A DNA stretch of 50,561 bases, taken from Candidatus Latescibacterota bacterium (GTDB lineage Bacteria > Latescibacterota > UBA2968 > UBA8231). This document shows positions 1 through 50,561 of the stretch, one piece after another (position 1 is the stretch's first letter; every line of letters starts with the position of its first letter). The position numbers were made by a program, and so were the translations under genes. The notes under the pieces were generated by a model, which had not been told where the DNA came from, did no database searches, and was given only the letters and a program-made list of their open reading frames with translations. The stretch spans positions 1 through 50,561 of the forward strand of contig CBDBIJ010000037.1 of NCBI GenBank assembly GCA_965205655.1, given 5' to 3'.

Positions 1-466
1 GCCATCCCGATATCTGCTCAGGTGACCACTTCAGGCGTAGCTTGTCCGCCACGACTCGCCGCAAACGAAGATTGGATGCGAGTCGGCAGCATTTCGGCCG
101 GCTGGCGCGCGTCCAGGCTGCTTGGTCGGCAACGTTTGCTCGGTACCTTTGCCGCCCGCCATTGCGGGCAATCTCTCGGCTAACCGTCGAGGGTGCACGC
201 TCAACAGCGGCCGCAATTATTCGTATCGATTTTCCCGCAGCGATACCTCGAGAGATCTCTTCACGCTCTTCCCAGCCAAGAGCCCATCGAGAGCGTCGAC
301 GCGGCATTGGTACGATGCCCCCATTGGCGGTGATGACACCATGAATCGACGCCGGATGCTTCCCGAGCGCCCGACCAATATCGCTATGCGACTGGCCGCT
401 CTTCCATCGACGCCATACCTCCAACTTCTGTGACGCGGACAATCCTGGTCGTCCCATTTGAGCCAT
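1..466 (-). CDS. IS30-family transposase, N-terminal part (partial at window edge; missing from ORF track)
   Basis: Manual translation: MAQMGRPGLSASQKLEVWRRWKSGQSHSDIGRALGKHPASIHGVI...EEREEISRGIAAGKSIRIIAAAVERAPSTVSREIARNGGRQRYRA...ADKLRLKWSPEQISGW. This shows the HTH 'STVSREIARN' and 'WSPEQI' motifs of IS30 transposases. AGGAG RBS upstream. Confidence 0.9.
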   Translation of the reverse strand, partial: MAQMGRPGLSASQKLEVWRRWKSGQSHSDIGRALGKHPASIHGVITANGGIVPMPRRRSRWALGWEEREEISRGIAAGKSIRIIAAAVERAPSTVSREIARNGGRQRYRANVADQAAWTRASRPKCCRLASNLRLRRVVADKLRLKWSPEQISGW

Positions 467-528
467 GTGCAACATCTCCTATGATTAGATTAGTGGGGAG
501 AATGTTGCATTGACCGATTGAATATACC
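1..528 (-). mobile_element. IS30-family insertion sequence, left part (continues beyond window edge)
   Basis: Terminal motif TGTTGCATTGACCGATTGAATATACC at 503-528 resembles IS30-type inverted repeats. It is followed on the minus strand by an IS30-type transposase ORF. Confidence 0.85.
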
Positions 529-1184
529 GTGGCTTTGTTTGGAAATGCCGAGATCGCTGCCCAGGAGATCGCCACACCGTAGCCCCGGCGACGAAACTCC
601 GGCAGGGTTGATAGGGCGTATATACCAACTGACCTTTCGCCCTCATAGGCCATTGATCCGCAAACAATCTCTTCATCGACACGCCCTGCGAACACATGCA
701 TCTTCGGGTCGGCAAGGATGTCCGGTGCGTGATTGTTGATCTTCGCTCCCACCGTCGGCGGCTTCTCCCTGAAACCCCACAATGACCGGTATTCCCACGC
801 TGCCAATTGATCTGGGTCCTTTACCATGGAGATTGACAGTTCGGCGGGCATTGCAGGTTCGTGCTCGGTGCTCGGAGCGCGAAAATACCAAAGGCGTTCT
901 GCACCGAGGGTGAATCCGTGGCGGTCCAGCTCGAGATTGGACCAAGTGTCGCATACGTCGAATCCTGGACCATTCCACCGATTCAAGCCGGCAAGGATCT
1001 CGGCTGTCTGATTCTTAGCCGAGTCGGGTTCGCCAAGTGAAATGCGGGAGAAGTAGATCCAACTGACAGGGGCCTCGTGGCCCCACAAGGTTTCGGTACG
1101 GAACGTGTGTCTGCCAATCGCTTAACCCGTGGTCTCAGACCAGGCTCTCGTATTTACGGCAGTCGCAACTCTCAAGATAGTCAA
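529..1184 (-). pseudogene. GNAT-family N-acetyltransferase, disrupted (in-frame TAA at 1122-1124; C-terminus cut by IS30)
   Basis: Acetyl-CoA motif 'IYALSTLPEFRRRGYG'. The frame extends upstream through one TAA to a TTG at 1184. After 'AFPNKAT' the reading runs into the IS30 end. Confidence 0.7.
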
Positions 1185-1405
1185 TCTCAGCCTCGAAGAA
1201 CGGAGCCTCTGTCAGACCTGATGTCGGTGTCCGCAAACGATAGCATTACGAACGTACATCAGGACACTCGTCGGTCTTACCAATCGGCCCGTAAGTGAAA
1301 CCGTCGTTCGTTTGCTCAATCCGCACGACCATGCCGTCGGACTATATAAACGAACGACGGTGCTGGCTCGAGCGGTGAAGGCATATCCCACCGGACTCTG
1401 TGACA

Positions 1406-2464
1406 TCAGTCCACCCGCACCCGGTCCACGTATATATCACAGGCCTGGACGAAATAATAGTCCTCTGCGTGTGTGTATCCGCTATAGGTTTCGCCTCCAA
1501 TCTGGCGCTCCAGCGTCACCGGGCGAAAACTTAGCCCTGGCCGGTCCACGCCCCCGTAATAGGAGACCAGCACCTCGTCGTCGCTGCCAGGGACCTTGCA
1601 CATCCCCGGATAACCGCAATCCCCGTCCGGATACAGGATGAGTGGCTCGCTGAACGTACCGCTTTCGAAAGCGCGCAGCGTCGTCTGCCGCCCCGGCTTG
1701 AACAACTGCTCCACTCCGGCCATCAGCAACTTCCCCCCTGCCTGCGCCAGCACCGGCGAATGTACGGTGAAGCCTAGTTCGTCAGTACGCCACTCCCGGT
1801 AGGGCGGCTGTGCCCGACGCAGTGTGTCCAGGTTTCTGAAATTTCCGCTCTCCCGCGGCGATAGTCCCAGCGAGACCGCCTCCCCCTCCTCGTCGAAGAG
1901 CAAATCCGGCTGGCTGCCGTACCAGCGGGCCACCTCCTCCCATCGGTGCACGTCCTGACTGCGCAAGAGCCAGATATCCCGATTGCGTTCGTAGGAGATC
2001 TCGAAGGTCGTCGCATAGAGCCAGCCATCGCACTCCTGCACTCGCCACAGGTACTGACCCCGGTCGAGAATGGGCCGTGGCTCCGACCATACCATGCCGT
2101 CCGGAGAGCGCATGACGAACGCCTGAGACCTGACTCCCCTACCGGGCGGCACTGCAGTATTCGGATCGATCTGGACCGCCATATGCACCACGGCCCAAAG
2201 CTGCTCCTGCCAAACAAAGAACTTGGCCGGTCCCGCAGCCATGAGCTTTAGATCGTCCAGCGGGGCAATGCCGCGCGGCTTCTCCCACTGCGCAGCCGTC
2301 AAGTCTGTGGAGCGTGCGTACACATGCCGGTGGCCGGGCCCCGCATGCCACCAGCCGCTTTTGAAAAACACGTACCAGCGATCCTGAAAATGCGCCAGAT
2401 CGGTCCACGCATTATGGTGCCCGTCTCTGTACACCACCTGTGTGCTTACAACTTTCATACACAT
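1406..2464 (-). CDS. Sialidase/BNR-repeat-like beta-propeller protein
   Basis: 352-aa ORF with N-terminal 'HNAWTDL..F', Asp-box-like 'SPDGMVWS' and 'SQDVHRW', and C-terminal 'GDCGYPG...VSYY' motif. Confidence 0.7.
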   Translation of the reverse strand: MCMKVVSTQVVYRDGHHNAWTDLAHFQDRWYVFFKSGWWHAGPGHRHVYARSTDLTAAQWEKPRGIAPLDDLKLMAAGPAKFFVWQEQLWAVVHMAVQIDPNTAVPPGRGVRSQAFVMRSPDGMVWSEPRPILDRGQYLWRVQECDGWLYATTFEISYERNRDIWLLRSQDVHRWEEVARWYGSQPDLLFDEEGEAVSLGLSPRESGNFRNLDTLRRAQPPYREWRTDELGFTVHSPVLAQAGGKLLMAGVEQLFKPGRQTTLRAFESGTFSEPLILYPDGDCGYPGMCKVPGSDDEVLVSYYGGVDRPGLSFRPVTLERQIGGETYSGYTHAEDYYFVQACDIYVDRVRVD

Positions 2465-2697
2465 GCTCCCATATCACGCCACCCGATCGCGTATCTCCGG
2501 GCTGCATCACCAATTGCAACGGTACGACGGAAACACTCTATTGTACCTTCGACCTTAGAAGCGACAATAACGAGCACAGGTCAGACGACGGCAACGGCAT
2601 TCAGGCATGACAGGTGAGCTGAACGACAGAATGGAGAGTGCCGTGGAGGTGGACGTCCAGCGCCCCAGGGTTTTCTTGGACACATTAGAGGGTCCAC

Positions 2698-3051
2698 ATG
2701 GACCTGAAAGGAGTGTTTGAGATGACTAAGCAGAAGAAGGGTGTTCGGGTCGGCCGATTCTCCGCTCGTCGAAAGCAGGAGGCGGTGTTGCGCCTGCTGC
2801 GTGGGGAGGACCTGGAGGTCCTGTCCCGGGAGTTGGGTGTGATGGCAGCCACGCTGAGTGAGTGGCGCGAGCAGTTCCTGGGTGGGGGTGAGTCAGCTCT
2901 GCACAGCCGTACCCGTGATGAGCGGGATGAACAGATCGCCCGCCTGAAAGCGAAGGTGGGGGATCTGACGATGGACAACGAGTTGCTGGAGTCCAAGATC
3001 CATCGCCTGGAGGATGGACTCCCTTTGGCATCCCGGAGGTCGAAGCGATGA
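2698..3051 (+). CDS. IS3-family transposase OrfA (HTH plus coiled coil)
   Basis: 'RFSARRKQEAVLRLLRGEDLEVLSRELGV...LSEWREQFL' HTH and C-terminal coiled coil 'IARLKAKVGDLTMDNELL'. Confidence 0.85.
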   Translation: MDLKGVFEMTKQKKGVRVGRFSARRKQEAVLRLLRGEDLEVLSRELGVMAATLSEWREQFLGGGESALHSRTRDERDEQIARLKAKVGDLTMDNELLESKIHRLEDGLPLASRRSKR

Positions 3052-3956
3052 GCCAGACCCAGTCGCCCTCCAGGAAGCGGCCGTACAGGCTGCAGCGTGT
3101 GTGTCGGGTCTGGCAGTTTCCTCGCTCCACCGTCCACGAGCATCGGCGTCGGGCGGCTCTGCGTCCGGAGGAGCGTCTTGAGCGGAAGAAACGAGGTCCC
3201 CAAGGGCCGTGTACCGACGATGAGCTAGCTGAGAAGATTCGCGAGTTGCTGAAGGCGTCCCCCTTTCACGGGGAAGGCTACCGCAAGATGTGGGCCCAGC
3301 TGCGGGCGCAGGACATCCGCACCTCGAAGGAACGCGTACGCCGTGTGATGCGCGAGCACGGCCTGCAGGTGCCGCAACGCGCCGGCCAGCCAAGGGGCCC
3401 GCAAGCACACGACGGGACGATCACCACCGATCGACCAGACCAGATGTGGGGAACCGACTTGACCACCACCGTGACCACCGGCGAAGGCACAGCTACGGTC
3501 TTCGTGGCTGTCGACCACTGCAGCTCGGAGTGCATCGGCATTCATGCAGCGGCCACAGGCGACCGTTTCGAGGCCCTGGAGCCGATCCACCAGGGAGTCC
3601 GCGAACACTTCGGCGGCGGCGACAAGGGTATCGCCGGGGGGCTGCAGCTGCGCCACGATCATGGCTCTGCGTACATGTCCGACCACTTCCAGAAACAGAT
3701 CGACTTCCTGGGCATCGAGTCGTCGCCCAGCTTCGTGCGTGCCCCGGAGGGCAATGGCTGCTCCGAGCGATTCATCCGCACCCTCAAGGAGAATCTCCTG
3801 TGGGTCCGATACTTTGCCACGGTCGAAGAGCTCCGTCTTGCCCTGCTCGAATTCAAGAGAGTCTACAACGAGAAGTGGCTCCTCGAGCGACACAACTATC
3901 AGACGCCAAACCAGGTGCGCCGGAGCTTCCAGCAGGAGTTGTCCAAGGCGGCCTGA
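3048..3956 (+). CDS. IS3-family transposase OrfB (DDE integrase core)
   Basis: WGTDLT...HDHGSAY...NGCSERFIRTLKE DDE motifs; ATGA overlap with orfA. Confidence 0.9.
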   Translation: MSQTQSPSRKRPYRLQRVCRVWQFPRSTVHEHRRRAALRPEERLERKKRGPQGPCTDDELAEKIRELLKASPFHGEGYRKMWAQLRAQDIRTSKERVRRVMREHGLQVPQRAGQPRGPQAHDGTITTDRPDQMWGTDLTTTVTTGEGTATVFVAVDHCSSECIGIHAAATGDRFEALEPIHQGVREHFGGGDKGIAGGLQLRHDHGSAYMSDHFQKQIDFLGIESSPSFVRAPEGNGCSERFIRTLKENLLWVRYFATVEELRLALLEFKRVYNEKWLLERHNYQTPNQVRRSFQQELSKAA

Positions 3957-4976
3957 CCATCCGCCAAATCAGTGTCCAGAAACCCAGGGCTTTACAGACG
4001 GGTTCAGCGGCAACGTGCTGGTCGTGCGTGACGGGGAGCCGCTGTTGAGCTGCAGTTACGGCTGGGCGAACATCGAGCTCGAGGTCCCCAATTCACCTCA
4101 GACCCGGTTTCGGATCGGCTCGGTCACGAAAACGTTCACGAGCATGGCGGTCATGATTCTGGCGGAACGTCGACAGTTGACCATCGACGACAAAATCGAA
4201 GCCCATCTGTCGGGCCTGCCCCCGCACTGGCACGGCATCACGCTGCGTCAGCTCATGACACATACAGCCGGGATTAGGCACTGGTGGGATTTCCCCGGTT
4301 TCGTCGAGACGATGGCTGTGGAGGCCACATCTCGAGACATCATTCAGCGGTTGGGGGAGGCGCCCCTCCTGTTCGAGCCGGGCACGGGGTACTCCTACAG
4401 CGGCGTCACTTACGTGACGCTGGCGCTCGTCGTGACCGCGCTGTCCGGTCAGTCGTTCGAGGGTTTTCTGCAGCAGGAGATTCTCGGACCCGCCGGGATG
4501 GAGGAAACCGGGGCGGACCGACCCGACATTCTCCTGCCCAATCGCGCCGCCGGATACATGCGCACGGACGACGGCATCGTCAACGCGGCGCCCATTTTCA
4601 TGCCGATCCTGAGTGGCTCTGGCGACCTCTGCTCAACCACAGCCGATCTGGCTCAGTGGAACCAGGCGTTGACTGCGGGCAAGTTCGTCTCCGCGGCTAC
4701 CTACGATGATTTGTACAGGCCGGTGCTGGAAGACTACGGATGCGGATGGCGCACGACCGCGTACGCCGGCCTTCGCCTGCACGGCCATGGAGGTGATGTG
4801 CCGGGTTTCGTGACGTATTTCCTGCGCTGCCCGGAGCGGCGGCTCTGCGTTGCCGTGCTCGCCAATATCAAACCGCCACCGGTACGGGAACTGGCGGAGG
4901 ATCTCGCGAGCATCGCTATAGGCATCGATCCGGCTCCCTGACAAGCGCCACTCCCACCAGGGCAACTGTTGTCGTC

Positions 4977-6736
4977 CTACAATTCCGTGCGTCTCATGGT
5001 CGCTGAGGGATTGCGAATCGACGCAAGAACCGAATCGAGCACCGCGTCTGTCCCACCCGCTGCCTCGTGAAGCGGTCCCTCTATCGATATGTCCGGGATG
5101 ACTCCCCTTCCATCATCCGCCCCGCAAGCGCTATACCACTTCTTGCAGGAAACCCTGAAGTTCACACCCATTTTGGGTGTCGTGAACGCGAGTTGCTCCC
5201 CGTAGGACACCGTGTTTCCACCCGTCTCCTCGCCGAGGATGAGCCCCACTTCGACGCACTTGAAGGCTGCTGCGAATGATTGTGCGCTGGAGAACGTGTA
5301 GGCGCTCGTCAACAGATACGCATTGCCGTCAAACCTGTAGGGATTCTCCCGCAGCGGAATTGGAGAGCCTCTATTGGTGATCATCTCCCCAATCCGCTCC
5401 GACGGGCCGAACCCACTCGCCGCGGAGGCCTCGCTGACCTTCACCAAACCGGAATCAAACTGTGCAAATGCCGTCGGTGATATGTATTGAAGTAACTCGT
5501 CACCCAATCTGGAGTTGCCGCCCGAATTGCGCCGAATGTCAATCACCAGATGTCGGATTTCGTTCTCTCTAATTGTCCGGAATGTAGATGAAGTGAATAT
5601 CCTGAATGCTTCGAGATCGGCGAAGGAGCGAAAGTCGATATATCCCACGCTGTCAGCAATGACCTTGTAGGAATAGGGCGCCTGCTGGGTGCTTCCGACA
5701 TTCTGCAGAAAGGCCAGCTTCTCCGTGAAGCTGCTCTTGACGACCTCCGAATTCAGCTGGCCGTCTCCTGTTTCGTACGTGACCTCGGGTGCGTGAAAAT
5801 TCGTGAGTATCCCAAAATAGGCGGGAAAAAGCAGAGCAAGCGCATAGTCGCGATGTCTGTCGGAGTCATAGGAAATGAGCTCTCGCATCCGGACCAGGAG
5901 TTCATCCGTCGGGATGCCATTGACACTCAATATTCTGGCTCCAACGGGAATCTGGCAGTGCTCACTATGGCATTTCGTCACTTCCAGGGCACTATCGACG
6001 ATTTCGACCCCAAAAGGCACGATCTGCTTGAGGATGAGCGGCATGACGAAGTTGTCCACCGCAGCCTCGGTGTGCCCGTCATGAATGGTTGCAACGAGAG
6101 ACATGAGCCTTCGAAGAAGATCATCCCGGTCAACTTCATCTGGCAGACCAGACCTGAGCTCGTCAACCTGCCGGCAAAGTCAGCTGCCGTGGCCTTCACT
6201 TGTTATACCACCCCAAACTCTAAAACTGTCAACAGTATTACGACATCGCTCAACCTAGTGTGACGTCGCGGAAATTTGTTGCATTAGTCTCGAGCCTCAA
6301 AGCGGTTTGGCCCGTCGGCTTACCAGAGAGAACGTGCAGCCTCAGGGCCTACAAACTTATTAAAGTAATCTCTGCGACAGCACACTAGTGTGGAGACGAG
6401 GAGGTCAATATCTTCCAGGACATCGGCCTTTGAAAATCGCTTCGCCGAAACGGCGTACAGCACCCCTGTCAGTGGCAAAATCTGCAGGAAAACGGCTACG
6501 AGGATCCATCTCCAGAGTAGTTGCCACCCACCCCAGGATTGCCGAAGAAGTCTCCTCACGAGCCTGACAGCGAAAAGGCAGATCCCAACCAGGAGCGCTG
6601 GGACCGCGTACACGAGTGCTATGTCCGATGCTGTCCATATGGAACTAAGAAGCCAGACGTAGCAAGCTAGTACGGCCACGCTTGCTGTGATACTGTAAAT
6701 CAAGCTCCGCATTTCACTGAGTAACCTGACAGACAC
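4977..6736 (-). pseudogene. Membrane-anchored S41-family peptidase, broken by insertions and a frameshift
   Basis: The 3' part (4977-6104) has S41 motifs DGHT, DIRRNSGGN, TFSSA and GEETGG. The 5' part (6389-6736) has TM helices then 'FSKADVLEDIDLLVSTL'. They are separated by inserted DNA at ~6200-6388 and a frameshift near 6170. Confidence 0.75.
6255..6388. mobile_element. 130-bp non-autonomous IS630-derived MITE
   Basis: Bounded by CTAG at 6255-6258 and 6385-6388. Inverted ends CTAGTGTGACGTCGCGGAAATT and CTAGTGTGCTGTCGCAGAGATT resemble the right end of the IS630 at 9278 (CTAGTGTTCCGTCGCAGAAATAC). Confidence 0.75.
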
Positions 6737-6757
6737 TCACAGTGATATTCGCCTCCG

Positions 6758-6907
6758 TCAGGAAGCGTTGCTGCACTGCTCGTCTGCCTTCACGACGTCA
6801 ATGGTATTATCCGACTCCACGTCGATGCGGCCTGCAGCGATTGCTTTTCGGACGGCCTTCTCGCTGCATCCTCGATAGCGGGCATATGCCCTTCTGCTCA
6901 GTCCCAC
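6758..6907 (-). pseudogene. Truncated phage small-terminase (Nu1-like) / HTH protein remnant, 49 aa
   Basis: GTG start with AAGGAG RBS. MGLSRRAYARYRGCSEKAVRKAIAAGRIDVESDNTIDVVKADEQCSNAS matches the N-terminal 'LS.RAYARHRG.S..AV.KAI..GRI' pattern of phage DNA-packaging-associated proteins. Confidence 0.6.
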
Positions 6908-6938
6908 GATGCACTCCTTTCTGAGAGTGTAGATGTAC

Positions 6939-8098
6939 TAGTGCTCTGTTAAAGAGTCGGCATTGAGTTTTGGACTTTGGTCAGCTTGGAGTTGTCCGTG
7001 TTCTTGTTTCGCCATCTCAGGTACTCCTGGATGCGCTGGCCGACTTCTCGATGATCGTTGGGATCGCTGTTTTTGATGACGAAATAATGGGCTGCCGTGA
7101 GGTGACATTCGAGCCGATTCATCCATGACGCGTTGGTGGCGGTGAAGACCGGCGAGACCTGGTTTCGTCTGCACCACTGCAGGATCGGCGGTGTCTTGTG
7201 CGTCGACAGATTGTCCATGACGACGTAGATCCGTTTCGCCTTGGGATAGCGCAGCCGAATGGCCTTGAGAAAATCGAGTACGACCGATGCGTGCTTCTTT
7301 GGTTTGTGATGCATCCACAGGATGTCCTCATGGACGTTATAGGCTCCGAAGAAATAGCTGACGCCGCCGTGGCGGCTGTAGGTTGCCCGATGCCGGACCG
7401 GGCGCTTCTGCGGGGCCCAGGAAGCGCCGGCATGCGGCTTGATCTGGACCGGTCCCAGTTCGTCGAAGCAGACTACGACCGTGCCTTTCGGCGCCCGCTT
7501 GTAGAGTCGGTTGATGCGTTTTTTTTAGAGGCAAACTCCGGGTCCTTGGATTCCTTCCAGGTGCGCGTCCGTTGATAGGTCACCTTATGCTGATCCAGGA
7601 TTTTCCCGATGGTCACATGCGAGACCTCAGGAATCATCTGCCGTCCCACCAGGCAGTCGGTCAGCTTGCGCAACGACCACTGATTGAACGGCTGACCGAA
7701 CGCACGGGGAGGCATCTTGGCGATTTCCACCACCACGGATTCGTCTTCCGGCGTCAACTTCGAAGGACGCCCCGGACGTGCCCGCGTGCGCAACGCCGTC
7801 AATCCCCCTTCGTTGTATTGGCGAATCAACTGGCGAACGTACTCCTCGTGCAGATGCAGCGTATCCGAAATCTCTTGGACCCGCATTCCCTGGACGCTGA
7901 ACGAGATCAACTGCCCACGGCGCATCTGCACGGCGCTGCGAGGCCGCTTCAGCCATCGCACCAGTTCCTTCGACTCCGCCACGTTCGGTGAACGAGCATG
8001 AAGACACATAGCTTGACCCTCCTGAAGAATTCGCCATATATCTCCATGATACCACGACTTACGACAAAGTACAAGCTCCATTTCTTAACGGAGAACTA
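6939..8098 (-). mobile_element. IS630-family insertion sequence A
   Basis: TA-flanked inverted ends TAGTGCTCTGTTAAAGA and TAGTTCTCCGTTAAGAA; two-ORF transposase. Confidence 0.85.
6949..8009 (-). CDS. IS630 transposase expressed via -1 frameshift at an A8 run (T run at 7519-7526 on the + strand)
   Basis: OrfA carries HTH domains and '...TWKESKDPEFASKK'. The -1 frame continues KRINRLY...VVCFDELGP...VMDNLSTHK...ASWMNRLE (DDE motifs). Confidence 0.8.
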
Positions 8099-9277
8099 TT
8101 GTATTGTCGTATAAATAACTTGTACTAGTACAGTTGTGTGGTTAAGTTTCATCCAGACCTATTCCACAAACAAGGAACGGAGGAAACTCATGCCACGCGG
8201 ACGCTTTCTTCCACCTCTCGAAATGACGGGGCAAACTCGGCAGCAATTGGAATCAATGGCCAAATCTCGATCCCTGCCGCACGGTTTGGTGCGACGCGCC
8301 GAGATCGTGTTGCTGGCCGCCGAGGGATGGCCCAACAAGGCCATCGGCGAAGCTGTGGGGCTGTCACAAGTGACCGTCGGCAAGTGGCGTCGTCGCTTCG
8401 TGGAAAACGGCCTCAACGGGTTGTACGACGAGCTGCGACCCGGTGCGCCCCGATCGATCTCGGACGAACAAGTGGCCGAGGTGGTATACAAGACACTGAA
8501 GACCAAGCCGGAGGACAAAACCCAGTGGACGGTGCGCTCCATGGGCGAGGAGACCGGCCTGACCAAGGACGCGGTCCATCGCATCTGGCGCACATTCGGC
8601 TTACAGCCGCACCGGACCCAGAATTTCAAGCTGTCCACTGATCCTTTCTTCGTGGATAAGGTGCGCGATGTTGTGGGCTTGTATCTCAACCCGCCCGACC
8701 ATGCCGTCGTCCTGTGCGTTGACGAGAAGAGCCAAGTGCAGGCTCTGGAGCGCAGTCAGCCGTTGCTGCCGCTGGGCCTGGGCTACGCGGAGGGCGTCAC
8801 CCACGACTACAAGCGACACGGCACCACAACGCTGTTTGCCGCTCTGGATGTGGCCACCGGTGAAGTCCTGACTCAGTGCAAGCCTCGTCATCGCCATCAG
8901 GAGTTTTTGCAGTTCCTACGCCATATCGACGCGAACGTGCCTGCGGATCTGGACGTTCACTTGATCGTCGACAACTACGGCACCCACAAGTACGCCAGCG
9001 TCAAGAAGTGGTTGGCCAGCCGGCCCCGATTCCACCTCCACTTTACTCCGACCTACGCCTCGTGGCTCAACCAGGTCGAGATCTGGTTCAACATCATCAC
9101 GCGGCGAGCCATCCGGCGTGGCTCATTCCGCAAGGTCAAAGAGCTCATTCAGAGGATCGAGCGCTACACCGACAAATGGAACGCCAACGCCCATCCCTTT
9201 GGGTGGACGGCCACGGCCGACTCGATCCTTGCCAAGGTCAAACGAATATGTCACTGTATTTCTGCGACGGAACACTA
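8097..9277 (+). mobile_element. IS630-family insertion sequence B
   Basis: Ends TATTGTATTGTCGTATAAATA and TAGTGTTCCGTCGCAGAAATA (reverse complement) form imperfect IRs flanked by TA. Confidence 0.85.
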
Positions 9278-9278
9278 G
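8190..9278 (+). CDS. IS630-family transposase (single ORF)
   Basis: [22 protein letters not shown] and ASWLNQVE motifs; stop codon lies in the terminal CTAG. Confidence 0.92.
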
Positions 9279-9700
9279 CGGGTCCTTTCTGGAGAAAAAC
9301 CGTAGTTGATGCGCTCAGCAAAATGACGCGCTAGCGGCAGGCGAGAACACTGGGGCCGCGGGCAGCTCAGGCCGCAGCACACAAAATGGCGGGCCAGGAT
9401 AGATATCAGTGAATCGACAGGAAATCAACTGGGGCAATCACGCGAGTTGTATCACTGAATGGATTTCGCGGTATCACGAGTCCACCGGATAGCAGGCCCA
9501 CAGCGCCGCGGCCCACCCGGCGGAGGCACACCGCCTCCGCCTCAGTCGCATGTTCACCTGTACCCCTATTGTACCCCCGGGCGAAAATGCGAAGCGGTTA
9601 GGGTGCCCGTCGGCCTCGCCAGTGTGAGTCGGCGAGGCGTCCTGTTGGGCGATAGTTTTGAGTCTATCGGGCAGAACCTCTGGACCCTGCGCCTCCGCGG

Positions 9701-9973
9701 CTACGGTAGGACTGTTGGTAGGACTTTTCGCCACCACCTGCCAGAGTCTACGCCCAGGGATTTCTTTTTCTTGGCCGGGGCTTTCTTCTTAGGTGCGGCT
9801 TTCTTCTCGGGTGCACCTTTCTTCTTAGGTGCAGCTTTCTTCCTGGCCGGTGCTTTCTTCTTAGGTGCAGCTTTCTTCTTGGCCGGTGCTTTCTTCTTAG
9901 GTGCAGCTTTCTTCTTGGCCGGTGCTTTCTTCTTAGGTGCAGCTTTCTTCTTAGGTGTGGCTTTCTTGGCCAT
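9701..9973 (-). CDS. Histone H1-like Lys/Ala/Pro-rich basic protein (~90 aa)
   Basis: ATG at 9973 with purine-rich RBS; MAKKATPKKKAAPKKKAPAKKKAAPKKKAPAKKK... composition. Confidence 0.75.
   Translation of the reverse strand: MAKKATPKKKAAPKKKAPAKKKAAPKKKAPAKKKAAPKKKAPARKKAAPKKKGAPEKKAAPKKKAPAKKKKSLGVDSGRWWRKVLPTVLP
9765..9970. repeat. Coding tandem repeat, 36-bp unit (PKKKAPAKKKAA), about 5 copies
   Basis: Repeated TTCTTCTTGGCCGGTGCTTTCTTCTTAGGTGCAGCT with minor variants. Confidence 0.9.
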
Positions 9974-10044
9974 ATTCGCCCCCTTTGTTGGTGAAAAACT
10001 ACCCTCGCGATATACAAAAAACACAGACGATCCGTATTCCAAGT

Positions 10045-10305
10045 TTACCCGGTCGCGACCGCGGAGCAGAAGCCCGATCGCCAGATCCGCGAGCTCCGTG
10101 CCTATGCCCGGAAGCGAAAGTCCGGGTTCAGGGGAATACGTGGACACGGCGTCGGGGGCCGCCAGGCAGCGTCCAGAGCTCGATCGGCTCATGGGAGTTA
10201 TCAAGTGAGAAGGGCAAGGTCGATGTCGTTCTCGTGTGGGCCTTTGACCGCTTCGCACAGTCTACTTTTCGCCTGGTCTCCACCCTCGAGGAGTTCCAGG
10301 CGGTC
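10045..10305 (+). pseudogene. Serine recombinase (resolvase/invertase) catalytic-domain relic
   Basis: Across frameshifts it reads VATAEQKPDRQIRELRAYARKR / GEYVDTASGAARQRPELDRLM / KGKVDVVLVWAFDRFAQSTFRLVSTLEEF. Confidence 0.75.
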
Positions 10306-10653
10306 GTTCGAGTACGTGCCAGGCCCTCCATCCCCGTGATTTCAAGGTGGCGCGCTCAGAGATCGCGTATGGCTTTGTACGTGACGTCAAAATTCGGTAG
10401 GTCATGCGGCCGCGGCCTTATGCCGCACCTGCTCTATGTCTTCCTGCAGCTCTTCCTGACGCTCGGTGAGCTTGGTGGCAATGAGTCGGTTGGCGAGATC
10501 ACGAAACTCCTCCGTTAACATACTTTTCATCCCCGGTTCGGGAGGCACCACGCGGACAGGGCCCTTGAGTCGGAGCATCCCGTGCCCGTGGCGGTGAGGC
10601 GCTCGGACGGTTACAGTATACACATAGAGCCTCATTCCAAGAAGCGGACAGCC

Positions 10654-10942
10654 ATGCCAGCCGTCGTGCTGTACGTCGCGAGCCTGTTCGCGATCATCGT
10701 CTTCCTGGTCTCGTTCACCTGCTCCGTCCCCATCGGTTTGTGGATCGCGGCCTAATTCGCCGGCGTCAAGGTCGGGATCTTCAAAGACTTGGTGGGGATG
10801 CGGCTGCGGAGGGTGCCGCCCCCCCATGCGATCGTGCGGCGCAAGATCAGCGCCACGAAGGCCGGTCTCGATGTGGTGCTCGACCGCATGAAGCGCATTC
10901 CTGGCCGGCGGCAACGTCGAAGCCGTCATCCTGGCGCTCATC
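10654..10942 (+). pseudogene. Degenerate partial paralog of floA (5' ~95 codons)
   Basis: [31 protein letters not shown]...KISATKAGLDVVLDRM.../LAGGNVEAVILALI aligns with the N-terminus of the intact gene at 12130. It has a TAA stop and indels. Confidence 0.85.
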
Positions 10943-11042
10943 ATGAAGAGCTACGGGTCCGTCACCCAGAAGCGGTAGGCGCCCTCCCGACGAAGCAGCG
11001 GTTTGTCGGGGGCGTTTGTCCGGAGAAAATATAGCGACCTCT

Positions 11043-11909
11043 ATGGCTGAGTTTGTGAAGGATCCAGAAAGGGCCGTCATCGCCTATTGTGAGGAGCGGG
11101 CGGTGGTCACCTCCACACCGCTGTCCCGAGAGCGAGAAGCCGAGCTGTCCACCCGGATCCAGCAGGGCGATCTGGAGGCTCGCGACGAGCTCGTGGAGGC
11201 GAATTTGCGCTTCGTCATCGACGTGGCCAAGCACTACCAGCACCGCGACCTGTCGTTCGCCGAGCTGATCAGCGCCGGCAACCTGGGGTTGATGACGGGG
11301 GCCGAGCGCTTCGACGGCACCCGCGGCTTCAAATTCATCTCCTACGCCGTGTGGTGGATCCGCCAGTCAATTCTGCTGGCGCTCGCCGAGCAGGTCCGCA
11401 CCGTGCGCCTGCCCATCAACCGACTGACCATGCTCAAGAAAATCTCCACGGTCTCGAACCGGTTGGAACAGGAGCGCGCGGAGGCCCCCGACGCGGAAAC
11501 GATCGCCGCGGCCCTGGATGTGCCGGTCAAGGAGGTGGTAGAGACTCTGACCAGCGCCGGGGCGGTGCGCTCGCTCGACGAGGCCATGGGGGAAGACGAC
11601 GAGCGTTGCCTGGTGAATGTTCTGGCCGATCCCAGCCAGGAATCGCCGGATGTCAACCTGGCGCGCGAGTCAATCGAGGAACAGGTGGAGGTCGTGCTCG
11701 AAAGCCTCGACGCGCGCGAGCAGCGCATCCTTCACCTTTACTACGGTCTCGCCGGCACAGAGGCCTTCACCCTCGAGCAGATCAGCGGGCTGTTCGGAGT
11801 GACCCGCGAGCGGATACGTCAGATCAAACAGCGGGCACTCATCAAACTCCGGGATCCCTCGCGCGTGCGCACCGTGCAGGCGCAGGAGCGGACGAGGTCG
11901 CACCCTTGA
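11043..11909 (+). CDS. Sigma-70 family RNA polymerase sigma factor (RpoD/RpoS-like, no region 1.1)
   Basis: LVEANLRFVIDVAKHY, GNLGL, FKFISYAVWWIRQSI, RTVRLP, and region 4 TLEQI...GVTRERIRQI. Confidence 0.92.
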   Translation: MAEFVKDPERAVIAYCEERAVVTSTPLSREREAELSTRIQQGDLEARDELVEANLRFVIDVAKHYQHRDLSFAELISAGNLGLMTGAERFDGTRGFKFISYAVWWIRQSILLALAEQVRTVRLPINRLTMLKKISTVSNRLEQERAEAPDAETIAAALDVPVKEVVETLTSAGAVRSLDEAMGEDDERCLVNVLADPSQESPDVNLARESIEEQVEVVLESLDAREQRILHLYYGLAGTEAFTLEQISGLFGVTRERIRQIKQRALIKLRDPSRVRTVQAQERTRSHP

Positions 11910-12129
11910 GAACGAACGGGAGGTATTTCCTCCTGGCGGTGACGGCGCTGGTCAATTTCGATTAGAGTGCCCTTTGCCGGTCTCCCCTGTGCGGACGCGA
12001 ATGGCCTGCTCGAGAGGATAGGCGAAGACCTCACTGACCAACCATCCCCGAGGTTGATGGGGATGAGTAAAAGCGTACAGTAGTTGTCGTATCGAGTTAT
12101 TGATCCGGCAAACCTCGGGAGAGCGGGAA

Positions 12130-13119
12130 ATGACAGGTGCCTTGTTTCCGGTCGCAATTCTGCTTGCGATCGTCGTCTTCTTCATTCTCTTCACCTACTT
12201 CGTCCCCATCGGTCTGTGGATCAGCGCCTACTTCGCGGGGGTCAAGGTGGCTATTTTTCGAGACCTCGTAGGGATGCGGCTGCGCAAGGTCCCGCCGGGG
12301 TCCATCGTCAGGCCCAAGATCAGCGCGGAGAAGGCAGGCTTGGACGTGATGCTGGATCGCATGGAGGCGCACTATCTGGCCGGCGGGAATGTGGATACGG
12401 TGATCCTGGCGCTCATTTCGGCGGACAAGGCCAACATCCCCCTGACCTTCGAACGGGCGACGGCCATCGACCTGGCCGGTCGCGACGTCCTCGAAGCGGT
12501 CAGGATGAGCGTCAATCCGAAGGTCATCAACACGCCGCTCATCGCGGCCATTGCGAAAGACGGCATTCAGTTGAAGGCCACCTGCCTCGTGACCGTACGG
12601 GCCAACATCGACCGGCTCGTGGGTGGCGCTGGCGAGGAGACGATCATCGCCCGGGTGGGTGAGGGCATCGTCTCGACGATCGGCTCGTCGGATACCCACA
12701 AGCAGGTGCTGGAGAATCCGGACGCCATCTCAAAAACCGTGCTCGGCAAAGGTCTCGATTCGGGCACGGCATTCGAGATCTTGTCGATAGACATTGCGGA
12801 CGTGGACGTGGGCGAGAATATCGGTGCCAAGTTGCAGACGGATCAGGCCGAGGCGGATCTGAAGATCGCCCGAGCCAAGGCCGAAGAGCGCCGCGCCATG
12901 GCCCAGGCCCGCGAGCAGGAGATGCAGGCCCTCGTCGAGGAGATGAGCGCCCACGTCAGGGAGGCGGAAGCCGAGGTGCCTCGCGCCATGGCAGAGGCAT
13001 TTCGCGCCGGGCACCTCGGAATCATGGACTACTACCGCTTGCGGAATATCCAGTCGGATACGGAGATGAGAACCTCGATCTCTGAGAACGGTCAAGATGA
13101 ACCCGAGCAACCGAGCTGA
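12130..13119 (+). CDS. floA: Flotillin-like protein FloA (YqfA family)
   Basis: [77 protein letters not shown]. Confidence 0.93.
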
Positions 13120-13136
13120 TGAGCCGAGGCTGAGCC

Positions 13137-13745
13137 ATGGGTGGTGAGCAACTCCTCTTCCTGCTCTTCGTCCTCTTCAGCGTCATTTCGGCGCTGCTGG
13201 GGAGGAGAAAGCGCAAGAAGGCGCCGGAAGCTGCGCAGGGTGGGGTGCCCGTCGAAGCTCGAGAAGAGCGCGTAGAAGAGGATATGGAGGAGGAGGTCGG
13301 TGGCTGGCCCTTTCCGATGGGAGGCGATTCCTTCGAGCCCCGACCGAAGCGACAACCGCCACGGCAGACACCGGCGCCGGACGAAACCGCTGACGGAGAC
13401 GCGGAGGTCGTACCGGTACCGGCGTCGCGAGAGCCCGAGCCGACGTGGATCGAGCGGCTGAAACGAGCGGCGCAGGAGGTAGACGGCCAGGCGCACGAGG
13501 TGGTGGAGCGCGCCCAGGAAGCCGCTACCGAGGCCCAGAGAATACAGCCGAAACAGAGAGTGGAGGAGCTGATTCAGAAGCGGCTCGCCGCCGCCAAGGC
13601 CCAGGAAGAGCGAGTGGTCGAGGAAGCGAAGAGACGGAGGCGACGAAGGCGGTGGACGCTCACGCCAGACACGGCGAAAGAGGCCATCGTCTACGCCGAG
13701 ATTCTCGGACCACCCAAGTCCGAACGCAGAGAAGAATTCCCCTGA
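13137..13745 (+). CDS. YqfB-like membrane-anchored protein downstream of floA
   Basis: N-terminal TM helix, charged linker, and C-terminal 'AIVYAEILGPPK' motif typical of genes following floA. Confidence 0.7.
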   Translation: MGGEQLLFLLFVLFSVISALLGRRKRKKAPEAAQGGVPVEAREERVEEDMEEEVGGWPFPMGGDSFEPRPKRQPPRQTPAPDETADGDAEVVPVPASREPEPTWIERLKRAAQEVDGQAHEVVERAQEAATEAQRIQPKQRVEELIQKRLAAAKAQEERVVEEAKRRRRRRRWTLTPDTAKEAIVYAEILGPPKSERREEFP

Positions 13746-14137
13746 GAGTTTGCTGAAGTCGCGGAATTGGGTACAAGCCCAATCGGGGTAACGCTGCTCG
13801 ACTGATGGCTGATGACAGGATTCAGGCGAGACTCCGGGCACTGCAACAGTCTGTGCAGCTTCGAGTTGTGCGAAATCTGGTCTACAATGAACTCTCGGTA
13901 GTACCGGGCGTTAAGTACTATCACCCGGTAGATGTAAGCCAGCCCCCTCTCACGTCGTCACCGGCACCACCTCATCCTTTTACGACGATACATCCGCCAG
14001 CGAAAAGATTGTCCGGCGCCAGTTCCTGTAACCACTACGAAGCCGTTCGACTTGCTCCCGCAGCGCCACTTTGTCCGCGCTCATGTCGTGGACTCTCGCA
14101 TAGAGACATCTGGATGGTGTGTATCCCAAGGGGCTAC

Positions 14138-14335
14138 TTATAGAACTTTCACGTTCTCAGCGCGCGGTCCCTTGGGCCCCTGGCCCTCGTTGTACTCCAC
14201 TCTTTGACCCTCCGTGAGGGAGTCGAAATTGCCGTTCTCCACATCGGAGCTATGGAAGAAGAGCTCTCCGCTCTCCCCTTCAATGAATCCAAAGCCCCTG
14301 TTCGAAATCAGTTTCTTGATCGTCCCTTCAGCCAT
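14138..14335 (-). CDS. Cold-shock domain protein
   Basis: MAEGTIKKL...RGFGFI...LFFHSS...GPKGPRAENV (RNP1/RNP2 motifs). Confidence 0.95.
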   Translation of the reverse strand: MAEGTIKKLISNRGFGFIEGESGELFFHSSDVENGNFDSLTEGQRVEYNEGQGPKGPRAENVKVL

Positions 14336-14617
14336 TCGAGGCTCTCCTTGAGAAAAAATGAGATTGCTGCGTTTTGCTCCGCTTAGCGGCACCACTCTCG
14401 TGACGTGTCTCGAAGCTCCACGTCGGACGCGGCCCCAAAAAATGCGCGTTCTGCACTGTAAGTGCTCCATGAAGTCGAGGTCGGGCTCGACCTCCTCGAT
14501 GACACGACGCGCGCGCTGCCGCCCCGTCGTGCAGCTGGCCGGCTGGAGGCAGGGAGGCCGGCGCCGACAAGGTTTGGATGTTGAGCAGCGTCCGGATCGC
14601 AGTGTTGGAGCAGGACC

Positions 14618-14690
14618 GCCTGGTAGGCCGGAGGAATCTCACCTCCAGCCCCCCACAGATCAAGCGTGAGCCTCTCGACTCATACGGCTC
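14618..14690 (-). ncRNA. Group II intron 3' remnant (domains V and VI only)
   Basis: Minus strand reads GAGCCGTATGAGTC-GAGA-GGCTCACG (AGC triad, GNRA loop), then GGGGCTGGAGG-TGAGATT-CCTCCGGCCT-A-CC (DVI-like hairpin with bulged A). Confidence 0.75.
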
Positions 14691-14707
14691 CTGCCAGCCC
14701 TTTTCAT

Positions 14708-14796
14708 TGGTGCCGGGAGCCGGATTCGAACCGGCACGACCGTTAACGGCCAACGGATTTTAAGTCCGTCGCGTATACCAGTTTCGCCATCCCGGC
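14708..14796 (-). tRNA. tRNA-Leu(TAA)
   Basis: GCCGGGA acceptor stem, anticodon loop CTTAAAA, long variable arm, GGTTCGAATCC T-arm, encoded CCA. Confidence 0.97.
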
Positions 14797-14822
14797 ACAT
14801 ATATGGGGCAGGTACAAAGAAT

Positions 14823-14897
14823 TGGAGGCGACGCCCGGAATCGAACCGGGGAATAAGGGCTTTGCAGGCCCCTGCCTTACCACTTGGCTACGTCGCC
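14823..14897 (-). tRNA. tRNA-Cys(GCA)
   Basis: GGCGACG acceptor stem, anticodon loop CTGCAAA, GGTTCGATTCC, encoded CCA. Confidence 0.97.
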
Positions 14898-14925
14898 TCC
14901 CAGGGGTCGGACCCCAGAAATGCAG

Positions 14926-14954
14926 AAAATAGCCGCTCGCCCAAAGGGTGTCAA
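14926..14954 (-). promoter_or_regulatory. Putative sigma-70 promoter for the tRNA-Cys/Leu operon
   Basis: TTGACA-17 bp-TATTTT on the minus strand ~30 nt upstream of tRNA-Cys. Confidence 0.65.
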
Positions 14955-15106
14955 CGCGTTGAGAATACACGGAGTTGCGCAGGGTTGTGCCAGATTTTCC
15001 GTCGGTCTTTCCAATTCGCTATATTAGCTGGTCGATCGCTCCCCTCGCTCGAGCGCACGCGGTCACGCCGCCGCCATTCACCTGCTCCTGATCGGTCGAA
15101 GAATCC

Positions 15107-15901
15107 ATGAAGCAGTACCTCGATCTCGTCCGGCACGTCCTCGACGAGGGTGTCTCCAAGCTCGACCGCACCGGCACCGGCACACGTGCCGTCTTCGGCT
15201 ACCAGATGCGTTTCGACCTCGCAGATGGCTTCCCGTGTCTGACGACGAAGAAGCTCCACCTCAAGTCCATCATCCACGAGCTTCTGTGGTTCCTCAGCGG
15301 CGACACGAACATCGGTTACTTGCGGGACAACAAAGTTCGCATCTGGGACGAATGGGCGGACGAAGCCGGGGACCTCGGCCCGGTGTACGGCAAACAGTGG
15401 CGTTCGTGGTCCACTCCCGACGGCGGCGCCGTCGACCAGATACAGCGCCTCGTCGATACGGTTCGATCGGACCCCGACAGCCGGCGGCTTCTCGTCTGCG
15501 CCTGGAACGTCGGCGAGCTCGAGCTCATGGCGCTCCCCCCCTGTCACTGCCTGTTCCAGTTCTTCGTCGGCGATAATAAACTGAGTTGCCAGCTCTATCA
15601 AAGAAGCTGCGATGTCGGTCTCGGCGTCCCTTTCAACATCGCCAGCTACAGCCTCCTCACCATGATGCTGGCGCAGGTGTGCGAGCTGGAGCTGGGCGAA
15701 TTCGTCTGGACCGGCGGCGATGTCCACGTCTACACCAACCACATCGATCCCCTGCGGGAACAGTTGCAGCGCGAACCGCGCGGGCTACCGCGGATGATTG
15801 TCGCCAACCGGGGCCAGGGCATTTTCGATTTCCGTTTCGAAGACTTCAAGCTCGTGAACTACCGGCCTCACCCGACCATTCCCATGGAAATAGCCGTATG
15901 A
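15107..15901 (+). CDS. thyA: Thymidylate synthase
   Basis: [43 protein letters not shown]. Confidence 0.98.
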
Positions 15902-15932
15902 TCCGGCGGTGGCCGCATAGGGACTGATTTCG

Positions 15933-16799
15933 ATGCCGCACAGCGGGCAGTCTCCGATTGTCGCCATACAGGGCGAGCTCGGCAGCAACAGCCACGTGGC
16001 GGCGCGTCTCTACTTCGCCCCCGACGCGCCGACGATCGAACCGTGTCGCTCATTCGCGGATCTGTTCGCCAGCCTGCGCCAGGGTGGCGCGAGCTTCGCC
16101 ATGGCCCCGGTAGACAACTCGTTGGCCGGCACCATTGTGGAAGTCTGGGACCTCCTTTGCGCCGATTCCGACGATCCGCCACTCGTACGCGGTGAAATTC
16201 TCCTCCGCATCAGGCACTGCCTCATCGGTCACCCCGGCAGCCAGCTCTCTGAGATCGAGCGCGTCTACTCACACCCGCAGGCGCTCGCCCAGTGCCGCCG
16301 ATTCCTTGCCTCTCTCGACGGCAGCGTCGCCGAGGAAGAGTACGACACCGCAGGTGCAGTCGGGATCATTGCCGAGAGAAACACGAGAGGAGAGGCGGCG
16401 ATCGCACCGGCTGAGGCGGCGCGCAGCCACGGCATGGAGATTCTGGCCACAGACATACAGGACCGGCACGACAATTTCACCCGATTCCTCGTCGTCGGGT
16501 GCACATCCCCCGCTTCAGAGCAGCCGCATCTCAAGACCTCACTTGTGGTGACAGTGCAGGGCGCAACGCAAGCCCTGCCGGAGATCCTCGAACTCTTCGA
16601 CCAGCGGGATATCGAGGTGCTGCGAGCTGACTCCAGCTCGCGCGAGAAGGCGGATGTATGCTACGTGGATATCAGCGGTGGAACTGCGGAGGCGGCGGTG
16701 TCAGAAGCGCTGTCGGAGCTCCGTCAAAAAGCGCTGGATCTGTGTGTCGTGGGTCCATACCCCAAAGGCGACAGAGTGGAGCCTGTGCCACCGGAGTAG
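15933..16799 (+). CDS. pheA: Prephenate dehydratase
   Basis: QGELGSNS, PVDNS, SHPQALAQC, NFTRF; C-terminal ACT-like domain. Confidence 0.9.
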   Translation: MPHSGQSPIVAIQGELGSNSHVAARLYFAPDAPTIEPCRSFADLFASLRQGGASFAMAPVDNSLAGTIVEVWDLLCADSDDPPLVRGEILLRIRHCLIGHPGSQLSEIERVYSHPQALAQCRRFLASLDGSVAEEEYDTAGAVGIIAERNTRGEAAIAPAEAARSHGMEILATDIQDRHDNFTRFLVVGCTSPASEQPHLKTSLVVTVQGATQALPEILELFDQRDIEVLRADSSSREKADVCYVDISGGTAEAAVSEALSELRQKALDLCVVGPYPKGDRVEPVPPE

Positions 16800-16832
16800 T
16801 CGATTCCTCAACTTGGCGGTCCCGATCGCAAG

Positions 16833-17204
16833 TCAGTCCGCAACCAGACGGCGAATTTCAGAGCTGGTCTCGTCGATTCGCCACACTCCGATTTCTCCGT
16901 CTTCATCGAGATCAGCCCTTACCACGGCGACGAAGCTGTTCTCTTCCGAGCGTAGATCGCAGTCGTACTCGTCAATCCATTGGAAGTAAGCCTTGAAACG
17001 AGGCGTCGTCGGATTGAAATACCTGCCGCTCTTCTCATAGTGACTCTGCTCGAACTCGTACAGCTGCTCCAACCGGGCCTCGAGCTGAATCTCCCTGACC
17101 TGCTCCTCGGTAACCCGAGAAAACTTGACGATCCCCAACAGCAGAAGAATGAGCACGATCGCGGCGATCTCCACGTAGCCGAACAGTTCCTGTGATCTGT
17201 TCAT
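16833..17204 (-). CDS. Small membrane-anchored, pilin-like hypothetical protein
   Basis: N-terminal hydrophobic helix after 'FGYVE', followed by 'QSHYEKSGRY' and 'DLDEDGEIGVWRIDE'; follows the upstream lipoprotein gene by 2 bp. Confidence 0.6.
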   Translation of the reverse strand: MNRSQELFGYVEIAAIVLILLLLGIVKFSRVTEEQVREIQLEARLEQLYEFEQSHYEKSGRYFNPTTPRFKAYFQWIDEYDCDLRSEENSFVAVVRADLDEDGEIGVWRIDETSSEIRRLVAD

Positions 17205-17206
17205 AA

Positions 17207-18841
17207 CTATCTCAGTTCGAGATCCACTGACTCAGCGCTTCCTCCGCGGGACAGAGAAACGACCTCTCCATGGGCAGAGTACGGTTCCGCCGCCACGAAC
17301 GGATCCAACATGCCATCGTCGAAGAACTCGTTTTCATTGTCGTCCTCGTAGGCGGAGACGCGGTAACTTCCCGGCAGGAGACCCTCGATGGCGTATGACC
17401 CGGTCGAATCCGCCAGCGTGTGCGCGGCCCTTCGATCCGCTGCTGTGGCCGTCACCCTGATAGGTTTCCGCCCCCCATCGACAACCCGTGGCCGCGTCGC
17501 GTCGTCAGCGAAGGCGCCGCCGCTGATGCCACTCAACTCGAGTGCGTCAACGACCTCAAACTGAAACGTGACGGTGCTGTCCGCGCACGCGTTCCCGGCG
17601 ACGTCCGCGAGGTCGTCCAGACGGCCCTCGAGCCGGCGCGCCACCGCCGCCATCGGCGAGGACGGCACGAACACGAGCTCGTTTGCGGAGTGCCATGTCC
17701 ATTCGCCGTCGAGCACCAGCGTCGAATCAGAGGCGATCCAGAAATCGCCGCGAATGGTCAGCGGCTTCATCGCCTCGCTGAACACAATTCTGAGGGAGTC
17801 GTCAGCGACGGCGAAACCGGAGGGTGCGCGACGCTGCAGTGTGGGAGGCTTGCGATCCGCGCGCCCGCTGCCCCTGATCGCATCGACTCGATCGGCGGAA
17901 TCGCTCCACTGCACGCGCTCTCCCTTTATGGTCAGGTCGGACAGCGAATACGTCTTCCCGCTTTCTTGCGTCGACGTCATGATGTAAACGCGTTTTCCGT
18001 CGGCGTTTCCGTACATACCCCGGAGGAGAAGTCCTTTCAGAGAAACGGCGACATCCCGCACCTCGACTGCTGAATCGAAGACGAGCAGAACGCTGCTCGC
18101 GTTGAGAGACTGCGCTCTCGTCAGCCGCGGCGCCGCGGCCCTGCGGTCGGTTAGGGCGAGGTCGGCGGCCCGCGCCTTTTCCTCTTCTGCCAGCTCGACA
18201 TCCCGGGACGGAACAGCCAGCGCCTCTCCGGCATCGTACTCCCCGTTCTTGTCGGCGTCGTCGAAGGCGAAGATTCGGAATCGCCCCGTGGCAAGCCGTT
18301 GAAACTCGTAGGTTCCGTCAACCCCGGTCTGGGTGCGATACGCCGGGGGATCTTTTCCGACCGTGCCGCTGAAGCGCGTCATATCATAGGCCCACACGTG
18401 GACGGCTGCGGCCGGCTCTGCCCGGCGGAACACGCGGCCGGAGATATGGCCCGAGTCGAGCTGCTCGCCGGTGGCGAAAGCGACGGTGAACGACTGATCG
18501 AGTCGGTTGCCCCGCAGATCCCTGGCGTCGCTTCCAACAGTTACGACGTAGGTCTGCCCCGGTTGTAGCCCGTCGCCCGGTCGGATCTCGAGCTTCGACC
18601 CGCGCCACCTGAAACTCGCCGTCGTGTGGGGTGTGATGAAGAGCGCGTCCTCGGTGTGCCGCCGATCCATCCCCTCGCTGAACTCGATGGCCACGACCTG
18701 GTCTGGCCCGACAGAAGTCGCGTCGGCATGCGGCCAGGTATCGACGACGGTTGGCGAAACGCGGTCGACCTCACCGCCTGAGGGTGGTCCGAGTTTGGCA
18801 CAGCCCGCGACGCCGAGCACAAGTAGCGGCAGCGCTTTCAT
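17207..18841 (-). CDS. Lipoprotein with bacterial Ig-like (Big_5) and carboxypeptidase-regulatory-like domains
   Basis: Lipobox VAGC followed by 'AKLGPPSGG..D..P', 'IEFSEGMD', 'DLRGNRL' and repeated 'G.Y...AF.D...NG.YD' motifs. Confidence 0.8.
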   Translation of the reverse strand: MKALPLLVLGVAGCAKLGPPSGGEVDRVSPTVVDTWPHADATSVGPDQVVAIEFSEGMDRRHTEDALFITPHTTASFRWRGSKLEIRPGDGLQPGQTYVVTVGSDARDLRGNRLDQSFTVAFATGEQLDSGHISGRVFRRAEPAAAVHVWAYDMTRFSGTVGKDPPAYRTQTGVDGTYEFQRLATGRFRIFAFDDADKNGEYDAGEALAVPSRDVELAEEEKARAADLALTDRRAAAPRLTRAQSLNASSVLLVFDSAVEVRDVAVSLKGLLLRGMYGNADGKRVYIMTSTQESGKTYSLSDLTIKGERVQWSDSADRVDAIRGSGRADRKPPTLQRRAPSGFAVADDSLRIVFSEAMKPLTIRGDFWIASDSTLVLDGEWTWHSANELVFVPSSPMAAVARRLEGRLDDLADVAGNACADSTVTFQFEVVDALELSGISGGAFADDATRPRVVDGGRKPIRVTATAADRRAAHTLADSTGSYAIEGLLPGSYRVSAYEDDNENEFFDDGMLDPFVAAEPYSAHGEVVSLSRGGSAESVDLELR

Positions 18842-18846
18842 GCAAC

Positions 18847-20208
18847 CTACAGGATATATCGGCTCAGGTCTTCGTCCTCGAGGATGCTCTGGATTTTCTC
18901 TCTCACGTACTGCTTGGTGATGCGGATCGTCTTTTCTTCCAGCGACGGCGCCTCGAAGAGGATCTCGTCCAGCAGGGTGGACATGACCGTGTGCAGTCTG
19001 CGGGCGCCGATGTTTTCCGTACTCTCGTTTACCTGGAAGGTAAATTTCGCCGTCTCCCGCACTGCCTCCGGCGTGAACGACAGCGACACACCCTCACTTT
19101 GCAGCATGGCGGTGTACTGCTTGACGAGGGCGCTCTTCGGCCGCGTCAGTATCTCGACGAATTCGTCGACGCCGAGGCTGTCGAGCTCGACCCGAATCGG
19201 AAAACGCCCCTGGAGCTCGGGAATGAGATCGGCTGGCTTGGCTGCGTGAAAGGCGCCGGCGGCGATGAAGAGCACGTGGTCGGTGTTTACGAGACCGTAC
19301 TTCGTCGTCACCGTAGAGCCCTCGATGATTGGCAGCAAATCGCGCTGAACCCCTTCCCGCGAGATATCCGGGCCTGTCTTGGTGTGACTGGCGGCGACTT
19401 TGTCGACCTCGTCGAGAAAGACGATCCCCGACTGCTCAACTCGGTTGATCGCCTCTGTCACGGCGCGATCCATGTCGATGAGCTTTTGCGTTTCCTGCTG
19501 CACCAGCAGACGCCTGGCTTCGCCGAGCAGCAGTTTCTTCGTTTGTGTCGATTGCTGCGACATACCGGCGACGATCTCCTGGATGTTGATGCTCATCTCT
19601 TCGAGGTTGGCGACCGGCGAAAACACTTCCACCACCGGTGGCCGCTCCCGCGGCACATCCATCTCCACCTGTCGCCCTTCCAGCTCGCCGGCGCGCAGCT
19701 GCTCGCGCATGCGGCGGCGCACTTCCTCAGCCGTGGCGATCGACGGACCGCTCCCTTTCGGTGTCGGCGCTACCGGCGCTGCCTCTTGGGGCTGTGGAGC
19801 CCCGAGCAGATCGAACAGGCGATCCTCAGCCAGCGACTCCGCCTTTTTCTCGACTGCCTTGGCGTGCTCCTGCTTCACCATGTTGACGCCCAGATCGGTG
19901 AGGTCCCGTATGATCGCCTCTACGTCTCGTCCGACGTAGCCCACCTCGGTGAATTTCGACGCCTCCACCTTGATGAACGGGGCATTGGCGAGATCGGCAA
20001 GGCGGCGGGCTATTTCGGTCTTTCCCACGCCCGTTGGACCGATCATGATGATGTTGTTGGGAATGATCTCCTCCCGCAGCTCGCCCGCAACCTGTTGTCG
20101 CCGCCAGCGGTTGCGCAGGGCAATTGCCACGGCGCGTTTGGCCTTGTCCTGACCGACGATGTGTCGATGCAGCTCTTTGACGATCTGAGAAGGCGTGAGC
20201 TCCTTCAT
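18847..20208 (-). CDS. hslU: ATP-dependent protease ATPase subunit HslU
   Basis: [48 protein letters not shown]-terminal DLSRYIL. Confidence 0.97.
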
Positions 20209-20741
20209 AGCTCCACGATCTGAATGTCTGAATTGGTGTAAATACAGAGGTCGGCGGTAATCTGCAGTGAGCGTTTGACGATTTCGGCGGCGCCGAGCTT
20301 TGATCCGTCCACGTAGGCTCGCGCCGCCGCCGTGGCGTAGGCCGATCCCGAGCCGATGCTGATGATGTCGTCGTCGGGTGCCAGCAGGTCCCCTTCTCCG
20401 GAGATGAGTAGCGAGCGCTCGCCGTCCATGGCGGCGATCATCGCCTCGAGCCGGCGCAGCATGCGGTCGGTTCGCCAGTCGCGCGCCAGTTCGTGGGCGG
20501 CTCGATCGAGTTGCCCGCTGTACTCCTCGAGGCGCGACTCGAAGTGATCGAGTAACGCCAGCGCATCGGCCGTGCCGCCGGCAAATCCGACCAGGACGGA
20601 ATCGTTGTAGAGCTTGCGGATCTTTGTCGTGCGATGTTTGAGTACGACCTCGCCCAGCGTAATCTGTCCGTCGCCGCCCATCACCACCTTCCCCTTGCGG
20701 CGAACCCCCAGAATGGTTGTGCCGTGCGTCCGTGCTTTCAT
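20205..20741 (-). CDS. hslV: ATP-dependent protease peptidase subunit HslV
   Basis: HGTTILGV (Thr nucleophile), [22 protein letters not shown]. Confidence 0.97.
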
Positions 20742-21799
20742 AGAGCCCGGGGATGTGCCTGGGAGTATCCGCGTTGCAACGACTCGATTGTCGCATCGCG
20801 ACGGTGCGACACTGGAGCGGGAGTCTGCCGGCCCAGCAGCGTTCGCACTGCCTCGGAGTCGGCGCCGGCATCCAGGAGGTGATCGGCGAAAGCCTGGCGC
20901 AGCGCCTGCGGCCCTGAGCCGCCGGGTCTCCCAGCCGGCGTCGCCACCTCCTCTTCGGCCTCGTCCGCAGCCCGTCTGAGATATCGCTCTACGATGCGCT
21001 GCACCGAGCGCCGATGGAGTCGGCGGCCCTCGGTGTTGACGAACAGGGCACCGGCGTCGATCTGGCCGATCTGTCTGCCGACCAGCAGATCGGCTCGCGA
21101 GTGGAGGTAGGCCTTCAGAGCTTGCACGGCCGGTGGGCCGATCGGCACGGCACGCGCGCCTTTTTTACTGCTCACGTTGACGATCCCTTCGTCGAGAGCC
21201 GAAAGTGCGGACAGGTTCAGCTCTACGACCTCTTCGAGCCGCACCCCGCAGCTGTAGAATACCTCCAGAATGGCGCGGTCTCGCCTGCCCGCGAAGTCAT
21301 CACCATCAGCGCCATCGAGAGCCGCCTCCACCTGCGCGCGTTCGAGAGCCGGGGTTCGTGTCCCCGTCGTCGTCGGCGACGCCCTCAGCTCGCCAGCCGG
21401 ATTCCGCGGCAGCAGACCGAGCCTGCACAGAAAACGGCAGAACCTTCTCAGCGCCGCCATCTTTCTCGCCACTGTCGCCGGTCGCAGGCCCCGTCTTCTC
21501 AGGTTTTCGTCGAACTGGGCGACGATATCGGCCTCGATGCATGCCACGGTGGGTAAACCGTCGCGTATCCGCGGGTGAAGAAAAAGGGCGAACTGCTGCA
21601 GGTCGCTGCAGTACGCCGCGATCGTTCGGGCGGCGTTGTTCGTGCGCTCGAGGGACCCGGCGAATCGATCGATCGCCTCCTCGACGCTTGAATTCTCGCG
21701 CAAGTCCGCCGGGCGCTGTGCCGACAGCGTAAATGCGGATGGGTTTTCAGGGCTGGACGGAGGGGTGGTGTACGGTGAGACCGATCGTCGCCGACTCAC
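20738..21799 (-). CDS. xerC: XerC-like tyrosine recombinase with degenerate active site
   Basis: Core-binding domain, [15 protein letters not shown] and C-terminal Y..AHPRA; located between topA and hslV. HxxR reads QALR and the H/Y box reads [17 protein letters not shown] start overlaps the topA stop. Confidence 0.8.
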
Positions 21800-24066
21800 G
21801 CTGCCTGCGTGTTCTCGAACCGGGTCTCGCACACCTTGCAGTACATCGACGGCGTGCCGGTACGCGAGGCGCGCTCGTATAACATCGGAGCCTCGCAGTG
21901 CGGGCAGACTTGCTCCACCGGCTTGTCCCAGCTGGCGAACTTGCAGTCCGGGTACTGGTTGCAGCCGTAGAATACCTTGCCCTTGCGCGACTGCTTCTCC
22001 ACCAGGGTCCCGGAGCAATTCTCCTCGGGGCAGGCGATGCCCAGAGAAAGAGGCTTGACGTTGCGGCAGTTCGGATAGCCGCTGCAGGCCAGAAAGCGAC
22101 CGTAGCGGCCGGTCTTGACGACCATGGGCGATTCGCACAAATCGCACACTTCATCGGTCTCCATCTGTTCCTGGTCCTGCTCGAGCGGCTTCGTGTTCTT
22201 GCACTGCGGGTACCCGGGGCAGGCCAGAAAGCGTCCGTTGCGGCCCCATTTGACAACCATGTTGCGCCCGCACTCCTCGCACACGACGCTGGTCTCTTCC
22301 TGCATGGCCTTCTTCAGTTCCTTGCGCCGATCGTTCGCGTCCTTGAGCGAATCCTTCCACCCTCCGTAGAACTGCCGCACCGTCTCGACCCAGTTCTCCT
22401 TGCCCTCCTCGATGCGGTCGAGCTCGTCTTCCATCCGCGCCGTAAATTCGACGTCGAATATGTTCGGAAAGGTGGCAACCAGAAATTTGTTGACCGTCTG
22501 GCCGCGCTCGGTCGCTGCGAAGGCGCGCCCGTCGATCTTCTCGACGTACTGGCGATCCTGCAGGGTGCTGATGATCTGGGCGTAGGTGCTGGGGCGGCCG
22601 ATCCCCTTGGCCTCCAGTTCCTTGACGAGCGAGGCTTCCGAATATCGCGCCGGCGGCTTTGTGAAGTGCTGCTCGGGCAGCAGCTCGCTCAGCTGAATGG
22701 CCTGCCCGGCCTCGATATTCGGCGGAATGGCAACTATCTCCTCCTCTTCCTCGTCTTCCTTTTCCTTGCTCTCGGTGTAGAGCAGGCTAAAGCCGGGGAA
22801 CTTCGTGGACGAACCTGTCGCCCTCAACAGGTAGTCGCCTGCCTCTATATTCACGCTGGTGACGTTGAGCACGTGCGGGTTCATCTGCGAAGCCACGAAC
22901 CGTTTCCACACGAGCTCGTAGAGCTTTGCCTGATCGGCGCTCAGCCGCTTCGCCATCTCCTCCGGGTGAAGCCCTACGGCCGTCGGTCGGACGGCCTCAT
23001 GAGCATCCTGGGCGCCCCGCCTCGTTTTGTAGGCGTTCGGCTTGTCCGGCACGTAGTCGGCGCCGTAGCGCTTCTCGATCTCCTGGCGCACCTCGCCGAT
23101 GGCGTCGTCGGACACCCTCACCGAGTCGGTTCGCATATAGGTGATGAGCCCCTGCGTCTCGCCTTCCACTTCGATCCCCTCGTAGAGCTGCTGCGCCACC
23201 GCCATGGTGCGCTTGACTGAAAACCTCAGTCGCCTGGCGCACTCCTGCTGCAGAGTGCTCGTGATGAAAGGCGGGGACGGCTTGCGGCGCTGTTCGCGAT
23301 GCTTCACCTCCGCGATCTTGAACTCCGCCTCTGTCAGGTCGGCGACGATTTTGTCGGACGTCTCCTCGTTGTCGATGGAGATCTTCTCACCGCGGTGCTC
23401 GAGCAGTCGGGCCTTGAAGGTGGCCGGCTCGATGCCGTTGACCCCCTCGGCATCCCCGCCGCCTTCGCGCCTGAGCAGGGCGTCGAGCGACCAGTACTCA
23501 ACCGGCTCGAAGGCGTTGATCTTGTCGTCCCTCTCGGCGATGATGCGCAGCGCCACCGACTGCACCCGGCCGGCCGACAGACCGGCGTGGATGACCTTCC
23601 ATAGAAGGGGACTGATCTCGTAACCCACGAGCCTGTCCAGAACCCGGCGGGCCTGCTGCGCGTTTACTTTCTGCAGATCGAGGGTCGTGGACTTCGCGAG
23701 CGATTCACGCACAGCCTTCGGAGTGATCTCGTTGAACTGTATTCGCTTGACTTCATTTCGTGGTGAGATGGCGTGGGCCACATGCCAGGCGATCGCCTCA
23801 CCTTCCCGGTCGGGGTCGGTCGCCATGTATATGGTATCCGCACCCTTTGCCGCCTTGCGCAGCTCTGTGAGGATTTTTCCCTTGCCCCGAATCGTCACGT
23901 AGCGGGGCTGGAAATCGTGCTCCACATCGACACCCAGTTCCTTGGGAGGCAAGTCGCGCACGTGACCCATACAGGATTTCACCACGAAATCTTTGCCGAG
24001 GATCTTGTTGATCGTCGTCGCCTTGGCCGGAGATTCGACCACGACGAGTGATTTTCCTTTCGCCAT
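21796..24066 (-). CDS. topA: DNA topoisomerase I with C-terminal zinc ribbons
   Basis: LVVVESPAKA, ATDPDREGEAI, SAGRVQS, GLITYMRTDS; several CxxC ribbons. Confidence 0.98.
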   Translation of the reverse strand: MAKGKSLVVVESPAKATTINKILGKDFVVKSCMGHVRDLPPKELGVDVEHDFQPRYVTIRGKGKILTELRKAAKGADTIYMATDPDREGEAIAWHVAHAISPRNEVKRIQFNEITPKAVRESLAKSTTLDLQKVNAQQARRVLDRLVGYEISPLLWKVIHAGLSAGRVQSVALRIIAERDDKINAFEPVEYWSLDALLRREGGGDAEGVNGIEPATFKARLLEHRGEKISIDNEETSDKIVADLTEAEFKIAEVKHREQRRKPSPPFITSTLQQECARRLRFSVKRTMAVAQQLYEGIEVEGETQGLITYMRTDSVRVSDDAIGEVRQEIEKRYGADYVPDKPNAYKTRRGAQDAHEAVRPTAVGLHPEEMAKRLSADQAKLYELVWKRFVASQMNPHVLNVTSVNIEAGDYLLRATGSSTKFPGFSLLYTESKEKEDEEEEEIVAIPPNIEAGQAIQLSELLPEQHFTKPPARYSEASLVKELEAKGIGRPSTYAQIISTLQDRQYVEKIDGRAFAATERGQTVNKFLVATFPNIFDVEFTARMEDELDRIEEGKENWVETVRQFYGGWKDSLKDANDRRKELKKAMQEETSVVCEECGRNMVVKWGRNGRFLACPGYPQCKNTKPLEQDQEQMETDEVCDLCESPMVVKTGRYGRFLACSGYPNCRNVKPLSLGIACPEENCSGTLVEKQSRKGKVFYGCNQYPDCKFASWDKPVEQVCPHCEAPMLYERASRTGTPSMYCKVCETRFENTQAA

Positions 24067-24287
24067 TACCTGCCTTTGAGGAGCCCGCTCACGGGTTCCT
24101 ATGGTTTCTGTGTGAAACGCCACGGCTCCAGAGTATACACGCGCTGAACACATGTGCACCCTAGAGCCGCAACTTTCCTCAATATAGACATGAGCCCGCT
24201 GCTCCGCAACGAGATGTCGCTTGACACCCGCCCTCCTCTTGGCTTTCGTAGCTGTGCAAAAGGCCAACTATAACAGGGGGTTATGGC

Positions 24288-25046
24288 TTGATCGCGGTAC
24301 GGTCTCAAGATGAAATCCAGCTCATACGGGCGAGCTGTGAGATCGTCTATTCCGTTCAGAAAAGCCTCGAGGAAGCGGTTGCGCCGGAGGTTACCACCGG
24401 CGACCTTGACGCCCTTGCCGAGAAAACGATCCGGGACAGCGGCGGCCGGCCGGCCTTCAAGGGCTACAGGGATTTCCCCGCCTCCATCTGCACGTCCGTC
24501 AATACCGCAGCCGTTCACGGGTTCCCCGCCCGTGCGGATCGCCTCGTAGAAGGGGACATCATCAGCATAGACGTCGGGGTCGAGCTCGATGGCTTTTTCG
24601 GCGACGGGGCGTTCACCCTCGGTGTCGGCCGCATCTCCACCGAGTGCCAGCATCTTCTGGAGACGACCCGGGCGGCGTTGCGCGACGGTATCGAGCGCGC
24701 CCTTCCCGCCGGCAGGTTGTCGGACATCTCTCACGCCGTCCAGGCGCGCGCCGAAAGCGAGGGAATGTCCGTCATTCGCGAGTTCGGCGGCCACGGCATC
24801 GGCCGCGCCCTTCACGAGGACCCACACATCCCGAATCACGGGGTCCCGGGCAAGGGTCCGCGATTGAGGCCCGGGTTCGTGTTCGCCATCGAACCTATCA
24901 TCAGCTTCGGCGGTCCGGAATTGCTCGTCGGCGAGGACGGCTGGACCACGACGACGCGAGACGGCACTCCGGTCGCCCATTTCGAGCACACCGTCGCCAT
25001 CACCGAAGAGGGTCCCGAGATCCTCACCCTGCCGGCCCCGAACTGA
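24288..25046 (+). CDS. map: Methionine aminopeptidase type I
   Basis: SICTSVN, DIISIDVG, GHGIG..LHEDP, AIEP, HFEHT. Confidence 0.95.
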   Translation: MIAVRSQDEIQLIRASCEIVYSVQKSLEEAVAPEVTTGDLDALAEKTIRDSGGRPAFKGYRDFPASICTSVNTAAVHGFPARADRLVEGDIISIDVGVELDGFFGDGAFTLGVGRISTECQHLLETTRAALRDGIERALPAGRLSDISHAVQARAESEGMSVIREFGGHGIGRALHEDPHIPNHGVPGKGPRLRPGFVFAIEPIISFGGPELLVGEDGWTTTTRDGTPVAHFEHTVAITEEGPEILTLPAPN

Positions 25047-25049
25047 TCC

Positions 25050-25817
25050 ATGGCCAGGGTCACTGTGCTCGGCAGCGGCACCTCTGTCGGCGTGCCCCGC
25101 ATTGCCTGCGACTGCGCCGTCTGCACCTCCGATGATCCGAAAAACAAACGCCTCCGCTGCTCCATTCTCGTAGAGCATGAAGGCTTTTCAGTGCTCGTGG
25201 ACACCACTCCGGATCTGCGTGCTCAGGCTCTGCGCAGCGACATCCGCAGAGTCGATGCCGTCCTCTTCACTCACTCCCATGCAGATCATCTCCACGGGCT
25301 CGACGATGTGCGCGCCTACTGCTTCCAGCGCGACGACCCCATACCATGCTACGGCGACAGCCTTACCCTCGAGCGCATCAGAACCATCTTCGATTACGCC
25401 TTCGACTCGCCCTACGCCAGCGCCCTCCCGCAGATCGAGCTCCACCCCATCGACGGCATTCTCGAGCTCTTCGGGCTCGCCGTCGAGCCGATCACCGTTT
25501 ATCACGGGAAACTCCCCGTGCTCGCCTTCCGCATCGGCCCGTTCGCTTACGTCACCGACTGCAATGCCATTCCGCCCGAATCGATGCAGCGGCTGCGCGG
25601 TCTCGACACCCTCATCCTCGACGCCCTGAGGCATCGCCGGCATCCCACTCATTTTTCGGTCGATGAGGCGGGCGAGGTAGCGCGTCAGCTGGCGCCAAGG
25701 CAGACCTACTTTACCCACATCGCCCACGACCTCGATCACGAGGCCACGAACGCCGCCCTTCCCGATTCGATCGAGCTGGCCTACGACGGCCTCGTCATCG
25801 ACTTCGACCCCGCCTGA
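25050..25817 (+). CDS. MBL-fold metallo-hydrolase (PhnP/YycJ-like)
   Basis: LGSGTSVGVP..CDCAVC, THSHADHLHG, YVTD, HF, THIAH. Confidence 0.9.
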   Translation: MARVTVLGSGTSVGVPRIACDCAVCTSDDPKNKRLRCSILVEHEGFSVLVDTTPDLRAQALRSDIRRVDAVLFTHSHADHLHGLDDVRAYCFQRDDPIPCYGDSLTLERIRTIFDYAFDSPYASALPQIELHPIDGILELFGLAVEPITVYHGKLPVLAFRIGPFAYVTDCNAIPPESMQRLRGLDTLILDALRHRRHPTHFSVDEAGEVARQLAPRQTYFTHIAHDLDHEATNAALPDSIELAYDGLVIDFDPA

Positions 25818-25844
25818 TCGTCACGAGCCTAAGCCCCATACGCG

Positions 25845-25876
25845 AAAAGCGCGGTTGTTATGAGAACAACCGCGCT
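25845..25876 (-). terminator. Intrinsic terminator hairpin between convergent genes (for nrdJ)
   Basis: 12-bp stem AGCGCGGTTGTT / AACAACCGCGCT with a 5-nt loop, followed by a short T run on the minus strand. Confidence 0.65.
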
Positions 25877-25997
25877 CCCCAAGATCCGAACGGCACCCGT
25901 CGAGAGAGAAATCGACGAAGGCGACTTCTCTAAAAGATCCCGGAGGACGTTTTGTCCCGGAGGGATCTTCTTTCTCTAAACGGTCGCGAAGCGACCG

Positions 25998-28412
25998 TCA
26001 GCATTTAGACCATCCGCAGCTCTTGCAGGTGAGACAGTTCGCTTCGTGCACCACGGTGGCGCCGCATTCCGGACACGTCACCGAGGTCTTTCCGCCCCCG
26101 CTCCCGACACTCTCGCCACCACTCCCGGCAGCCGCCGAAGGAGGCGGGAACGCCGGGCTCCACCCCTGTTCGCGGCGCTGCAGATATCGTTCAATAGCCC
26201 GGCCGATCGCGTCCGGCGTGGAGAGGATGAGCTCGCCGTCCTCCCATACTGGGGTCGGTCCCGAGATTCCATTCAACATCTTGACAATCGCGTGCGGATC
26301 GATGCTCGATCGCAGAGCCAGGGAGATCAGTCGGCTGATCGCCTCGGACTGGGCCGCCGCGTTGCCTCCGGCCTTGCCGATCGTGCTGAACACCTCGCAC
26401 AGACCCTGCTCGTCCTCGTTGATCGTCACGTAGATGTTGCCCTCGCCGGTGCGGATTCGCTCCGTGACGCCGTGGGTCACCGTGGGCCGGCGGCGCGGAC
26501 GGCCGCCCTCGGCGTCCGCCGTTTCGCTCTCCCGGGAGGCTGCGCCTCCTTGTGACGCCGACGCCGACGCGGTATCCGCCGATGCGTCGTCGGTCTGCAG
26601 AATTCCCTGGCGGCTCCCCTCCCGATATACGGTCACGCCCTTCAGCCCTTCCTTGTACGCCGTTATATAGATGTCGGCGACGGTCTCGGCGGAAACGTCT
26701 TCGGCCAGGTTGATGGTGGAGGAGATGCTGCTGTCCGTGTACCTCTGAATCACGCCCTGCATCTTGACGCGGAAATACGGGTCGATCTCGTGCGCCGTCA
26801 CCACTTGCTCCGGTAGATCGTCGTCGTCGTCGAATAACCGCTTGATGAGCGGGTGATAGACCTTGTACTCGCGAAAAGTCTCGCCATCGTGCTGCTTCAC
26901 CCGTCGCCTGTAGCTGGTGCAGAAGATCGGCTCGATGCCCGACGTCGTCTGCGCCACGATGGAGCCGGTGCCCACGGGTGGCACGGTGATGAGGGTGCTG
27001 TTTCGCAGCCCGTACTTGCGGATCCTGTCCTGGATTCCCTTGGGCAGACTCTGGATGAACTTGCTCTGTGAGACCCCCTCCCAGTCGTAGAGCGGAAATG
27101 CTCCCTTTTCCCGGGCCAGGTCGATGGAGGTCTCGTATGAGAAGTAGCAGATGGTCTGCATGATCTTCTCGACCACGTCGAGGGCCTCGTCCGAGTCGTA
27201 GCGCAGATTCATCAGCACGAGGGCGTCGGCAAGCCCGGTGATCCCGAGGCCGACGCGCCGGTCCGACGCCACCGCCTCCGCCACCTTCGGAAAGGCGTGG
27301 TTGTCCATGTTGTAATCGATGACGTCGTCCAGAAAGCGGGACGCCACCTTGGTGCTCTCGGCGAGGTCTTCGTAGTCGAACGTCCCACTCTCGTCGACGA
27401 AAGCGACGAGATTGAGGTTGCCCAGGTTGCAGGCGGTGTACGAGGCCAACGGCTGCTCCCCGCACGGGTTCGTGCTCGTCAGCGGATTGGCGTACTCGAC
27501 ATTGTGGTACTCGCGCATCGTGTCCCAAAAGATGATGCCGGGCTCGGCGCTGGCGTGGGCGCTGGTGATAATCTTGTTCCACAGCTCCCGGGCCCGCACC
27601 GTGCGGTAGACCTTGCCGTCCCACCCCAGATCGAAGTCCGTGTCCTCGAGAACGGCCTCCATGAATTCGTCGGTGATGAGTACGCTGACGTTGGCGTACT
27701 GCACCTTCATGCGCTTGGCGTCACTCTTGATGCTGATGAAATCCTCGACATCGGGATGATCCACCCGCAGGGTCAGCATCAGGGCGCCGCGCCTGCCGGC
27801 CTGCGACACCGCGTTCGTGCTCTCGCTCAGCAGATTCATGAACGCCGTGCACCCCGGCGATTGATCCACCGTGGCGTTCACCGGCGCTCCCTTCGGACGC
27901 AGAATCGACAGGTCCGTACCCACCCCGCCTCCGGTGCGGTAGACCATCGCCGATTCGCGAAGGCATCGGTAGATGCCGTCGAGGCTGTCTTCCTCTATGG
28001 GGATGACGTAGCAGTTCGAGAGCGTCGGTTTGCGCCGCGCCTCCTCCCTGCCGGCGCCGTGCATGACCCTGCCGCCCGGGATGAATTTGAAATCCAGCAA
28101 CAGCGAGAAAAAGCGTTCGTACCAGTGCTCCTCATCTTCCTCGACCGAGGCCATCGCCTTGGCGATGCGGTCCCACATCTGCAGGGGACCGGTCTCTCCC
28201 GGCGCCAGATACTTGCTTCTCAGCACGTCGATGGCCAAGTCGTTGTCACCGTAGTAGGTCTCGGCGTCGGCCGCTTTTTTGAGCAGTTCCTCGCGACCGT
28301 TCTTGCGATATCCCTTCCCCTCGAGCTGCGCGAGTAGGTCTTCGAGACGATGGACGCCGACCGGTGTGCCGGAGGCGTTAGGAGCACTGGATTTCGACTG
28401 ATCTGATGACAT
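25998..28412 (-). CDS. nrdJ: Class II (adenosylcobalamin-dependent) ribonucleotide reductase with C-terminal TSCPD-type and Zn-ribbon domains
   Basis: LSNCYV, GGGVG, TNPCGEQPL, CNLG, RRVGLG, PVGT, SISSTIN, YREGSR; C-terminal CPECG...CKSCGWSKC. Confidence 0.93.
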   Translation of the reverse strand: MSSDQSKSSAPNASGTPVGVHRLEDLLAQLEGKGYRKNGREELLKKAADAETYYGDNDLAIDVLRSKYLAPGETGPLQMWDRIAKAMASVEEDEEHWYERFFSLLLDFKFIPGGRVMHGAGREEARRKPTLSNCYVIPIEEDSLDGIYRCLRESAMVYRTGGGVGTDLSILRPKGAPVNATVDQSPGCTAFMNLLSESTNAVSQAGRRGALMLTLRVDHPDVEDFISIKSDAKRMKVQYANVSVLITDEFMEAVLEDTDFDLGWDGKVYRTVRARELWNKIITSAHASAEPGIIFWDTMREYHNVEYANPLTSTNPCGEQPLASYTACNLGNLNLVAFVDESGTFDYEDLAESTKVASRFLDDVIDYNMDNHAFPKVAEAVASDRRVGLGITGLADALVLMNLRYDSDEALDVVEKIMQTICYFSYETSIDLAREKGAFPLYDWEGVSQSKFIQSLPKGIQDRIRKYGLRNSTLITVPPVGTGSIVAQTTSGIEPIFCTSYRRRVKQHDGETFREYKVYHPLIKRLFDDDDDLPEQVVTAHEIDPYFRVKMQGVIQRYTDSSISSTINLAEDVSAETVADIYITAYKEGLKGVTVYREGSRQGILQTDDASADTASASASQGGAASRESETADAEGGRPRRRPTVTHGVTERIRTGEGNIYVTINEDEQGLCEVFSTIGKAGGNAAAQSEAISRLISLALRSSIDPHAIVKMLNGISGPTPVWEDGELILSTPDAIGRAIERYLQRREQGWSPAFPPPSAAAGSGGESVGSGGGKTSVTCPECGATVVHEANCLTCKSCGWSKC

Positions 28413-28546
28413 TGAGCCTTTCCTTATTCGCGCAAAACGCCCCCCACCGAGGCCATTTTTCAGACCTGACCCCGGCATCTCACGGGTAAAGCGAGTATTT
28501 AAAGGAGGTTACGTGGGGAGAGAGCGGCGAAACAGTCCTGCCGTGA

Positions 28547-28594
28547 CCACAGGATCTCTGGCTTTAGAAGCTCGCCACATACAAGATCTTGTGC
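28547..28594. promoter_or_regulatory. Tandem NrdR boxes upstream of nrdJ
   Basis: Palindrome ACAAGATCTTGT at 28581-28592 and a degenerate copy ACAGGATCTCTG at 28549-28560, 32 bp apart. Confidence 0.7.
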
Positions 28595-28605
28595 TCTCAG
28601 GTCCG

Positions 28606-28635
28606 AATATACACTTCGCCCTTCGCCCTTGTCAA
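28606..28635 (-). promoter_or_regulatory. Putative sigma-70 promoter for nrdJ
   Basis: TTGACA-18 bp-TATATT on the minus strand directly upstream of the NrdR boxes. Confidence 0.6.
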
Positions 28636-28708
28636 GGGTTTTTCTGGAGCCGCGGTTTGAGGGATATTTTGGCGAATGAACGGCGGTTTGAGAGCCCGTT
28701 GACCGCTC

Positions 28709-29158
28709 TTATTGGGCCATCTGTTCGAGCTCGCGCACGAAGTCGGTGCGGTCGCGAAACTGGCGGTAGACCGACGCGAATCGCACGTAGGCGACTTCGT
28801 TGAGAGTGCGCAGTCGCTCCATGACGAGCTCGCCGACTCGCTTTGCCGGTATTTCTTTCTCCGCCATGTTTCCGAGCTCGGCTTCGACCTGGTCCACGAG
28901 CTCCTCGATGCGGTCGGCAGAGACAGTCGTCTTGTAGCATGCGAGCCTGATCTTCTGCAAGAGCTTGCCGCGATCGAACGGTTCGCGGCTGCCGTCCCGT
29001 TTGATGATGGTGAGCGGTGCGTGCTCGATGTACTCGTAGGTTGTGAAACGCTGAGTGCAGTTGATGCACTCGCGCCGGCGGCGAATGGCCTGACCGTCCC
29101 TGCAGGACCTCGAGTCGACGACCCGATCATCCTGGTGATCGCAATAAGGACACCGCAT
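28709..29158 (-). CDS. nrdR: Transcriptional repressor NrdR
   Basis: MRCPYC...VVDSR...IRRRREC..C..RFTTYE, ATP-cone, VAYVRFASVYRQF. Confidence 0.97.
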   Translation of the reverse strand: MRCPYCDHQDDRVVDSRSCRDGQAIRRRRECINCTQRFTTYEYIEHAPLTIIKRDGSREPFDRGKLLQKIRLACYKTTVSADRIEELVDQVEAELGNMAEKEIPAKRVGELVMERLRTLNEVAYVRFASVYRQFRDRTDFVRELEQMAQ

Positions 29159-29324
29159 TGACTTCGTGTTCCTCCTGAATCTCGTCCCGCAAAAGAGGAC
29201 TGATCGGGAAGTGAGGGAGGAGGGGTAGGGCGCAGGATGAGGGGAGGGTGGAACCGACAGAGATACCTTCATATTAATAAAAACACGGGGATATGGCAAT
29301 CAATGCCGCTGTGCGACCGCGGAA

Positions 29325-30011
29325 TCAGCGGAACTCGAATTTGAACGGCAGGCTGACCCACACCTTGACCGGCTTGTCGTTCTGGATGGCCGGCTCGAAT
29401 TCCCACTGCAGGGCGGCGGCCCTGGCCGCAGCGTGGAAGATCTCGTTGCCCGAAATCCTTCCGACATTTTCCACTTTCCCCTGCCTGTTGACCAGAACGA
29501 GCACGGTGACGTTGTCCTCGATCCCCGCCTTGCGGGCGATATCGGGATAATCCGGCTTCACCTTCTTGGTCGGCACGGGCTGCTTCTCCACTTTCCAGAT
29601 CTCGACGATCTCGTCCTCCTCCTCGAGCTCCACCTCCTCGCCGAAGTCGACAGCGGCGGGCGGCGGCGGCAGATCGTAGAGATCCAGCTCCGTCATCTCG
29701 ATTGTGGCATCGTCGGGCACGTCCGGACTATCGCTGGCGATTGGCACCACGGGCCGTATCGGCGGCGGCGGTTTCCTTTCCTGGCGGGTCTCGGGAATCT
29801 GTTCCAGCTCGATAATGGCGGGTGCCTGGGATTTGTCGTATGCCTTGACGTCAAAACTGGGGAAGAGGACGAACACCGCCGCGTGCAGCCCCGCGGAGAC
29901 GGCGCTTGAAACCCACAATGTCTTGCGGTAGTCGCGACGCAGATTGGCCTCCGGCTTCTTGCCCCGAACCATGAAGCCAGGACGGCTTGGAAGCGTTGGC
30001 GTGCCGGTCAT
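29325..30011 (-). CDS. tonB: Energy transducer TonB
   Basis: TM anchor with His, Pro-rich linker, C-terminal PDYPDIARKAGI...WEFEPA...PV domain. Confidence 0.88.
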   Translation of the reverse strand: MTGTPTLPSRPGFMVRGKKPEANLRRDYRKTLWVSSAVSAGLHAAVFVLFPSFDVKAYDKSQAPAIIELEQIPETRQERKPPPPIRPVVPIASDSPDVPDDATIEMTELDLYDLPPPPAAVDFGEEVELEEEDEIVEIWKVEKQPVPTKKVKPDYPDIARKAGIEDNVTVLVLVNRQGKVENVGRISGNEIFHAAARAAALQWEFEPAIQNDKPVKVWVSLPFKFEFR

Positions 30012-30013
30012 CG

Positions 30014-30436
30014 TCAGTCGACCTCGCGATCTTTCTCGCGCCCGGTGGCGAAATTGACCCGCAGGGCCTCGGCTTTGCGCAGCTCCTGAAGCACGTCGGA
30101 AACGATGCCGAACTCCGCCTGTCCGTCGGCCTTGAGGGAGATGATGAGTCTCGGATTTGCCGTCAATTTGGCGTTGATGATCGGTCCCACCTGGTCGATA
30201 GCCAGGCTTTGATCGTCGATATTGATCGCCCCTTCGCGGTCGACCCAGATACTGGTCACGTGGCGCCGCATCTCCAGCTTTTCGATTTGCTCGGCGTCCG
30301 GCAGCTGCACCGGCACACCACGGTAACGCACGAACACGGTGGAAACCATGAAGAAGACAAGCAACAGGAACGAGATATCCGCCATCGACGCCGTGGGGAT
30401 CACGCTCACGACCTTTGAGCGGCGCGAAAACCGCAT
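30014..30436 (-). CDS. exbD: Biopolymer transporter ExbD
   Basis: IPTASMADISFLLLVFFMV; LKAD. Confidence 0.9.
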   Translation of the reverse strand: MRFSRRSKVVSVIPTASMADISFLLLVFFMVSTVFVRYRGVPVQLPDAEQIEKLEMRRHVTSIWVDREGAINIDDQSLAIDQVGPIINAKLTANPRLIISLKADGQAEFGIVSDVLQELRKAEALRVNFATGREKDREVD

Positions 30437-30855
30437 TATCCCCCCCTTTCCGGTTCGGCGATGGAGATCCGCTTTGCGCCGGCGATCTTCAGCTCGTCGA
30501 GGACATCCACGAACATCCGGTAGCTGGCGCCGCGTTCAGCTTTGAGAGACACGATCAGTTTCTCGTTGTCAGCGAGTCGCCCCTCCACCCGTTCGCGCAA
30601 CTGTTCGAGAGGGACGGGCGTCAGTTTTTCGGATTCGAAAAAGGCGATCCGATCCTGGTCATTGATCCACACGTTGAGGATGTTCTTCGTCTTCACCTGC
30701 TTCGTCTCTCCGACCTTTGGCAGGTGCAGAGACAGGCCCTTGTCCTGGTTCATCGTCGTCGTCACCAGGAAGAAGATGATCAGAAGAAAGGCGATGTCGG
30801 CCATGGAGGCAGTGGGGATCTCTGGCGAGACGCGCCCACCTCTGCGGAATTTCAC
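30436..30855 (-). CDS. exbD: Biopolymer transporter ExbD (second paralog)
   Basis: IPTASMADIAFLLIIFFLVTT. Confidence 0.9.
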   Translation of the reverse strand: MKFRRGGRVSPEIPTASMADIAFLLIIFFLVTTTMNQDKGLSLHLPKVGETKQVKTKNILNVWINDQDRIAFFESEKLTPVPLEQLRERVEGRLADNEKLIVSLKAERGASYRMFVDVLDELKIAGAKRISIAEPERGG

Positions 30856-30870
30856 AGCTCTCGTCTTCCC

Positions 30871-31494
30871 CTAGTCGGCCTTCGCTCCCGTACCGATCTC
30901 AGCCAGTACGTCGATGAAGCCCGCTGTGTGCTCCTGCATGTCGGCGATGATACGGTCGATTTGAGAGGCGAAATAGTTGTGGGCAAACTGGATGACGATT
31001 CCCACCACGAGTCCGGAGGCGGTCGTGATGAGGGCCTCGGAGATACCGCCGGCGACCATCGAAGGCTCCACGTCCCCGGCAATCTTGATCGCCTGAAAGG
31101 CGTTGATCATACCGCTCACCGTACCGAGGAAGCCGATCATCGGAGCGAGGTTCGCGATCGTCGACAGCCACACCATGTTCCGCTCCAGGAAGGCCATCTC
31201 TACCGCGCCGGCGTTCTCGATCGCCTTCTCAACATTGTCGATGCCCCGATGCAGACGCAGCAGCCCCGCGTGGATGACGGTGGCTACCGGTCCCGGCGTG
31301 CTGGCGCACAGCTCAGCCGCCTGATCCGGCCCTGAGCTCTTGAGGCGGCCCTCCAGATCACCGAAGAACCCCTCCGCGTCGATCGCCGCCTTCGTCAGGC
31401 TGATGGCTCGCTCGATCGTGATCGCAATCCCCGCTATCAGCAGGAACAACAACGGGTACATCGCCCATCCACCATCTTGAAAGAGGTCTACCAT
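30871..31494 (-). CDS. exbB: MotA/TolQ/ExbB proton channel protein
   Basis: APMIGFLGTVSGMI.AF...AGGISEALITTASGL. Confidence 0.92.
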   Translation of the reverse strand: MVDLFQDGGWAMYPLLFLLIAGIAITIERAISLTKAAIDAEGFFGDLEGRLKSSGPDQAAELCASTPGPVATVIHAGLLRLHRGIDNVEKAIENAGAVEMAFLERNMVWLSTIANLAPMIGFLGTVSGMINAFQAIKIAGDVEPSMVAGGISEALITTASGLVVGIVIQFAHNYFASQIDRIIADMQEHTAGFIDVLAEIGTGAKAD

Positions 31495-31524
31495 GCATTC
31501 GCTCCTTTGGAATGATCTGTCCTT

Positions 31525-33002
31525 CTAGTCTGATTCTCCGTCGCCTTCTCCGGTGCCGCCGAAGAACTCCCGTTTCAACTTCTCCTCTGCCGTTTCCGGG
31601 GGTCGGATCTGCCAGATCCGCTGCTGCGCCACATCCTGCCAGCGCGCGTCGCCCCTCGCCTTCTCGAAGGAGCTCAACGCCTCCTCTTCCTCGCCCTTCA
31701 TGACGAGCAGGTCTCCCATCAACAAGTGGAGATGGGCGTCGTCCGGACTGGCTGCGAGCCCGTGCCCGAGCCACTTTGCTGCCGTATCCAGATCCCGGTT
31801 CGACAGGTAAAATTTAGCCAGCGTCGCCACGGTTTCCATGTCGTTCGGGTGGGCCCGCGCCATCCCCTCCAGCCCCTCGAGCTCTGCTGTCCGGTCGTTC
31901 TTTTCCGTTGCCAGTTCGACCATGCGGTGGAAGTAGGCGTAGCTACTGCGCGGATCCAGCTTCGCCAGCTCTCTGAGGGCGCCGTAAGCCGCCGTTGCAT
32001 CGCCGGCTTCCGCGAGCAGCTCTACCATGTCGCTCAGTGTCGCAACGTGCTCTGCGACCGCGGACTCCTCCAGCGTGTCACCTTTCGATGACGAGCGCAG
32101 CTCCAGCAACCTTCGCCGCCATGTTAGTGCCGCTTGCACGTTACCGGACTGTCGCTGCAGATCCGCGAGCAGATCGTAGAGCTCTGCTTTTTCCCGAGGA
32201 TCAGTCGCGGACTCGGTCAGCCGTGTGTAGTGAGGTATCGAGGGGCCGATTCCGCCACGGCGTCGGTACTGATCGGCAAGGCGTCGCCTGAGCTGACGCA
32301 CCCGCGCGCTCGCGGGTTTGAGCTGCGCCGCGTGGCGCAGGAAGTGCCCGGCCGAGTCCGCCTTCTCCTCATTGAGGTAAATCTGGGTCAGTGCCAGATT
32401 CGTGTTTACGTGAGACGAATCGAGCGAAGCCGACTCCATGAACGCCACTTTTGCGACTCTGTGCCGTTTCTGTTTGAGCAGACACGTCCCGAGAAAGTAG
32501 TGGCGCTGGGACGGTCACGGTACGAGCGACAGGCACCGTTGGACGCAGCCGGCGGCTACCGCAATGGGTACGGGAAGCGGCGGCGACTGTCCTTGACCTC
32601 GGGCACGATCGAGGTGAAACGCCCTCGGGTGCGGGGTCTGGAAGAGCGATTTGAGAGTGCGGTACTGCCGCTGTTTCGCCCGGCGCACCCAAGAAACAGG
32701 TCAGCTGCTGCCAGAGCTTTACCTGCACGGTTTGTCTCAGGGCGACTTCGAGCTGGCGCTGCGCGGCCTGCTGGGCAAGGGAGCGCCTTTGTCGGCGTCC
32801 TCGATCGCCAGAAATCGATACTTGCGCAGTGAGTCCGCACTCGTCCCGTCACCCACTATTCGAGGTGGTTGGCGCCGTGGCGCTCCCGCGGTGGCGTCAT
32901 CGGCGACGGCCCGCTCGACTGAAGACTGAGCGCCGACGAGACGAAAAGGATGGAGAGGGGGGTCAACGGTCTCGGTTTCAAGGGCGGAGATTTCGGTCTC
33001 AA
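31525..33002 (-). pseudogene. Secreted TPR-repeat protein interrupted by an IS256 fragment
   Basis: The 3' part (from ~32503, HYFLGTCLLKQKRHRVAKVAF...) has TPR helices. The 5' part (TTG at 33002) has a signal-like stretch and ...ADSLRKYRFLA, with an additional frameshift. Confidence 0.65.
32503..32812 (+). mobile_element. Internal fragment of an IS256-family transposase (no termini)
   Basis: LGRSRYER...GYRNGYGKRR....GTIEVKRPRVR...FESAVLP / RRT...LLPELYLHGLSQGDFELALRGLLG..APLSASSIAR. Confidence 0.85.
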
Positions 33003-33152
33003 TCGAAGTTCCTCACAGGGCACAGAATATATCGCCACGGTCTGGGAGGCGTAAACACACCGAGCTGCTCGCAATGCGTATCTTAACGAGAGTGTTGATT
33101 GGGTGGTTACGAATGGCGAAGAGGACGTTTCGGTTTGGTGTCTGATAGAGCA

Positions 33153-33746
33153 ATGGACGCAAAGCGGCTCAAACTACACGTTGCCGGCGAAGAGCAGCGC
33201 ATACGCCGAATCGTGGGCGGCAGCGGCGAGGCTTTCCGCTCCCTCGTGGTGGAATTTCACCCTCTGGCATACAGTCTGGCCTTCAAAGTGTTGGGAGACC
33301 ACACCGATGCGGAGGAGGTCGTCCAGGATGCTTTCGTCAAGATTTTCCGCGCCCTGCCCCGGTTCCGCGGCGACGCCTCGCTGAAGACCTGGATTCTCCG
33401 CATCGTCATGCGGCTGAGCCTCAACCGGCGCCGGGACCGCTCCCGGAGCGCCTGGCAGCGCCTCGGCCTTCACGCCGGTGGCGAAGAGGGTCAACCGGAC
33501 GGCCCCGATCGATCGCCGGATCCTGAAACCGAGTGCATCGCCGCCGAGACCCGGCGTCTCGTACTCGCTCACCTCGAGAAACTGCCGGCGCCGCTGCGGG
33601 AGGCGCTCTTGCTCAACAGTTTCGAGGAGCTGTCGTACGAGGAGATCGCCCGGGTGCTGAACGTTCCCGTCGGCACCGTGAGCTCGCGCATCTACGCCGC
33701 GCGGAAGAAGCTGTACGACAAGCTCGTGCAGTCCAACCTTTTGTAG
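33153..33746 (+). CDS. ECF-family RNA polymerase sigma factor
   Basis: DAEEVVQDAF, FRGDASLKTWILRI, LSYEEIA..LNVPVGTVSSRIY.AR. Confidence 0.92.
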   Translation: MDAKRLKLHVAGEEQRIRRIVGGSGEAFRSLVVEFHPLAYSLAFKVLGDHTDAEEVVQDAFVKIFRALPRFRGDASLKTWILRIVMRLSLNRRRDRSRSAWQRLGLHAGGEEGQPDGPDRSPDPETECIAAETRRLVLAHLEKLPAPLREALLLNSFEELSYEEIARVLNVPVGTVSSRIYAARKKLYDKLVQSNLL

Positions 33747-33756
33747 GAGCAGACGA

Positions 33757-34182
33757 ATGCCCCGATTTCCGTGGCGGAAGCGCCGCACCGATCGCGACCT
33801 GTCGGCCTATCTCGATGGCGAGCTGGGACCAGAGGATATGGACCGCATCGGCGAGTCCATCGCCTTCCAAGCCTCCGCGCGGGAGCGTTTGGACAGCTAT
33901 GCCAGACTCACCGAGCTGCTCGAAGATGCTATCGCGCCGCCGCACATTCCGGACTCTTCCCCCTTCGCCGACGAGCTCACCGAGCGGCTGATGGGGGCGC
34001 CGGCTGAGGACTCGGCAGCCGCCGTGGCAGCTCGAACGGCGGTCGATTCAAAGTCCGCTTCCTCCTCCCTGCGACGCCGACTGCCGTCCGCCAGGACGTC
34101 AGCAACGGTTCTGGCCTCCATCGGTATTCTCGTCACCGCTGGAGTCACCATCGCCGGGCTTTGGCGTCGCGGTGTCGTGTAG
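33757..34182 (+). CDS. Putative anti-sigma factor (ASD-like N-terminus, C-terminal TM helix)
   Basis: LSAYLDGEL motif directly downstream of the ECF gene; single C-terminal TM helix. Confidence 0.75.
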   Translation: MPRFPWRKRRTDRDLSAYLDGELGPEDMDRIGESIAFQASARERLDSYARLTELLEDAIAPPHIPDSSPFADELTERLMGAPAEDSAAAVAARTAVDSKSASSSLRRRLPSARTSATVLASIGILVTAGVTIAGLWRRGVV

Positions 34183-34224
34183 GCCGCTGGGGTGCCGACT
34201 CGAGCTGGTGAGACGGAGGGAGTC

Positions 34225-35124
34225 GTGAACTGGTTCGAGAAGATGAAGTCGGGGATCCTCACCCGCATCAAGAGGGACATCCCCGAGGGAATCTGGTCCA
34301 AGTGCGATCAATGCGGTGAGGCGACCTATCACAACGCCCTCGAGCGCAATCACTGGATCTGTCCCCAGTGCAGCCACCACTTCCCTATCCCGCACGGCAG
34401 GTATGTCGGCCTGCTGGCCGACGACGGTACCTTCGAGGAAATCGACGCGGGCATTTCCGCCGCGGACCCCCTCAAATTCAGAGACCACCGGCGCTATGCC
34501 GACCGCATCAAGGACGCCAGGAAGGCGAGCCGTCTGAACGAGGCGATTCACACCGGCGTGTGCCGCATGGGCGGCCAGCCCGTCGCCCTGGGAGTCATGG
34601 ACACGCGCTTCATTCTCGGCAGCATGGGCGGCGCCACGGGTCACAAAATCTCGCGACTCGTCGACCGCGCCCTGCACGACAGACGGACCCTCGTCATCGT
34701 CTCTCAGTCGGGCGGCGCCCGCATGCAGGAGGGTACCTATTCGCTCATGCAGATGGCGAAGATCAGTGCCCGCATCAAGAGACTCTCCGACGCCGGCCTC
34801 CTCTACATTTCCGTGTTGACGGACCCGACCTACGGCGGCGTCACCGCCAGTTTCGCCATGCTCGGGGATGTTATTCTGGCGGAGCCCGGTGCCCGCATCG
34901 GCTTTGCGGGCCAGTCGGTCATCAAGCAATTCCTCGGCGCCGAGGAGCTACCCGAAGACTTCCAGATCGCCGAAAACGTCCTCCAGCACGGCTTCGTCGA
35001 CCGGGTCGTCGCCCGCGGCGAGCTGGCCTCCACGATCGCGCGCCTTATCGCCCTGCTCGCGCCCGCCGTTGGAACTGGCGGCCAATTGCCGCCGATTGCG
35101 ACACCGGTGGCCGCTTGGTCGTAG
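34225..35124 (+). CDS. accD: Acetyl-CoA carboxylase carboxyltransferase beta subunit
   Basis: WSKC..C...CPQC zinc finger, DPLKF, GSMG, SGGARMQEG, GGVTASFA, IGFAG. Confidence 0.96.
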   Translation: MNWFEKMKSGILTRIKRDIPEGIWSKCDQCGEATYHNALERNHWICPQCSHHFPIPHGRYVGLLADDGTFEEIDAGISAADPLKFRDHRRYADRIKDARKASRLNEAIHTGVCRMGGQPVALGVMDTRFILGSMGGATGHKISRLVDRALHDRRTLVIVSQSGGARMQEGTYSLMQMAKISARIKRLSDAGLLYISVLTDPTYGGVTASFAMLGDVILAEPGARIGFAGQSVIKQFLGAEELPEDFQIAENVLQHGFVDRVVARGELASTIARLIALLAPAVGTGGQLPPIATPVAAWS

Positions 35125-35140
35125 ACTGCTACCGGCGCAG

Positions 35141-35713
35141 TTGAAAACGGCTGCCGAAGAAAACCTCCCGCCTTCACCGCAGCACGCCATGGTCCAGATC
35201 GGGCTCATGGCCGCCCTCACGGCTGTCGGCGCGCAGTTGAGAATACCGCTCCCGCATATCCCGATCACGCTGCAGATGACCTTCGTCGGTTTGGCCGGCA
35301 TCTGGTTGGGGCCCTGGCGCGGCGCCACAAGCCAGTGCGTCTACCTTGCCGCAGGGCTGGTCGGCGCCCCGGTTTTTGCCAAAGGTGGGGGGCCACAGTA
35401 CGTGCTCGAGCCCACCTTCGGATTTTTGCTGGGGTTCGTTCCCGGTGCGTGGGTGACGGGCTGCCTCGCCAGACGCTCCTCGTCGTATCTGGGGTGCTTG
35501 CTGGCGGTATACGCCGGCCTCGTCGCGGTGTACGCGGCGGGCGTTCCCTACTTCCTGTTCATTTTTACCCGAGTCCTGGGGGAACCGCTGCCGGCTGAGA
35601 CTTTGAGCCGCATCCTGCTCCTGCCGCTGCCCAAAGATCTGGCAGTCGGTCTCGCCACGGCCTTTATCGGGTTCCGCATGCTGCGGGCCCTCAGAAGATA
35701 TTATGGTATTTGA
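35141..35713 (+). CDS. bioY: Biotin transporter BioY (start uncertain: 35141 or 35189)
   Basis: PITLQ...LGPWRG..SQ..YL..GL.GAPVFA.GGG.....PTFGFLLGF. Confidence 0.9.
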   Translation: MKTAAEENLPPSPQHAMVQIGLMAALTAVGAQLRIPLPHIPITLQMTFVGLAGIWLGPWRGATSQCVYLAAGLVGAPVFAKGGGPQYVLEPTFGFLLGFVPGAWVTGCLARRSSSYLGCLLAVYAGLVAVYAAGVPYFLFIFTRVLGEPLPAETLSRILLLPLPKDLAVGLATAFIGFRMLRALRRYYGI

Positions 35714-37082
35714 CGCCGCTGGACATCTGCTCTGACGAAAACCCGACATCCATCCTGATCACGAAGTCCGCATTCCAGTAGAGCCGCAGCCCGACACCGC
35801 CGGTCCAGTGGACTTCGCCGGCGCTTAATTGTGCGAAACCGGGCGCCACCTGGCCGGCGTCCAGGAACAGGGCGCCATGCCACTCGAGGTCCTGGCGGAA
35901 GGCGCGCATGTGATCGAGCCGGTAGCGGACTTCCGTGTTCGTGAACATGCGGATGTTGTCAGTGAACCGTTGGCTGTCGAATCCTCGCAGCGAGTCGCTG
36001 CCTCCCAGACCCTTTATCCTCCTGCTGCCGCCGATCTCGCCATATGCGTACAACGGCACGGAGAGCCCCTTGAGCGCCTCGACGACGGTGCGATGGGCGA
36101 GATTCAGCCGTTCTGTATAGGGATAGTAATGCGCGTCGGTGAAGGTGTAGCGCCTGAAGTCGATCTCCTCGAAGAAGAGCCCGAGCAGTGAGTTGCGCGA
36201 GGTCTCGTAGGACCATTCGTGGAACGTTCCCGACTTTGGAATCGTGGGATCATCACGGGTGTCGTACTGGAGCGTGAGGCTGATGAACCCCGTGGTGCCG
36301 TCCACCGCCGTGTAGGCCGGGGGCTGCTCCTCGAAAAACGATCGGGCGCCGCGGGCGTCGACGTCCGTGCTCTCGAGCCCGAAACCGGCCGACATCGAGA
36401 CCGGGCCGTGTATGTGCCTCAACAGACTGAAGAGAAATCGCGGCAGTTTCAGGACGTAGTGGTAGTAGTTTTCGTCGGCATCGATCAGCTCCTGGTCTCG
36501 CTCGCTGTTGTTCGAGAGCCCGTAGTAGCGCGCCCGGATGTCCTTCCTGATGCTCCCCATCAGTCGCACCCCGAACCCGGTCCCGGAGATATTCGGCACT
36601 TTGAGCCGCAGGGCGGAGCTGGCCCTGCCTTCCGACGATCGCACCCAGTAGACCGTCATCTTGTATCGGTAAGGGGCCCGCTGATAGTCAGCCCAGTGTG
36701 CTTTGAGACCGTAGTTCCACCCCGTGTTGGGACTGAAGAAGACAATCGGCAGCCCCGTGAACCCGTACGGAATGCCGTTCAGGGTGAACTGCCGGCGCTT
36801 TGAGACCCAGCGCGCCGTACTTCCGATGGCGGCGACCGGGTTCGCTATCGATACGAGGCCGCGACCGCGTCTCTTCTCGCCTGGCTCCGGCTCGCCTTCG
36901 GCACCCCCATCCCCCCCACGCTCGCCCGCCTCGGACACTGCGGAAGCGGACGCTTGGGACTCGACGGAATCCTGCTCGGCCGTGGCCGCCGCCCATGCGG
37001 GACTCGACGCCGCGAGTGCGGCGGCGACCGAGACGATGGCGAGCCAGACAATGAGGAAGGTGTGAAGCGAGGTCCGATTCAT
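35691..37082 (-). CDS. Omp85/BamA-TamA family outer-membrane beta-barrel protein
   Basis: Signal peptide, YDTRD, LGGSDSLRGF, FLDAG, G.GLR, C-terminal F. Confidence 0.85.
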   Translation of the reverse strand: MNRTSLHTFLIVWLAIVSVAAALAASSPAWAAATAEQDSVESQASASAVSEAGERGGDGGAEGEPEPGEKRRGRGLVSIANPVAAIGSTARWVSKRRQFTLNGIPYGFTGLPIVFFSPNTGWNYGLKAHWADYQRAPYRYKMTVYWVRSSEGRASSALRLKVPNISGTGFGVRLMGSIRKDIRARYYGLSNNSERDQELIDADENYYHYVLKLPRFLFSLLRHIHGPVSMSAGFGLESTDVDARGARSFFEEQPPAYTAVDGTTGFISLTLQYDTRDDPTIPKSGTFHEWSYETSRNSLLGLFFEEIDFRRYTFTDAHYYPYTERLNLAHRTVVEALKGLSVPLYAYGEIGGSRRIKGLGGSDSLRGFDSQRFTDNIRMFTNTEVRYRLDHMRAFRQDLEWHGALFLDAGQVAPGFAQLSAGEVHWTGGVGLRLYWNADFVIRMDVGFSSEQMSSGVKYHNIF

Positions 37083-37092
37083 CTCGGTTCCA

Positions 37093-37911
37093 TCAGCCGC
37101 GTTCGAAGCGGTGCCGATCCACGTCCGTGGGCTCGGCCTCGAGCCCGAATCGAATCGGCGTGATCGCTACGACTCCCCGTTCAAGTACTTCGACGTCTCC
37201 GCAGCTGTTTGGCTCCCGAATTTCGAGCCCGGAAAACTCGTGCACGAAACGTCCTGACCCGGTGCGGCGGAAAAAGCGGCCGTATTCGGTCTTCGTGATC
37301 TCCGTGAACTGGCGCGGTGTCGAAGGGGAAGTCTCTGGAGGCATGTTGACGCTGACAAGGGATGCTCCCTCGGGGAGACCGCGATCGAGGATCTCAGCGA
37401 CGATCTCGGCGGTGACCACGGCTGCCGATTCCCACAGTTGCGCCAGCGAATCCAGGTTTCGCTGTTCGCGCCAGCGGTCGTAATCCTGTTTGTGCAGCTG
37501 CGCCGAGAACGCGGCTGCCGCCACGCCGCTCAACACCCCCTCGATTGCCGCTCCCACGGTTCCCGAACTCAACATGAACGAGAGACCGGCGTTGGCTCCG
37601 ATGTTGATTCCGGAGACGACGAGGCGAGGTTTGGTCGACTGGAGATTGTGGATCCCGAGGTTGGCGCAGTCGGCCGGCGAACCCGTCAGTGTCCACGCGG
37701 CGAACCCGTCGAGCCCTGCCTCTTCGAGGCGGACCTCGCCAAACCTCGTCATGCGCTTTGCGGTCCAGCTGCACTCACTCGCGGGCACCACGGCCCGCAC
37801 GGCGCAGCCGCTTGACAGACAGCGCAGCAACGGCACCAGGGCTGGCGAATCGGGACCGTCGTCGTTCGTGACCAGTATCCAGGGCGCCCCATCATCTTCG
37901 ATCGAGCTCAT
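37093..37911 (-). CDS. surE: 5'/3'-nucleotidase SurE
   Basis: ILVTNDDG, GSPADC, LVVSGINIGAN, SGTVGAA.EG, ITP. Confidence 0.9.
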   Translation of the reverse strand: MSSIEDDGAPWILVTNDDGPDSPALVPLLRCLSSGCAVRAVVPASECSWTAKRMTRFGEVRLEEAGLDGFAAWTLTGSPADCANLGIHNLQSTKPRLVVSGINIGANAGLSFMLSSGTVGAAIEGVLSGVAAAAFSAQLHKQDYDRWREQRNLDSLAQLWESAAVVTAEIVAEILDRGLPEGASLVSVNMPPETSPSTPRQFTEITKTEYGRFFRRTGSGRFVHEFSGLEIREPNSCGDVEVLERGVVAITPIRFGLEAEPTDVDRHRFERG

Positions 37912-38077
37912 CCGCACCACTTTCTCTTGCTCGACTGCGGCCGTGACGGCCCCCCCTGCCGCACGCGATGCGTGCGCGGCATCGTATATTATCGAAACTT
38001 GCACCGGCGTCCAAGACGGGTCGACGGCGATTTCGAGTGCCGTGCCTCGACGGCACTGCTTATCTTTGGGTATGCCG

Positions 38078-38350
38078 ATGGAAGACGCGATCATCCTGCA
38101 GGAGCTGGAAGCTCTGGCGGCAGAGTTGTCCGTCGATCTGCGCTTCGAGGACCTGCAAGGGGAAAGCAGTGGCGGGCTGTGCCGCCTGGGCGGACGGGTT
38201 TACCTCTTCCTCGATCGCACTCTGTCCGTGCCCGCGCGGGTGCAGCTGCTGGTCCGGGAACTGGCCGATCTACCACTCCACGGTGTTTTCGTGCGGCCCG
38301 GAGTTCGCGAGCTGCTCGAAGCCCATGGGCAGTCGCCCACGGCTGTTTGA
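38078..38350 (+). CDS. Small hypothetical protein (~90 aa)
   Basis: MEDAIILQELEALAAELSVDLRFE...GGLCRLGG...FVRPGVRELLE; protein-like composition, divergent from surE. Confidence 0.7.
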   Translation: MEDAIILQELEALAAELSVDLRFEDLQGESSGGLCRLGGRVYLFLDRTLSVPARVQLLVRELADLPLHGVFVRPGVRELLEAHGQSPTAV

Positions 38351-38375
38351 CATCGTCCTAACCCCCAGATATATT
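38347..38375 (+). promoter_or_regulatory. Sigma-70 promoter for the rpmI-rplT-pheST operon
   Basis: TTGACA-17 bp-TATATT about 80 bp upstream of rpmI. Confidence 0.75.
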
Positions 38376-38454
38376 TTAACTTCTGTCAAAAATTGCTGCT
38401 GGATTCAACTCCGGAATCGGCCGTTGCGACGGCGAGGTCAGTTGACTGTCATAG

Positions 38455-38652
38455 ATGCCTAAAATCAAGACACACAAGTCCACTGCCAAGCGCATAAAGA
38501 GGCGCGGCCGCAAGGGTCTCAAGCGGCAGAAGGCCTACGGCACCCACTACCTCGGCAAGAGGTCGGCCAAACGCTGTCGGGCGCTGCGCAAGAATGTGGC
38601 CGTGTCGAGCGCTGACGAGGACAAGGTCAGGCGCGCCCTCGGGACGGCCTAG
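38455..38652 (+). CDS. rpmI: 50S ribosomal protein L35
   Basis: [13 protein letters not shown]...H.L.KRS.KR.R.LR; position before rplT. Confidence 0.93.
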
Positions 38653-38656
38653 TCGC

Positions 38657-39010
38657 ATGGCGAGGGCGAGAAACAGCGTTGCCTCGAGGCGCCGGAGGAA
38701 GAAAGTACTCAAGCTGGCGAAGGGGTACTTCGGGGCTCGATCCCGCCTGTTCCGCACGGCTCGGGAGGCTGTCGACCGGGCTCAGCAGTACGCCTATCGC
38801 GACCGTCGCGTGAGAAAACGGGAGTTCCGCAAGCTCTGGATCACCCGCATCAACGCTGCAGCCCGTCTCAACGGTCTCTCATACAGTCAGCTCATCTGCG
38901 GACTGACGAGGGCTGAAATCGCCGTCAACCGGAAGATTCTGGCCGACCTGGCTGTGCGCGACGAGGCCGCTTTTACGGCCATCGCGAATCAGGCAAAGGC
39001 GCATCTCTAA
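38657..39010 (+). CDS. rplT: 50S ribosomal protein L20
   Basis: [41 protein letters not shown]. Confidence 0.98.
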
Positions 39011-39138
39011 ATGGCCAACTCGGGCCTTGGAGAGGCTCGAGTCGACCACCACTCAGCCTCACACCTCCCCATAATCCAGCAGCTGTCGAACTGGCCGGCG
39101 CTTTTCAGCCTGTCGCCGTCGCTCGCTTTCCGTCAGTC

Positions 39139-40185
39139 ATGGGCATTCCCGCCGCTATGCTAGACGAAATCGAGACCCTTGGCCGTGAGGCCGTCGCCGC
39201 CATCGAGGCGGCCGATGATCCCAAGCTCCTCGAGGAGCTGCGGGTGCTCTACACCGGCCGTCGCAGCCGGTTGTGCCAGATCCTCGGCGCCATCGGCGAT
39301 TTGCCCGCCGACCAGCGGCCCGCCGTCGGCAAGGCGGCCGGGCAACTGAATAAGGCCCTCGAAGCCGCCCTGGACGATGGCCAGCAGGCCCTCTCGGGGT
39401 CGGCTGAGGACGGCGCCGAGTTCGATGTCACCCTCCCCGGCCGCCGACTCCGAGCCGGCAAGCTCCATCCCCTCACCCGCACCGCCGACGAGCTCGTCGA
39501 CATCCTGCGCGGCATGGGGTTCGTCGTGGCCGACGGTCCCGAAGTCGAGGACGAATATCACAATTTCGATGCCCTCAACACCCCGGCCGATCACCCGGCC
39601 CGGGACCTCCACGACACATTCTACCTGACAAACGGCAACCTGCTGCGCACTCACACCTCGACGGTTCAGGTCAGGGTCATGGAGCGTGCGAAGCCTCCGG
39701 TGCGCGTCATCTCGAGGGGCCGATGCTACCGTCGCGACACCGTCGATCCAACCCATCACATGGTATTCCACCAGCTCGAGGGGCTCTATGTGGACGAGTC
39801 CGTTTCGCTCGCAGAGTTGAAGGGCACCCTCACCCTGCTGGGCCAGCGGCTGCTGGGCGAGGGGACCCGCACCCGACTTCGACCTCACTTCTTCCCGTTT
39901 ACGGAACCGAGCGTGGAGTACGATTTTTCCTGCAGTCTGTGTGATGGCGCGATGAGGCCGGCGACCGCGAGCGCCTGTCACATCTGCAAGGGCACTGGCT
40001 GGATCGAAATCGGCGGAGCCGGCATGGTTGACCCCGCTGTGTTCGAGGCCGTCGGTTACGACGCTGAGCGCTACACTGGGTTCGCCTTCGGCCTTGGGCT
40101 GGAGAGAATCGCCATGATTCGATACGGCATCGGAGACATCCGGCTCTTTCTCGAGAACGACCTCCGCTTCACCCGGCAGTTTTAG
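39139..40185 (+). CDS. pheS: Phenylalanine-tRNA ligase alpha subunit
   Basis: HPARD..DTFY, LLRTHTS, FHQLEG, FPFTEPS, GFAFGLGLER. Confidence 0.97.
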   Translation: MGIPAAMLDEIETLGREAVAAIEAADDPKLLEELRVLYTGRRSRLCQILGAIGDLPADQRPAVGKAAGQLNKALEAALDDGQQALSGSAEDGAEFDVTLPGRRLRAGKLHPLTRTADELVDILRGMGFVVADGPEVEDEYHNFDALNTPADHPARDLHDTFYLTNGNLLRTHTSTVQVRVMERAKPPVRVISRGRCYRRDTVDPTHHMVFHQLEGLYVDESVSLAELKGTLTLLGQRLLGEGTRTRLRPHFFPFTEPSVEYDFSCSLCDGAMRPATASACHICKGTGWIEIGGAGMVDPAVFEAVGYDAERYTGFAFGLGLERIAMIRYGIGDIRLFLENDLRFTRQF

Positions 40186-40192
40186 GTGCCCG

Positions 40193-42652
40193 ATGAAGAT
40201 CACCTGCAACTGGCTTCGGGACTACGTCGAGTTCGAGTGGGATTGGCGTGAACTGGTGGATCGACTCACCATGTCCGGTCTCGAGCTCGAAGGCGCGACA
40301 GATCTCGCAGCCAGGTTCGAGGGCGTGGTCGTGGGACGGGTGCTCGAGTGCGGTCCCCATCCCCGGGCAGATCGCCTCTCTGTCTGCCGCGTCGATACTG
40401 GCCGCGATGCCGCTACTACGATAGTCTGCGGCGCCCCGAACGTGACCGCCGGGCAGCTGGTGCCCGTCATTGAGCCGGGCTATCGCCTCCCCGACGGCAC
40501 GCAGATAGACGAGACCACCATCCGCGGCGTCGAGTCAGCCGGAATGATCTGTTCCGAGGTCGAATTGGGACTCGGCGACGACAGCTCCGGAATCCTCGTC
40601 CTTCCCGACACCCATCGAGTCGGTGCCGCCTTCTCCCAGGAGTCGGGAATGGCCGATGTCGTGTTCGACTTCGAGGTCACCCCGAACCGACCCGACTGTC
40701 TCAGTCTCGTGGGCATCGCCCGCGAGGTGAGCGCCCTCAACGGGGCCGAGCTGAGGCCACCTCCGCATACTCTCAACGAGACCGGAGAGCCGGCAGGCTT
40801 GGCGGCCGCCATCGATATCGACGACGCGAACGGGTGTCCGCGCTACGTCGGCCGTCTCATCCGAGGCGTTCGCGTCGGGCCATCCCCTGCCTGGCTGAGC
40901 AACCGCCTCCTCGCCGTCGGTCTGCGCCCCATCAACAACATCGTGGATGCCACCAACTACGTCATGATGGAGTTGGGCCAGCCACTCCACGCCTTTGACT
41001 TCGCTCGCCTTCAGGAGGGACGCATTGTCGTGCGTCGGGCGCGGAAGGGCGAAAGCCTGCGGACGCTGGACGGTACCGAGCGCGAACTCGATGACGATAT
41101 CCTCGTCATCGCCGACGGCCGCCGACCAGTGGCGCTCGCCGGCATCATGGGCGGGGCCGATTCGGAGGTGACAAATGAGACCACCGATATACTGCTCGAA
41201 TCGGCTTTCTTCGCCCCGGCGCTCGTGAGGGCCAATGCGGCCAGGCTCGGCCTTCACACGGAGGCATCCGTGCGCTTTGAGCGCGGCGCCGACTGGGACA
41301 TGCCTCCGGTGGCCAGCGACCGGGCCGCCAGCCTGATCGCCGAGATAGCCGGCGGCGAAGTAGCCCCCGGACGCCTCGACGCCTACCCAACCCCCTTCAG
41401 CGCACCACGATCCCCCTGCGAGTCTCACGACTACAGTCCCTGCTGGGCATCCAAATCGAAGCTGCCGAATGCCACCGAATCCTCATCTCCCTAGGATGCG
41501 AGCTCATCGAGAGTGGCGAGGCCACCTCGCCAGACGATGCGCAAGCATCGTCGAAAGACCCCGCGCCAGCGGGGTCTTCAGCATCGCCAAAAAACACGGC
41601 GTCAGCCGTGTTTTCAGCGCCCAGCTTCCGCCCGGATCTGCAGCGTGAGGCCGATCTCGTCGAAGAGGTTGGCCGCGTGTACGGCTACGACAAAGTGGAG
41701 GGGAGCTGCGGCCTCCGCGGCCCGCTCGTGCAACCCGGCGGCGACGACGACCTGCATCGCGCGGTAAAGCAGCGACTCGTCGGCCTGGGCTTTGACGAAG
41801 TGGTGACGAACAGCATCGTTCAGCGTGACTGGCTCGGCAACGAAAATGGCAGCGACCGCCTCGTGGAGCTGGCCAATCCCCCGAACGAAAATCAATCGGC
41901 TCTGCGCCGGTCTCTCATCCCCGGGCTGCTCGACGTAGCGAGGCGAAACTTCAACCGGAGAGCGGATACCGTCTCCATCTTCGAAGTGGGCAGGCAATTC
42001 TCGCTCCGCGAAAACGGGGAAGTGGCAGAGGGCCTCTCCATCGCCGGGCTCTGGTCCGGATTTCGCAGCGCCTCGACCTGGAGGGCCGAGAAGCAGCGCG
42101 TCGACTATCTCGATCTGAAGGGGGTGTTGGAAGTGTTTCTCGAGGATCTGCAGCCGCGGTTTGTTGCCGACGACGCCCCCAGTTTTCGCCCGGGGCTGTG
42201 CTCGTCGATTCTGGCCGACGAGCACCTGCTCGGGTACGGGGGGAGAGGTCGCTCCGGATCTGGTTGAATCATTTGATCTGCCCAACTCGGTTTATATCTT
42301 TGAGCTTGAATTTGCTGCTCTCGCCCGGGCGTGGGGAGGAGATGTCGGCTTCAAGCCTCTGCCCAAGTTTCCCCCCATCGAGCGCGATCTCGCCGTCATC
42401 GTCGGTCATGGCGTTCCGGCGGCCGAGGTAGTCGACACCATTCGGGCGGTCGAGCCGGAACTCATCGAGGCTATCGATCTCTTTGACGTGTACCGCGGCG
42501 ACGCCATAGCTGCAGATCGCAAGAGCCTTGCTTTCTCCATCCGCCTGCGCTCCTCGCAAGCGACTCTCGAGGACCGGCGTGCGGACGAAATCATGCAACA
42601 GGTACTCTCGCGCCTGAGCTCGGCCTTCGGCGCGAAGCTTCGCGAGGGATGA
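40193..42652 (+). CDS. pheT: Phenylalanine-tRNA ligase beta subunit (two apparent 1-bp homopolymer frameshifts)
   Basis: CGAPN, TPNRPDCLS, NNIVDATNY, RFERG, RPDL..EADLVEEV, FP.I.RDL, LFDVY.G. Frames join with one added C at 41391-41395 and one removed G at 42238-42243. Confidence 0.92.
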
Positions 42653-42656
42653 AGCC

Positions 42657-42914
42657 GTGGGCGTCGATGGCAACTTCGAGCGGCTCGAGGAGGAGGTGAA
42701 CCGGCTTCTGGAGGTGCTGGATGACCTGCGCCGGGAGAATGCCTCGCTTCGGAGTCGCATCGATGGATTGGAAGCGCAGCGCGTCGAATTCCAGACGCTT
42801 GCGCAGAGACTGTCGAACCTCGAACGGGAGTACGAAAGGGCGATCGAGGGCAGGGAAGAGGTCAAGCAGCGAGTGGAGCGCGTACTCTCCCGCCTGGAAG
42901 AGGCTCCCCTGTAG
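42657..42914 (+). CDS. ZapB-like coiled-coil protein
   Basis: Pure heptad coiled coil (FERLEEEVNRLL...LRRENASL) in the pheT-X-zapA-rny context. Confidence 0.7.
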   Translation: MGVDGNFERLEEEVNRLLEVLDDLRRENASLRSRIDGLEAQRVEFQTLAQRLSNLEREYERAIEGREEVKQRVERVLSRLEEAPL

Positions 42915-42936
42915 GAGCTCGTTGAGGACTGAGATC

Positions 42937-43304
42937 ATGGAGAGTTCGACCGATGGATTCGCCGTTGAAATCCACGGCAAGAAATACGTCTTCGCCGCCG
43001 AGTGTAGGGCGGAAGAGGACGACATCCGCGATGTCGCCAACCTGGTGAAAGAGAAGATCTCTCAGGTCAGCGAGCTTCAGCAGCTTCGCTCACCACTTCA
43101 CCCACCGTGCTCGCCGCCATGTCGCTGGTCGACGAGCTGCTGAGGTTGCGAGCCGAATACGACACCTCCGCAGGGGAGCTCACCCGGCGCACGGCGCGAC
43201 TCACGACGACACTCGGGGAGCTGTTTCAGGGGGTGGAAGCAGTTCCGGAAAGGCGGTCGGTCGACGAGCGTTCGGACGTTGCCGAGTCCGCCGATGGGGC
43301 ATGA
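42937..43304 (+). CDS. zapA: Cell division protein ZapA (apparent 1-bp frameshift near 43100)
   Basis: VEIHGKKY...IRDVANLVKEKI / VLAAMSLVDELL. Confidence 0.75.
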
Positions 43305-43313
43305 GGTAAGTCC

Positions 43314-44876
43314 ATGTCGTTAATCGTTTGGATCGCCATCACCGGCGCCTTTCTGGTCGGGGGCTTCGTCGCGGGCTGGTTCGTGTCCGCCCGGGTTCGT
43401 GGCGGCAAGTTGGAGGACGCCCGGCAGGTTGCCGAGGGTATCGTTTCCGAGGCTCGCTCTGAGGCGGAAGCCCTCAAGCGCACAGCTGCCCTGGAGGCGC
43501 GTGACGAGTGGCGCCGCGAACGCGAACCGCTGGAGCGCGAGATCGAGAGCTCCAGGAGATCGCTGCGCGAGTTGGAGTCCAAGCTGCTGGCGCGGGAGCA
43601 GCAGCTGGACCGCAAGGTCGACGTCCTCGAGAGCAAGGAGCGAACCCTCATCAAGACGGAGGAGGAGCTCTCGGCCCGTGAGGAGAGCGTTGTCAGCGAG
43701 GAGGCCAGGGTAGCGGAGCTTGAAACGCTCCAGCGCCAGCGGCTTGAAGAGCTGGCCGGCATGAGCCGCTCCGATGCCGTCGGTATGCTCGTTCGGCAGC
43801 AGGAGCAGAAGGCTCTGAGAGCCGCCGCCCGAAAGGTCAGGGAGATCAACGACAACGCCATCGCCAACGCCAACCGCGAAGCCAAGGAGATCATCGCTCG
43901 CTCGATCCAACGCTTCGCTGGCGAGCTGACGCCCGAGAGCACCGTGTCCGTTGTCGGCCTGCCCACTGACGAAATGAAGGGCCGCATTATCGGCCGCGAT
44001 GGTCGCAATATCCGCTCATTCGACATGATTACCGGAGTGGAGGTCATCGTCGACGACACGCCGGGAATGGTGATGCTATCGAGCTTCGATCCGCTCCGAC
44101 GGGAAGTCGCCAAGAACACCCTCGAAAGGCTCATCGTCGACGGCCGGATTCATCCCGGCAGGATCGAGGAGGTGTACGAAAAGTCCCACGAGGACGTCGA
44201 AGAGCTCATTCGGGAATCCGGATCGAAAGCAGCTTTCGATCTGGGGATTCACGACTTGGCCGGTCCCCTGCTCGAGCTACTGGGGCAGCTCCGCTTCCGC
44301 ACGAGCTACGGGCAGAACTTGCTCTCACACAGCAAAGAGGTCGGGCTACTTGCCGGCATGATGGCGGAGGAGCTCGAAATGGACGCGGGGCTCGCCCGCC
44401 GGGCGGGGCTGCTCCACGACCTTTCCAAGGGACTCGATCACGAGCTCGGTAGCAACCCGGCGCAGTCCGGTGCCGCTCTTGCCAGAAAGTGTGGCGAGAG
44501 CGAGGAAGTCGTGGAGGTTATCGAGACGCACGACAAGGAGATTCCCACCAGGCCGGCCATCGCCATCCTCGTGCAGGCGGCCGACGCCATCTCCGCAGGG
44601 CGTCCGGGAGCTCGCAAGGAAAAGGTCGAGGAGTACATCAGACGTCTCAAGCAGATCGAGGAAATCGCTTCCGTTCACCCGGGAGTCGATGGGGCATACG
44701 CGCTCCAGCACGGCAGGGAGGTTCGCGTTCTCGTCGACAGCACCAGTGTCGACGATGACTATGCCGATCAGCTGGCCGACGAGATTACCGAGTCGCTCGA
44801 AGAGGAGCTCGGACAGGCCGGACAGATCAAGGTCTGCGTGATTCGCGAAGTCCGCGCCATCAACTACGCTCGCTAG
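43314..44876 (+). CDS. rny: Ribonuclease Y
   Basis: N-terminal TM, coiled coil, KH domain (MKGRIIGRDGRNIR), RTSYGQN, LLHD, ADAISAGRPGAR. Confidence 0.95.
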   Translation: MSLIVWIAITGAFLVGGFVAGWFVSARVRGGKLEDARQVAEGIVSEARSEAEALKRTAALEARDEWRREREPLEREIESSRRSLRELESKLLAREQQLDRKVDVLESKERTLIKTEEELSAREESVVSEEARVAELETLQRQRLEELAGMSRSDAVGMLVRQQEQKALRAAARKVREINDNAIANANREAKEIIARSIQRFAGELTPESTVSVVGLPTDEMKGRIIGRDGRNIRSFDMITGVEVIVDDTPGMVMLSSFDPLRREVAKNTLERLIVDGRIHPGRIEEVYEKSHEDVEELIRESGSKAAFDLGIHDLAGPLLELLGQLRFRTSYGQNLLSHSKEVGLLAGMMAEELEMDAGLARRAGLLHDLSKGLDHELGSNPAQSGAALARKCGESEEVVEVIETHDKEIPTRPAIAILVQAADAISAGRPGARKEKVEEYIRRLKQIEEIASVHPGVDGAYALQHGREVRVLVDSTSVDDDYADQLADEITESLEEELGQAGQIKVCVIREVRAINYAR

Positions 44877-44891
44877 CGGGCTCCAGGTCCT

Positions 44892-45713
44892 GTGCTGCGA
44901 ATCCTCTTTGTGGCCGACATCTTCGCCAAGCCGGGGCGGCGGGCGGCGGCCGAGTTCATTCCTAAGCTCATTCAGGAGCGCGAGATCCATTTTTGCATCG
45001 CCAACGGTGAGAATGCCGCCGGCGGCTTTGGCCTGACCCGCAACCTGGCCGGCAAGATTCACAGCTACGGCGCCGACGTCATCACCTCCGGCAATCACAT
45101 CTGGAATCGCCAGGAACTGTTCCCCCTGTTGAAAAGCTCGGATCGCATCCTGCGGCCCTTCAACTATCCGCCGGGTACGACTGGCTCGGGATCCGCCCTC
45201 GTGGAATCGCGAAACGGTATTCCCGTGGCCGTCCTCAATCTGCAGGGCCGCACCTATATGCCCAGCATCGACTGCCCCTTTCGCTCGGGCCGCCGGGAAG
45301 CCGAGCGGCTCAAGCAGGAGACCCCCGTCGTGTTCGTCGATTTCCACGCCGAAGCCACGGCTGAAAAGATTGCTCTAGGCTGGCATCTCGATGGCATCGC
45401 CTCTGCCGTCGTCGGCACCCACACCCATGTGCAGACCGCCGACGAGCGCATCCTGCCGAAGGGCACCGCCTATCTCACCGACGCCGGCATGACTGGTCCG
45501 CGGGATTCCGTCATCGGCGTTCGCCCCGAGATTGCCGTCGAGCGCTTTCTGCAATCGGTGCCGATCCGATTCAAACCCGCCGACGGCGCCGCCGTGCTTT
45601 GTGGCGTCATCGTCGATGTCGATGAGGCCACGGGCCGGGCCACCTCGATCGAGCGACTGCACCTTCTCGCCAGCGCAGATGGCGAGGAGGCGGCCGATGA
45701 CACCGACTCGTGA
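44892..45713 (+). CDS. ymdB: YmdB/TIGR00282-family metallophosphoesterase
   Basis: NGENAAGG, TSGNH, VDFHAEATAEK, GTHTHVQTAD, TDAGMTG. Confidence 0.93.
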   Translation: MLRILFVADIFAKPGRRAAAEFIPKLIQEREIHFCIANGENAAGGFGLTRNLAGKIHSYGADVITSGNHIWNRQELFPLLKSSDRILRPFNYPPGTTGSGSALVESRNGIPVAVLNLQGRTYMPSIDCPFRSGRREAERLKQETPVVFVDFHAEATAEKIALGWHLDGIASAVVGTHTHVQTADERILPKGTAYLTDAGMTGPRDSVIGVRPEIAVERFLQSVPIRFKPADGAAVLCGVIVDVDEATGRATSIERLHLLASADGEEAADDTDS

Positions 45714-46960
45714 CCACTTTCGACCTCTTCTCTTCTGAATCGGACGACTCCCTCGCCCTCACTGTCTCCGAAATCACCGCCCAGGTAAAGGACGTGCTGG
45801 AGATGGCGCTGCCCGTGTGCTGGGTGGTCGGAGAAGTCTCCGAGTGCACGATGCCGGCCTCCGGACACTGCTACCTGACACTCACCGACGAAGAGAGTCA
45901 GCTCAGCTGCGTCATGTTCAGGTACTACGCCAGCCAGCTCACCTTCACTCCGGCACCGGGCACGAAAATCCTCGTTTACGGTTCCGTGTCGGTCTACGAG
46001 CGCGGCGGGCGCTATCAACTCTACGCTCAGCGCCTGCGCCCCGCGGGCGTCGGCGAAATGGCACTGGCATTTCAGGAGCTTCGCGCCAAACTCGAGCGGG
46101 AAGGCCTCTTCAGCCAGGAGCGCAAACGGCCGCTGCCCGCCTACCCCCGCACCGTCGGCGTCGTCACCTCTCGCACCGGTGCCGCGGTTCGCGATATCAT
46201 CAACGTCGTGTCCCGACGCTCGCCCGGTACTCAGATCGTGCTGCGACCGGCGCGGGTGCAGGGGTTCGGGGCGGCGGAGGAAATCGCCCGCGCCATCGGC
46301 GACTTGAACCGGTTCGGTGGCGCGGATATATTGGTCGTCGGCCGCGGTGGCGGATCTCCCGAGGATCTGTGGCCTTTCAACGAAGAGGCGGTGGCGCGCG
46401 CCATTTTCGCCTCCGAGGTGCCCGTCGTTTCGGCGGTCGGTCACGAAATCGATTTCACCATCGCCGACTATGTCGCCGACTGCCGCGCTCCTACCCCATC
46501 AGCAGCCGCCGAGATGGTTACCCAGGAGTGCGGTGTCGCGCTCGAAAGGGTGGCGGAACGCCGGCGACGGCTTCTGGCTGCGGTCCACAACCGACTCGAT
46601 CACTTTCAGCAGCACCTGCGAACCATCGATCCGCAGCGACTGGTGGATCGGCTTCGCCATCATTTCGCACAGTCGAGCCAGTACCTTGACGAAACTCGGC
46701 AGGTGCTCGTGTCGGCTTTCGGGCGCCGCGCCGTATCCAAGGCGCAGAGCTTTCGCGATGCCGCCGTGCGTTTGGAGGCGCTCAATCCGCTTGCCGGCCT
46801 CGCCCGGGGATTCGCTTTCTGCACGACAGAAAGGGACGGGCGGCCTGTGCGCACGAGTCGGGACCTGTCGCCGGGCGAGCGCGTCGCTCTGCGCTTTCGT
46901 GAGGGCGGTGCGGTATGTCGAGTGGAGGAGGTAGACGATCGAGCGGACATTGAGGGATGA
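45710..46960 (+). CDS. xseA: Exodeoxyribonuclease VII large subunit
   Basis: SGHCY.TL.D, VVTS.TGAAVRD, RGGGS.EDLWPFN.E, SAVGHEID, APTPSAAAE. Confidence 0.96.
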   Translation: MTTFDLFSSESDDSLALTVSEITAQVKDVLEMALPVCWVVGEVSECTMPASGHCYLTLTDEESQLSCVMFRYYASQLTFTPAPGTKILVYGSVSVYERGGRYQLYAQRLRPAGVGEMALAFQELRAKLEREGLFSQERKRPLPAYPRTVGVVTSRTGAAVRDIINVVSRRSPGTQIVLRPARVQGFGAAEEIARAIGDLNRFGGADILVVGRGGGSPEDLWPFNEEAVARAIFASEVPVVSAVGHEIDFTIADYVADCRAPTPSAAAEMVTQECGVALERVAERRRRLLAAVHNRLDHFQQHLRTIDPQRLVDRLRHHFAQSSQYLDETRQVLVSAFGRRAVSKAQSFRDAAVRLEALNPLAGLARGFAFCTTERDGRPVRTSRDLSPGERVALRFREGGAVCRVEEVDDRADIEG

Positions 46961-47232
46961 CGAAACAAGACAAAAAAAAACAACCCGATAGTGAGCCCCC
47001 AACCTTCGAGGAGGCAATGGCGCTGCTCGAGGACAGCGTGGGACAGCTCGAGTCTGGTGAGCTGACGTTGGCCGAGTCCCTCGAGATCTTCGAACAGGGC
47101 ATCGCCGCCTCCCGGGCGTGCACGCGCCTGCTCGATCAGACGCGCAAGAAAGTTCAGCTGCTCACCGAGAAGGACGGAGATCTCGAGCTCGACTTTTTTG
47201 ACGTCGAAGACGGCGATGATGTGGATGAGTGA
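46957..47232 (+). CDS. xseB: Exodeoxyribonuclease VII small subunit
   Basis: FEEAM..LE..V..LESG.L.LAESL..FEQG. Confidence 0.93.
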   Translation: MTKQDKKKQPDSEPPTFEEAMALLEDSVGQLESGELTLAESLEIFEQGIAASRACTRLLDQTRKKVQLLTEKDGDLELDFFDVEDGDDVDE

Positions 47233-47257
47233 GTTGGTGAACTGAAGCCGTCGAACC

Positions 47258-48943
47258 GTGCTATCCCGCCTTTACATCGAGAGCTTCGCTCTCATCGAGC
47301 GGGCCGAAATTGAGTTCGGTCCGGGTCTCAACGTCATCACCGGGGAAACCGGTGCCGGCAAATCCATTCTCATGGGTGCCCTCAACGCCATTCTCGGGGC
47401 CCCCGCCTCGGCCGATCTGGTCCGCAGCGGAGCCGAGAAGTGCATCGTCGAGGGGCTGTTTGAGACCGACGTCGACGATGCAGGGGAAGACGGCGGCGGT
47501 TCCCTCTTCGAGGACGGTCAGCTGATCCTGCGCCGGGAGATCCGCGCCCACGGGCGTTCGAGGTCCTTCGTCAACGGCGCGGCGCTGCCCTTCAAGAATC
47601 TTCACCGCCTCGGTCGCCTGCTCGTCGATTTACACGGGCAGCACGAACATCAAACCCTCCTCGATGTCGAGAACCACCGACGCTTCCTCGACGAGACCGG
47701 GCGGCTGACCGATCTCGCCGGCAAGGTTGCCCGCGGCTACCGAGACTTCGTCGAGAGTGACCGGTCGCTGCAGCGGCTCGTGGCGGAGCGCCACGACCTC
47801 CACAAAGAGTCTGAATTGCGCCGCTTTCAGCTCGACGAGATTCGTCGAATCGCCCCCGAACCGGACGAGGAGGAAGCCCTCGAGCAGGAGGTTCGCGTTC
47901 TCGAGAACCAGGAATCCCTCGTCGAGACGACTGCACAGCTGCGCCACGTCCTCTACGAGGATGAGGATTCCATCGTCGACCAGCTCGGCAAAGCCAGGCG
48001 TTCACTCAGTCAGCTTTCGGAAACCGATCCGGCCCTGCAGACTCAGGCGCAGAGCCTGGACGAGCTCATAGCCGGCGTTGGTGATATTGCCGGGCAACTC
48101 TCGGAATATGGGCACCGCCTGCAGGCCGACCCGCACAGGCTCGAACAGACTCGGGACAGGCTCCACTCGCTGCGGACGCTGCGGCGCAAGTACGGCGACA
48201 CGCTCGCCGATGTGATCGCCCTGGCCGATCAGCTCGAGGACGGCGAAAGCCGAAGCAGGCAACTGGAACAGGAGATCGACGGGGTAGAGAATGGGCGGGA
48301 TCGCTGTCTCGAAGAGTTCAGTCGATGCTGCGTGGACTTGTCTCGCCGGCGGCGGGACGCTTGTGGCAAGCTGGCGCGCGCGGTGGAGGAAGGGCTGCGC
48401 TCACTGGGGATGGCGCATGCGGCGTTCTCGGTTGGATTGCAGCGGCGCGAAATACCGGACGGGCTGATCGAAGAGGACGGCCGCCGGTTCGCGGCGGATG
48501 AGAACGGCCTCGAGAAAGTCGAGCTCTCCGTGTCCGCCAACGCCGGAGAGGAGCCGCGACCACTCGCGCGCATCGCTTCGGGCGGGGAAATCTCTCGCAT
48601 CATGCTCGTGCTCAAAGAAATCATCGCCCACCGGGACCTCGTGTCGACGCTCGTCTTCGACGAGATCGATGCCGGCATTTCGGGTCGCATCGCCGCCGCC
48701 GTCGGCCGCAGGCTTCAACGCCTGGCCGAGTCTCATCAGGTCGTCGTCATCACCCACCTGCCACAGATCGCCAGCCTGGCTGACCGGCACTTCGCCGTTC
48801 ACAAGCGCGTTCGCGACGGACGCACGGTAACGGAGGTGGAGCTGCTCGACGAGGCTGGCCGCGCCGACGAAATCGCCGCCCTTTTGGCCGGCGACACCGT
48901 CTCTGATACTGCCAGACAGCACGCCGAGGAGATGCTGAGGTAG
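47258..48943 (+). CDS. recN: DNA repair protein RecN
   Basis: TGETGAGKS, HGQHEHQ, ASGGEISR.ML, FDEIDAGISG, ITHLPQIA. Confidence 0.97.
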   Translation: MLSRLYIESFALIERAEIEFGPGLNVITGETGAGKSILMGALNAILGAPASADLVRSGAEKCIVEGLFETDVDDAGEDGGGSLFEDGQLILRREIRAHGRSRSFVNGAALPFKNLHRLGRLLVDLHGQHEHQTLLDVENHRRFLDETGRLTDLAGKVARGYRDFVESDRSLQRLVAERHDLHKESELRRFQLDEIRRIAPEPDEEEALEQEVRVLENQESLVETTAQLRHVLYEDEDSIVDQLGKARRSLSQLSETDPALQTQAQSLDELIAGVGDIAGQLSEYGHRLQADPHRLEQTRDRLHSLRTLRRKYGDTLADVIALADQLEDGESRSRQLEQEIDGVENGRDRCLEEFSRCCVDLSRRRRDACGKLARAVEEGLRSLGMAHAAFSVGLQRREIPDGLIEEDGRRFAADENGLEKVELSVSANAGEEPRPLARIASGGEISRIMLVLKEIIAHRDLVSTLVFDEIDAGISGRIAAAVGRRLQRLAESHQVVVITHLPQIASLADRHFAVHKRVRDGRTVTEVELLDEAGRADEIAALLAGDTVSDTARQHAEEMLR

Positions 48944-48952
48944 AGGGGTTCC

Positions 48953-49525
48953 ATGCTGGCGAACTCGCTGAGTGTTCTGAGGGTCGGCCTCGTCCCCTTC
49001 GTACTCCTGAGTCTCCACCGGGACAGCGACTCCCCGTCCTGGACCTCGATCGCCCTGCTCGTCGGCGCCGCGACGACAGACCTGCTCGACGGGTTCGTCG
49101 CGCGCCGACTGAATCAGGTGTCCCGCCTGGGGTGCATCCTCGATCCGGTGGCCGACAAGCTCTTTGTCGCCGGGCTCGCTATCGCCCTCGTGCTCTGGCG
49201 CGACTTCCCTCCGTGGCTGCTGCTCATGCAGTTGCTTAGAGACGGGGCTATCGTCGCGGTCGGCGTCTACCTGTTCAAGGCTCGCGACTTCGTGCCCGCC
49301 GCTAGTCGCCTCGGCAAGTACGCCACCTTCTGCATGGTGCTCACCATCGTCGCCTACGTTTTCGCCGCACCTTCTCCTGTCACGGGGACACTCGTCATCG
49401 CTACCACCGCACTGCTCGTCCTCTCGAGCATAGACTACGCACGCACCTTCCTGCGCATCCGGAGTGGGCAAACAGATGAAAGTGGCGGGTCAGTCAGAGA
49501 CGCTTCGGAGAAAGGCCGTGAATAG
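48953..49525 (+). CDS. pgsA: CDP-alcohol phosphatidyltransferase (PgsA-like)
   Basis: N.LS..R, TDLLDGFVARR...S.LG..LDPVADK. Confidence 0.88.
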   Translation: MLANSLSVLRVGLVPFVLLSLHRDSDSPSWTSIALLVGAATTDLLDGFVARRLNQVSRLGCILDPVADKLFVAGLAIALVLWRDFPPWLLLMQLLRDGAIVAVGVYLFKARDFVPAASRLGKYATFCMVLTIVAYVFAAPSPVTGTLVIATTALLVLSSIDYARTFLRIRSGQTDESGGSVRDASEKGRE

Positions 49526-49616
49526 CGGGGTCGTTTCGCCAGAAAGCCCGTGAATCGCGACGTCGTTTCGCCGGAAACGACAAAACGTCGATTCTAAAAA
49601 TCGACGAAGCTCGACT

Positions 49617-50209
49617 TTAAGAGTCGAGTTTCTGACGCCAGAATACCCTGTAGGAGTAGCGCCAGCCATAGGTGACGAACGCGTCTCGCTCTGTGAATGG
49701 CCGCTCGAAAGACCGGGGCCTGATGAGCGTCTTCCAGTTGCGGATCTTCTTGAAAGGGACGGGCGCCTTCCTCTGGCTGGTAGATCCCCATCATATATCG
49801 AAATCCCACCGGGATCGGCTCGGGCAGGGCCATTCGATTGAGTCCCAGCTGCCGCGGCACCACCATCCCGACCCTCCCCGACGAGCTCCAGCTTGCTCTT
49901 GCCGTCGCTCCAGCGAAAAATGAGCAGCTTCACAGGTCGCAGCGCTGCGGCGTAAAACTCCCAGGCAAACACCTCGCCGCCGTCCGCTGATGGCGGAAGC
50001 ACGCGCGTCGTTTCGATAATGGTGAGATTGCGGTCGAGGTTGAGGGTATCACCCTCGGCGAGGTTGAAGACACCGACGGTATCGACTCGTGTCCCGGCTG
50101 CCAGAGCCAGAGCCACTGGGTCTGATGCCGCGGAGTCCGGCGACCGGGGGGGGTCGGGCTCCGCGCAGGCTATTAGCAGCGCCGCCAGCAGGCTCAGGGT
50201 GAGACGCAC
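49617..50209 (-). CDS. Hypothetical lipoprotein with apparent frameshifts
   Basis: Lipobox LIAC. The protein-like reading continues across frame changes near 49870 and 49765 to ...YGWRYSYRVFWRQKLDS*. Confidence 0.5.
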
Positions 50210-50561
50210 TAGTTGGGGAGGATGAGGCGTCGCCAGTACCGAGGCGCCTCTTCCATTTCGCGGCGCCTGGTGTACAGCTTGATCATCTCGACGACTTTGA
50301 GCCGCAGGGCCAACTTGCGCAGATCGATTCGAGACACGTTACCCTTTCTACGGTCGAGGAGTGCCCATCATATTCTGGGCACATTGAATCCGAGGCCGAA
50401 GTAGTAGCGGAACTTGTCGACGAAGACCGGATCCCAGCGACGGGGAATGTCTGCCTCTGTTTCCAGTCCCAGTTCCTCGCGCACGCCTTCGGGTGTCCAT
50501 CTCTCCAAGCCGAGGAAATCTGCCACCTCTTGCCGTTCCCACCCCCTGACACGGTTGCGGT
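50209..50561 (-). CDS. 3' end of a hypothetical gene (partial at window edge) with an internal in-frame TGA
   Basis: ...RWDPVFVDKFRYYFGLGFNVPRI*WALLDRRKGNVSRIDLRKLALRLKVVEMIKLY...LILPN*. The final TAG overlaps the GTG of the next gene. Confidence 0.55.

Follow-up and report, generated by a model that had tools for sequence, protein, structure and literature searches.

A gene at the topA-xerC-hslVU locus of a Candidatus Latescibacterota bacterium encodes a XerC orthologue from which the catalytic tyrosine is missing, and this tyrosine has been lost from XerC at least five times independently within the family to which the host belongs. XerC apparently loses its cutting residue yet stays conserved because a single-subunit enzyme, here termed T, settled with its own site at the chromosome terminus, and it is judged slightly better than an even chance that this single recombinase resolves chromosome dimers while XerC persists beside XerD as a partner that no longer cuts.

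The xerC locus and the missing catalytic residues

The features of the window (the whole stretch of 50,561 nt that was analysed) that concern xerC are given below; residue numbering follows protein P0002, which corresponds to window positions 20741-21691.

18847..20208, minus strand: hslU (ORF, synteny)
20205..20741, minus strand: hslV, downstream neighbour (ORF)
20738..21799, minus strand: xerC orthologue without catalytic Tyr, a pseudo-recombinase (ORF, profile score, alignment, topA synteny in relatives)
20747..20767, minus strand: C-terminal Y-x-x-x-H-P-R tail, helix N (pattern; docks in XerD in E. coli models according to the available part of PMC5052618)
20789..20830, minus strand: His-to-Tyr segment, with R288 at the His/Trp-III and R297 at the nucleophilic Tyr position; the only relaxed part of Tyr-less copies (alignment, dN/dS)
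20897..20908, minus strand: HxxR box reading QALR, His gone and Arg-II present (alignment, codons)
20999..21028, minus strand: helix J region, 10 residues, of which G222, R224, L225, R228 and Q231 are common to Tyr-less and intact family copies (alignment)
21239..21241, minus strand: Arg-I (R151), kept (alignment)
21796..24267, minus strand: topA, upstream neighbour (longest ORF)

The xerC reading frame is open throughout, its GTG overlaps the topA stop codon and its own stop overlaps the hslV ATG, as the original prediction had described; the XerC record of an 83%-identical relative begins 24 codons further in, and the start in the window is putative. Orthology rests on the best match together with the topA-xerC(-hslVU) locus, XerD being a separate gene, and the protein scores 169 bits against the NCBIfam model for XerC (TIGR02224), below its cut-off of 335. 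Alignment with the XerD structure 1A0P and 55 family orthologues places Gln at the HxxR His (Q262, CAG), Arg at His/Trp-III (R288, CGG) and Arg at the nucleophilic Tyr (R297, CGT), and the loss of the tyrosine and of both catalytic histidines that had been read from the window is thereby borne out, as is the retention of Arg-I (R151), Arg-II (R265) and the C-terminal tail. The beta2-beta3 loop Lys (K176/K177) is probably present, in a loop of uncertain alignment, such that the catalytic set R-K-HxxR-H/W-Y reads R, K?, Q, R, R, R. In Cre, the catalytic Tyr is strictly required (PMC2943603). The predicted structure is a two-domain recombinase fold with a C-terminal helix (pLDDT 86; top match XerD 1A0P), in which segment 293-298 is modelled at pLDDT <50.

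The substitutions are no error of the window assembly, since contigs from two other studies cover the XerC segment with 5 differences in 733 bases and 4 in 745 (one further, identical contig may derive from the source sample itself) and the same dead motifs occur in the 83%-identical relative. The original prediction had already dismissed a compensating frameshift, and a frame hiding the Tyr is likewise rejected by the alignment to relatives and by the independent contigs; an intact residue set, which it had suggested looking for in raw reads or close relatives, is present neither in those contigs nor in the 83%-identical relative. A displaced nucleophile, Y309 of the motif GYSQAH, was also considered and rejected: it is modelled in the last helix (302-312), and intact relatives possess both its equivalent and the catalytic Tyr. 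No second intact xerC is present among 11 PF00589 matches in the window's genome. Elsewhere in the window are transposase-like ORFs at 3048-3956, 7473-8081 and 8136-9278, and a repeat near 41,720 on the plus-strand side (minus-strand match) that is present on many contigs and is likely an insertion-sequence end.

Repeated loss of the tyrosine and selection on what remains

The comparison covered one family within Candidatus Latescibacterota, with the three other families of its class as outgroup. XerC was present in 71 of 76 family genomes, and 55 of the 71 proteins were examined, the 16 left out all belonging to genus g13. The Tyr is absent from 26 of the 55, spread over 11 of 17 genera and with differing replacements; XerC is intact in all 41 from the other three families (a count that draws in part on 30 loci, one of them XerD, hence 29 XerC) and in 79 of 80 matches from other phyla, the latter being a biased baseline selected by the HxxR pattern. 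On an RpoB tree of 30 genomes (a quick tree with SH-aLRT support only) the Tyr state requires a minimum of five changes, which are read as losses because outgroup XerC is intact. A single origin in one dead clade is rejected (p-AU 7e-45); the substitutions, which the original prediction had proposed testing for a clade-wide distribution, trace to at least five separate losses and not to one event.

Selection was estimated under the GY model with one ratio per part of the protein, giving values that are rough owing to deep divergence. Outside the His-to-Tyr segment, dN/dS in dead XerC is ∼0.1, like that of intact copies (N-domain 0.10, core 0.10, helix J with HxxR and tail 0.06-0.11; TopA, 0.03-0.10), whereas the segment itself, of just 13-16 codons, gives 0.35-0.64 in dead copies vs 0.01-0.08 in intact ones. 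Columns conserved in intact and outgroup XerC and not in dead copies include both catalytic His, the Tyr and residues of the beta2-beta3 loop. Helix J, which we take by homology to serve in DNA recognition, and the tail are invariant in dead copies, the Y-x-x-x-H-P-R motif being found in all 26 Tyr-less proteins (25 by pattern, that of G001 by eye). The dN/dS values by part, together with the columns lost only in dead copies, show that it is catalysis that has been released, and what is retained matches DNA binding plus the tail that docks into XerD in E. coli models (PMC5052618, in the part available).

This pattern refutes neutral decay. That operon coupling alone keeps a decaying or misassembled ORF has next to no probability in our estimation, given dN/dS ∼0.1, stops in none of 25 full-length dead copies, the invariant helix J and tail, and the confirmation of the sequence by contigs of other studies. 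In its favour are the higher dN/dS of XerC in g16 (0.22) and the two g10 genomes, G009 (90% complete) and G022 (86%), in which xerC was not found with the query used and T was, so that outright loss may occur. The retained pseudo-recombinase inferred from the window is supported: such proteins are widespread in the family and under purifying selection, for which the original prediction had proposed testing the DNA-binding domain, and the genome has XerD and no second intact xerC.

A third tyrosine recombinase at the terminus

T is a third tyrosine recombinase, single-copy in 60 of 75 family genomes and absent from all 56 others. Its catalytic set is complete in 38 of 38 proteins, its dN/dS is 0.04-0.06, and its descent is broadly vertical, with a tree that shares six of eight supported splits with RpoB and conflicts in one. 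At most loci examined T is flanked by leuS and mutL (in G010 it is reversed with respect to mutL). This slot is situated within 0.4-3.3% of the point opposite dnaA in all 10 single-contig genomes (8 with T, 2 with a Cre-like gene), the terminus being judged by that position. T scores far under the cut-offs of known families (XerS, 70 of 267 bits; XerA, 101 of 220 bits), no XerH structure is among the 10 PDB matches listed for it, and no close plasmid or phage relative was found, the best being ∼30% identical.

Within 500 bp upstream of T in 33 of 38 cases is a 28-bp palindrome of 11-6-11 architecture, ACTAACGATAA-N6-TTATCGTTAGT, with the spacer TGCCTG in 16; the pattern was found in 56 of 75 family genomes vs 2 of 56 others. 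It presumably resembles loxP-type sites. Further copies lie well away from the terminus, reaching 11 in a single genome (for example L352 and L353 in G065, and L351 in G013); in G065, palindrome pairs 158 bp apart at three places may represent a small mobile element. In the window's genome, a T-type left arm joined to a XerD-like right arm (G000:C58:115328-115355) adjoins transposase-like ORFs.

Four genomes (G015, G042, G043 and G017) carry in the T slot a Cre-like gene (E 2e-19 to Cre) with a different palindrome. This gene belongs to a scattered multi-copy family (L372-L386) with up to nine matches per genome, some members of which, found in another family, are preceded by a perfect palindrome of their own; the terminus copies of g16 and G017 share 64% identity and may have been captured separately. 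The 15 genomes without T comprise these four, eight without mutL, two with mutL at a contig end and one with mutL elsewhere.

T (19) or the Cre-like gene (4) accompanies dead XerC in 23 of 26 genomes, that is, in every one where the region is assembled; the other three, including the window's genome, also have no mutL. T permits the loss of the Tyr and does not force it, since in genus g13 T is present in 29 of 31 genomes and all 13 XerC proteins examined are intact. Searches of the window's own genome recovered neither T nor its palindrome nor dif; the region there falls in an assembly gap (contig C98 ends within leuS, and mutL is absent), and the connection of T to that genome consequently rests on relatives only.

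XerCD-type sites around the slot

In the outgroups one strong dif occurs in each 20-kb window, with no third recombinase beside it (8 dif windows). Family genomes have up to six XerCD-type sites, always with the XerD arm inward toward the slot: matches within 50 kb of the slot are convergent in 35 of 35 cases over 10 genomes, and of 25 exact matches 23 are situated within 30 kb, counts to be read with the site matrix having been built from the same sites, kin not being independent and the g13 sites being orthologous among themselves. Both sites of G017 lie on one side of the palindrome, no site above threshold is found near T in G009, G005, G019 and G084, and a search of the window's own genome for dif gave nothing convincing. 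In 16 genomes with dead XerC the sites keep asymmetric arms of XerC type. A symmetric dif used by XerD only was considered and set aside; such sites occur in g16 and at a few other places, and most sites in dead-XerC genomes keep the asymmetric arm.

Several sites lie just upstream of mutL (G046, G048 and g13) and leuS, at the starts of these genes, and XerC, perhaps with XerD, might have become a transcriptional or architectural DNA-binding factor; a study on RecA-independent pyocin expression in xerC-deleted Pseudomonas may offer a parallel. This reading is very doubtful, however, because site orientation follows the terminus rather than the gene, the sites cluster within 30 kb, and a place between genes is simply where a site can be accommodated. 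The repurposed regulator that the original prediction had offered as one option finds no direct support. Its other option, in which XerC has a structural role at dif and dimer resolution is completed by XerD or a resolvase, came close; a T with its own site at the terminus and the convergent dif set were invisible from the window.

Proposed mechanism and the role of XerD

The preferred reading begins with a family ancestor that would have captured T with its palindromic 11-6-11 site between leuS and mutL. T, or its Cre-like replacement in four genomes, would resolve chromosome dimers at its palindrome, making strand exchange by XerC dispensable, and the catalytic residues were then lost repeatedly. 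XerC would be retained since it may still bind its own arm of the dif-type sites, now multiple and inward-pointing, and its conserved tail may dock into XerD and stabilise it there. XerC-XerD complexes would then probably stop FtsK or SMC at set positions around the resolution site, or offer them a handle there, which is the weakest step, and lost XerC cutting may also avert inversions or deletions between sites. SMC was not found in the window's genome (84% complete) and is present in four of four family genomes tested. The available parts of the literature offer precedents: in E. coli, cleavage-dead XerC/XerD still halt FtsK, and XerC raises the affinity of XerD, the pair binding far tighter than XerD alone (PMC2800217); Cre-loxP can replace XerCD-dif (PMC2800217, PMC2731167); and one enzyme alone resolves dimers in the XerS (PMC1914069) and XerL (PMC9765430) systems.

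The behaviour of XerD counts against this transfer of function to T. Its Tyr is kept in 46 of 47 proteins and its His-Tyr segment has a dN/dS of 0.04-0.06, including where XerC is dead (the g13 value of 1.000 looks unconverged and was left out), and a pure roadblock needs neither. XerCD-dif moreover halted FtsK from both sides in vitro (PMC2800217, available part), and two-sided stopping would also hinder access to a central site. Besides its one xerC, the window's genome encodes a XerD with Tyr, a truncated second XerD paralogue, FtsK gamma and RuvC. Its main XerD (G000:C101:17208-18251, L001) has an insertion of ∼30 residues that separates the Tyr helix from the C-terminal HPR tail; the paralogue (G000:C95:7240-8310, L002), 56% identical to it, has Asn at the HxxR His, keeps the Tyr and is missing the C-terminal helix. 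The HPR tail is lost in several family XerD proteins (G005, G009, G013 and G022), and in G007 (78% complete) XerC and XerD (L111) are both without Tyr while T is intact. An integrase gene at G000:C100:6999-8830 is in pieces ∼1.3 kb apart and is possibly interrupted by an insertion.

Since transfer to T leaves the retention of the XerD Tyr unexplained, two alternatives stay alive. The first, which we consider unlikely, holds that FtsK-activated XerD, switched on by the tail of dead XerC, makes the first exchange at the dif-type sites and RuvC or replication resolves the Holliday junction, T being a passenger in a dif-flanked module. It is in keeping with the conserved XerD Tyr and segment and with the presence of FtsK gamma and RuvC in the genome of the window; in E. 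coli it is XerD that exchanges strands first (PMC3130261), XerD activation requires the XerC tail (PMC5052618) and CTXphi provides a single-exchange precedent (PMC3442271), the last two sources being available in part. It leaves unexplained the strong conservation and broadly vertical descent of T, its replacement in the slot by a Cre-like enzyme unrelated to it and the confinement of losses to one family; furthermore, only 6 of 47 XerD proteins have all six canonical residues, the Lys being mostly Arg, Arg-I being Thr in two and the Tyr gone in one, and Cre K201R has just low activity in vivo (PMC2943603).

The second alternative is more improbable still. A junction formed by XerD at a flanking dif-type site, with FtsK setting the time, would branch migrate between the sister copies over 30-1200 bp until it reached the palindrome, where T or the Cre-like enzyme would perform the second exchange in place of XerC. 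Such a relay would account for a dead yet retained XerC, the XerD Tyr, the interchangeability of T, the tight linkage of both site types and the XerD arms facing the palindrome, but no precedent was found in the literature searched, T could recombine alone with its full active site and symmetric site, and the four genomes noted above have no XerCD site above threshold near T. A broader formulation, in which XerD armed by dead XerC acts under FtsK timing at the inward dif sites and an interchangeable single recombinase of lox type at the centre completes or performs the crossover, the XerCD pair being a polar trap or relay round the captured resolvase, is put forward tentatively and as rather unlikely.

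If the preferred reading holds, with T resolving dimers and XerC not cutting, a transition from XerCD, with its two subunits, to a single recombinase has been caught midway, with intermediates in living lineages, and XerC has roles besides cutting. The naturally dead XerC proteins, convergent sites and natural Cre-like enzyme would open what Xer proteins do apart from catalysis (stopping FtsK, unloading SMC and activating XerD) to direct tests in E. coli, and T with its 28-bp site is a candidate new recombinase/site pair.

Comparison with known systems

Already known, from the available parts of the reports concerned, are single-recombinase systems, a degenerate recombinase that accompanies XerS, and dif modules (PMC12907356). 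A literature search, in which subscription journals were mostly uncovered, returned no report of Latescibacterota Xer, of a naturally dead XerC orthologue, of a convergent dif set or of a natural Cre-like terminus resolvase; the available text of the 2009 paper (of PMC2800217/PMC2731167) describes natural Cre-type terminus cases in proteobacteria as not evidenced.

The family shares with XerCD/dif of E. coli (CodV/RipX in Bacillus) the orthologous fold, the locus, FtsK gamma and 11-6-11 sites with a TTATGTAAA XerD arm, and differs in its Tyr-less XerC, in its XerD with Lys often replaced by Arg, and in having, instead of a single dif, several convergent sites whose spacers vary. T is like XerS/difSL, XerH/difH and XerL (PMC1914069, PMC2731167, PMC9765430, in the parts available) in consisting of one gene with a site just upstream at the terminus, but those lineages are described there without XerC/XerD orthologues, whereas the present family keeps both, and T falls below the family cut-offs of XerS and XerA. 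Streptococcal and lactococcal YnbA ('XerD') beside XerS is, like dead XerC, a degenerate recombinase conserved with a single-recombinase system; according to the available part of that report YnbA has no C-terminus, is nearer to phage integrases and does not bind difSL (PMC1914069), in contrast to the family XerC, which is a true orthologue with its tail kept and site arms that persist. The Cre/loxP system engineered in place of dif in E. coli (PMC2800217, PMC2731167, available parts) likewise puts a Cre-family enzyme and its palindromic site at the terminus, an arrangement that here is natural and found in four genomes. Acinetobacter pdif and chromosomal dif modules, as far as described in the available text of PMC12907356, also place genes between inverted dif-type sites, whereas the sites here bracket the housekeeping genes mutL and leuS, all point toward one centre and accompany a dead XerC. 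Finally, XerD as an SMC unloader in Bacillus (Karaboja 2021, available part) is another non-recombining Xer role at the terminus, although that system concerns XerD.
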